A stretch of DNA of 44,061 nucleotides, taken from the sequence record PP920550.1; one strand, written 5' to 3'. The translations under genes and the position numbers were made by a program. Positions 1 to 44,061 of this stretch are shown in pieces; the stretch's first letter is position 1; each line of letters begins with the position of its first letter. The stretch is from Escherichia phage Dru_SM5. Under the pieces are notes generated by a model, which was given only the letters and a program-made list of their open reading frames with translations, made no database searches and was not told the DNA's origin.

Positions 1-43
1 ATGTTGCCGATGGTCGGCGCATATGAACAAAAGGGCTTATATC

Positions 44-595
44 ATGGCAGAAATCAAAGTTAAGGGCCGTCGCGCCAAACTGGACGGACGAGTGGCAGTA
101 ACCCCGCGCCGTAAACCAGGCGAGCAAACAGAACATACCAATCTCGGACCTGAGATCGAATATGGCAAGCGTCGTAAAGGCGGCAAATGTGGGCGCCCGA
201 CCGACTACCGCACTGTGTATTGCGACCAGCTTCGCCGCTATTTTGCCGATGCCGTAGCCTGGCAGATCAACTACTCTGACAAGGGGGCCGCGCAAGTCAT
301 TCCCCGGAACAAGATGCCAACCTTCGGCAGATTTGCCGCTGAAATCGGCGTAGGCGTAGCTTGCCTGTACCGCTGGGCGCGAGCACATGAGGAGTTTGCC
401 GAAGCGATGGCGGACGCAATGGAACTGCAGAAAACTTTCCTGATGGAAGCCGGTGGCGTGACCATCGCGGCAGGCTTCGCTACCTTCCTACTTAAAGCTA
501 ACCACGGCGTCCGCGACGATGTACCGCTGGATGACGACGAAGATGATAACGGCGACGTCGTTGTCGAACCTTCCGGCAAAGGCCAGGGTGAATAA
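44..595 (+). CDS. putative terminase small subunit
   Basis: ORF directly upstream of and overlapping by 1 nt the terminase large subunit gene. ATG at 44 follows an AAAAGGG RBS; the track start at 23 has none. Acidic C-terminal tail. Function inferred from position only. Confidence 0.5.
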   Translation: MAEIKVKGRRAKLDGRVAVTPRRKPGEQTEHTNLGPEIEYGKRRKGGKCGRPTDYRTVYCDQLRRYFADAVAWQINYSDKGAAQVIPRNKMPTFGRFAAEIGVGVACLYRWARAHEEFAEAMADAMELQKTFLMEAGGVTIAAGFATFLLKANHGVRDDVPLDDDEDDNGDVVVEPSGKGQGE

Positions 596-1980
596 TGCGT
601 AACTATGCGGCAGAACACCGCGCACTTGAGCGCGCGATTGCAAAGCGCAACCGACCACCGCGCCCGACACGCGTTGCGCAGGCGGTGCGTCTTTACCAGC
701 CTGATTGCCTGCCGCACCAGGTGGAACTACTGCGCGACACAAAGACCAAAATACTCGGCCTGTGTTCCGGCTTCGGTGGCGGAAAGTCATGGGTCGCGGC
801 GCGTAAGGTCATCCAGCTTCTGACACTGAACCCGGGTCATGACGGCATCGTGACCGAGCCGACTATCCCACTCCTGGTTAAAATCATGTATCCGGAACTG
901 GAGAAGGCTTTCGACGAGGCTGGATTCCGGTGGAAGTTCAATAAGCAGGACAAGATTTATAGCGTGCTGGTGAAAGGCAAATGGACTCGCGTTATCTGTG
1001 AGTCAATGGAGAACTATACCCGCCTCATCGGTGTTAACGCCGCGTGGATTGTTGCCGACGAGTTCGATACCACGAAGCAAGACGTTGCGCTGGCGGCGTA
1101 TCACAAATTGCTAGGTCGTCTGCGTGCAGGCTTTGTACGCCAGTTCGTCATCGTGTCCACGCCGGAAGGCTTCCGGGCGATGTATCAGATTTTTGAAGTG
1201 GAGAAGGATAGCCAAAAACGCTTGATCCGGGCGAAGACCACGGACAACCACCATTTACCGGCAGACTTTATCGACACGCTGCGCAGTCAGTACCCGGCTA
1301 ACCTGATAGATGCGTACCTGAACGGCCTGTTTGTTAACCTTACGTCGGGCGCGGTGTACAAGATGTTTAATCGCGAGGAGAACGCCAGCACCGAAGAAGT
1401 ACAACCGGAAGACACGCTGATTATCGGTATGGACTTTAACGTCACGAAAATGGCGGCGGTCGTGTATGTAAGACGGCAGCGTACCACCGAGAACAAGGAG
1501 TTCCGCGACGAGATTCACGCAGTGGATGAATTTGTGGACCTGTTTGATACCCCGGCTATGATTGAGGCGATCGAGGAGCGATACCCCGATCATTGTGCTG
1601 CCGGTCGTGTTGTCGTTTACCCGGATAGCAGCGGCAAGTCTCGCAAGACTGTCAACGCATCATCGTCCGATATAGCGCAACTGGAAGACGCGGGCTTCGA
1701 GGTGGAGTATTACAGTGTTAACCCACCTGTGAAAGACCGATTGATCGCGATGAATACAATGATGTGCAACTCGAAGGGCGTGCGCCAGTATTTTGTCAAC
1801 CTGGATAAATGCCCTACACTAGCGAAATGTCTGGAACAGCAGGTTTACGACCTGAAGAAAGGCGAGCCGGATAAAACCGCCGGTGTGGACCACATGAACG
1901 ATGCCGCGGGCTATCCAATTGCGCATCTGTTCCCAGTGATTCGTCCGATCGCCGTTGTTCCAACTGTAGACTTCTACTAA
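595..1980 (+). CDS. terminase large subunit
   Basis: 461 aa. P-loop-like GFGGGKSW and Walker B-like IVADEFD in the N-terminal half. RBS AGGGTGA. Directly followed by the portal gene. Confidence 0.85.
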   Translation: MRNYAAEHRALERAIAKRNRPPRPTRVAQAVRLYQPDCLPHQVELLRDTKTKILGLCSGFGGGKSWVAARKVIQLLTLNPGHDGIVTEPTIPLLVKIMYPELEKAFDEAGFRWKFNKQDKIYSVLVKGKWTRVICESMENYTRLIGVNAAWIVADEFDTTKQDVALAAYHKLLGRLRAGFVRQFVIVSTPEGFRAMYQIFEVEKDSQKRLIRAKTTDNHHLPADFIDTLRSQYPANLIDAYLNGLFVNLTSGAVYKMFNREENASTEEVQPEDTLIIGMDFNVTKMAAVVYVRRQRTTENKEFRDEIHAVDEFVDLFDTPAMIEAIEERYPDHCAAGRVVVYPDSSGKSRKTVNASSSDIAQLEDAGFEVEYYSVNPPVKDRLIAMNTMMCNSKGVRQYFVNLDKCPTLAKCLEQQVYDLKKGEPDKTAGVDHMNDAAGYPIAHLFPVIRPIAVVPTVDFY

Positions 1981-1990
1981 GGAAACGACC

Positions 1991-3511
1991 ATGACCGTTA
2001 ACGTTGACAACCAGCACCCGCTCTATGCGCGCATCGCGCCAGAGTGGAAAATGATCCGTGACTGTGTAGCAGGGGAGCGCGCCGTGAAGGCGTGCGGCCC
2101 ATTATACCTGCCACACCCAGCCAGTGGCGACAATACTGACCCGAAAGCACGGGCGCGGTATAAGGCGTACAAGCAACGCGCTGTATTCCTGAACGCCACC
2201 GCCCGCACACTTAACGCGCTGTTAGGCGTTGCCTTTGCTAAACCGGTAAGTCTGGACCTTTCCGGGGCGATGGCTGACCTGATTGACGACGTAGACGGCA
2301 GCGGCATGCCGCTGCCGCAACTCCTGCGCGGTGCTATGTCTGAAGTTCTGCAATCAGGTCGTGCGGGCTTTATGGTGGACTACGATCGCCAGGCGCATTT
2401 TGATGAACTGGGTAACGTAGTACCGCAGACAGCCGCTGAGATGGCGTCACATCGCCCGCTTATCCGCCTGTACACGGCAGAACAGATCATCAACTGGCGG
2501 CAGACCCACGGAGTCGATACGCTGATTGTGCTGAAGGAGACGGACGAAATCAGCACCGAAGACCCGGACGACTTCGCAAACCACGAAGTCACAATCTGGA
2601 CTGAATTGCGCATGATTAACGGTGCGGCACACGCCCGCCGCTGGTTTTACAACGCAGACACGTCCGAAGTGCAAATGGACTTGCCGCGTGGATTTACCCG
2701 CACCGACCTTGTGCCGCTGGTGGATGCTGCCGGTAAAGCGCTGACACAACTCCCGTTTTGCTGGTGTGGCGCGGTGGACAACAACGCAACGCCAGACGCC
2801 GCTCCGCTGGCGGATATCGCATCTATCAACATTAAGCACTACAACGCCGAAGCGGACGTCGCCGAGATTGCGCACATCGTGGGCCAACCTACCCTAGTTG
2901 CGACGGGCTTGACCCAATCATGGGCTGACAAAAACCTGAAGGGCGGCATTGCCCTCGGCGCGACTAAGGGTGTTATCCTGGGCCAGAACATGGACGCTAA
3001 ACTGATCCAGGCGGAGGAGCGCAACTTGTCGGTTGCACTGTGTGAGCGTCGCGAATTGCAAATGGCTAAACTTGGTGCGGCCCTGGTTGAGAAGGGGACT
3101 GCACCAAAGACGGCAACTGAAGCGGCCTACGATGCGCAGACTGATAACAGTATCCTGTCGCTTATTGCCGGTAACGTTGAGAAGGCTTTCAACCGTGCGC
3201 TGCAAATCGTCCAGCTATTCACGGGCGACACCGCCGACCAGCGTGTGACGCTGAATAAGTTCTACACCGAAATCACGGTTGATGCGCAGCTTATGACCGC
3301 AATGATGTCGGGTGTACAGACTGGCACGGTCCGCCTGGCTGATTTCATCAAGTGGATGATGGCGCAGGGCGTCATCGACGACTCGCAAACCGTCGAGCAG
3401 GTGGAAGACGAATTGCGAAATCAGAATCCATTGCCTCAAATGTCCCCTGATGCGGTAGAATCTACCGAAGAAGACCCGGACAAGGTAGCGGACAATGGCG
3501 AAGACAATTAA
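1991..3511 (+). CDS. portal protein
   Basis: 506 aa ORF immediately after terL with RBS AAGGAAACG. Acidic C-terminus. Position and size typical of portal. Confidence 0.75.
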   Translation: MTVNVDNQHPLYARIAPEWKMIRDCVAGERAVKACGPLYLPHPASGDNTDPKARARYKAYKQRAVFLNATARTLNALLGVAFAKPVSLDLSGAMADLIDDVDGSGMPLPQLLRGAMSEVLQSGRAGFMVDYDRQAHFDELGNVVPQTAAEMASHRPLIRLYTAEQIINWRQTHGVDTLIVLKETDEISTEDPDDFANHEVTIWTELRMINGAAHARRWFYNADTSEVQMDLPRGFTRTDLVPLVDAAGKALTQLPFCWCGAVDNNATPDAAPLADIASINIKHYNAEADVAEIAHIVGQPTLVATGLTQSWADKNLKGGIALGATKGVILGQNMDAKLIQAEERNLSVALCERRELQMAKLGAALVEKGTAPKTATEAAYDAQTDNSILSLIAGNVEKAFNRALQIVQLFTGDTADQRVTLNKFYTEITVDAQLMTAMMSGVQTGTVRLADFIKWMMAQGVIDDSQTVEQVEDELRNQNPLPQMSPDAVESTEEDPDKVADNGEDN

Positions 3512-4598
3512 TCAATATTTGGCGGATCGCATGATTCGCCGTCACCTCTTCACCCAGCGCCTGAGCAATGACCAGGCGCGAAGGGTGCTGTCCATGTGGG
3601 AGAAGTTCCGGCCCACGTTACTGGGTAAGCTGACCGAGTTACTTGATGGTAAAAAAGCCATGAGCAACAAGGCGCTTACCACACTGTTGACGCAACTCGA
3701 CAAGACCGTTAAAACGGAACTGCGCACCGAGTTTAAGGCGCTGGCTGAAAACCTTCAGGAGTTCGCCGACACCGAGGCTGATTATCTAGCCGATACATTA
3801 ACGGCAGCGATCCAGCCTGCGGTCGCCGTACCGGCTGTTGAGGTTGTGAGCGTTGTAACCGGCGCGCAGATTGCAGCGACGGCAATGAAAAACCCGTTCC
3901 AGGGTAACACCATGATGCAGTGGCCTGACTCACTTTCCGAGTGGACCAGGACGCAGATCGGCAATCAGGTGCGCGCCGGATTCATCCAGGGCAAGCCAAC
4001 GATGGAAATTATCGCGGACGTGAGGCGCGCGCTTGGCGGTCGTAGTGCGCAGGCAATCTCAAGCGTTGTTAAGTCCGCGGTCAACCACTATGCGGCGACC
4101 GCCCGCGAATTAATGGTAAAAGCTAATGATGATATTCTCGAAGGTCGCCAATGGTTATCTACATTGGACACGCATACTTCTCCCATGTGCCAGCTACGCG
4201 ATCGCCTGTTTTATCCTGTTGACGTCACTCCCGACACCAAAGGAAAACGCGGCGGGAAAATGGTGGCTGGGTCACAATATGGCGCTGGTCCGGGCAAGTT
4301 GCATTATTGTTGCCGGTCGACGGAGACGTGGAAGGTTAAAGGCATGGAAGATTGGCCCAGTGGTAAGCGTCCGGCGCTGAAGGCTGACGCGGGCCGATTG
4401 CTGAGTGAGCAGGTGGACGCGCAGACTGATTTCTTCTCATGGGTGCAGCGCCAGCCGCGCCATATCCTGGAAGAATTATACGGAGTGCAACGCGCCGACC
4501 AGATTATGCGCGGCGTGAAAGTGCCGAAGATGTTTACCGATTCTGGCGAACTGATGACTATCGCACAGCTTAAAAACCGGGGGTTATGGCGTGATTAA
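3495..4598 (+). CDS. head morphogenesis / minor head protein (Mu F / SPP1 gp7-like)
   Basis: 367 aa ORF overlapping the portal 3' end by 17 nt. Conserved synteny position after portal. Function by position and size. Confidence 0.6.
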   Translation: MAKTINQYLADRMIRRHLFTQRLSNDQARRVLSMWEKFRPTLLGKLTELLDGKKAMSNKALTTLLTQLDKTVKTELRTEFKALAENLQEFADTEADYLADTLTAAIQPAVAVPAVEVVSVVTGAQIAATAMKNPFQGNTMMQWPDSLSEWTRTQIGNQVRAGFIQGKPTMEIIADVRRALGGRSAQAISSVVKSAVNHYAATARELMVKANDDILEGRQWLSTLDTHTSPMCQLRDRLFYPVDVTPDTKGKRGGKMVAGSQYGAGPGKLHYCCRSTETWKVKGMEDWPSGKRPALKADAGRLLSEQVDAQTDFFSWVQRQPRHILEELYGVQRADQIMRGVKVPKMFTDSGELMTIAQLKNRGLWRD

Positions 4599-4920
4599 AT
4601 ACGCAGCGATTGGGCTGGTTATCGGTCTGGCGGTAGGATTCTGGCTAGGTGACTCCTATCGCGCTGGCGTAGTGGCTGAGGCGGCGCAAGAAGCGCAAGC
4701 CAAAGCCCAACGGCAGCAAACTAAAGTTGTAGAGCGCTCCGTGCAGGCCGAACAAGCCCGCGACGTAGAATACCGGACTATCACGAAAGAGGTTGTTAAA
4801 TATGTTACGCGCACTAACCGCCCTGATTGTAGTTTTGATGCTGAGCGCGTGCGGATCAAGCAACGTGCAGTTGATGCCGCTAACGGAGTCGGCACTGCGA
4901 CCGCCGTGCAAGTTCGATAA
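4591..4920 (+). CDS. putative i-spanin (Rz-like)
   Basis: GTG start after RBS CCGGGGG. N-terminal transmembrane segment IKYAAIGLVIGLAVGFWLG followed by a charged Q/A/E/R-rich periplasmic-type region. Overlaps the lipoprotein ORF in another frame. Confidence 0.5.
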   Translation: MIKYAAIGLVIGLAVGFWLGDSYRAGVVAEAAQEAQAKAQRQQTKVVERSVQAEQARDVEYRTITKEVVKYVTRTNRPDCSFDAERVRIKQRAVDAANGVGTATAVQVR

Positions 4921-5032
4921 CCCGTCCGCAGACCCCGACGAGGATTTGATGATTGATGTGAAAAATATGGAATGCGGGGCGAAGCTGAGGGCGCAGGTCC
5001 TGGAGTTGCAGCAAATAATTAAGGGGCCGTAA
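4793..5032 (+). CDS. putative o-spanin lipoprotein (Rz1-like)
   Basis: RBS GAGG about 10 nt upstream of the ATG. Signal peptide MLNMLRALTALIVVLML with lipobox LSAC, then a short Pro-containing mature region. Starts inside the Rz-like ORF in the +1 frame and extends beyond it. Confidence 0.55.
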   Translation: MLNMLRALTALIVVLMLSACGSSNVQLMPLTESALRPPCKFDNPSADPDEDLMIDVKNMECGAKLRAQVLELQQIIKGP

Positions 5033-5045
5033 TGGCCCCTTTTTG
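5021..5045. terminator. intrinsic terminator hairpin between convergent genes
   Basis: GGGGCC-gtaat-GGCCCC stem-loop followed by TTTTTG. Sits between the + strand spanin genes and the - strand gene ending at 5046. Confidence 0.5.
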
Positions 5046-5810
5046 TTATCGCGGAATACCGCAAATCTCGTTGAGAGTTTTCACATCCAGCGCCACCGCC
5101 GTGGACTTCGGCTTATCCGGGTATGGAATAAACTGTTCAACTTCAGGCCACGCCTTGACCAGCTTCTTATCGGTATTGTGCATATCCAGCACGCCGGTAA
5201 CAGTTAGTTTGAACGCGTCATACTTAGCCCGCAACTCACGGCGGGCCTTGTCGTTACGGTCCAGGCGCTTGCAGAAATCATGGTCCGCAGGGTAGTCTAT
5301 ACGACCGCGTGGCTTATATATCGGCAGCGCTTTCCCTTCATCGTCAACTTCGCACACTGACGCTAACATAATTTCCTCATACCCAGGAACAATATCGCTA
5401 AGATCCGGTGCGAGCTTATTCATATATTTGTCTTCCCAGTATCCGCGGTGTTGGCGGAATCTTAGCCCGTCACCACTCAATGATAGGGTACGAACATTAC
5501 CGCCTGCGTTGATTTCGAAAGTGGCGTCGTAAACGCAGCCGATACCATACGGGCGATCGGAGTCGAAACGATACGTCGCTTTGTCGGTGTAAACGCTAAC
5601 GCCGTACATCTGCGACTGGTTGTCGCGGATTAACCGGATGTGCTCGAGTAGCTCGGCGAATGTGCGAATGCCTTCCGGCATACAGTCAAGCGTGATTGCG
5701 TACGCCAGATCGCGTGAGTCCACCATGATTTGTTTGGCTTCGGTTGCGATTTCGTGGTCGCGCAGGATGTTAGCCAGAATCTGATTTTTAATGTCTTTTG
5801 TCAGTCTCAT
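5046..5810 (-). CDS. hypothetical protein (reverse-strand insert in head module)
   Basis: Track ORF 5046..5897; internal ATG at 5810 chosen because it follows an AAGAGGA RBS (255 aa). No recognisable motif. Confidence 0.6.
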   Translation of the reverse strand: MRLTKDIKNQILANILRDHEIATEAKQIMVDSRDLAYAITLDCMPEGIRTFAELLEHIRLIRDNQSQMYGVSVYTDKATYRFDSDRPYGIGCVYDATFEINAGGNVRTLSLSGDGLRFRQHRGYWEDKYMNKLAPDLSDIVPGYEEIMLASVCEVDDEGKALPIYKPRGRIDYPADHDFCKRLDRNDKARRELRAKYDAFKLTVTGVLDMHNTDKKLVKAWPEVEQFIPYPDKPKSTAVALDVKTLNEICGIPR

Positions 5811-5824
5811 TTTTGTGTCCTCTT

Positions 5825-5986
5825 TTAGTGGTTGTATAATTCGCCGCGTGCGTCGGCATCTTCCATTTGGTGTAGTGCGTGTTTCTGGTCCTGGCAAGGA
5901 ATCCAGCGTTCCTCTAATTTATGCCAGAAGTAAAACACCCCGTTATCCAGCTTAATCTCGGCAATACCGTTATTGAAAGTTAGCAT
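5825..5986 (-). CDS. hypothetical small protein
   Basis: Track ORF 5825..6040; ATG at 5986 follows a GAGGG RBS (53 aa). First gene of the reverse-strand pair. Confidence 0.4.
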   Translation of the reverse strand: MLTFNNGIAEIKLDNGVFYFWHKLEERWIPCQDQKHALHQMEDADARGELYNH

Positions 5987-6052
5987 TTTGTTACCCTCAT
6001 TGGTTGGTATGCAACCAATATATTGCAACCAATCCACCAATGCAAGCGAATT

Positions 6053-6080
6053 TTGCGATTATTTTTATCGCTGATAATAT
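6053..6080 (+). promoter_or_regulatory. candidate sigma70-type promoter for scaffold/capsid operon
   Basis: TTGCGA, 16 nt spacer, TAATAT, about 55 nt upstream of the ATG at 6136. Preceded by a cluster of GCAACCAAT motifs (5998-6046). Confidence 0.35.
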
Positions 6081-6135
6081 TAGAGGCGTGAAGTCGAGCG
6101 GGTGGCCTGCTCTGCCACAATCCCAGGGGGATAGC

Positions 6136-6837
6136 ATGAAACTTACTAAAGCAGAATATGACGCGTTGCCAGAAGGCATGAAGGCCTTATTTGTTGCCGA
6201 TGGTGACGGGTATAAATCAACGTTCATGACCGCAGAAGAAGTACAGGCGGAAATCAAGGGTCTGAAAGACAACAACGCGAAGCTGGTGAGCGAGAAGAAA
6301 GCAGAAGCCGAACGCCGCGCCGAAGCTGAGCGACTTGCGAAAGAGAAAGAGGAAGCCGCCGCGCGCAAAAATGGCGACCTCGAAGCGATCGACAAGTCCT
6401 GGAAAGATAAGTTTGCGAAACACGAAGCAGACACATCGGGAAAAATCGAAGCCTACCGCAAGCAGATCCACGACCTAACCATCGGCAGCGCTGCCAAAGA
6501 CCTGGCATCGAAGCTGTTCGGTAAGAATGCGGGCATCATGCAACGCCACGTAATGGATCGCCTGACGCTGGAAGACGGCGAAGACGGCAGCTTGAAAGTG
6601 CGTGTCTTGCAGGATGGCAAACCGTCCGCGCTGACTATGGAAGAGCTTGAAAAAGAGTTCCGTAATAACGCCGATTTTGCATCCGTCCTGGCTGGCACGC
6701 CAGCCGGTGGCGCGCCTAGCAAACCGACGCAGGTTGTCGAAGATGTGAAGTCGAAAATCACTATGGGCCATAGCTTCGGTATCACTGACCTTACGAAACA
6801 GGCAGGTGAAATCATCGCGAAGATGGGCGACGAGTAA
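6136..6837 (+). CDS. putative head scaffolding protein
   Basis: Track ORF starts at 6004; ATG at 6136 follows an AGGGGGA RBS. Charged, A/E/K-rich coiled-coil-like composition. Sits immediately upstream of the major capsid gene. Confidence 0.55.
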   Translation: MKLTKAEYDALPEGMKALFVADGDGYKSTFMTAEEVQAEIKGLKDNNAKLVSEKKAEAERRAEAERLAKEKEEAAARKNGDLEAIDKSWKDKFAKHEADTSGKIEAYRKQIHDLTIGSAAKDLASKLFGKNAGIMQRHVMDRLTLEDGEDGSLKVRVLQDGKPSALTMEELEKEFRNNADFASVLAGTPAGGAPSKPTQVVEDVKSKITMGHSFGITDLTKQAGEIIAKMGDE

Positions 6838-6934
6838 GCAGATCGCCCGCGAAAGCGGGCGATTTTGCTAGCGCGGAAATCTAAGGTAACATTAACGTCA
6901 CTGGGCGAATGCTCACAACTCAAAGGATTTCGAT

Positions 6935-8035
6935 ATGTCTTTAACAGTGTTCCAGCGTAAACTCGTTACCGCGGTTACGCAAATGATCCCCGACAACCTG
7001 AACGTTTTCAACGCCGCCGCCAATGGCGCTGTTGTTCTCGGTACTGGTGAAGTGCTGAAGGACGTTATTGAGAAAATGTCCGTAGGCTTGATCGCCAACC
7101 TCGTTACCGACCGTAACGCCTACGCCCCTGTCGGCACTCCGGCAACCGCGAAAGTTCTGGCGCGTATGCTGACCAACTCGGTTAACCTTTCCGCAAAAGT
7201 GGGTCCGGTAGCAATCACTAAGGCTATGATGGCTAAGATCGAAACCAACGTTAACAGCGTTGCGGCTGAGATTGCGGCACAGGCTACTCAAGCGATTATG
7301 CTGCACTACCTGAAAGCTGGTATCGGCGCAAGTAAAGCGGCGATCGAAAGCAACGCAGCGGCAAAATACACCCAACCGGCGCGCGTTGACGGCGTTGGTG
7401 GTCGTACCTTCCCGACCCTGGCAGACTTCCCGCTGGCGGCTTCTAAGTTCGGCGATCAGGCGTCTTTGATTAAGTCCTGGTTTATGGACGGCGTTACCTG
7501 GGCAAACTTCATTGCGTACCAGGCACTCCCTTCCGCTGAACAGGTATTCGCAATTGGCGATCTACAGGTAATGGGTGATGGCCTGGGCCGACGATTCATT
7601 ATCTCCGATGCCGCTGCCGATGCTATGGGCGCTGGTAACATGCTGGGTCTGGTTCCTGGCGCGGTTGCAGTTACCACCAACGGCCTCGATATGCTGGCGC
7701 AGGAGAAAGGCGGTAACGAGAACATCGAACGCTGGTGGCAGGGCGAGTTCGACTTCAACGTGGCCGTTAAAGGCTACCGTCTGAAGGCGTCCGCTCGTAC
7801 CCCGATCGAAGGTGTGCGCTCGTTCAAACTGGACGATATTACCACTTCCGCTAACTGGGAACTGGACCAGGGCCAGGTAGACAACGCACCGGCAACCGTG
7901 CAGGACGTTGGCGCTGTGGGTGATGGCGATACTAAAGGTCGTCGTAAGACCCAGGCTGCACAGGCAGTGCCTACCCGTCACATCAAGGAAACCGCTGGCG
8001 TACTGGTTACGCTGACTGCGACTACCGCGTCTTAA
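6935..8035 (+). CDS. major capsid protein
   Basis: 366 aa ORF with RBS AAAGGA, followed by a strong terminator. Position after scaffold. Ala/Gly/Val-rich composition typical of capsid proteins. Confidence 0.7.
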   Translation: MSLTVFQRKLVTAVTQMIPDNLNVFNAAANGAVVLGTGEVLKDVIEKMSVGLIANLVTDRNAYAPVGTPATAKVLARMLTNSVNLSAKVGPVAITKAMMAKIETNVNSVAAEIAAQATQAIMLHYLKAGIGASKAAIESNAAAKYTQPARVDGVGGRTFPTLADFPLAASKFGDQASLIKSWFMDGVTWANFIAYQALPSAEQVFAIGDLQVMGDGLGRRFIISDAAADAMGAGNMLGLVPGAVAVTTNGLDMLAQEKGGNENIERWWQGEFDFNVAVKGYRLKASARTPIEGVRSFKLDDITTSANWELDQGQVDNAPATVQDVGAVGDGDTKGRRKTQAAQAVPTRHIKETAGVLVTLTATTAS

Positions 8036-8043
8036 CGGGCGCA

Positions 8044-8069
8044 CATCCCAAAGGGGCGGGCTTATGCCC
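8044..8069 (+). terminator. intrinsic terminator after major capsid gene
   Basis: GGCGGGC-tta-TGCCCGCC hairpin followed by TTTTTT. Confidence 0.55.
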
Positions 8070-8093
8070 GCCTTTTTTATAGGAGTGAATACA

Positions 8094-8594
8094 ATGTATG
8101 GCGACCCGCAAACCTTTGTCGATTATGCCGCTGCGCGAGGCGTTGAAATTACGCTAGGCGATGCAACGCGACACCTTACCATCGTTAACGACTTCCTTAA
8201 CGGCATCAACTGGATCGGCGAACAAGCAGACCAGACCGGAATCGACGCATGGCCCCGCATTAATTACCCGTCAGACGGTAAGCCGGTGCGCGACACGCTC
8301 ACTGAAGTTGTGGAAGTAGTGCCTGCCGGGCAGATCGTAGACTTCGCATCAACCCCCGTTGCCGTTGAGCAAGCTGTTTACCGGTTGGCGATGTTGGTGG
8401 CGGACGAGGTCGATATTTCTCCTGTTGGCAGTGGTAAGGAGACTATCCGCGAAACTGTTGGCCCGATCACGATGGAATATGACCCTGCGACGATTGGTAG
8501 CGGTGTCTCGTTCCCGTGGTGGGATGGCTTGCTAGGCCACTGGATTGACTCGGACGGCAACGCAGCGGGTAATTTTGACGTATTCCGGGGGTGA
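8094..8594 (+). CDS. hypothetical head-tail connector region protein
   Basis: Track ORF from 8064; ATG at 8094 follows an AGGAG RBS. Lies between capsid and tail genes. Confidence 0.5.
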   Translation: MYGDPQTFVDYAAARGVEITLGDATRHLTIVNDFLNGINWIGEQADQTGIDAWPRINYPSDGKPVRDTLTEVVEVVPAGQIVDFASTPVAVEQAVYRLAMLVADEVDISPVGSGKETIRETVGPITMEYDPATIGSGVSFPWWDGLLGHWIDSDGNAAGNFDVFRG

Positions 8595-8698
8595 TATGAA
8601 TCCTGCATTACTGGCGGCTATTTTAGCCGCAAACACTAAACGACAACCAGAACCTGAACCAGCGCCAGAACCGGAACCACCGGTGCAGGGGGATGAAA

Positions 8699-9052
8699 AT
8701 GGCGGGCTTTAATTACGCGGGCTTAAAGCGGAAAGTCAATCCGCTGATTAAAAAGTTTGGCATTACGGCTACTGTGACGCGTCCTGGTACAGTCGACCGC
8801 GTAGACGGCGACGAAGTGGTCCTCCCTCCGACCTCGTTTGACGTCATCGGACTTCGCGAGGAGTACAAGCCAAGCGAGATCGACGGGACGCGTATCGTTG
8901 CCGGAGATGTGAAGTTTTTGTGCCTGGCAGTAAAGCCGGTGCAGGTCGGGGATTTGATTAGCCTGAACAATACAGACTACAGGGTCATCAACCCAAACCC
9001 CCTGCAACCGGCTGGCACAACCATGCTGTTTCAACTACAGCTAAGGGGGTAA
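8699..9052 (+). CDS. putative head-tail joining protein
   Basis: ATG at 8699 has an AGGGGG RBS at good spacing; the track start at 8693 has none. 117 aa, in the connector region. Confidence 0.45.
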   Translation: MAGFNYAGLKRKVNPLIKKFGITATVTRPGTVDRVDGDEVVLPPTSFDVIGLREEYKPSEIDGTRIVAGDVKFLCLAVKPVQVGDLISLNNTDYRVINPNPLQPAGTTMLFQLQLRG

Positions 9053-9053
9053 C

Positions 9054-9647
9054 GTGGCTGAAGTCTACTCGTTCGCCGCCACTATTGCTACGTGGGTGGA
9101 TAAGACGAAGGAGAACAACGACAAGGCGGTGCGGGCGTACGGTATGCAAATACTCGGACGCCTGATCGAGATCTCCCCAGTGGGCGACCCGCGCCGATGG
9201 AAAATTAACAGGGCTTACGCGCTCGCCCGCCAGCACGCAAACAAGGTGAACGCCGCACAGCGTCGCAAGAATGGCGGCAAACTGAAGCGCGGTCAGAAGA
9301 AGCACGCCAGTGTGCTGGTATCATTCAAAACTAAAAACGGCAACGTCACGTTCCGCCAGCGCGGCTGGGCCGCGAAGAATTACACCGGGGGGCGCTTCCG
9401 GGGGAACTGGCAGGTGACGTTCGACCGCCCGGCTGTGGGCGCTATTGACCGCGTGGACAAGGCCGGAACGGCAACATTAGCCGCTGGGCGTGAAGTGCTG
9501 GCACATTACGATTCGAGTGAATACGGGTCGATCTGGTTTACTAACAACGTGCCATACGCGCAGCGCCTAGAGTATGGCTGGAGTAAACAAGCGCCCGCGG
9601 GGATTGTTCGCGTAGTAGCGGCAGAAATTAATTCGAAGGTGAAATAA
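9054..9647 (+). CDS. putative neck / tail completion protein
   Basis: GTG start after an AAGGGGG RBS. 197 aa. Position between head-tail joining and tail tube genes. Confidence 0.5.
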   Translation: MAEVYSFAATIATWVDKTKENNDKAVRAYGMQILGRLIEISPVGDPRRWKINRAYALARQHANKVNAAQRRKNGGKLKRGQKKHASVLVSFKTKNGNVTFRQRGWAAKNYTGGRFRGNWQVTFDRPAVGAIDRVDKAGTATLAAGREVLAHYDSSEYGSIWFTNNVPYAQRLEYGWSKQAPAGIVRVVAAEINSKVK

Positions 9648-10069
9648 TGAGCAATACTCTAATCCGCAAGGCGCTTAACCGCGTGGTAGAAGATTTATCG
9701 GTAAGCCTGAGCACCAGCCAGCGACCGATCCTTGTTAACTGGGAGAACGTGCAAGGGGACCACGCAAACGGCAGCGGTGTCTACCTGGAACCATATCTGC
9801 TTCCGGCCCCTACCCAGTTTGTGGGCTTCCAGCAGAAGGGCCGGATCTATGCAGGCGTGTATCAGATTGCCGTGGTATTTCCTGCTGGCACGGGCACACA
9901 GTATGCGAGCGAACTGGCGGACGCCATTGCGACGTCAGACAAGTGGCAGGCCGTAAGGCTTACCGGCGCTGCATTCCAGCTTCAGGACGCGCCATACACC
10001 AGTTCAGTTATTGAGGATGTTGACCGCGCCCGCATCGTGGTTACAGTGCCCTATTCCTGTTGTGCCTGA
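9647..10069 (+). CDS. putative tail terminator / tail component
   Basis: 140 aa; start overlaps the previous stop; RBS AAGGTGA. Immediately precedes the major tail gene. Confidence 0.45.
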   Translation: MSNTLIRKALNRVVEDLSVSLSTSQRPILVNWENVQGDHANGSGVYLEPYLLPAPTQFVGFQQKGRIYAGVYQIAVVFPAGTGTQYASELADAIATSDKWQAVRLTGAAFQLQDAPYTSSVIEDVDRARIVVTVPYSCCA

Positions 10070-10090
10070 TTTGGCGCAATTCTGCGCGTG
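10062..10090 (+). promoter_or_regulatory. candidate promoter upstream of major tail gene
   Basis: TTGGCG, 17 nt spacer, TATCAT. The spacer contains AATTCTGCGCG, an 11-mer that recurs at 39071-39081. Confidence 0.3.
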
Positions 10091-10129
10091 CTGTATCATT
10101 AAACCGTATATCTAAACAGGAGCTTTATT

Positions 10130-10855
10130 ATGGGTTATCAACTTCCCAACGGGTCCAGCGTCCAGATCGGGTCCGTATTAGGCAGCGGCATCGCGGTTAC
10201 GGCAGCTACCAACGCCGCCGCGTCGATCTCCGACCTTACGCAAGGTTGCGTAATTACCTGCGCGGCTTCGCATGGTCTGGTTGTTGGCGACGTTGTTATG
10301 TTCACTAAAACCCCGTGGGTCCGAGCGCTTAACCGCGCGTTCATCGTGGGTAAAGTGGGTACTAACGACGTGACGCTGGCGCGCTTCGATACTCAAGACG
10401 TCACAAAATACCCTACCGGCGCTTTCGGCGTAGGCACGCCGGGCGAAGTGGTGAAGGTGTCGAGCTTTATCGACTTCCCGTTTATCACTAACGTTGCCGT
10501 GTCGGGTGGCGACCAGCAGACCACCACCTTCCAGCCGTTGCAGGTGAATACCGCGATCAGTCTGAACACCACGAAAAACCCGTTGGTACAGACGTACACC
10601 TTCACCCACGACGAAGAAGACCCGATCCGCCCAATCCTGGAAGACCTGGACGACACACAGAAAACCACTGTGATTAAGTTCACTAACCCAGCGGCAGCAA
10701 GCGGCAAAGGTGAGATTCGTATTTACCCAGCTAAGGTATCTTTCCAGAAGATTCCGTCCGCTGAAGTAAACAACGTGGAAACGGTACAATCCACTCTGAC
10801 CATGCAGTCTGATATGGTTATCTACCGTAAGGATCTGGTCGAGGCATTGTCTTGA
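10130..10855 (+). CDS. major tail (tube) protein
   Basis: 241 aa ORF with RBS ACAGGAG, followed by a strong terminator. Located just upstream of the chaperone/tape-measure genes. Confidence 0.65.
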   Translation: MGYQLPNGSSVQIGSVLGSGIAVTAATNAAASISDLTQGCVITCAASHGLVVGDVVMFTKTPWVRALNRAFIVGKVGTNDVTLARFDTQDVTKYPTGAFGVGTPGEVVKVSSFIDFPFITNVAVSGGDQQTTTFQPLQVNTAISLNTTKNPLVQTYTFTHDEEDPIRPILEDLDDTQKTTVIKFTNPAAASGKGEIRIYPAKVSFQKIPSAEVNNVETVQSTLTMQSDMVIYRKDLVEALS

Positions 10856-10886
10856 TTTGGTCGCTTAAATAGCGAGTGATAATATG

Positions 10887-10909
10887 GGGCCAGCACGGCC
10901 CCTTTTTTA
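10887..10909 (+). terminator. intrinsic terminator after major tail gene
   Basis: GGGGCC-agca-CGGCCCC hairpin followed by TTTTTT. Confidence 0.55.
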
Positions 10910-10924
10910 TTGGAGAATACTACA

Positions 10925-11287
10925 ATGGCAAAAGCACCACTCTTCACACTTGACCCTAAGCCGACCTTTAAGCTGCCGATTGAGATCCCGCGCCCCGGTG
11001 AAAACGAACCGGGAAAAATGACGTTTACCGTGCGCCACCGCCCGATCGACGAATTTTCGCAGACCATGCAGGATACTGAGCGCAAGTTGTCGGAATATGA
11101 CGACAATGATCCTGACGGCTTTAACGTTATGGTCGAGGCCATCATGCACGTCGCAGAAGGCTGGAATCTGCCGGACGAATTTAACGCGGAGAACGTCCGC
11201 CGCCTGGTGGTCAACTATCCGCGCGCGTTCGGCGTGTTCCACACGTCGTACTATCTCGAACTGATGGGATTGCGTGAAAAAAACTAA
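10925..11287 (+). CDS. tail assembly chaperone (lambda gpG-like)
   Basis: ATG at 10925 follows a GGAG RBS. 120 aa, ends at a slippery A_AAA_AAC heptamer (11278-11284) just before the stop. Immediately upstream of the tape measure. Confidence 0.6.
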   Translation: MAKAPLFTLDPKPTFKLPIEIPRPGENEPGKMTFTVRHRPIDEFSQTMQDTERKLSEYDDNDPDGFNVMVEAIMHVAEGWNLPDEFNAENVRRLVVNYPRAFGVFHTSYYLELMGLREKN

Positions 11288-11601
11288 TTGAGGCGGCGCG
11301 ACGCTTTTATGGCCCGCCGCCACCCTCCGAAGATTTAGCCGCAAGTTTATGGGGTGCGGCCCCCGAAGATGTTTGTCCGCCTGTTGCGCTATGGCCCGAC
11401 AACGCGAAGGTAGTCGCAGTCTTCACAGATTGCTCCACGCAATGGCGCACCGGTTTTGGTGGCGCATACGGCATCGACTACGGCGTGCTGGAGTGGTTAT
11501 TTAAGATGCACGGTATCGAAAACGAGCAGCGCGCGTTTAAAGATATCAAGCTAATGGAGCGAATCGCGCTTGATGAGATGGCGCAGCAGAACCCCGCATA
11601 A
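10925..11601 (+). CDS. tail assembly chaperone -1 frameshift product (gpGT-like)
   Basis: The -1 frame after the slippery site stays open for 106 codons to TAA at 11599-11601 (checked codon by codon). A GGCGGCG...CGCCGCC stem begins 7 nt downstream of the heptamer. Confidence 0.55.
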
Positions 11602-11616
11602 TGAAGCGGGGCAGGC

Positions 11617-11637
11617 GGGACGTCCCGTTTTGTCCCG
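11617..11637 (+). terminator. terminator-like hairpin 1 (GGGACGTCCC palindrome + GTTTT)
   Basis: GCGGGACGTCCCG followed by TTTTGTCCCGCC, just after the frameshift-product stop. Confidence 0.4.
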
Positions 11638-11693
11638 CCTCTGTAAAACTGCATATCTACTCACTTCCACTGCATAAACTCAAAACGGGACAA

Positions 11694-11714
11694 GCGGGAC
11701 GTCCCGTTTTGTCA
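11694..11714 (+). terminator. terminator-like hairpin 2 (second copy of GGGACGTCCC + GTTTT)
   Basis: Near-identical GCGGGACGTCCCGTTTTGTC. Part of a roughly 76 bp tandem repeat with hairpin 1. Confidence 0.4.
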
Positions 11715-11734
11715 CGCCCTGTAAATATGCATAC

Positions 11735-11923
11735 CTATGCAGATTTCGTGCATAAACCAAACGGGACAGAAAGCGGGACAAACACGAGGCGGGACAAAAC
11801 GGGACAGCACCCCGTCCCCGCCAGTGCTGCCGCGGTTTTCAGCCGATCGGGACAGCGGGACAGCACCCCAGTCTTTCAGACTAGACGGGGGTCAATGGCC
11901 CCCCCTCGTCTGAGACTGAATAA
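11735..11923 (+). repeat. GGGACA-iteron + GC-hairpin element, copy A
   Basis: About 189 bp with TATGCAG..TGCATAAA, four CGGGACA iterons (11762-11808), two more (11849-11862), then conserved GTCTTTCAGACTAGACGGGGGTCAATGGCCCCCCCTCGTCTGAGACTGAATAA. Roughly 85% identical by eye to copy B. Confidence 0.8.
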
Positions 11924-11987
11924 GGTTTGTTTTGAAATCGCTGATACAATATCCATCGGCAACTGCATAAAAAAAGGGGACTGCATA

Positions 11988-14630
11988 ATGGCAGATCAGG
12001 CAGCAGGCATCACGCTAAAGGCTGATGTTGCACAAATCAGAACGGCAAATACTGTGCTGGACTCCTTCGCACAGAAATCCGAGAACACAGAAAACAAGGT
12101 TAAGAAATTAAACGACACCCTCGGCAAATCCAAAAAGGTGACGAGTGACGCCGCGGGCGGAATGGAAAAGCTGGCAAACGAATCGCAGCGCGCCGCCGAT
12201 GGCATGACGAAACAGGAGCGACTCGCCAACAGGTTAGGCATGTCTACTAAAAACCTGGGCTTTGCCTCGCGTAACGCCGCATTCCAGTTACAGGATATCG
12301 CAGTTACGCTTGAGATGGGTATGCCGGTACACCGCGTTATGCTTCAGCAGTTACCGCAGCTAACTGGGGCGTTCGGTGGATTGGGTAACACTCTGCGTTA
12401 TGTTGCTGGCTTCCTCGGTCCAGTAGGTATCGGCCTTGCCGCCGTAACGGCAACGTTAGGCGTAGGGGTGGCAATTACGTCCCGCGCAGAGAACCAGGTC
12501 GCAGCGCTTAACAAGACGCTGGCGCTGTCAGGTAACATTTCCGGCCTGACGGCAAACCAGATCCTGGTGCTATCCGAGAACGCCGAGCGCATGGGCGGGT
12601 CGTTCCGCAAGACGCGTGACACAATCCAGGCGCTGGCGGCGGCGGGTGTGAAAGCGGGTGGTGACTTCGGCGCACTGGCGAAGGTAGTGAATGACTTCGC
12701 GAAGGTGTCCAGCCAGCCGATCGAGGATGTGGTCGCGGCGGTGGCGAAGCTATCTACTGACCCAGTAGGTGGCTTGCGAGCATTGGCTGATAAGTATCAC
12801 GTCGTAAACGAAGCGCAGATCCAGCAGGTGCAGTCACTAGTGACGGCGGGTCGCGAAACCGAAGCGGTGGCGCTGGCTAACAAAACAGCCGCCGCGTCGT
12901 TTACCACTATGACCAATGAGATCAAGTCCAACATGGGTACGCTTGAGCGGTCGATGAACGTCGTTACATCGGCAGCTAAATCTATGTGGGATGCTATCCT
13001 GGATGTTGGACGCGCGCAGTCCTCGAATGAGTCCGAGATGAAAGCGCGTGAGTCATTGCAGCGGCTGACAACGGCTTACTATGCCGAGATGAAAGCGGTA
13101 AACGCTGCCGGTGGGGTGATGACCGAAGCGCAGAAAGCGCGTATTAACATGCTTTACAGCGAACTGGTAGCCCAGGAAAAAGTAGTGGCGTCGCTCACCC
13201 TGCGTAACCGTGCTGAGCGAGACAACGCCCGCGCCGCAGACGAATCCGCAAAGGCGAACGAGGAGGCCAACCGCACTGCCCGTGACCGCGCCGCGTTCGA
13301 GAAGGAATACGCCACCAACGCTAAGAAGCGCGCCGACGAGATCGCCCGCCTCAATTTGCTGAATAAGCGCGGCGTTATTGATGAGAAAGAACTAGCCGAG
13401 GCGGTGAAGCAGGTAAACGAGCGTTACAAAGACCCCGCCCCGAAAAAGGCCGCGGCTGTTCGCGTGGATGCCGGTATGAAAATGCTGGAAGTCGCACGGA
13501 GCGAACTGGCCCAGCTTCGAGAATCCGGCAAGCAGATCGAAGCCAACGCGTCTACGCAGACCCGCACGCAACGCGCTCAAGCGGCCTTAAACAAGCTGAT
13601 CGCCGACAATGAGCAGTTAATCGCTGCGAGCAAAGAAAGAGCGCTAACGGCAGCAGAAAAGCAGCAATTAGTCGAGTTCGGGCGCGTGAAGGAAGTCCGC
13701 GAGCAGATCGTCGAAGAAGCCAAATTGCTGGATGCGAAAGAGCAGCAGGTTAAGGCGCACGCGCAGATCGATGCCTTCGTTAAGAACCAGAACGCCGAAC
13801 TAAAAGCCACCGCCGCGGGGTATGCGCTTTCCACTCGCGAAGCGGCAAACCTGCGCGAAGAATTGCAGCTAATTGACCGCCTGAAGCGGGTGGGCGCTAA
13901 CGATACCGATATTGATCTGGCGGTGTCTAAGCTGCGCGAAGTGCAGGAAGCACAGACCGGTGCTAACGCCTCGCTATGGGATGGCTTCAGCCGCGGGCTT
14001 AAGGATAGCGTGGATGATATGGGTAACGGCTATACGCAGATGGCGTCACTCACAAAATTCACGTTCGGCGCTATGCAGGACACGATGAACGAGTTTTTCG
14101 AGACTGGCAAGCTGAACGCAAAGGATATGGTTAAGTCCATTCTGAGCGAATTAATCAAGCTGGCTACATCGCAGGCGTTCAAGTCCATCGTTAGCGCTTT
14201 CGGTGGCGACGGCGGCAAAAACGGATTGTTCGGCGCTATCTTCTCCGGCCTCACTAAGAATGCGGACGGCGGAGCGTACGCAGGGGGCAATCTCGCGGCC
14301 TATTCGGGGCAGGTGGTAAGCCAGCCAACCTTTTTCAGTTATGGCGTCCAGGCGTTCGCTAAGGGCGCAGGATTGATGGGCGAGGCTGGTCCAGAGGCCA
14401 TCATGCCGCTGAAGCGCGGGCCGGACGGGAAACTGGGCGTTGCCGCGTCTGGCGCAGGCGGTGGTATGGTCGTGACGACTAACGTTTACACGGGGACCGG
14501 TAAAACGGATACCAGTGTCAGCGGGCCGGATCCCCGTACCGCGCAGGCGTTCGGCAAGCAAATCACCGAGGCGGTGAAGGCCGAGATCGTGAAGGCGACG
14601 AAACCGGGTGGTGTACTTTACAAACGATGA
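11988..14630 (+). CDS. tail tape measure protein
   Basis: ATG at 11988 follows an AAAGGGGA RBS. 880 aa, coiled-coil-rich. The track extension back to 11601 covers repeat-rich intergenic DNA and is rejected. Confidence 0.85.
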   Translation: MADQAAGITLKADVAQIRTANTVLDSFAQKSENTENKVKKLNDTLGKSKKVTSDAAGGMEKLANESQRAADGMTKQERLANRLGMSTKNLGFASRNAAFQLQDIAVTLEMGMPVHRVMLQQLPQLTGAFGGLGNTLRYVAGFLGPVGIGLAAVTATLGVGVAITSRAENQVAALNKTLALSGNISGLTANQILVLSENAERMGGSFRKTRDTIQALAAAGVKAGGDFGALAKVVNDFAKVSSQPIEDVVAAVAKLSTDPVGGLRALADKYHVVNEAQIQQVQSLVTAGRETEAVALANKTAAASFTTMTNEIKSNMGTLERSMNVVTSAAKSMWDAILDVGRAQSSNESEMKARESLQRLTTAYYAEMKAVNAAGGVMTEAQKARINMLYSELVAQEKVVASLTLRNRAERDNARAADESAKANEEANRTARDRAAFEKEYATNAKKRADEIARLNLLNKRGVIDEKELAEAVKQVNERYKDPAPKKAAAVRVDAGMKMLEVARSELAQLRESGKQIEANASTQTRTQRAQAALNKLIADNEQLIAASKERALTAAEKQQLVEFGRVKEVREQIVEEAKLLDAKEQQVKAHAQIDAFVKNQNAELKATAAGYALSTREAANLREELQLIDRLKRVGANDTDIDLAVSKLREVQEAQTGANASLWDGFSRGLKDSVDDMGNGYTQMASLTKFTFGAMQDTMNEFFETGKLNAKDMVKSILSELIKLATSQAFKSIVSAFGGDGGKNGLFGAIFSGLTKNADGGAYAGGNLAAYSGQVVSQPTFFSYGVQAFAKGAGLMGEAGPEAIMPLKRGPDGKLGVAASGAGGGMVVTTNVYTGTGKTDTSVSGPDPRTAQAFGKQITEAVKAEIVKATKPGGVLYKR

Positions 14631-14664
14631 TAAAATGGCCCTCACTACAACGTGGGGGCTTTTT

Positions 14665-15264
14665 ATGTCACAAGGTACAATCACACTAACGAAAGGAAGT
14701 AAGACCGTCACGGGCGCGGGAACGGCGTTCCTTAGCGAGATCGGGAAGGTACTCGTATTCGCCCGCATCGACGGCAACGACTACACCGGCAAAATTGCGG
14801 CATTCAACTCTAACACCGTCATCACCCTGGCGGATAACTGGGCCGGACCGACAAAAGCCGGTGCAGCTTATGAGCTAATCGAAGCGCACGACCCGCGATC
14901 AAACGAATGGCCATATTACTGGCACATGCAATTGCAGGGCGGTGGCGACGTGCAGTTAGCTTTCAGGTCGGAGGAATTGCAATTCGGTAATGGCTACGGA
15001 CAGAACATCGCGGACGGCCCGAACGCCGAAACGAAACAGTTCCCCGTGCAATTCGTCGGGCTGACTACGGACAAGTGGTGCAACCCTAAACTGGTTTACA
15101 ACTTCCTTCGCGGGCACTTCGTCAAGCCGTTTGTCGTCACCGCGCCGGATGGCGAAACAGGTTTATTCGTGGTCGAGCGTTCGAGCTTGTCGTACACGGA
15201 CAACGGACACCTCACGGCAACCGTATCCGCCACCCTTAAGACTGCTATTGGATTCGTAAGATGA
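14665..15264 (+). CDS. minor tail protein (lambda gpM position) with N-terminal fiber-like domain
   Basis: ATG at 14665 follows a GGGGG RBS. At the gpM synteny position. N-terminal 75 aa resemble the tail fiber N-terminus at 22148 (GT-I/L-x-x-T-x-x-SK-x-V-x-G-x-GT-x-F). Confidence 0.6.
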   Translation: MSQGTITLTKGSKTVTGAGTAFLSEIGKVLVFARIDGNDYTGKIAAFNSNTVITLADNWAGPTKAGAAYELIEAHDPRSNEWPYYWHMQLQGGGDVQLAFRSEELQFGNGYGQNIADGPNAETKQFPVQFVGLTTDKWCNPKLVYNFLRGHFVKPFVVTAPDGETGLFVVERSSLSYTDNGHLTATVSATLKTAIGFVR

Positions 15265-16049
15265 ATAAACTTTATCGCGAGGCGACGCGCTTTGACCCAT
15301 CTGGTCGCGTTCGCCTGATTCACATTGACGCGCAGGACGTGGAACCAGGCGACGGTGCGATCGGCGCGGGCCACCACTATTTCCACTACTGCTTTATTCC
15401 GCACACTGCCGAGGATATTGCTGCCGCCGGTGGTGACGAGGATAAGCTAAAACCTAAATCAATCTTCTTCGGCGGGCAGGAGTTCGAATTTTGGCCCTTC
15501 GATTTGTCCGGCCTTAACTTCTCCACATCGACGGCGGCAGAACCGCAACTAACAATCGTCGATATTGGCGGCATAATAACCCGGCTGTCGCTGAACCACG
15601 ACCAGCTACTTGGCGCGAAGGTTGAGATCATTGATACGTTCGCGAAGTTCCTGGATAACGGGACAGATCCAGACCCGACGCAAAAACGTGTCCAGGAGTA
15701 TTACATCGACTCACAGGTCGGGCGCAATCCTGGCAAGCAAATAACCTTCGCATTATCCTCACCCGCGGATATGGAGGGGCAAGTAGTTCCACGCCGCCAG
15801 ATCATGAACATGTGCGAATGGGCGTTAAATGGGAAGTACGCCAGCGGGGATGGCTGCACGTGGAACCTTGCGAAGCCCGGTATCAAATATTACGACGAGC
15901 GCGGAAACGAAGTCATCGCAATGAATATGGACCGCTGCGGCGGATGCTTGTCGGACTGTTATCTTCGATTTGGGCAAGGGCTTGCGGACCCTAAAGCGGC
16001 GGTGCTGGACTTCGGCGGCTTTCCGGGGTCCAGATTAATTAAGGGGTAG
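15261..16049 (+). CDS. minor tail protein L-like
   Basis: 262 aa at the gpL synteny position. C-terminal Cys cluster (C-x-x-x..C, CGGCxxxC) as in lambda gpL. Start overlaps the upstream stop. Confidence 0.7.
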   Translation: MNKLYREATRFDPSGRVRLIHIDAQDVEPGDGAIGAGHHYFHYCFIPHTAEDIAAAGGDEDKLKPKSIFFGGQEFEFWPFDLSGLNFSTSTAAEPQLTIVDIGGIITRLSLNHDQLLGAKVEIIDTFAKFLDNGTDPDPTQKRVQEYYIDSQVGRNPGKQITFALSSPADMEGQVVPRRQIMNMCEWALNGKYASGDGCTWNLAKPGIKYYDERGNEVIAMNMDRCGGCLSDCYLRFGQGLADPKAAVLDFGGFPGSRLIKG

Positions 16050-16051
16050 TT

Positions 16052-16792
16052 ATGTTAACGAAAAAGGTTAAAAGCGATATCGCCGCACACGTCGCGGCGT
16101 GTCTGCCGGAAGAAGCCTGTGGCCTGGTTGTCATGGTGGGTCGTAAGCAAGTGTTCGTACCATGTCTGAACGTATTCGAAGACCCGACCGGCGTGCGCTC
16201 CCGCAAAGACGCTTTTACGATTAGTGATATGGCCTGGATGGATGCCGAGGATATGGGCGACGTCGTGCGCGTAGTCCACTCACACCCAGGTCAGCGCGAG
16301 TTAACCCCCTCACTGGGCGACGTTAACGGATGCAACGGCAGCGGCGTAGTGTGGACCATCACTAACGAATATGGCGACTTTATTGAGATTGACCCGGAAG
16401 ACCCGCCGCTGGTAGGCCGCCGATTTGTTCTCGGAATTACGGATTGTTACGGCCTCGTCATGGACTGGCACAAAAAGCAGGGAGTAAATTTGCCAGACTT
16501 CCGCGTGCCGTATAACTGGTGGGAGACAGGCGAAAATCTGTATATGGATAACTGGTACGGCGCTGGATTCAGGGAATGCGAGGAGAATACGCCGGGGGCG
16601 ATGGTCATCATGCAGATTAGCGCGCCAGTGCCTAACCACGCCGGGATATTCCTTCCGGGCAACCAACTCCTACACCATATCTACGGCAGTCTGTCGAGCG
16701 TGATACCCTTCCGGTCAGGATTTTTCCGGGACAATGTGGTTAAATGGGTACGTCATAAAGACCTACCGGGGAATATAACAGAATGGCAATGA
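16052..16792 (+). CDS. tail assembly protein K-like (MPN/JAMM + NlpC/P60)
   Basis: HSHP metal-binding motif of MPN/JAMM, then a Cys-containing ITDCYGLVMDWH segment like NlpC/P60. gpK position. Confidence 0.75.
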   Translation: MLTKKVKSDIAAHVAACLPEEACGLVVMVGRKQVFVPCLNVFEDPTGVRSRKDAFTISDMAWMDAEDMGDVVRVVHSHPGQRELTPSLGDVNGCNGSGVVWTITNEYGDFIEIDPEDPPLVGRRFVLGITDCYGLVMDWHKKQGVNLPDFRVPYNWWETGENLYMDNWYGAGFRECEENTPGAMVIMQISAPVPNHAGIFLPGNQLLHHIYGSLSSVIPFRSGFFRDNVVKWVRHKDLPGNITEWQ

Positions 16793-17400
16793 CCACATTT
16801 AAATTATACGGCGTTTTAGGACGTCGATTCGGTAAAGTGCATAAGCTGGACTGCTTCACTCCGGGCGAGGGTATCACCGGCCTGTGCGTGAAGTTACCCG
16901 GCTTACAGGACTTTCTAATGTCGGCCCACCTGGACAATATGATGTTCAAGGTGCGCAAAGGCGACCACACGATGACCGGCTATGATGAGCTGGGCGAGTT
17001 CCACGGCAACCGCGTAGTTACCATCGCGCCGGTTATGACGGGCGCAAAAAGAGGGTTGGGACAATTGCTGGCGGGTGTCGCGATCGTAGTGGCGTCGTTC
17101 TATACGGGCGGACTTGCTACTGCCGCTTTCGGGGCTTCGGCTGCAACCGCTGCCGCTATCGGGACGGCGACGTTTTCGTTCGGGATGTCGATGGCGCTGG
17201 GTGGCGTTATGCAATTGCTGTCGCCACAACCGAAAGGATTGCAGACAAGGCAGGACGTGGATAACAAAGCGTCGTACGCGTTCGGCGGCCCGGTAAACAC
17301 GACCGCGCAAGGTACGGCGCTTGGTGTATTATGGGGCGAGCGTGAGATCGGCGGCGCTATTATTTCAGCCGGAATCGTAACCGAGGACTTGAACAAATGA
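16783..17400 (+). CDS. tail assembly protein I-like
   Basis: 205 aa at the gpI position, with a hydrophobic Gly/Ala-rich C-terminal half. Overlaps K and J. Confidence 0.65.
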   Translation: MAMTTFKLYGVLGRRFGKVHKLDCFTPGEGITGLCVKLPGLQDFLMSAHLDNMMFKVRKGDHTMTGYDELGEFHGNRVVTIAPVMTGAKRGLGQLLAGVAIVVASFYTGGLATAAFGASAATAAAIGTATFSFGMSMALGGVMQLLSPQPKGLQTRQDVDNKASYAFGGPVNTTAQGTALGVLWGEREIGGAIISAGIVTEDLNK

Positions 17401-20400
17401 CGATTATCTACGACGTCACGGGGCATAAAGGCGGCGGAGGCAAACAGCACACCCCGCAGGAAACGCCGGATAGCCTGCATTCCCTGGCTAAAATTCGCAT
17501 CTTGCTTGCGCTAGGGGAAGGGGAATTCGAAAGTATTACCAGCGACAGCGAATTACGGCAGCGTGTATATCTGGACGGCACTCCGATCCAGAACGCCGAC
17601 CTGTCGGAAAACTTCCCCGGCGCGCGCGTGGAGTTCCGCCCAGGCACACAGCACCAGGACGTGATCCACGGATTTTCAGCGGTGGAAAGTGAGCAATCCG
17701 TCGGTGTAAAACTGGAAAACGGCACGCCGTGGGTGCGCCAGATTAATGACACCAGTTTGGACGCCGTGCGCATTCGCATCGGCATTCCGGCCCTGTACAC
17801 TAACGAAGATAATGGCGACCTGGTGGGCGGGCGCATCGACTATAAGATAGTTGTGTATACGGATAACGCCGACCCGCGTGAGTTCAGATTCGCCGCCGTT
17901 GGTAAAACAATGTCGCTGTATGAGCGCGACCACCGCATCGAATTACCGCCGAACGTGAATACCGGCTGGCGCGTGGAGGTGCACCGCATAACGGCAGACT
18001 CCACATCGGCGAAAGTGGTTAATGATATCCGGGTGCAGTCCATCACTGAGATTATTGACGCCCGCCTGCGTTACCCGCTAACCGCGCTGTTGTTTGTGGA
18101 GTTCGACGCCAAAGCGTTCCAGAACATCCCGCGCGTGTCCATTAAGTGCAAAGGCCGTAAAGTTCTAATACCGAACAACTACGACCCGATTAATCATACC
18201 TATTCCGGGGACTGGGACGGCACGTTTAAACGCGCATGGACGGATAACCCTGCGTGGCACTGGTACGATATTTGTATTACTGAACGCTTCGGCCTCGGTC
18301 GGCGTATCAAACCGCAAATGTTAAACCGGTACGCGCTCTACCAGATTGCGCAGCGCTGCGATCAGTTGGTCAGCGACGGCAACGGTGGTCGAGAAATCCG
18401 CTTTAAGAATGATATGTACATCCAGTCGCAGACAGACGCCTGGACCGTGCTTAAGGATTTGGCTGCCATCTTCGCCGGAATGACCTGGTGGGGCAACCAG
18501 ATGTTGAATATCGTCAGTGACCAACCGGTCGCAGCAGTGTCGCACACGATCACCAACGCCTCGGTAATTGATGGTCGATTCGACTACGCATCGGGCAGCC
18601 AGAAAACTCGGTATTCAACTTTCGCGGTCGCATACGGCAACCCGAAGAACCACTATGAAGATGCCATCGCAACGGGGCAACGTGTAGAACTGGTACGCCG
18701 CCATAAGATTAACCGTCTTGATATTACGGCGATCGGCTGTACGCGTGAATCGGAAGCGCAACGCCGCGGGCACTGGGCGCTAATCTCCAACCAGCTTGAC
18801 CAGCAAGTTAGCTTTAAGGTTGGCATGGAAGGACTATTCTTTATTCCGGGTAGTGTAGTCGCGATCGCCGATACAAACATTTCTGGCGGCTTCGAGACAC
18901 GCGGCGGTCGCCTGTTGTCGGACCCTGGCACGCGTACCGTGCTTAACACGGACAGCGAAATCACGTTCCGCCCCGGTGATAAATTCCTGGTACGCACCGA
19001 TAGTGGTAATGTGGAGACTCGCGAGATCGCCAGCGTCAACGGCAACAAGGTTACGCTAAAAACCGCACTGGACGCAGACCCGATTCCTGATCAGCCGTTT
19101 TGCGTTGATGGTGACGATATCCAGTTGCAGAAGTTCCGCATCACCGACCTGGAATATGACGACTCTACCAGCACTTTTTCAGTGCGCGGGATCGAGTACA
19201 ACGATAGCAAATATGATGCCGTTGATAATGGCGCTCGCCTTGACCCAGGCATCTTTACGCAAGTTCCTGACGGCGTAATGAAGGGGCCGGAGTCCGTGAC
19301 CATCACCCCGTCGCAGATTTCATCGCAAGGCCAGCTAATCACCAACGTGGATATTGTATTCCCTCCGGTGAAGGATGCCGTGGTGTATGAAATCCAGTGG
19401 CGACGTACCAGCTTGCAGAATATGGAAATCCAGTGGGGAAACGACTGGGTGAACATCCCACGCACGGCATCGAATGGGGCGCACATCCCTAACGTGTTCT
19501 CCGGTAACTATCAGGCACGCGTCCGCGCAATTGGTATGGGCGAAATCTCGTCCCCGTGGGTATCATCCGCGATCACGCCGGTGGAAGGTCGTCTCGGTGG
19601 GCTTAACGCACCAATCATCACCAACGCTATTTCGGGCCTTCACCAGATCTTGTGGAAGTGGAACCACAACAACGCCGCTACTGATATCTCGTACACCGAG
19701 CTTGAAGTGCGCAAGACCGGTGAGACTGAATGGAAATTCCTTACCAACGTCCCATATCCGGGGGCGGAGTATGCGCAAACATCGCTGGAGTTCGGAATTT
19801 ACCAGCAGTTGCGCGCCCGTGTAGCGGATAAAATCGGCAACCGGTCGGACTGGTCGGCCCCGTTTGAAGGGCAGGTGAGTGACAAAGTTGACGAGTACAT
19901 GAAGGGGCTTGATGACGAGTTCTTGACTTCCGAGGATGGTAAACGCTTCCAGGAAGCAATCAACACGATCCCGCAGGGTATTTACGAGGCGATGCTCACC
20001 GACGCGCAGCAATTGTTCAACGCCCGCGCCGAGTACAAGGGTATTTATGCGGAAATCTCGGTAGCGTATAACGTGGCTGCGGACGCCCACAAGGCGGTCG
20101 CTCAACTGGAGACGTTGATCGGCACGCGACTTGATGACGCGGAAGCTGCGATCCACACGTTGCAGACCGCGCAGAGCACACAGGAACAAGCGTTCGCCCA
20201 GTACCAGCAAACTGTTGCCGCTAAGTTCGGGGAACAGGAAGCCGCCATCCAGCAGGTACAAACGGCAACCGCAGACGTGGCGGGAGCGCTGGCGGAATAT
20301 AAGACCCAGGTCGCTACACAGTTCGGTCAGCAGTCCGCCGCTATCGAGCAGAAGATGACGTCCTCGTTTAACCACTCTGGTGGTAGCGCCACGTATAGCC

Positions 20401-20816
20401 TTAAGGCTGGCGTGACATATAACGGGACTTATTATGATGCGGGTATGCAGCTTTCCGTTGTGACGTCAGGCAACGCGGTTAAATCGCGTATTGCGTTCAA
20501 GGCGGACCAGTTCTACATCATGCATCCGTCCAATGGGACGCTGTCGTCTGCGTTTATTGTGGACGGTGGCGCGGTGTATATCGACACGGCACGCATCAAG
20601 AACGCGTCCATCAACTTCGCGCAGATAACAGACACGCTGCAATCGAATAACTACGACGGCAGCACGCGCGGCTGGCGCTTAGGGAAAGATGGAACGTTTA
20701 TCAACCTGGGCACCGGTAGCGGCGGCGGGATGAAACAGACGAACACAAGAATCAGCGTGAAGGACGGAAACGGCGTTCTCCGCGTGCAGATTGGTGAGCT
20801 TACTGGTAGCTGGTAG
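17397..20816 (+). CDS. host specificity / central tail fiber protein J-like
   Basis: 1139 aa ORF at the gpJ position, the largest tail-tip gene. Followed by a terminator. Confidence 0.85.
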   Translation: MTIIYDVTGHKGGGGKQHTPQETPDSLHSLAKIRILLALGEGEFESITSDSELRQRVYLDGTPIQNADLSENFPGARVEFRPGTQHQDVIHGFSAVESEQSVGVKLENGTPWVRQINDTSLDAVRIRIGIPALYTNEDNGDLVGGRIDYKIVVYTDNADPREFRFAAVGKTMSLYERDHRIELPPNVNTGWRVEVHRITADSTSAKVVNDIRVQSITEIIDARLRYPLTALLFVEFDAKAFQNIPRVSIKCKGRKVLIPNNYDPINHTYSGDWDGTFKRAWTDNPAWHWYDICITERFGLGRRIKPQMLNRYALYQIAQRCDQLVSDGNGGREIRFKNDMYIQSQTDAWTVLKDLAAIFAGMTWWGNQMLNIVSDQPVAAVSHTITNASVIDGRFDYASGSQKTRYSTFAVAYGNPKNHYEDAIATGQRVELVRRHKINRLDITAIGCTRESEAQRRGHWALISNQLDQQVSFKVGMEGLFFIPGSVVAIADTNISGGFETRGGRLLSDPGTRTVLNTDSEITFRPGDKFLVRTDSGNVETREIASVNGNKVTLKTALDADPIPDQPFCVDGDDIQLQKFRITDLEYDDSTSTFSVRGIEYNDSKYDAVDNGARLDPGIFTQVPDGVMKGPESVTITPSQISSQGQLITNVDIVFPPVKDAVVYEIQWRRTSLQNMEIQWGNDWVNIPRTASNGAHIPNVFSGNYQARVRAIGMGEISSPWVSSAITPVEGRLGGLNAPIITNAISGLHQILWKWNHNNAATDISYTELEVRKTGETEWKFLTNVPYPGAEYAQTSLEFGIYQQLRARVADKIGNRSDWSAPFEGQVSDKVDEYMKGLDDEFLTSEDGKRFQEAINTIPQGIYEAMLTDAQQLFNARAEYKGIYAEISVAYNVAADAHKAVAQLETLIGTRLDDAEAAIHTLQTAQSTQEQAFAQYQQTVAAKFGEQEAAIQQVQTATADVAGALAEYKTQVATQFGQQSAAIEQKMTSSFNHSGGSATYSLKAGVTYNGTYYDAGMQLSVVTSGNAVKSRIAFKADQFYIMHPSNGTLSSAFIVDGGAVYIDTARIKNASINFAQITDTLQSNNYDGSTRGWRLGKDGTFINLGTGSGGGMKQTNTRISVKDGNGVLRVQIGELTGSW

Positions 20817-20820
20817 TATA

Positions 20821-20838
20821 GGGGCTTCGGCCCCTTTT
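20821..20838 (+). terminator. intrinsic terminator after J-like gene
   Basis: GGGGC-ttcg-GCCCC hairpin followed by TTTT. Confidence 0.5.
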
Positions 20839-20852
20839 CAACGAGGTTATTT

Positions 20853-21155
20853 ATGGCATTCGGTATCGCAACGTGGGACGCGCAAGGACGCCCAAACAAC
20901 TACGGCATTAAACCGGTAAGCGTGATCGGAAGGATTCATCTTGCGGAAGGACAAAAATCAGGCGCATGGTCATTCCCTGTACCGGCGGGGATGAAGGTCG
21001 GATACGTGGTCGCACTGGATAAAGGCGCGGTCGGGCCAGGCCGCAGAATAACCGCCAGCGGGAACACTATCACGGTTTCCGCGGCAAGTGCGGTAGGTGG
21101 CGGGGTTTACTCCGCATCTGAATGTGACGTTATTGTTTTTGTGGAGCGAGCATAA
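20853..21155 (+). CDS. hypothetical protein (post-J, possible tail accessory)
   Basis: 100 aa ORF. Weak similarity by eye to the C-terminal half of the next ORF (WD..G and ISAAS/VSAAS motifs). Confidence 0.5.
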   Translation: MAFGIATWDAQGRPNNYGIKPVSVIGRIHLAEGQKSGAWSFPVPAGMKVGYVVALDKGAVGPGRRITASGNTITVSAASAVGGGVYSASECDVIVFVERA

Positions 21156-21829
21156 TGGCTAATTACGGCGCGTTGATTGACTTACCAAACGGCAACCCGT
21201 TTATCACGCCAGAATCGACGCCGTTTTGTCTATTCCGCCGTGTGGTTGTTGGGTCTTCGGCTAACGGCACTGCGCAGTCGGCGGCTGCCGATATTAATTT
21301 GGGCGGTGACTACCCCGCGATAGCGTTTGTGAAAACTACGCACACCGCCCGGCCGACCGTCGTAGGGTCTTCTCGCGTTGGTAATGTGGTGAAGGTGAGC
21401 GCCAGCAATCCATTCAGGCAGGGCTTCACGATGACGGCTTACATCTTTGCTATATTCCCACAGTCCCTTCCGCGGTGGGGCTTCGCTATTTGGGATAAGA
21501 CGGGGAAGCTAGTGCTTACTAATGAGAGTCGCGTACTAAGTGATTTAGTTACCGTCGGATCGCCAGGCGCTAACGGGGGGATTAACATTGACCAGACGCT
21601 AAACGGCAGCTACGCCGTCGCTCCGGGCATATTGGGGTCTACGCTGATCCGGTTTTTTGTGCAGGGCCAGCCGCAAGTAATATCGGTAACGGCGTACACG
21701 GGGGCCAGATTTGATGGGTCGCGAACGCGTATATCGGCAGCGTCGCCGGGGAACGCCACGGGGGATGTGGTGGGGTATACTAACAACGGCAACGCGATTA
21801 TGGCGATTAACACCGCCAATTATGATTGA
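21155..21829 (+). CDS. hypothetical protein (post-J, possible tail accessory)
   Basis: 224 aa ORF; start overlaps the upstream stop. Followed by a bidirectional terminator. Confidence 0.5.
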   Translation: MANYGALIDLPNGNPFITPESTPFCLFRRVVVGSSANGTAQSAAADINLGGDYPAIAFVKTTHTARPTVVGSSRVGNVVKVSASNPFRQGFTMTAYIFAIFPQSLPRWGFAIWDKTGKLVLTNESRVLSDLVTVGSPGANGGINIDQTLNGSYAVAPGILGSTLIRFFVQGQPQVISVTAYTGARFDGSRTRISAASPGNATGDVVGYTNNGNAIMAINTANYD

Positions 21830-21831
21830 AG

Positions 21832-21852
21832 AAAGCCCCGAAAGGGGCTTAT
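21832..21852. terminator. bidirectional terminator hairpin
   Basis: AGCCCC-gaaa-GGGGCT with flanking A/T runs, between convergent genes. Confidence 0.45.
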
Positions 21853-22067
21853 TTGCAGGTTGTGCTTTTGAAGTGGTCGACCGACACATACTGGAAGTTG
21901 AATGGGTATCCCGCCCGTAACATTTTATGACCGCTAACGTCTGCAACCCCAAACACAGGGACGGAATACTCCACGCCACTATTCATGTATGTCGCGTCGC
22001 AGACTTTAGTCGGCATGTTGGCACAACCCGACAAAAGAACCCCACAAATCATAATTAAAGTTTTCAT
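21849..22067 (-). CDS. small lipoprotein, candidate Llp/Cor-like superinfection exclusion protein
   Basis: ATG at 22067 follows an AGGAGA RBS. Signal peptide MKTLIMICGVLL with lipobox LSGC; about 55 aa mature, Cys-containing. Reverse-oriented next to the tail fiber gene. Confidence 0.5.
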   Translation of the reverse strand: MKTLIMICGVLLSGCANMPTKVCDATYMNSGVEYSVPVFGVADVSGHKMLRAGYPFNFQYVSVDHFKSTTCK

Positions 22068-22147
22068 GGTATCATCTCCTATATTTGGTCGAGTTTTAGT
22101 ATCGCACCGCTCGACCAGGATTGCAACCAATTTATGAGGATTCAGCT

Positions 22148-23482
22148 ATGGCAGCGGGTACACTATCCGTAACGAACAATAGCAAGGCGGTAGTAGGGGT
22201 CGGCACAACGTTTACCGCGTTTAAAGCTGGCGACTTCTTAACGCTGGTGGTAGGACAAGTCCCATACACCGTGGCAATCGCGTCCGTTGAAAGCGCAACC
22301 GCGCTCACGCTGGTGTTGCCGTTCGACGGCCCAACGGCAACCGGCCTTGCGTGGGATGGTGTTAAGCGCGATACCATGTCACTGGCAACGATGGGCGTTA
22401 CCGTACAGGCTCAAAAAGCATTGCGCTTGATGATTGCAGATGAAAACAACTGGCGTGCAATCTTCGGCGACGCTGAAGAAATCACGGTCACGCTGCCGAA
22501 CGGGCAGGTGATGCAGGGTATGTCGTGGGGCTATCTGTCGCAGTTGATGAAACAGATCGACCCGTCTCAATACGCTAAGGTAAGTAACAACCTCACCGAC
22601 CTCACCGACAAAACCGCGGCACGGCAGACTCTCAACGCAATCGGCGTCGGGGATTATGGCATCGGAGGCGGCGCACCTGGCGGAAGTTGGGACACAGCAG
22701 ATGATAGCACCCTGATCGCTACAAACACAGGGTCCCCACTAGGTGACTTCTCCGTAGCGGGTGTGCATGTTAAGTTTGCGCAAAACTATGCTGTACAGTT
22801 CGCGGCGCGTAAAAGCCGATTTTTCTGGCGAACTAAAGAGAATGGGGCGCTACAGAATTGGTGCGAAGCGGTGAAGCCCGGCGACTACGGACTGGGTATT
22901 GAAAGATCAACCCCACCGCCGAATACGCAGGCTTGCTTTTTCTCGCAGGCGATCGGAGGTCCGACTTGGGCACCTGCAAACGGCGCAGGATTTCAATCTT
23001 CCTACCTCCCCACGCGTGTCGCGCAGGTTATGGTCGGGGTGGGGCCAGTGCTCTACTATCGTTTTAACACCTCCGGCGACGCGCAAGTCTCCTCCACAAC
23101 GCAACCATGGTCGCGGGTGCAAGATGCTGGTACGTCTGATGCCCGTGTGAAGGATATTAAGGGCAATTTAAATGTGGAAGCGGCGCTGGATAACATCAAC
23201 CGCCTTGAGTTTAAGTTGTTCCGGTACACGTTTGACGAACCGGAGCGATCTACGCGACGCGGAATCATTGCACAACAAGCGGCAACGGTTGACCGGGAAT
23301 ATGTGCACGACCACGAAGTGCCGGGGATGATGACGTTGGACTTAAACCCGCTTGTTGCGGATTGCCTGGCGGCTATTAAAGCGTTAAGAGCGCGTGACGA
23401 GGCGAACAAGGCCGAGATTGCAGAACTGAAAGCTGCCGTAGCGGAGTTGAAAGCCGCGGTCGCGGCACTGACTAAAGCATAA
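22148..23482 (+). CDS. tail fiber protein with C-terminal intramolecular chaperone (peptidase S74-like) domain
   Basis: ATG at 22148 follows a TGAGGA RBS. C-terminal roughly 120 aa (DARVKDIKGNLNVEAALD...coiled-coil AEIAELKAAVAELKAAVAAL) resemble auto-cleaving fiber chaperone domains. N-terminus shared with the 14665 ORF. Confidence 0.65.
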   Translation: MAAGTLSVTNNSKAVVGVGTTFTAFKAGDFLTLVVGQVPYTVAIASVESATALTLVLPFDGPTATGLAWDGVKRDTMSLATMGVTVQAQKALRLMIADENNWRAIFGDAEEITVTLPNGQVMQGMSWGYLSQLMKQIDPSQYAKVSNNLTDLTDKTAARQTLNAIGVGDYGIGGGAPGGSWDTADDSTLIATNTGSPLGDFSVAGVHVKFAQNYAVQFAARKSRFFWRTKENGALQNWCEAVKPGDYGLGIERSTPPPNTQACFFSQAIGGPTWAPANGAGFQSSYLPTRVAQVMVGVGPVLYYRFNTSGDAQVSSTTQPWSRVQDAGTSDARVKDIKGNLNVEAALDNINRLEFKLFRYTFDEPERSTRRGIIAQQAATVDREYVHDHEVPGMMTLDLNPLVADCLAAIKALRARDEANKAEIAELKAAVAELKAAVAALTKA

Positions 23483-23488
23483 CGAGAA

Positions 23489-23511
23489 GGGGCCACACGG
23501 CCCCTTTTTTT
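23489..23511. terminator. bidirectional terminator
   Basis: GGGGCC-acac-GGCCCC hairpin followed by TTTTTTT, between convergent genes. Confidence 0.55.
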
Positions 23512-24085
23512 AGTTTGAGTTTTCCCAGTCCATTTTGCGCCGCACCAGCGGGCTTTCGTAATATTCCTTGCCTTCCACTTCCACTAAGGGCCAATCATTA
23601 ACAATCACGTATGGCTCTGCGATATCTTCAATAACGCCGTGCGCGCTTTGTGGTCCCAACGACACGCCCACCAGGATAACACCGGCAACTCGACGGGTAA
23701 GATACTCGCGAGCGCAACGTGCCTCAACCAGTCCGCGACGGATGCCGCTGGTGGCTTTAACCTCGTAGGTCCAGACGGCATCGATCACATGCTCGCGGAA
23801 GTCGGGACCGGACTTAACCTTGCGCTTGCCGACCATGATAATATCGCCGCGGTCGATAGTGTTAGCGCTAAACAGGCCGGTACGCATTAGCAAACCTTGT
23901 GGAATACAGCTACGCCCGCCCGACTGCCCTTCGAGGTACATGCCTGCAAACATCTCGCCCAGCACACCGACAAGACGGCTTTGCTTGCACGCGTCAGACT
24001 TGTATCTCCACTGGTCAAACTCGATGCTTGCTATCATTGCCGCAAGGTGGAATTGTTTACCGGATATTTCATATTCGCCGTACAT
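23510..24085 (-). CDS. hypothetical protein, possible PD-(D/E)xK-type nuclease
   Basis: 191 aa with RBS GAGGACC. Contains GPDF...13 aa...EVK, fitting a PD-x(n)-ExK spacing. Assignment is motif-only and weak. Confidence 0.35.
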   Translation of the reverse strand: MYGEYEISGKQFHLAAMIASIEFDQWRYKSDACKQSRLVGVLGEMFAGMYLEGQSGGRSCIPQGLLMRTGLFSANTIDRGDIIMVGKRKVKSGPDFREHVIDAVWTYEVKATSGIRRGLVEARCAREYLTRRVAGVILVGVSLGPQSAHGVIEDIAEPYVIVNDWPLVEVEGKEYYESPLVRRKMDWENSN

Positions 24086-24127
24086 CGTGTGGTCCTCATT
24101 GATGCGGGCTTCGGCCCGCGATTAGAA

Positions 24128-24682
24128 TTATTTCAGTGCGCTACGTACCAGTGTTTTTTCCATGTTGCGGAAGTCTTCCGGCGTCATGAGGATTTTGGAC
24201 CCATCCTCTCCAGTGAGCACGACCATAGGCTGGACGTCCTGGGCCGCTACGCCGAAATTGGCGGCTTTGACAGTCTTCCCGAACGAGGCCACCACACCTT
24301 CGGAAACGCGCATTGCACTGTTATACGCATTAATCTCGCCATCTAGTCGTACGGACAGGTCTTTGAGGCTGTCGAATTGTGCTGCCGTTGTGTCGATCTG
24401 GATCTCGTCATGCACGGTCATGTACGACTCGCCCAGCAGGGCGGAATAGGCTACCAGGTCAACGATGTTATCGTCCTGGTGCTTACGGTGCTGGCGTACC
24501 AGCTTCAGGCAGACCAGGAAGGTCCAGGCTTCTTGCTCGGTCAGGTCGCGCCCGGTAAGCGCGTTAAACACGTCAGCGATTTGTTTAGCGCTGCGTTCTT
24601 CTTTCGCGTTGTCATAGCCGTTTTCTTTTCCGCGCTGTTCCATAGTGGTGGCGGCGTTTTTGCAGTATTCGTATGCTTTCAT
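24128..24682 (-). CDS. hypothetical protein
   Basis: 184 aa with RBS AAGGACC. No recognisable motif. Confidence 0.6.
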   Translation of the reverse strand: MKAYEYCKNAATTMEQRGKENGYDNAKEERSAKQIADVFNALTGRDLTEQEAWTFLVCLKLVRQHRKHQDDNIVDLVAYSALLGESYMTVHDEIQIDTTAAQFDSLKDLSVRLDGEINAYNSAMRVSEGVVASFGKTVKAANFGVAAQDVQPMVVLTGEDGSKILMTPEDFRNMEKTLVRSALK

Positions 24683-24727
24683 TATGTGGTCCTTATTAGC
24701 GCGGGGCCATATTGCCCCGACGCGTTA

Positions 24728-24757
24728 ACTATAGTGCAACCAACCTATTGGTTGCAA
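24728..24757 (-). promoter_or_regulatory. candidate promoter embedded in a 9-bp-arm inverted repeat
   Basis: On the minus strand: TTGCAA, 18 nt spacer, TATAGT. Spacer overlaps the inverted repeat TGCAACCAA-ccta-TTGGTTGCA (24735-24756). About 45 nt upstream of the 24682 start. Confidence 0.35.
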
Positions 24758-25215
24758 GTAAATTTTGCAACGTTTATTGCGTAAATTTTCGGGACTAAAT
24801 CGCCGCACGCCCGACGAATGGCCGCGATGTTCTTCGGACCGTCTTCAATGATGACCAGTTCCGATACGTCCGCATAGCAGACCATTTTGAATACAGCGCA
24901 CGCCTTAAACTCTGGCGGCGGGGTGTCGTCCAGCATGTGGCGCATAAACAACCGGCCGTTCGGGAATACTTTCAGTTGCTCGGCGGTGGTGTCCCAGCAT
25001 TCTCGCTGCCGGTTTGTCAGATACGCGATCTCGAAGCCTTGCTCTTTATACATGCGCAGTAGCGGCAGCATATCCATGTTCAGGTCTTCGCGAACGTGCG
25101 CTTTGTGCCACTTCGCCCAAAAGGTGGATTTCGTTTTTATGCCGGGCACCAGGTCAGCACGCGCATCGCTTGATCCATTAATAACGCCATCCAAATCGCA
25201 AATCAGTAGTTTCAT
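24745..25215 (-). CDS. HAD-superfamily phosphatase-like protein
   Basis: N-terminal MKLLICDLDGV (HAD motif I DxDG), a downstream Thr/Ser motif, and EDGP near the C-terminus. 156 aa. Confidence 0.55.
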   Translation of the reverse strand: MKLLICDLDGVINGSSDARADLVPGIKTKSTFWAKWHKAHVREDLNMDMLPLLRMYKEQGFEIAYLTNRQRECWDTTAEQLKVFPNGRLFMRHMLDDTPPPEFKACAVFKMVCYADVSELVIIEDGPKNIAAIRRACGDLVPKIYAINVAKFTCNQ

Positions 25216-25445
25216 TTTAAGCTCTCAATAAGTGTCTGTCGGGCGCTTCGCGCAGTAAAGGAGTTGCATACGAAATGGCAACGCCGAGTTATGACAAGCC
25301 AACCGGTGAGGTCAAGGCCCATGATGCGTCCGGGATGGGACGCGCGCACCACATGATTGCGGCGTGGGTCGATGCAGAAGTCTTTTTGCATTTGGTCTAC
25401 TACCGCGGGGTCGCGGTCAACGATTAAGATATTCATGTAGCTCAC
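25212..25445 (-). CDS. hypothetical protein
   Basis: 77 aa ORF, overlaps neighbours by a few nt on both sides. Confidence 0.4.
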   Translation of the reverse strand: MSYMNILIVDRDPAVVDQMQKDFCIDPRRNHVVRASHPGRIMGLDLTGWLVITRRCHFVCNSFTARSARQTLIESLK

Positions 25446-25902
25446 TCTCGCTCATTATTTCAATTTGTGCGCTGCCGCATGGCGGCGCTTCGTCAAATAT
25501 TATCAATTGCTGGCACTTGTTATTGCTCGGCCCGACTTCACCGGTTACAGCATGTATGAATCGGATCCGCCAGTCCAGAAGAATTATCAGGTTTGCAGTC
25601 TTCCTGGCCAGCTTCGCCCACTTCGTCGACGTGTCCTGATTCAGCAGCATGACAGTCCGTCGACCGTGCGCTGCGCATTCCACCCACGGCAGCGGATCGG
25701 AATACGGCGGATTGCACCACTTCCACCCTTTCAACTCTGACCAGTCCACATCAAGCGCGCTGTGCTCTGCCGTGAAGTAACGCGGTAGCAGATGGTTGGC
25801 GTCGCTTGCCGCCATATCGTAACGGAATCGGAACTTACGGCGCAGCGGTTTAAATAAAGCTGGCGGCGTGCGCCAGCTATCTTTCTGCTCACTCTTCTGC
25901 AT
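25417..25902 (-). CDS. DNA N6-adenine methyltransferase (phage Dam-like)
   Basis: Catalytic NPPY motif (WKWCNPPYSD). Size about 160 aa, typical of phage orphan N6-adenine methyltransferases. Confidence 0.75.
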   Translation of the reverse strand: MQKSEQKDSWRTPPALFKPLRRKFRFRYDMAASDANHLLPRYFTAEHSALDVDWSELKGWKWCNPPYSDPLPWVECAAHGRRTVMLLNQDTSTKWAKLARKTANLIILLDWRIRFIHAVTGEVGPSNNKCQQLIIFDEAPPCGSAQIEIMSESELHEYLNR

Positions 25903-26347
25903 AGTCTGGATCTATCGCATACAGGGCGGTTTTCTTTCCGCCGGATAGCACGCGTTGGACTCTGGACATCTCCTCCTTACTGAGCGGTCGGCTATCGGAA
26001 TAGTAGCTGCCGTTTGCACGCCACGCTATATGCACCAGTCCTTTCCACGGGATCGAAGACTGGCGACCTTTGGGGCGCACGTACGCCTCGGCCCGTTTGC
26101 AATGCTCGCGCAAACCTTCGGCTGTGAGTCGATTTAGTGCGACGGTGGTTGTGTATCCGGTGCGCTGCATAATACACATCAACTCATACAGCAGATCGAA
26201 GCGCTCCTCTAATTCCTTTCGCGCCTTCTCCTCGCCTTCATAGCTCGCCAGATAGGTGTCTGCCAGCGCGCTAACACGTTTGACCTGTTCGCGGGCTTCG
26301 AGGCATTGCGCGGCCCAGTAATTTTTCTCTTCTTGTAAAATCTTCAT
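25889..26347 (-). CDS. hypothetical protein
   Basis: 152 aa ORF overlapping the Dam start by 14 nt. Confidence 0.5.
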   Translation of the reverse strand: MKILQEEKNYWAAQCLEAREQVKRVSALADTYLASYEGEEKARKELEERFDLLYELMCIMQRTGYTTTVALNRLTAEGLREHCKRAEAYVRPKGRQSSIPWKGLVHIAWRANGSYYSDSRPLSKEEMSRVQRVLSGGKKTALYAIDPDYAEE

Positions 26348-26590
26348 TTATTTAATCTCCGTAGTGCGGATTTCCTTGCGCGGAATAAATTTGCCGTCTT
26401 TCTCGACCCAGCAAGTTCCGAAACGCCATTGGGTATTACGGCCTGTTTGCTCGGCATATACGGTCTTGCATTCGTAGCGTTCCGTATAGTAAGTAGCCGC
26501 GGTAGGTACGAAAATACAAACGGCAAACATGAGGGTGAGTATCACCCAAAATCGAAGGTCGCCGTCGTAGTCGAAAAATAATGATCTCAT
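26348..26590 (-). CDS. small membrane protein
   Basis: 80 aa with one predicted TM helix (FWVILTLMFAVCIFVP). RBS GGAGA. Preceded on the minus strand by a terminator hairpin. Confidence 0.5.
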   Translation of the reverse strand: MRSLFFDYDGDLRFWVILTLMFAVCIFVPTAATYYTERYECKTVYAEQTGRNTQWRFGTCWVEKDGKFIPRKEIRTTEIK

Positions 26591-26608
26591 CGTGTTGTCT
26601 CCAGGTAT

Positions 26609-26636
26609 TAAAAAGGGCGTCCAAACCGGACACCCT
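26609..26636 (-). terminator. minus-strand intrinsic terminator / attenuator
   Basis: Minus strand: GGGTGTCC-ggtttg-GACGCCC followed by TTTTT, immediately upstream of the RBS of the 26590 gene. Confidence 0.45.
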
Positions 26637-26671
26637 TAATGTAATGCAACCAATCTAATTATGCAACCAAT

Positions 26672-26989
26672 TTACGCATAAAAGTTTGGGTCGCGTGCAA
26701 CGTCTACCAGGTAAAGGTTGCTTATGCGGTTGCCGTAGTGCCCTGGAGTGCGCTGGCGGCACACAACGGCGAAGCCTGGGGGGATTGTATTGCCCGTCTC
26801 AATAATCCACGCCACGCGTGCACCAGACAGCGTCTTGCCGTTGCATTCGATACGTGTTCCGCCGTCGGCAGTATTGATGTTGCCGATCTTGCAGCCGGTG
26901 GACTTCAGACGGATGACTCCGGTTTTGCTGTCGTAGGTGAATAGCTGGTTAGTCATTGCAACCGAAAAGTCGATGGCTTCGAATGTCAT
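26672..26989 (-). CDS. hypothetical protein (possibly degenerate HNH/NUMOD-like)
   Basis: 105 aa. The G-x-x-IECNGK...ARVAWIIETG pattern loosely recalls phage HNH_3-type proteins but lacks the catalytic His. Function uncertain. Confidence 0.4.
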   Translation of the reverse strand: MTFEAIDFSVAMTNQLFTYDSKTGVIRLKSTGCKIGNINTADGGTRIECNGKTLSGARVAWIIETGNTIPPGFAVVCRQRTPGHYGNRISNLYLVDVARDPNFYA

Positions 26990-26990
26990 T

Positions 26991-28619
26991 TTAAATTTTC
27001 CTCGTTTTCTTAGCTTTCATGTATTCCATCAAGTCGTCCTGAATATCTCGCTTACTGTCTCGACGCTCGGCGACCAGTTCGTCCAGTGTACCGCGCGCCT
27101 GGATAATGTAGACGAATACCGGACGGGGGTGTCCTGCTTGCATCTGGCGAACCGGCCCGATACGTTCAACGATCTGCGAAAAGTGCTCAAAGTTCCAGGT
27201 ATCGGAGAAGATTGCCAGGTGGTGACCGCCGTCCTGCAAGTTAAGGCCGTGGCCGGCCGATGCCGGGTGTGCAAACATGATGGGTATCTCGCCCCTGTTC
27301 CACGCTTCCATATCCTTATTCCCCTGCTTACCTTTGCCCAACGCAACGCCGTGCGGAAATTTCTTCTTGAGACGCGCCAGGTCATGCTTGTACTGGTACG
27401 CAACGAGCAACGGGGCGCCGTTCAACTCCTCTACGATACTTTCCAGCGCGTCCAGCTTGGCGTCGTGGATCTTCACCCACTCGTCGGTCCGTTCGCCGTC
27501 TTCGTCGACTTTATACACGGCCCCGGAAGCAAGCTGAAGGCACTTAATAGTCTTCGAAGCAGCGTTCGCCGCCTCCACAGTTCCGCTTTCCAGTTCGGCA
27601 AATAGCTCCGCTTCGAACTGGTCATAAATCTTGCGGGCTTTCTTCGGCAGGTCCACAACAACAGGCGTATAGATTGGCTTGTCGCATCCGAAGTATTCAG
27701 CCGCGTCAACGGTGAGGGATACATCAGACAGGCGTTGTTGTATTTCTTTCTCGGAGTTCTTTAGCGGAGCGTGCTGCATCGTGAAGCTGCCGGGGTTAAC
27801 CGGCTTGCTAATGAACCAGCGATCGGTGAATGCCTTATAGCTACTGCCGAGACGCTCGCCACCGTCGACAAACCACGTCTGACCCCATAAGTCTTTTAAG
27901 CCATTAGGCGCGGGTGTGCCGGTCAGGTTAATCCAGCGCTTGACGTGCTTATGTGCAACCGCTGCCAGTGCGCGGGCGCGCTTACTCCCCTGCTTACTTC
28001 GATAGCCTTTCAGCTTAGGCGCGGGTGTGCCGGTCAGGTTAATCCAGCGCTTGACGTGCTTATGTGCAACCGCTGCCAGTGCGCGGGCGCGCTTACTCCC
28101 CTGCTTACTTCGATAGCCTTTCAGCTTAGTGGATTCATCGGCAACAACGACCGTAAAGGGCCACGCATCGCCGTAATAGTCAACCAGCCACTCAACCACA
28201 TCATAGTTAACACAAACCACGTTAGCGTCGCTCTCCAACGCGGCTATGCGGTCTTTCTCCGGCCCAGTGCCGTCTACGACCAGGAGGGATGAGAACCGCC
28301 ATTTCTCCTGCTCCGGGGGCCATGTACCTGACGCAACACGCAGCGGGGCCAGCACCAGTACGCGGTCGTCATGATGGGATAGGACGCCAGTCTGGAACAT
28401 TTTATTCAGCGCCCACATTGTCGCGCCGGTTTTACCGGATCCCATTGTCGCCCAGATATTACATCGCTTATGCTTGAGGATGAACGCGGTTATCAACTTC
28501 TGATATTCGCGGCGTCGGAATCGTGCCATATCTTTATTCCGCCTTTTTCCAGACTTCGGTTTCACTGTTCCAGTTCCTTTTTGTGGCGTCGTAGTTGGTG
28601 GCGTGTCCGATGTGGACAC
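26991..28619 (-). CDS. SNF2/DEAD-like superfamily 2 helicase
   Basis: Motif I WATMGSGKT, motif II VADEST, motif III LTGTPAP (duplicated by a 111 bp tandem repeat), plus C-terminal helicase motifs. Alternative start at 28529. Confidence 0.75.
   Translation of the reverse strand: MSTSDTPPTTTPQKGTGTVKPKSGKRRNKDMARFRRREYQKLITAFILKHKRCNIWATMGSGKTGATMWALNKMFQTGVLSHHDDRVLVLAPLRVASGTWPPEQEKWRFSSLLVVDGTGPEKDRIAALESDANVVCVNYDVVEWLVDYYGDAWPFTVVVADESTKLKGYRSKQGSKRARALAAVAHKHVKRWINLTGTPAPKLKGYRSKQGSKRARALAAVAHKHVKRWINLTGTPAPNGLKDLWGQTWFVDGGERLGSSYKAFTDRWFISKPVNPGSFTMQHAPLKNSEKEIQQRLSDVSLTVDAAEYFGCDKPIYTPVVVDLPKKARKIYDQFEAELFAELESGTVEAANAASKTIKCLQLASGAVYKVDEDGERTDEWVKIHDAKLDALESIVEELNGAPLLVAYQYKHDLARLKKKFPHGVALGKGKQGNKDMEAWNRGEIPIMFAHPASAGHGLNLQDGGHHLAIFSDTWNFEHFSQIVERIGPVRQMQAGHPRPVFVYIIQARGTLDELVAERRDSKRDIQDDLMEYMKAKKTRKI
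27904..28129. repeat. perfect 111-bp tandem duplication inside helicase gene
   Basis: Two identical 111 bp units (period verified 27904 to 28015). Encodes KLKGYRSKQGSKRARALAAVAHKHVKRWINLTGTPAP twice, in frame. Confidence 0.85.
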
Positions 28620-28634
28620 CAGTAGCCGTATTAA

Positions 28635-28820
28635 TTATTTTTGTTCCGCACGGTAGCGGCGCTGCCGTTCTCGTTCTGCCTTGTTACGGCACGACTTACA
28701 CTGCGCGCGATACCCGTCCGGGCTACGTGCTGTTTTGCCAGTGTACTTATGAAATTGCGATAGCGGTTTAACACAGCCGCATTGGCTGCAACGTTTTTCT
28801 TCAATCATTTTAACCCTCAT
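28635..28820 (-). CDS. small zinc-ribbon protein
   Basis: 61 aa with CSQCGC...CKSCRNK (two CxxC pairs) and a basic C-terminus. Confidence 0.45.
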   Translation of the reverse strand: MRVKMIEEKRCSQCGCVKPLSQFHKYTGKTARSPDGYRAQCKSCRNKAERERQRRYRAEQK

Positions 28821-29748
28821 TAATAAATGCTTTTATAAATTCAGCCGCTACTTGTGGAACGATGGCATTGCCGTAACCGCGCAGTCGTCCCACTCTGGCG
28901 GGTATCCCATTAGCCAGCGGGAATGTGCCGGATTCAACTGGCCTGAACTTCCCATCGCGGCATCCAAGCCAGTCAGCATCTGACCAGAAGCCGTTATGCG
29001 GATCGGATGTGCTATCCTCAGACCTTGCTCCGTCGAATAATCCAGGCGGTCGAATGTTCTGTCTTTCCCGTCTTTCCTTATCACTGTCCCCCCGCTTCCC
29101 TTGAAATCGTTCGCCGTCGGTGCGGCCCAGCTTGTCAGCACCGCGACGTCCTGCAAATTTTGCTGCCGTCCTGCTTCCTTGCGTTTTATTACTTTCTCCC
29201 AATCCGTGTAACCGTTCACCGTCCCGTTTTGCGCGCAAGGACTCGGCCAGGTTGTAAGCCCCGAAGAAAAGTCTGTCCCGTTTGTGCGGTGCGCCGACGC
29301 TACAAGCTGGGAGTACGGCAAACCCGACGGCGTAGTCTTCTCTTTCCAGGTGAGCTTGTAAATCACACATCCACGATTTTGCAATTGCTGGCGCAACCTG
29401 CTCCCCAAAGATGATTGTAGGGCGGCACTCGCTGACGAGGCGGAGGAACGTCGGCGCAAGGTGTCTTGGGTCGAACTGTCCAAGCTGACGTCCTGCCGTG
29501 CTAAACGGCTGGCACGGCGGGCTTCCCGTCCAGAGGCGCGTGCTTTCCGAAACGCCCGCAAGTCGGAGCGCGAGAGGCCAGCCGCCAATACCAGCGAAAA
29601 AATGACACTGCGTGAATCCGTCGAGGTCTTCGGGTTGCACATCCTCAATACTCCTTTCATCTACTATGCCATACGGGATATGGCCTTGTTTTATTAGCTC
29701 ACGCAGCCATGCTGCCGCGTGTTTGTCCCATTCGTTGTAATAGTTCAT
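28810..29748 (-). CDS. DNA cytosine-5 methyltransferase
   Basis: Motif I FAGIGG, motif IV GSPPCQPFS (catalytic PC), an ENV-like FGEQV, and motif X GYGNAIVP. Holds a charged low-complexity insert (K/R/G/D-rich) in the variable region. Confidence 0.75.
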   Translation of the reverse strand: MNYYNEWDKHAAAWLRELIKQGHIPYGIVDERSIEDVQPEDLDGFTQCHFFAGIGGWPLALRLAGVSESTRLWTGSPPCQPFSTAGRQLGQFDPRHLAPTFLRLVSECRPTIIFGEQVAPAIAKSWMCDLQAHLEREDYAVGFAVLPACSVGAPHKRDRLFFGAYNLAESLRAKRDGERLHGLGESNKTQGSRTAAKFAGRRGADKLGRTDGERFQGKRGDSDKERRERQNIRPPGLFDGARSEDSTSDPHNGFWSDADWLGCRDGKFRPVESGTFPLANGIPARVGRLRGYGNAIVPQVAAEFIKAFINEG

Positions 29749-29785
29749 AGTTTGCCTCTTTTGTGGCTACCGGCACACTATACCG

Positions 29786-30064
29786 CTATGCGACCAATTC
29801 AGCAACCAATAAATCGCAGTCGGCTATGTTGTCAATAACGCGAACGTCAGCACCGCGGCGGACCATTCGATCGTGTTCTCGTACCTGGTGCGGCTTCGGT
29901 TTTCCACCGGGGCGCTTCACTTCGACGAATACAACTCTGCCGTTTATGATAATAATCAGGTCGGGCGCACCTGAGCGCCCCTCCCATGCCAGTTTTCGGC
30001 AGAATCCACCAACCTCTTTCACCCGTTTCATCAGGTGATTCTGCACCTTGCCTTCGGGAGTCAT
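29786..30064 (-). CDS. VRR-NUC domain nuclease
   Basis: 92 aa with PDLIIIINGRVVFVEVKRPGGKPKPHQ, a PD-(D/E)xK core typical of VRR-NUC. Confidence 0.65.
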   Translation of the reverse strand: MTPEGKVQNHLMKRVKEVGGFCRKLAWEGRSGAPDLIIIINGRVVFVEVKRPGGKPKPHQVREHDRMVRRGADVRVIDNIADCDLLVAELVA

Positions 30065-30068
30065 AATC

Positions 30069-32360
30069 TTACTTCCTGTACCGGTACATACAATCGCCTT
30101 CAGCAGAGAGTGGGAAGCCTTTCGCCCATATCGGCAGGTCGCACATCAGCGCGCAAAGCTCCTCGGTCGTGTAGTCGTCGGTGTCCGGCACTTCGGTGAC
30201 CAATTCATCGTGCACTGACAGGACGATTTCATACCCGGCAGCTTCAACGCCTGGCATGGACCACGCGAGGATATCGCGACACAGCGCCTGTACGATGTTT
30301 TCCGTCAGTTTGCCGCCGTAGGTGTACTGGAATCCCCACTGGCGCGTCGTCTGATTCTCGCCCTGGTATTTGATGCGTGTGCTGGTGCGCTTCTTGCCGG
30401 TGTCTTCGTCGATCTCGGTCGTGACAGACAGCGCGATACCGGGATAGCTCATGATGCGCCCCGACGGCAACTCAATTTTCAACCACCACCCCGCAGCGTT
30501 CGGGTCGTCGCGCTCCTCGTCGAAGGTTGGGTCGTGCTTCGCCTTCGTGCGCACAATCTTGAGCGCTTTTCTACCGTCTGGGCGAACGTTAGCGCCAGCC
30601 CAGTAGGCTTTGCCCGGATTGCGGATTGCACACAACACCGCGTCCTCAAGCTCGGCCCAAAATGCTACGGTCTTCGGGTGGGCCTCACGCCACATGCGTT
30701 TGATCGCGTCGCATGTCAGCCATACATTTTTAGGCAGTATGTAGGTTGGGCGCTCGTCTTTCTTGCCAGGCTTCGGCGGGCGCTTCGCTTCGTTAATGCG
30801 GGCGTATTCATAACCCCGTTTAGCCGCTGCCCAAATGTGATCCGGGAACGTGCCTTTCATGACGTCCGCCATAGTGTAAAGGTCGAGGCCCAGGTTTTTA
30901 GCGAACTGTAAGAACGCCGCCACGCCGCCACCATAGCCCAGTCCCAACTCACACGCCTTACCGATCTGGCGCAAGTCTTTGCGGTTGGCTTTGATGTAAT
31001 CCGGGTCAAGGCCGAACATCTTACCGGCAGTCTCGCAATAGATATCGCGCCCGGCCTTAAACACCATTAGCGCGGTTTTCTCGCCAGCGATCCAGGCAAG
31101 GCCGCGCCCTTCCACGTTGGAGAAGTCAGCTACGACAAACTTCTTGCCCTTTGCAGGGATAATGCAGCTGCGTACGGTAGATGCTGTCAGCTTCGATATG
31201 TCGTACGCCCAGTGTGCGGTCCCGCGTAACAGGGAATTGATGCCGTTGGTGAGCATGTGCGACCGGACCCAAAACGACACGTCGCTTTCACCATCACGGC
31301 GCTTGATCTTGCCTTCGTGGTCGTCGCTGTACTCGCCACGCGCCAGGTTTTGAGGCTGAAAACCTTTACCGGCCCAACGCAGTGTACGCTTTGCCCCACC
31401 ATACTGAATGCAACCACGGCGGCGTCCATCGGCAGACAGGCCGTTGACGAGCGGATTATACTTAGTAGATGCCGTTGATGACGCACCGAGACGCATCTCA
31501 ATCAGCGCTTTGCCCTCGTCGGGGAAGTCCGGGTCTTCAAGCAGGTCGTTAAGTGTGGATTTCTGCGCGTTGTGGATTGTGAACGCCGGGGCGATATCAC
31601 GCAGGATTGGCAGGAAGTCATTGCCTGTCAGTTTACCACCAAATCGCTCCCAGGCTTCCTCCTTCAATTCTTCCTTATGCGCCTGCACCGCTTTGATCGC
31701 GGCGTTCGCCAGATCAACGTCCACATAGAAGCCGCGGTCGTTGATCAACTGGTCGATAAGCAGGATTTCATCTTCCTTCGGGGTATTACCCCAGTCCGGT
31801 ATGCGCCAGTAGACCTCCCGCATCGCGATAATATCCAGCGCGGCATATCGCAGAAATTTGGCCCATTCTTCAGGGTGAGTCTCGCGAGTGTAGCGGCGGA
31901 TTTTGTAAGTCTTAGGGGTCGGCTTACAGAATCGTTTAATCAGCGCCTTGCCTGCCTTATCCTTCGCGTGCTCTGCGTCAACGCCCAGAACCTGACACTG
32001 CATATCGAGGCTACCCGGCAGCGCGTGGCGAAAGGCCATAATCATGGTGTCTTCGATCTGGCTTACCGGCAGGTCAATACCCCACTTCTCACGGATAACC
32101 AGGCGGTCAAACAGGAGGCCGTTAGCCATCACGATTTTTGCTTTCTTGCGGGATACATGGCGGAGCGCCTTGCGCAGTTCACGCGGCATTGTGGGGGATT
32201 CAGTGGCATCCCATGTCTGCACGCGGCCTTCGTCGATGGCGTAGGTGCAAATCATAATCTCGGTGGTTGGGTGCTCTGCGTAGGCGTACGCCCCTACTTT
32301 CTTCAGGTCAACCCCGCTGAATGTCTCGGTGTCGAGAAACAAGCGTTCGAAGTCTTTCAT
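30069..32360 (-). CDS. family A DNA polymerase with 3'-5' exonuclease domain
   Basis: Exo I-like LFLDTETFSG; Pol motif A-like VVADFSNVEGRGLAWIAGE; motif B-like QIGKACELGLGYGGG; motif C VLSVHDELV. 763 aa. Confidence 0.8.
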   Translation of the reverse strand: MKDFERLFLDTETFSGVDLKKVGAYAYAEHPTTEIMICTYAIDEGRVQTWDATESPTMPRELRKALRHVSRKKAKIVMANGLLFDRLVIREKWGIDLPVSQIEDTMIMAFRHALPGSLDMQCQVLGVDAEHAKDKAGKALIKRFCKPTPKTYKIRRYTRETHPEEWAKFLRYAALDIIAMREVYWRIPDWGNTPKEDEILLIDQLINDRGFYVDVDLANAAIKAVQAHKEELKEEAWERFGGKLTGNDFLPILRDIAPAFTIHNAQKSTLNDLLEDPDFPDEGKALIEMRLGASSTASTKYNPLVNGLSADGRRRGCIQYGGAKRTLRWAGKGFQPQNLARGEYSDDHEGKIKRRDGESDVSFWVRSHMLTNGINSLLRGTAHWAYDISKLTASTVRSCIIPAKGKKFVVADFSNVEGRGLAWIAGEKTALMVFKAGRDIYCETAGKMFGLDPDYIKANRKDLRQIGKACELGLGYGGGVAAFLQFAKNLGLDLYTMADVMKGTFPDHIWAAAKRGYEYARINEAKRPPKPGKKDERPTYILPKNVWLTCDAIKRMWREAHPKTVAFWAELEDAVLCAIRNPGKAYWAGANVRPDGRKALKIVRTKAKHDPTFDEERDDPNAAGWWLKIELPSGRIMSYPGIALSVTTEIDEDTGKKRTSTRIKYQGENQTTRQWGFQYTYGGKLTENIVQALCRDILAWSMPGVEAAGYEIVLSVHDELVTEVPDTDDYTTEELCALMCDLPIWAKGFPLSAEGDCMYRYRK

Positions 32361-32527
32361 TGCTTTATCCTCACTACGGCGTCAGCGCTGCCGATCATGG
32401 AGAAGATGCCGTCGGACAGGGCGATCTCTTCTCCATTGTTGCGAATCTCGGCAACTGTGAAATACTCGCCCAGCAATTTGGACCATACCTGCATTCCGAC
32501 TTTTACTTCGCTGGCTTTAATACGCAT
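32357..32527 (-). CDS. small hypothetical ORF translationally coupled to DNA polymerase
   Basis: 55 aa ORF (MRIKASEVKVGMQVWSKLLGEYF...) whose TGA stop overlaps the polymerase ATG (ATGA). Below the track size cut-off; weak RBS. Confidence 0.3.
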   Translation of the reverse strand: MRIKASEVKVGMQVWSKLLGEYFTVAEIRNNGEEIALSDGIFSMIGSADAVVRIKQ

Positions 32528-32541
32528 TTTTCATTGTCCTA

Positions 32542-32567
32542 TTAAAAAGCCCGCATTAAGCGGGCTT
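32542..32567 (-). terminator. minus-strand intrinsic terminator
   Basis: Minus strand: AGCCCGC-ttaat-GCGGGCT followed by TTTTT, after the SSB-like gene. Confidence 0.5.
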
Positions 32568-32585
32568 GAATAGTGGGCTTTGCCC

Positions 32586-33308
32586 TTAACGGCGGCGACG
32601 TTTACGTGGCGCTTCGTCTTCGTCGTCGTCCTCATCTTCGTCATCGCGTGGCTTACGACGTTTGCGAGGTTTTTCATCTTCCTCATCGTCATCACGACGT
32701 TTTGACTTTTTGGACTTACGCGGGCTTTCGTCTTCGTCGTCGTTGTCCAGGTCTTCATCGGAGCAAGACGACCCGCCACCTCCGAAGGCTTCGCCGTCTT
32801 CACGGAATCGCAGACCCAGCAATCCAGCCCCGAGACCCTTGCCGTTGGTATTGTTCCACGCCCAAATATCCAGGGACACATTGCAATAACAACCGGAGTA
32901 GATCTCCCGGCCTTCGATCTCGTCGCCTTCTACGGTCAGACCTTGTTCCGTCTGCTTCTCGCCGAGTGACGTTTGAATGATCGGCTGTTTGAACGATTTG
33001 GCGTTGATGTACAACATGCCTTCGAATTCTTCGGTTACTTCGTCGCGCTCGTCACCGTCGCGAACTGCGCATTCCTTAGAATCCTGGGCGTAGTGGCGGT
33101 CCATCCACTTATCGGCATTCTTCTCGGATTTCAGCTTATCGGTGAGCACTGCGCGCGCTGCCGCTTCCACTTTGTCCACCTGCGGATCTTCTTTATCCAG
33201 AAGAATCACGGCACGGTATGCCGGTTTTTGTCCATCCTGTTTAGGGGTATCACGTTCCCAAATTTTAAGGAAGCATACGCGCACATTTTTCAGGTTGACT
33301 TTAGCCAT
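32586..33308 (-). CDS. putative ssDNA-binding protein with mixed-charge C-terminal tail
   Basis: ATG at 33308 follows a GAGGAA RBS. Globular N-terminal roughly 170 aa, then a Gly-rich linker and a roughly 60 aa tail of alternating acidic and basic clusters ending RKRRRR. SSB call is tentative. Confidence 0.45.
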   Translation of the reverse strand: MAKVNLKNVRVCFLKIWERDTPKQDGQKPAYRAVILLDKEDPQVDKVEAAARAVLTDKLKSEKNADKWMDRHYAQDSKECAVRDGDERDEVTEEFEGMLYINAKSFKQPIIQTSLGEKQTEQGLTVEGDEIEGREIYSGCYCNVSLDIWAWNNTNGKGLGAGLLGLRFREDGEAFGGGGSSCSDEDLDNDDEDESPRKSKKSKRRDDDEEDEKPRKRRKPRDDEDEDDDEDEAPRKRRRR

Positions 33309-33405
33309 TTTCCAATTCCTCATTTTCACATGTATCGGGGTTATTGGAAGCCACCCCGTTCGGCTTGGTTGCTAATTTACTTGGTTGCGCCTAAGCGGTC
33401 AAGCT

Positions 33406-33639
33406 TTATTTATCAAAAAGTTTTAAAATCAGGTCGAGATATTTGTGCAGCCACACCAGCGGCGGGCGGTGCACGTTGTTTTCCATCCAGTTAAGGCAGG
33501 CTTCGTTATAGCCGTCGTCCCATACGCGGGATGGGTGGCGAATCATCCAGGCTAACGCCAGCAGACCGCCGCAGGTATGTACTACGAATCCCAGTGCCGC
33601 CAACGGCAGCACCAAAATCATCGCCATAATCTTATTCAT
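33406..33639 (-). CDS. small membrane protein
   Basis: 77 aa with an N-terminal TM helix (MAMILVLPLAALGFVV). Confidence 0.45.
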   Translation of the reverse strand: MNKIMAMILVLPLAALGFVVHTCGGLLALAWMIRHPSRVWDDGYNEACLNWMENNVHRPPLVWLHKYLDLILKLFDK

Positions 33640-35062
33640 TGCTTAAGTCCTCGTCAGTAGCTTCCGACCACGCAGGGCGCGGGTCGTCGATTGGTGCTAA
33701 CACCGGTTTGGCTGGTGCGCGCGTGATTTTATCACACAGCTTCGCCCACACTTTCGGTTTTTCGTCCTTCAGTACCTTCTCGGCATCCGTAGGGCTGAGC
33801 AATGTTTCTTTGTACATCACATCGCGCTTGATCCGGGCCTTCGTGAAGATTTCAATAACTTCGCTCTCGTCCGCCCACTTACGGATCCCTTCCTTACCGG
33901 CAACCATCTTGAGGCCCAGCGATTCGCCATCGCCCGCCATTACCGCTTTGAATACCGCGGACTCGATAGCTTTGATGTGCTGGCGCATTGCGTCCAGGCC
34001 TTCATAAGCCTTGCGCAGTTCCGCAGCGCTCATAGCGCCTGGGGCCGCTTCTTTCTTGCCACGCTTCGCACGTCGTGCCGCTTTGCGGGCTTCGCGGGCC
34101 ATATTGCGGTCGTGATTGGCGCATTCTTCCTCTGTCGCAATACTTACGTCGTCGCCCAGGTCTTCGTCTGTTGCCGTTGGTGGGGTCATCGTGTCGATTG
34201 CAGCCTTAGCGCGGGCGCTACACTGATCCGCAAATCTGCACCACTGACACGCATCAACGCTCGGTCGGAAGTCGGCACGGGTGAGTCCCTTTTTGCCGCG
34301 GGCGTACGCTTCCAGGGCGGCGATAGCACGCTTTGACGCAAACTTAGCGAATATCTCCAGGGCTTCTACCGAAATATCCCACTCCGACGCCCCGCCGCAA
34401 TACGGCTGGAAGATAACCAGGCGCACGGTCGTGATGTCGTACATGGATTGCAGCTTGCGCAGCAGGCCGAGCGCGTACAACATAAGCTGTTTGTTTTCTT
34501 TCGCCTCGACCTTATGCCGCCCGGTCTTCAGGTCGCCAACAATCAGCATGTACGTGCCGTCGGTCTTCTTCATGACCATGACCATATCCGCAGTGCCGAA
34601 CGTCTTAACCCGGTTGCCGTCGATCTCGAAGCCAGAGTGTAGGACGCGGGTGAGATCGGCGCGCATCTCAAGCTGAACAAACTCCGCCACTTCGAGGAGC
34701 GGTCGCCAGTGGTCGATGTACGCGTCGCACTGTTTCACCATGTCGTCGTTGACCAGTACGCCGCCTTTCGGTGCTTTCGGGTGGGCCTTTACAGGCCCCT
34801 TACCTTCGTTCTCGACGTAACACCCTTTGTACGTCTTAGCGGTTATCAGCTTCTCACCGGCGATAATACGGTTGAGCACGACTTCAGATACGGTGTGCAT
34901 ACTCGTACCGTTAATCGCCGCTTGCCCGGATTCGTTCGGGATACCCTGTTCTACCACCAGGGCGGCGGGGCAACCCATCCATTTTTTAGCACCGGATGGC
35001 CCGAGTAATGAATGTTCCGTATTACTACCGGATTGTGTTTTGCGCTTCGGTTTAATCGCCAT
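33632..35062 (-). CDS. PD-(D/E)xK nuclease with Fe-S Cys cluster (Cas4/RecB-like)
   Basis: 476 aa. N-terminal Cys (WMGCPA), PD-(D/E)xK-like core (GTADMVMV...IVGDLKTG...QLMLYALG), and C-terminal Cys triad CQWCRFADQC typical of 4Fe-4S Cas4-family nucleases. Long charged C-terminal extension. Confidence 0.55.
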   Translation of the reverse strand: MAIKPKRKTQSGSNTEHSLLGPSGAKKWMGCPAALVVEQGIPNESGQAAINGTSMHTVSEVVLNRIIAGEKLITAKTYKGCYVENEGKGPVKAHPKAPKGGVLVNDDMVKQCDAYIDHWRPLLEVAEFVQLEMRADLTRVLHSGFEIDGNRVKTFGTADMVMVMKKTDGTYMLIVGDLKTGRHKVEAKENKQLMLYALGLLRKLQSMYDITTVRLVIFQPYCGGASEWDISVEALEIFAKFASKRAIAALEAYARGKKGLTRADFRPSVDACQWCRFADQCSARAKAAIDTMTPPTATDEDLGDDVSIATEEECANHDRNMAREARKAARRAKRGKKEAAPGAMSAAELRKAYEGLDAMRQHIKAIESAVFKAVMAGDGESLGLKMVAGKEGIRKWADESEVIEIFTKARIKRDVMYKETLLSPTDAEKVLKDEKPKVWAKLCDKITRAPAKPVLAPIDDPRPAWSEATDEDLSNE

Positions 35063-35250
35063 TATTCCACCCTTGAAAATTGAGCAATGTAATAATCGTG
35101 TTCAACATTGGCCCGCTTCGCGGCATTGTTCATGGTAGCCGCCAGTCCTCGAGCTTGCATCCAGCAGCAATTCCAGTTTTGATCCATAACGATTTCTGGT
35201 TGCTCGTCGCCGGTAATACGGCAACGAAATAAAACAAAGAATATAGCCAT
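35062..35250 (-). CDS. hypothetical protein
   Basis: 62 aa ORF in a tightly packed operon; start/stop overlaps with neighbours. Confidence 0.35.
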   Translation of the reverse strand: MAIFFVLFRCRITGDEQPEIVMDQNWNCCWMQARGLAATMNNAAKRANVEHDYYIAQFSRVE

Positions 35251-35502
35251 TTATTTTGTCTCCCAGCGGTCAATTGTTTTTGCTTCGGATGCAACTGCGA
35301 AGCGAACATATTCCAGATTGGAATCAGCCCAAATATAAAAGTCTGGATTAATAAAGGTGGTGCGCTTAATTTGCGCGGGAGTATTGCGGCGTTTATCTAT
35401 TACGGCAACGCGTGACTGAAAGTTGCCGATGCGTTCGAATAGCCAATAATAAGGGCGTTGGTCGCGTGAATCCACCGCCTCGATTAGCGTGAAGCGTGCC
35501 AT
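35251..35502 (-). CDS. hypothetical protein
   Basis: 83 aa with RBS GAGGA, immediately after a terminator hairpin. Confidence 0.45.
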   Translation of the reverse strand: MARFTLIEAVDSRDQRPYYWLFERIGNFQSRVAVIDKRRNTPAQIKRTTFINPDFYIWADSNLEYVRFAVASEAKTIDRWETK

Positions 35503-35513
35503 TGTCTCGTCCT

Positions 35514-35543
35514 CTAAAAAGAGGCCCGCAGATTAGCGGGCCG
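35514..35543 (-). terminator. minus-strand intrinsic terminator / attenuator
   Basis: Minus strand: GGCCCGC-taatct-GCGGGCC followed by a T-run, then directly the RBS of the 35502 gene. Confidence 0.5.
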
Positions 35544-35550
35544 GAATACA

Positions 35551-36066
35551 TTAATCTTCCAGTTCGAAATAGGTTTCGACGATTTCTTTTAGCTCTGTGT
35601 GGAAGTCTTCGACGTCGTCATCTTCCAGCTTGGCGATTGATTTGATCTCGAACGATTCCAGCAGGTCGTCGAATTCGTCGTTCGCATCGTCGTCGTCACC
35701 ACCGGCAATAATCGCGGCATACTGTTTGATCTCGTCGCGCATCTCTGCCAGCGGATCGGCATCTTTCTTGCCTTTGCCTTTTGCCGGTGCTTTTTTAGAC
35801 TTAGCCGGTTTTTCATCTTCGGCATCGTCGTCTTCTTCTTCTACGACTTCTTTTTTGGCCTTACCCTTCGCCGGTGCTTTTTTAGCTTTAGCCGGTTTTT
35901 CGTCTTCGGCGTCATCGTCGCCATCTTCGACAACTTCTTTTTTGGCCTTAGACGGCTTCTTGTCTTCCTGCTTACCAACGGCAGCGCCAACGGTTTCATA
36001 ATGCTTTGCAATGGTTTCCAGTGCTACTACGCCGCGAGTGATCAGGTTTACGATTTGCTCAAACAT
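35551..36066 (-). CDS. zwitterionic repeat protein (first gene of leftward early operon)
   Basis: ATG at 36066 follows a GGAGA RBS (171 aa). Two tandem roughly 30 aa repeats of KKEVVE-DDDAEDEKPAK-KKAPAKGK-KK, encoded by roughly 99 bp tandem DNA repeats (about 35765-35960). Highly acidic C-terminus. Confidence 0.6.
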   Translation of the reverse strand: MFEQIVNLITRGVVALETIAKHYETVGAAVGKQEDKKPSKAKKEVVEDGDDDAEDEKPAKAKKAPAKGKAKKEVVEEEDDDAEDEKPAKSKKAPAKGKGKKDADPLAEMRDEIKQYAAIIAGGDDDDANDEFDDLLESFEIKSIAKLEDDDVEDFHTELKEIVETYFELED

Positions 36067-36406
36067 GGTATATCTCCGATTGGTTAAGTTTAGGTGTCGG
36101 CAGTTAACTTCGTCGGTGGCCTTAACATATTGCCAGGTTACGCGTTCTCCCGTTCGGGTAGTGGACCTGGTTATATAATCACGGTTGGGAATCCTGACAC
36201 TTCGATCCGTCCCCTGCGTTGCCCCTCTCCAGTTTGCGTCCTGCATCCTGTCGACGGAGTGAATGATAGATTGGTTGCAGGATGGGTGTCAACAACTAAT
36301 TTCAAAAAAAAGCGCCGAGGCAAAATGCACCGGCGCTAACCAATAAGAGACAATGAGACGGGAGTATTATTACACGCGTGCGCGCCCGTTTCAATATCCA
36401 AAGGAT

Positions 36407-36435
36407 TTGACACCGTGCAGTTTTGGGTGTAGTTT
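36407..36435 (+). promoter_or_regulatory. candidate rightward early promoter with operator-like palindrome
   Basis: TTGACA, 17 nt spacer, TAGTTT, followed by inverted repeat GTTGGT-catca-ACCAAC (36436-36452) and RBS CAGGAGA before the ATG at 36467. Confidence 0.45.
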
Positions 36436-36466
36436 CGTTGGTCATCAACCAACAGGAGACTGAATT

Positions 36467-36796
36467 ATGAATATCAAAGAAGCAATTGAAGTGTTATCTA
36501 ATGCAATCCGCGGCGAAGCGGGTAAATCCTGGTATTACACAAATGCGGTGGATACTCTGTTATTTGAAGTGTCCAGATTATCGCGTGCGGAGAAGGAGCT
36601 TACCGCGAAGCTGGAATTGCTCAACGGCACGGCAGCAAGCAAGCTGCAAAAACACAATGAAGAAATGGAAGAATACAAAAAGCAGGTTATCCGTTTGCGC
36701 AATGAGGGAAAGTCATGGGCAATGATCGCCGAGTTAACCGGAATTAATCAGAGCACAGTGCGCTCCTGGGTACGCAATAATAAAACTTCTAAGTAA
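36467..36796 (+). CDS. HTH DNA-binding protein (putative transcriptional regulator)
   Basis: 109 aa with a C-terminal helix-turn-helix-like segment GKSWAMIAELTGINQSTVRSWV. First gene after the early promoter. Confidence 0.55.
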   Translation: MNIKEAIEVLSNAIRGEAGKSWYYTNAVDTLLFEVSRLSRAEKELTAKLELLNGTAASKLQKHNEEMEEYKKQVIRLRNEGKSWAMIAELTGINQSTVRSWVRNNKTSK

Positions 36797-36806
36797 GGCC
36801 ACGGCA

Positions 36807-39071
36807 ATGAGCTTAATTAAATTCGCTGTAACACGACCCGCTAAAAAAGGCGAAAAAGCCAGGGCGGAAAACTTCCAGATGACTACCGAAGAGTTTTTCG
36901 AATTTATCAATGACGCGAAAGAAATCTCCTCGGTGCATATTAACAAAACGGAAGATAAAGCGGAGTATGCACGCCGCAAGCGTAAGGCCGATGGCATTGT
37001 GGCTTATACCAGTGACGGCTTACGTCGCAAGACCAGTGCGGTGGACCGCTCGATCCTGTTCTTCGATATCGACCGTACTGACACCCGCACCCTGCGCCGC
37101 TGCCGTAAGGCGTTCATCGACGCGGGACTGGAACATGTATTTCACACCACTACCGGCGACCGCCACCCGCTGAAAGGGGGCACGCGTTGCGCTCGTTTCC
37201 TGGTGCTCACCGATAAGCCTGTACCGGCTGAAGACCTGGGCCGCGTCCAGTATGCACTATTACACCAACTGGGTCTGTCAGATGTGGACTTCGACGATTG
37301 CACGAAAGACACAAACCGCCTGATGTACCTGCCACACCAGCAGTCTGTTATTAAGTGCCACTACGGCAAGCGTGCCCGCGTCCGTCGTCTGCTTCGCCTG
37401 GCTGATAAGCTGGGAATGGAAAAAGAGGAAGTACGACGCGAACTGACCCAGGGCGATGACGGCGTGGCGGACGGTATTCTGGATTGGTGCTTCCAGGCAG
37501 GATTCGAACCGCTGTCGTCCGGTCGTGGTTATGAAGTGCCATGCCCGAACGAACACCTGCACAGTGGTGAAGGGTCCACCGCTATCATGGTTAAGGATGG
37601 CGAGATCCGTTTCAAGTGTATGCACACCGGCAACGAGTGTTGCTCGGAACTGAACAGACACCAGCACCTGGCGCTACGTCTTATCGGGATCCCGGACCAC
37701 CTGAACGTCGAACCGCACAACATGTCACGTAAGCAAATCGCCGCCATCCTCCCAGGTCTGGACGACGAGGAAGTGGAATCGTGCTATGAACATATCGTTG
37801 ATGCGGTCGGAGACGGCGACGAGTACGGCGTGTGTACTGATGCAGACCTGGACAACGAGCCGGTCGCACTGTTCAGTAAGCACGACCCGATCATCGAAGG
37901 CCTGGTCAACTTCAAATCGACCTGGTATCTCGCCGGTGAGTCGAACATTGGCAAGTCGTTCTACGTGCTGGGCCAGATGGCGTCAGTATCTGCCGGTATT
38001 CCGTTCGGCGGTGCGAAGGTCGTCCAGTCTCATTGCTTCTATTTCGATGCGGAAGGTGGTGAGGCCCCCAACCAGCGTAAAGAAGCATTGCAGATTAAAT
38101 ACGAGCACGACCTGGACAAGCTGCACATTATAGACCTGCAGTCACGCGGCTGGGATATCACCAGCAAATCAGGCTTGCGCGAAGTTATCAGCTTTATCAA
38201 CCGCACCGCTAACGGCGAACCGGTTGGCCTGGTGGCGTTCGACTCACTCAACCAGACTGTTGCGTTGCGGTCCGCTGATGCTAAACCGTTCGACGAGAAC
38301 AACGCCAGCGATATGGGTGAAGTGGTCAAAGCGCTGAAGGCCATCGCGGAAAATACAGGTGGCAGTGCGGGCGTCATCCACCACCCGGCTAAAGGTGCAA
38401 ACGGCAGCAGAACCCCCCGAGGGTCCGGCGCGCTGCATGGTGCTGTCGATTCTGCGTTCTTCCTGGAACAGCCGGACGACAACCAGCCCGGACAATTGAA
38501 CCTGTATCATGAGAAGTCACGTAACGGCATCAAGCAAGCGCCGCGCGGCTTCGTCCTGCTCAAGTGCAAGGTGAAGGTGGATCTCCGCAAGTCAGAAGCG
38601 TTCGAGGCGCACCAGTCCACCAGCACCGGGCCAGACTTCGGCGACGTGGTTGCCGGATGGGACGTCAAGCCGATTGCCTCCACGCCACGCGACGAGACTC
38701 TCTACCTCGTACCGGTTGCCCTGGCACCGTTCGCTATTGAACAGGCGAAGGCCTCGGGCAAAGCAGCAGTTAAAGAAGAGAACACCGCCGGACCGCGCAA
38801 CGAAAAAGAGAAAGTGCTTTATGCGGCACTGGAAAAACTGATGGAAGATAACCCGGACCATACTGGATTCAGTAAATCGGCAATTGTCCGCCAGGCTGGG
38901 CTGGCAAAAGGTGGCACTTCGACGAAGGCAATCGACGATATGGTGGAGCGAGGAGTGATAGGTTTTTACACCGATCCGCACACTGGGGCCATCTATGGGT
39001 CGTCTAATTTGGTCATCAAATCGGATATCCCTATCACGCTTTCAGCGACCGATGACGACTTAAAAGATTAA
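36807..39071 (+). CDS. DNA primase/helicase (primase-polymerase-like N-terminus + P-loop ATPase)
   Basis: N-terminal FFDIDRTD (AEP/prim-pol-like DxD), a Cys/His zinc-binding segment, Walker A GESNIGKS and Walker B LVAFDSLNQ. 754 aa. Confidence 0.6.
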   Translation: MSLIKFAVTRPAKKGEKARAENFQMTTEEFFEFINDAKEISSVHINKTEDKAEYARRKRKADGIVAYTSDGLRRKTSAVDRSILFFDIDRTDTRTLRRCRKAFIDAGLEHVFHTTTGDRHPLKGGTRCARFLVLTDKPVPAEDLGRVQYALLHQLGLSDVDFDDCTKDTNRLMYLPHQQSVIKCHYGKRARVRRLLRLADKLGMEKEEVRRELTQGDDGVADGILDWCFQAGFEPLSSGRGYEVPCPNEHLHSGEGSTAIMVKDGEIRFKCMHTGNECCSELNRHQHLALRLIGIPDHLNVEPHNMSRKQIAAILPGLDDEEVESCYEHIVDAVGDGDEYGVCTDADLDNEPVALFSKHDPIIEGLVNFKSTWYLAGESNIGKSFYVLGQMASVSAGIPFGGAKVVQSHCFYFDAEGGEAPNQRKEALQIKYEHDLDKLHIIDLQSRGWDITSKSGLREVISFINRTANGEPVGLVAFDSLNQTVALRSADAKPFDENNASDMGEVVKALKAIAENTGGSAGVIHHPAKGANGSRTPRGSGALHGAVDSAFFLEQPDDNQPGQLNLYHEKSRNGIKQAPRGFVLLKCKVKVDLRKSEAFEAHQSTSTGPDFGDVVAGWDVKPIASTPRDETLYLVPVALAPFAIEQAKASGKAAVKEENTAGPRNEKEKVLYAALEKLMEDNPDHTGFSKSAIVRQAGLAKGGTSTKAIDDMVERGVIGFYTDPHTGAIYGSSNLVIKSDIPITLSATDDDLKD

Positions 39072-39182
39072 ATTCTGCGCGCATTGGTTGCCGATATGGG
39101 AATTCCCATATCGCTAAACGATTAATTTGTGCGCGTATTGGTTGCCATTTTGCGTGTTTTTATCTGGTCGTATTGGTTGCCG
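39066..39182 (+). repeat. direct repeats flanking a perfect 22-bp palindrome (origin- or operator-like)
   Basis: 27 bp direct repeats at 39066-39092 and 39120-39146 (GATTAAATTCTGCGCGCATTGGTTGCC and a near copy), a partial third at 39170-39182, and the perfect palindrome CGATATGGGAATTCCCATATCG at 39092-39113. Confidence 0.7.
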
Positions 39183-39206
39183 TGTAGTGTAAATATAATG
39201 AATAGT

Positions 39207-39393
39207 TATGCAGTTTTATTGCATAAAGTAAGCGGGACAGAAAGCGGGACAAACAAGAGGCGGGACAAAGCGGGACAGCACCCCCGTCCCGCCCCGGATG
39301 ACGCGGCCTGGCGAGGAGCGGGACAGGCGGGACAAACCCAAGTCTTTCAGACTAGACGGGGGTCCATGGCCCCCCTCGTCTGAGACTGAATAA
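39207..39393 (+). repeat. GGGACA-iteron + GC-hairpin element, copy B
   Basis: About 187 bp paralog of 11735-11923: TATGCAG..TGCATAAA, four CGGGACA iterons, two more, then a near-identical conserved hairpin block. A TATAAT box at 39195-39200 sits just upstream. Confidence 0.8.
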
Positions 39394-39548
39394 AATCCGG
39401 GGATTGCAAAATACACGGCAGCATGATGCGAAGGGCGGTCGTCGATGAACCAGGCAACCAATGCGGGTTGCATTATGCTGAGTGAAAAATGCAGTTTGCA
39501 GTTGCAGCAGATAGCGATCAACTTTTTCATGCGCGTGATTAATATTGG

Positions 39549-39577
39549 TTGCATTCAGCCTGGAGCCTTGATATATT
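39549..39577 (+). promoter_or_regulatory. candidate promoter for the 39606 operon
   Basis: TTGCAT, 17 nt spacer, TATATT, then RBS ATGAGGA and the ATG at 39606. The -35 hexamer lies inside an ATTGGTTGCAT motif. Confidence 0.4.
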
Positions 39578-39605
39578 GGTTGCACACCAACATGAGGACT
39601 GAACA

Positions 39606-39932
39606 ATGAGAGCGATTATCTGGAATTACGCAATGGCTATGGCGGCGGCACAAGAAGCGGCGGAGTTCGCCGGTGAAGGAGCGGAAGCGGTCGAAAGACT
39701 ATCGGCAGCGTGGTCCGTTGTTCGCGTTACGCAGCAGGCCATCGCCTGTATGCTGGAGCGCCGCTTCGACACTATGGCAGAGATTCAGCCACTGGCGAAC
39801 GCTATCCAGGATTACGCGCTTGCCTTTGCCCGTGAGCGCCTGGCGTATCGCTTCGGGATCGGCGAGACGGCAGTGACTAACGTCGCCCGGATTAAAGCCC
39901 AGCGTGAGCTATTCTCCCAGCTTGCGAAATAA
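39606..39932 (+). CDS. hypothetical protein
   Basis: 108 aa with RBS ATGAGGA. Ala-rich. Confidence 0.55.
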   Translation: MRAIIWNYAMAMAAAQEAAEFAGEGAEAVERLSAAWSVVRVTQQAIACMLERRFDTMAEIQPLANAIQDYALAFARERLAYRFGIGETAVTNVARIKAQRELFSQLAK

Positions 39933-39941
39933 GAGGCCAAA

Positions 39942-40211
39942 ATGACCCGTAGACGCGCAAAACAGCTTTCGTGGCATATTCCCCTGCATTGCATACGAAT
40001 ATGGGCTAAGAATGCGAATGCGGGGGATTCTGTATTCTGGTGTTATCGCGACGACGTTAAGCCGTTGACGCAGACTCGCTACTTGCACCAGTTCGCAGCA
40101 CAACACGATTTCAGGGTGCGGACTTCCTTGCAACCAATGGGGATTCGTATTACATTACGCCGAAAGCCCGCCATTGAGCGGGTAGGCAAACACTGGAGAC
40201 TGAGCAAATGA
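39942..40211 (+). CDS. hypothetical protein
   Basis: 89 aa basic protein; its stop overlaps the next ATG. Confidence 0.45.
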   Translation: MTRRRAKQLSWHIPLHCIRIWAKNANAGDSVFWCYRDDVKPLTQTRYLHQFAAQHDFRVRTSLQPMGIRITLRRKPAIERVGKHWRLSK

Positions 40212-40360
40212 CACCAATGCAAATAACGCTAATGGCAGGGTATTCGCAGCAATTCGTAGACCTGTTATCTTGCATTGCGGACTATGAGATGGACGGCATC
40301 GCTACGGTGTGCGATGGCGACACGAAGACTGTCGACGAGATTGAGGAGACTGAGCAATGA
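40208..40360 (+). CDS. small acidic hypothetical protein
   Basis: 50 aa ORF (MTPMQITLMAGYSQQF...EIEETEQ). Below the track cut-off; ATGA overlaps at both ends. Start context GGAGACTGAGCAAATG is repeated before the next gene. Confidence 0.35.
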   Translation: MTPMQITLMAGYSQQFVDLLSCIADYEMDGIATVCDGDTKTVDEIEETEQ

Positions 40361-40943
40361 AATTACTATTCCGCCGTAAAGCAGATGGCTACCTAATGCG
40401 GCCGATCCAGGCCCTTGCTACATGCGTGCGCTTGCGCCATGTACACAGCGGACTTGAGTGCCTGGCAGATACGGTTCACCTACCGGCAAACTTTGACGTA
40501 CTCACACATGATATTGAGCGCGGCGATGTTCTGCGTGACATTCGCGACGGGCAGCTATGGATCGTGGAACGCACCTACCGGAACGCACCTACCGGAACGG
40601 CCTGCGTATGCAGACCCGCAAGGGCGGCGTAGTGGGTAACGTTCAGAGGGGTATGACTTACTTCGGCCTTGTCAACTACGAACGAGTGGGCCGCAAATAC
40701 TGCCTACGCAACCGCCAGCCTCATGACCGCGTTGAGTTCCGCAAGTCGCAGCCCGCCTATGCCACCTACGACGCCCACCAGGTGCAGGCGAGGATGAAAC
40801 GCACCGCGCACGAAATCGTCAATCGCTTTGATGCCGTGACAAACGCACAGCGCCATGCGCAGGGATACGGCGTTGGATTCATCCGGGTGGAACGAGACGG
40901 CAGCATGAAGGCCATCGACCCGCGCTCGGTGATTCTGAAATGA
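40357..40943 (+). pseudogene. gene disrupted by 14-bp tandem duplication (frameshift)
   Basis: GAACGCACCTACCG occurs twice in tandem (40567-40580 and 40581-40594). Removing one copy joins track ORFs 40357..40632 and 40557..40943 into one roughly 191 aa frame (...IVERTYRNGLRMQTRKGG...), verified codon by codon. Confidence 0.6.
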
Positions 40944-41064
40944 GTGCGACGATCCGCGATATGCTTCAGCATAACCGCTTTGAGATAGGCGGTCGGGTAT
41001 TTCGCAATTACTTCGTGGCGCGGGCATGGGCGCGCCATATTGGCAAACCAGAGGGGGCAATACG

Positions 41065-41352
41065 ATGCTACACGATTTGATATATTGGTTTGGATTGGGG
41101 TGCGCGACACTCTTTGCCACGGTGCTGGCGCTGTTGGTATGGGTGTTCCTGATTTGGCCCGCGGTGGAGGCAGCCAGCATTACCCGCATGACGTTCCAGA
41201 TATACAAGCGCCGGGGCATAACGGAGCACCCGACCAGGTTGCGTATGTGGTGGTTGTGGTATAGGGATATGATAGGCGGTCGAACATTCGAAGCCGTCCG
41301 GTCGAGTGGATGGGAGTGGAAAGGCGTCGGCAAGTGGTCCATTTTCGATTAA
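41065..41352 (+). CDS. membrane protein (lysis-cassette associated)
   Basis: ATG at 41065 follows a GAGGGGG RBS. N-terminal TM helix (LIYWFGLGCATLFATVLALLVWVFLIW), Trp/Arg-rich C-terminus. Confidence 0.5.
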   Translation: MLHDLIYWFGLGCATLFATVLALLVWVFLIWPAVEAASITRMTFQIYKRRGITEHPTRLRMWWLWYRDMIGGRTFEAVRSSGWEWKGVGKWSIFD

Positions 41353-41404
41353 ATACGCAAGCGTGATATAGTCCCAGTGAGCTAAAACTTACTGGGACTT
41401 TTTT

Positions 41405-41695
41405 ATGGATAAGCTAAACGAGTGGTTATTCGCCCTTGCGTGTCTTGCTGGTGGCTTCGTGGGCGCACGCATTCACGGCGAGGCAACGAAAGGGCCGTTG
41501 AACTTCGTTTTATATGTCGTAGTTGGCTTCCTGTGCGCCATATTTGGTGCGCCAGCCATTGCCGAGTGGTCTGGTTTGTCCGGTGAGCGCACTGTCGCCG
41601 GTTTGGGCTTCGTAACTGCAATCTTCTGGATGCCAATAGCCGCCCGGATCAGGGAGACTATTGAGTCGTTCCGACTTCCGGGGGGCGCAAAATGA
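41405..41695 (+). CDS. putative holin
   Basis: 96 aa with about three hydrophobic TM segments and a charged C-terminus. Two genes upstream of the endolysin. Confidence 0.55.
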   Translation: MDKLNEWLFALACLAGGFVGARIHGEATKGPLNFVLYVVVGFLCAIFGAPAIAEWSGLSGERTVAGLGFVTAIFWMPIAARIRETIESFRLPGGAK

Positions 41696-41937
41696 TTATC
41701 TCCGTCCTGTTGTTTGTTATCATAGGGGCTTCGTCCCTGTTTAACGTGTATGCGCCGTCCGTCCAGGATGGCATTTTAGGCCGGGTGCTATATCTGCTAA
41801 CGGCGATGATCTGCGTTGTCGGATTGTTGCAAACAGGAGACGTATCTGACACCACCTGGACCGCGTTAATCTGGCTGTTTGCATTGCGCACACTGCGTAA
41901 TGCTGTTTTGAATGGGGTAAAACATGCGATTCAGTGA
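41692..41937 (+). CDS. putative holin/antiholin-like membrane protein
   Basis: 81 aa with 2-3 TM segments. Overlaps neighbours; directly upstream of the endolysin. Confidence 0.5.
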   Translation: MIISVLLFVIIGASSLFNVYAPSVQDGILGRVLYLLTAMICVVGLLQTGDVSDTTWTALIWLFALRTLRNAVLNGVKHAIQ

Positions 41938-42415
41938 CAACGGTCTGAGATTTACGGCAGCATGGGAGCAATTCAGCCCAGTGCCGTATTTCGCGACTAA
42001 GAAAGAGCAGGCCCGCGGCCTGTATACCTGGGGCTATGGTCACACCGGCACTAATCCGCCGCGGAGCATTACCCGTGCGGAAGCACTGGAGCTACTCAAG
42101 CGCGACGTGGCGTATGCCGAGAACTGGGTAAACAAGTACGCACACCCGAGCATTAATCAGGCGCAATTCGACGCGCTGGTGGACCTGGTTATCAATGCCG
42201 GTCCAGGTCCGATCATGCCGGACGACGTCGCCGGTGACTTCGACGATGCGATCCGCCTGGGTGACTGGGCAAAGGTCCGTGCTACGCTGCCACAATTCCG
42301 CAAGCAAGGCGGGGCAGTGCTCAAGGGGCTTGTCCGTCGTGCAATCGGCAGGCAGGCACTATTTGATGGTAAGCAGTGGGACGTTGCCGAGAAAATCGGA
42401 CGTAACGCAGCATAA
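41924..42415 (+). CDS. endolysin (lysozyme-like muramidase)
   Basis: 163 aa. N-terminal region with a conserved Glu (AWEQF) and a TWGYGHTG segment resembling the lysozyme/GH24-like fold. Follows holin-like genes. Confidence 0.65.
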   Translation: MRFSDNGLRFTAAWEQFSPVPYFATKKEQARGLYTWGYGHTGTNPPRSITRAEALELLKRDVAYAENWVNKYAHPSINQAQFDALVDLVINAGPGPIMPDDVAGDFDDAIRLGDWAKVRATLPQFRKQGGAVLKGLVRRAIGRQALFDGKQWDVAEKIGRNAA

Positions 42416-42431
42416 TACGGGGTAACACAGT

Positions 42432-42593
42432 ATGTTAAAAAGTATTCGTGATCATAACGCCGACGCGCTCGCCGCGCTGGCTAAAACCGAAGACCCAGGC
42501 GCTCGCGCCATTATCGCGGACACTATCAGTCATGCTGGCGTATTTGACGCGAAGCTGCCGAGTCCGCCACCGCCGGAAGATCCAGAAGTGTAA
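42432..42593 (+). CDS. small hypothetical protein downstream of endolysin
   Basis: 53 aa ORF with RBS GGGGTAA, no TM segment or lipobox. Followed by a terminator. Confidence 0.3.
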   Translation: MLKSIRDHNADALAALAKTEDPGARAIIADTISHAGVFDAKLPSPPPPEDPEV

Positions 42594-42600
42594 ACTACCA

Positions 42601-42626
42601 AGCCCGGTTAATTCCGGGCTTTTTAT
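42601..42626 (+). terminator. intrinsic terminator after lysis cassette
   Basis: AGCCCGG-ttaatt-CCGGGCT followed by TTTTTAT. Confidence 0.6.
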
Positions 42627-42629
42627 TGC

Positions 42630-42659
42630 TTGACTTGCAACCAACATAGACGCCATACT
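42630..42659 (+). promoter_or_regulatory. candidate sigma70-type promoter
   Basis: TTGACT, 18 nt spacer, CATACT. Spacer contains GCAACCAA; GCGACCAA follows. Confidence 0.4.
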
Positions 42660-42690
42660 GCGACCAATCAACAAGAGGAGTATTACACTA

Positions 42691-42771
42691 TGGCACGTAA
42701 TGATATTTGGGTATTGGCAATCTGGTCCGCCGCAGCATTTATCGGTATGGTTATTTGCGAATTGCTATAAC
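42691..42771 (+). CDS. tiny hydrophobic peptide ORF
   Basis: 26 aa (MARNDIWVLAIWSAAAFIGMVICELL) after an AGAGGAG RBS. One TM-length hydrophobic stretch. Very short, so speculative. Confidence 0.25.
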
Positions 42772-42831
42772 CCGCCACAATAGGTACCGTGGTATATTGT
42801 CCTCGGCCCCATAATCAGGAAGTGGATTAAT

Positions 42832-43974
42832 ATGCACCCGCAAACTAAAATCACTGACGAGCAATTGATCGCCGAGTTGCAATCAGGCACTACCGCGAAA
42901 GAGATTGCGAAGAAGTACGGCCTTTCCCTACGAAACGTCTACATGCGCAAAGCCCGCCTGTCGAAGAAAGGTATTGGTCACGGTAACGATGCCGTAATCC
43001 GTAAGCGCGTTGCCGATGGCTTCGGCGTTAAGCGCGTATCCGCCCTGGTGCGCGGCAATGGTGAAGAGGTCATGTCGTGGGTCATCACCGAGCAGGACAA
43101 GGAGCGCCAGCTTGAAGCAATGCGCGCCGTTGTCGAGGGCATGAACAGCGAAATCACACCGGCAGCGCCCGTAAAAGCCCCGCCAGTTCCGATCCAGGCG
43201 CTCGACTTGCTCAACCTGTACACCGTGTCAGACTTCCACCTGGGCATGTTGGCATGGGGCGAGGAGACTGGCGAAGACTGGGATATGGCGATCGCCGAAG
43301 ACCTGTTCTACCGCTGGTTTGTCGAAGCCTTCGCCCGCGCACCGGACGCAGGCACTGCCGTAATTAATATCCTCGGGGATATGGCCCACTTTGACAGCCT
43401 CGATGCCGTCACTCCAGCCAGTGGTCACGTACTGGACGCCGACACCCGCTACCAGAAACTGGTCCGATACATGATTCGCATGGTGCGCAACGTCGTCGAA
43501 CTGGCGCTGCAAAAACACCACAAAGTAAAACTGCTAATCGTCCAGGGAAATCATGACGAGTCGGGTATGATTTGGCTGGCTGAGATGTTCAATACTCTGT
43601 ACGAGAACGAGCCGCGCGTCGATGTGGATACGTCACCGGACGTTTACAAAATGGTGCAGCACGGTAAGACCACGCTGTTTTTCCACCACGGGCACAAAGC
43701 GCGATTCGATGCTATCGAGCAGGTTATGATTTCTAAATTCAGACAGGCTTTCGGATCCAGTGAGTACAGCTACGCGCACGTAGGCCACTTGCACCACCAG
43801 AAGATTGTAGAATCCCGCAACATGATTGTTGAACAGCACCGGACGCTCGCAGCGAAAGACGCCTACGCCAGTCGTGGCGGTTGGATGTCAGGTCGCAGCG
43901 CCAACGTCATTACCTACAGCGCCAACTACGGCGAAGTAGCGCGCTTAACCATTAGCCCGGAAATGTTGAAGTAA
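42832..43974 (+). CDS. HTH domain fused to calcineurin-like metallophosphoesterase
   Basis: N-terminal HTH-like TAKEIAKKYGLSLRNVYMRK. C-terminal phosphoesterase motifs GDMAHFD, QGNHDE, HHGH and GHLHH. Confidence 0.5.
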   Translation: MHPQTKITDEQLIAELQSGTTAKEIAKKYGLSLRNVYMRKARLSKKGIGHGNDAVIRKRVADGFGVKRVSALVRGNGEEVMSWVITEQDKERQLEAMRAVVEGMNSEITPAAPVKAPPVPIQALDLLNLYTVSDFHLGMLAWGEETGEDWDMAIAEDLFYRWFVEAFARAPDAGTAVINILGDMAHFDSLDAVTPASGHVLDADTRYQKLVRYMIRMVRNVVELALQKHHKVKLLIVQGNHDESGMIWLAEMFNTLYENEPRVDVDTSPDVYKMVQHGKTTLFFHHGHKARFDAIEQVMISKFRQAFGSSEYSYAHVGHLHHQKIVESRNMIVEQHRTLAAKDAYASRGGWMSGRSANVITYSANYGEVARLTISPEMLK

Positions 43975-43993
43975 AGGCGACCAGTAACCCTCA

Positions 43994-44021
43994 CAGCCCG
44001 CCGATTTGGTGGGCTTTTTTG
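43994..44021 (+). terminator. intrinsic terminator
   Basis: AGCCCGCC-gatttg-GTGGGCT followed by TTTTTT. A TATAAT box follows at 44028-44033. Confidence 0.55.
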
Positions 44022-44061
44022 TGCCTGTTATAATCCCCCTTAGATGGCAGGGCCGTCTCCT

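Follow-up and report, generated by a model that had tools for sequence, protein, structure and literature searches.

A perfect 14-bp tandem duplication splits gp52 of Escherichia phage Dru_SM5 (sequence record PP920550.1) into two overlapping reading frames in the 44,061-base stretch of DNA analysed here (hereinafter designated the window, at its full length). We consider it highly probable that this is a recent replication-slippage duplication, which shifted the reading frame of gp52 and left the gene as a young pseudogene or a truncated allele.

The tandem duplication and the split reading frame

The segment 40566–40599 reads GGAACGCACCTACC GGAACGCACCTACC GGAACG, with the two copies of the 14-mer arranged head to tail and no spacer between them. 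Tandem Repeats Finder describes the same interval as a repeat of period 14 with 2.4 copies, 100% matches, 0 indels and the consensus GGAACGCACCTACC. The features that define the repeat and the broken gene are as follows.

40566–40579, plus strand: first copy of the 14-bp unit GGAACGCACCTACC, placed by Tandem Repeats Finder, by the sequence itself and by the 14-mer positions
40580–40593, plus strand: second copy of GGAACGCACCTACC, placed by the 14-column gap in relatives; either copy could equally be called the inserted one
40594–40599, plus strand: GGAACG, second half of the 6-bp direct repeat that flanked the 14-bp unit before it was duplicated, as read from single-copy relatives
40357–40632, plus strand: ORF1, the N-terminal gp52 fragment of 91 aa, consisting of 76 native and 15 out-of-frame residues (APTGTACVCRPARAA) and ending at a premature TAG at 40630–40632
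40557–40943, plus strand: ORF2, the rest of gp52 in the shifted frame, 128 aa, with native residues 71–190 encoded from 40581
40632–40655, plus strand: possible re-initiation starts GTG 40632 and ATG 40653, proposed from Shine-Dalgarno-like pairing energies
40849–40851, plus strand: codon 165 of the repaired gene, downstream of the frameshift, GGA (Gly) compared with GAA (Glu) in SM_S24

The duplication is more than a chance pattern. On both strands of the window, the 14-mer GGAACGCACCTACC occurs only at 40566 and 40580. Among perfect repeat runs in the window that equal or exceed their period in length, only the one at this locus, with 20 matched bases at offset 14, is longer than 11 bases; the next-best perfect runs are 11 bases at offset 9 and 10 bases at offset 8. 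By our own arithmetic, 20 matches in a row at a given offset would be expected by chance about 44,000 x 4^-20 times, or ~4e-8. A preliminary description of this DNA, made from the sequence alone, had reported the same duplication as two copies of GAACGCACCTACCG at 40567–40594, that is, in a register one base to the right, and had named the open reading frames 40357–40632 and 40557–40943, both of which are present in the ORF list in different frames. It had further stated that deletion of one copy would merge the two frames into a protein of about 191 residues. The frames do merge, across the junction ...DGQLWIVERTYRNGLRMQTRKGGVVG... exactly as it was quoted, and only the size needs correction: removal of one 14-mer leaves 573 nt, corresponding to 190 codons and a stop (hereinafter designated the repaired gene and its product the repaired protein).

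The nearest relative, SM_S24, has one 573-nt CDS (gp52) annotated at the same place. Together with UDS3lw, TheodorHerzl and KarlBarth it makes four annotated relatives with one CDS each, of 561–573 nt, at the gp52 position, and alignment with these relatives leaves a clean 14-column gap opposite one repeat copy in all four. The repaired gene differs from that of SM_S24 by only two bases, one of which is responsible for the Gly at codon 165, and the repaired 190-aa protein is 98.9% identical to SM_S24 gp52. When the repaired protein was used as a tblastn query, 14 of 14 related loci returned one HSP in one frame, whereas the window returned frame 1 for aa 1–77 and frame 3 for aa 69–190, the sole split among the 15 sequences. 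The central claim of the preliminary description, that the duplication has divided one gene into two overlapping ORFs, is therefore borne out by the single-CDS relatives and by the uninterrupted frame of all related loci compared.

The same picture holds across larger collections. At least 80% of the repaired protein is covered in 146 of the 155 matching phage records, and 38 of the 40 matches listed are single full-length pieces. A large protein database contains 430 homologues, and the best 120 of these 430 are 174–217 aa long with 99–100% coverage. Orthologues in relatives, which the preliminary description had allowed might be two separate genes with independent starts, are thus single genes. 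The repaired protein also matches the PHROG 10243 profile end to end (residues 1–190 against profile positions 1–184 of 184, E = 1.3e-83), a family annotated as 'unknown function'.

The 14 extra bases shift the gp52 frame by +2. Ribosomes loaded at the strong gp52 initiation site, where the Shine-Dalgarno sequence GAGGAG lies at 40343–40348 with a pairing energy of -9.3 kcal/mol, would add 76 native residues followed by 15 wrong ones and would stop at the premature TAG in the middle of the second predicted barrel. The other 120 gp52 codons stay open in another frame, in an ORF that overlaps ORF1 by 76 nt and begins at an ATG (40557) without its own ribosome-binding site. This ATG is accidental, lying out of frame inside Leu-Trp codons. 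It has no Shine-Dalgarno sequence, its pairing energy of -2.8 kcal/mol being close to the median (-3.0) of the 647 ATGs scored in the window, and no sigma-70-like promoter was found anywhere in 38900–41500; on these grounds we reject independent translation of ORF2 from ATG 40557. The early TAG and the lack of a ribosome-binding site at ATG 40557 together argue that this dispensable accessory gene is here a pseudogene of recent origin or, in the best case, a severely truncated allele, and point to loss of gp52 function in this allele. The allele may be less than a complete null, since the natural 89-aa form in phage JL1 indicates that the C-terminal module alone can persist.

Origin of the duplication

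The ancestral single-copy sequence GGAACGCACCTACCGGAACGG, which is found in SM_S24 and in the contig IMGVR_UViG_3300045988_011231, contains GGAACG twice, 14 bp apart. Slipped-strand mispairing during replication classically duplicates exactly the distance from one short direct repeat to the next, and we infer it as the mechanism of the duplication. In the recent ancestry of this genome, replication would have slipped between the two GGAACG hexamers, 14 bp apart in gp52 codons 70–76, and the slippage would have led to GGAACGCACCTACC being copied a second time. The 100% identity of the two copies indicates that the event is recent. There are 322 direct-repeat pairs of at least 6 bp at 7–30 bp spacing in the window, and with so many comparable microhomology pairs the site is neither special nor a designed hotspot. 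The event is an ordinary replication-slippage mutation of a familiar kind, with no new mechanism or biological principle attached to it. Of the three explanations offered in the preliminary description, a recent inactivating mutation is the one best supported.

Classic cases for comparison are the Streisinger-type slippage mutations, such as the T4 lysozyme and rII frameshifts and the lacI CTGG hotspot. As in those cases, the perfect tandem duplication is bounded by a short direct repeat of the unduplicated sequence, the length of its unit is not divisible by three and so produces a frameshift, and precise loss of one copy can revert the mutation. The present case differs in that it is not a recurrent hotspot: two copies arose in one event, at a site with nothing remarkable about it.

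The evidence also favours a duplication that is real in the phage stock over one that was introduced by library amplification, sequencing or assembly and circularisation into the record of a phage whose gp52 is really intact. The allele is found in no other sequence of any collection searched, an exact look-up of both fragment proteins found neither on record in a 153-billion-gene collection, and polymerases in vitro can also slip at microhomologies, all of which would be compatible with such an artefact. However, platform errors are typically 1–2 nt homopolymer indels and not perfect 14-bp duplications, and for an assembly error, overlap-trimming would have to coincide with a 6-bp microhomology, a coincidence that we estimate by our own arithmetic at about 1 in 4096. 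As a check on the assembly, all 59 annotated SM_S24 genes were translated and searched against the window; 57 of the 59 CDSs match it, and all but gp52 do so as a single HSP in a single frame. Since none of the other 56 genes common to SM_S24 and the window is frame-split, there is no general indel noise in the assembly.

Further evidence against an artefact lies downstream of the duplication. Residue 165 is Glu in 118 of 120 homologues and invariant in a 36-sequence alignment, and codon 165 of the repaired gene encodes Gly. The codon falls in the stretch that the duplication has put out of frame. E165G, although a single substitution, looks as relaxed constraint would, and a change at this near-invariant position fits a gene that was already dead. 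Damage to gp52 is, moreover, common in real isolates. Given the microhomology, the frame-clean assembly and E165G, the sequencing error that the preliminary description had listed as an option is unlikely, and we leave it a small share of the probability.

Lesions in other isolates and alternative readings of the split gene

Four further isolates carry damaged forms of gp52. Escherichia phage JL1 (JX865427; 5210–5479 of the locus compared, minus strand) encodes an 89-aa homologue with an in-frame deletion of residues 9–108 (MKLLFRRK joined to YCLRDRQ...); the deletion apparently runs between two R-K-encoding microhomologies and removes both predicted beta-barrels. Phage BF9 (about 1356–1668 of the locus compared) retains only residues 136–190, fused in frame to the end of an additional copy of the 50-aa gene that precedes gp52, where its annotation has a gap, and phage PNS1 (1501–1710 of the locus compared) retains only residues 1–68. 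The downstream 46-aa ORF is missing from the PNS1 annotation. In Escherichia phage JLBYU60 (OK272474; 301–852 of the locus compared), an in-frame stop (...ESKVR-stop-HIDNARK...) occupies the position where phage Lust has Gln, and the annotated CDS is 133 aa long. These four phages resemble the present one in that the PHROG 10243 gene is truncated or disrupted in a viable, plaque-forming phage, and differ from it in the type of lesion: JL1, BF9 and PNS1 carry deletions and JLBYU60 a nonsense codon, whereas the tandem duplication is found only in the window. The independent damage in four plaque-forming phages argues that gp52 is dispensable, and because such damage is both recurrent and tolerated, one more broken allele is unsurprising.

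The short form in JL1 bears on the possibility that the split gene is partly functional. After termination at TAG 40630–40632, re-initiation at GTG 40632 or ATG 40653 could produce a C-terminal protein of 96–103 aa that would resemble the JL1 short form, in which case the N-terminal barrels would be lost and not the whole gene. GTG 40632 overlaps the ORF1 stop (TAGTG), is accompanied by the Shine-Dalgarno-like AAGGGCGG (-6.8 kcal/mol) and would give a 103-aa product; ATG 40653, 21 nt downstream, is preceded by AGAGGGG (-7.7 kcal/mol) and would give a 96-aa product. A free-standing C-terminal part also has precedents, as JL1 naturally encodes only MKLLFRRK plus aa 109–190 and BF9 keeps aa 136–190 fused to another ORF. 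Within the gp52 family, conservation is highest in the C-terminal block, and a separate family, PHROG 27442, covers only aa 136–190 of the repaired protein. On the other hand, the Shine-Dalgarno-like elements lie 1–4 nt from the start codons, closer than the optimal spacing, and E165G changes a near-invariant residue of exactly this C-terminal module. Judged from these signals, a partly functional product of this kind is improbable.

A further possibility concerns selection rather than expression. Five independent gp52 lesions are counted among ~155 Dhillonvirus genomes (the duplication here, the JLBYU60 nonsense codon and the JL1, BF9 and PNS1 deletions), and loss or truncation of gp52 might have been selected and not neutral if a host defence senses the N-terminal barrels or if they carry a cost on laboratory hosts, with the allele keeping the C-terminal module. 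We regard this as doubtful. Were it true, re-initiation at TAGTG or at ATG 40653 would leave a self-sufficient C-terminal module like the JL1 short form. ORF35 (anti-Tmn) and nmad5 are identified in the Dhillonvirus anti-Tmn paper (PMC11846954), whose passages on defence evasion considered here do not mention gp52; nor is it implicated in the passages on SECphi4 of a phage-escaper survey (10.1101/2022.08.27.505566). Our literature search found no paper linking Dhillonvirus with tandem duplication.

The preliminary description had also proposed a slipped-strand on/off switch, and this programmed form of phase variation, in which the copy number of the 14-mer would toggle gp52 within the phage population, is without support and very improbable. 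Tandem duplications are unstable and can be lost precisely by slippage, and a 20-bp perfect repeat such as this one makes the allele reversible in principle. However, the repeat has two copies only, and more than one copy is found in no other genome or contig searched. The two-copy junction is absent from the IMG/VR and JGI metagenome contigs scanned, among which a scan for either copy number returned one contig, with an identical single copy. The 14-mer also lies in a variable segment that is not conserved among relatives (ERTYRN / EHTSQH / EYVGLH), its site is one of the 322 comparable 6-bp direct-repeat pairs at 7–30 bp spacing, and other lineages inactivate gp52 by unrelated lesions. The locus resembles bacterial simple-sequence-repeat contingency loci in having a tandem repeat within a coding region whose copy number decides whether the frame is open. 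It differs from them in having no tract of many units, in that the repeat is not conserved at the locus, and in that the copy number does not vary across the more than 150 related genomes compared or across the contigs of IMG/VR and the metagenomes that were scanned for the junction.

Programmed ribosomal frameshifting, by which a -1 shift anywhere between 40594 and 40629 within the 76-nt overlap would rejoin the frames and restore a full-length product, is effectively refuted by the lack of any in-frame X XXY YYZ slippery heptamer in ORF1 and by the absence of the two-ORF layout from every relative, and we assign it a negligible probability. The arrangement recalls the -1 frameshift of the lambda G/GT-type tail assembly chaperones in its overlapping ORFs in different frames within a siphovirus genome, but the G/GT layout is conserved across relatives, whereas the layout here is unique to one genome and has no slippery heptamer.

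The young pseudogene or truncated allele preferred here has its main significance in annotation and quality control. ORFs 40357–40632 and 40557–40943 are best annotated together as a single disrupted gene, a gp52 / PHROG 10243 pseudogene, and not as two hypothetical proteins. The duplication, together with JL1, BF9, PNS1 and JLBYU60, supplies data points for the dispensability of gp52 in plaque formation, which is of use in choosing deletable loci when Dhillonvirus phages are engineered, as has already been done in this genus by in vitro assembly and rebooting (PMC11846954).

Predicted structure and genome context of gp52

An AlphaFold model was made for a 92%-identical orthologue with a 36-sequence alignment. 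The pLDDT is 85–91 over residues 1–80, the N-terminal half is all-beta to about residue 110, and the C-terminal helix is of low confidence. On the basis of this model, gp52 is predicted to consist of two small SH3/Tudor-like beta-barrels and a conserved C-terminal module, and the frameshift would break the modelled chain in the hairpin formed by strands 67–73 and 77–82. Searches of Pfam and NCBIfam gave no match for gp52, and a BFVD fold search returned only family members and weak matches.

Two candidate functions were rejected. The orthologue in UDS3lw (vB_EcoS-UDS3lw, PQ658967; 758–1330 of the locus compared) is labelled 'HNH endonuclease, similar to ... KarlBarth', while the KarlBarth record itself reads hypothetical; there is no HNH signal in the Pfam, NCBIfam or fold searches, and the label looks like an annotation error that could propagate. 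The second candidate is mimicry of the RNA polymerase omega subunit. The block most conserved among close family members (EIVNRFDAVTNAQRHAQEYGVG, residues 141–169, encoded at 40777–40863) is 50% identical over 28 residues to residues 6–33 of E. coli RpoZ, and a profile search of PDB sequences returned, at E = 0.15–0.41, only omega-subunit chains with the E. coli RpoZ N-terminal sequence. Alignment of the gp52 block with RpoZ by hhalign gave a probability of 41% and a pairwise P of 2.7e-4, and the Pfam family RNA_pol_Rpb6 has no match in gp52. The omega N-terminal helix motif tested was NRFxLVxxAxxRA, and the divergent family members SECphi4, Lust and JLBYU60 lack NRFD. With marginal statistics and the motif missing in divergent members, the resemblance is probably due to chance.

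In the contig IMGVR_UViG_3300045988_011231, a stretch at 1367–1609, directly upstream of the intact gp52, is 33% identical to family residues 36–116 in another frame and may represent a diverged partial paralogue.

The window is a near-complete genome of a Dhillonvirus, a HK578-like E. coli siphovirus. For its first 25 kb, 160 phage records match, with a top identity of ~94%; for the 1 kb around the duplication there are 156 matching records, of which Escherichia phage SM_S24 ranks first at 97.9%. The genes are arranged in the order primase/helicase (36807–39071), intergenic region, a run of small genes, gp53 homologue, terminator-like hairpin, holins and lysozyme. Within the small-gene run, gp52 is flanked by two short reading frames.

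40208–40360, plus strand: 50-aa ORF preceding gp52, its stop sharing an ATGA with the gp52 start; conserved in relatives, where it is also annotated
40940–41080, plus strand: 46-aa ORF following gp52, its start sharing an ATGA with the gp52 stop; annotated in UDS3lw, KarlBarth and TheodorHerzl

ATGA stop/start overlaps chain four small genes together, namely 39942–40211, 40208–40360, gp52 and 40940–41080. The 46-aa ORF has no Shine-Dalgarno sequence of its own (-3.0 kcal/mol), and because of this and its ATGA overlap it probably depends on gp52 translation. By polarity, the frameshift in gp52 would then probably deprive this coupled downstream ORF of expression as well.

A strong intrinsic-terminator-like hairpin of 12 pairs followed by a T run lies at 41370–41399, after the gp53 homologue and ahead of the first holin gene; the small-gene operon with gp52 probably ends there. 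On the other side of the run, the intergenic region after the primase/helicase gene (39072–39605) is packed with iteron-like repeats and may serve as an origin of replication or in regulation. AGCGGGACA(A/G) occurs there in about 5–6 copies within 39231–39336, and (C/A)GTATTGGTTGC(C/A) in ~6 copies, one of them inverted (39083, 39135, 39170, 39453, 39542 and 39573).
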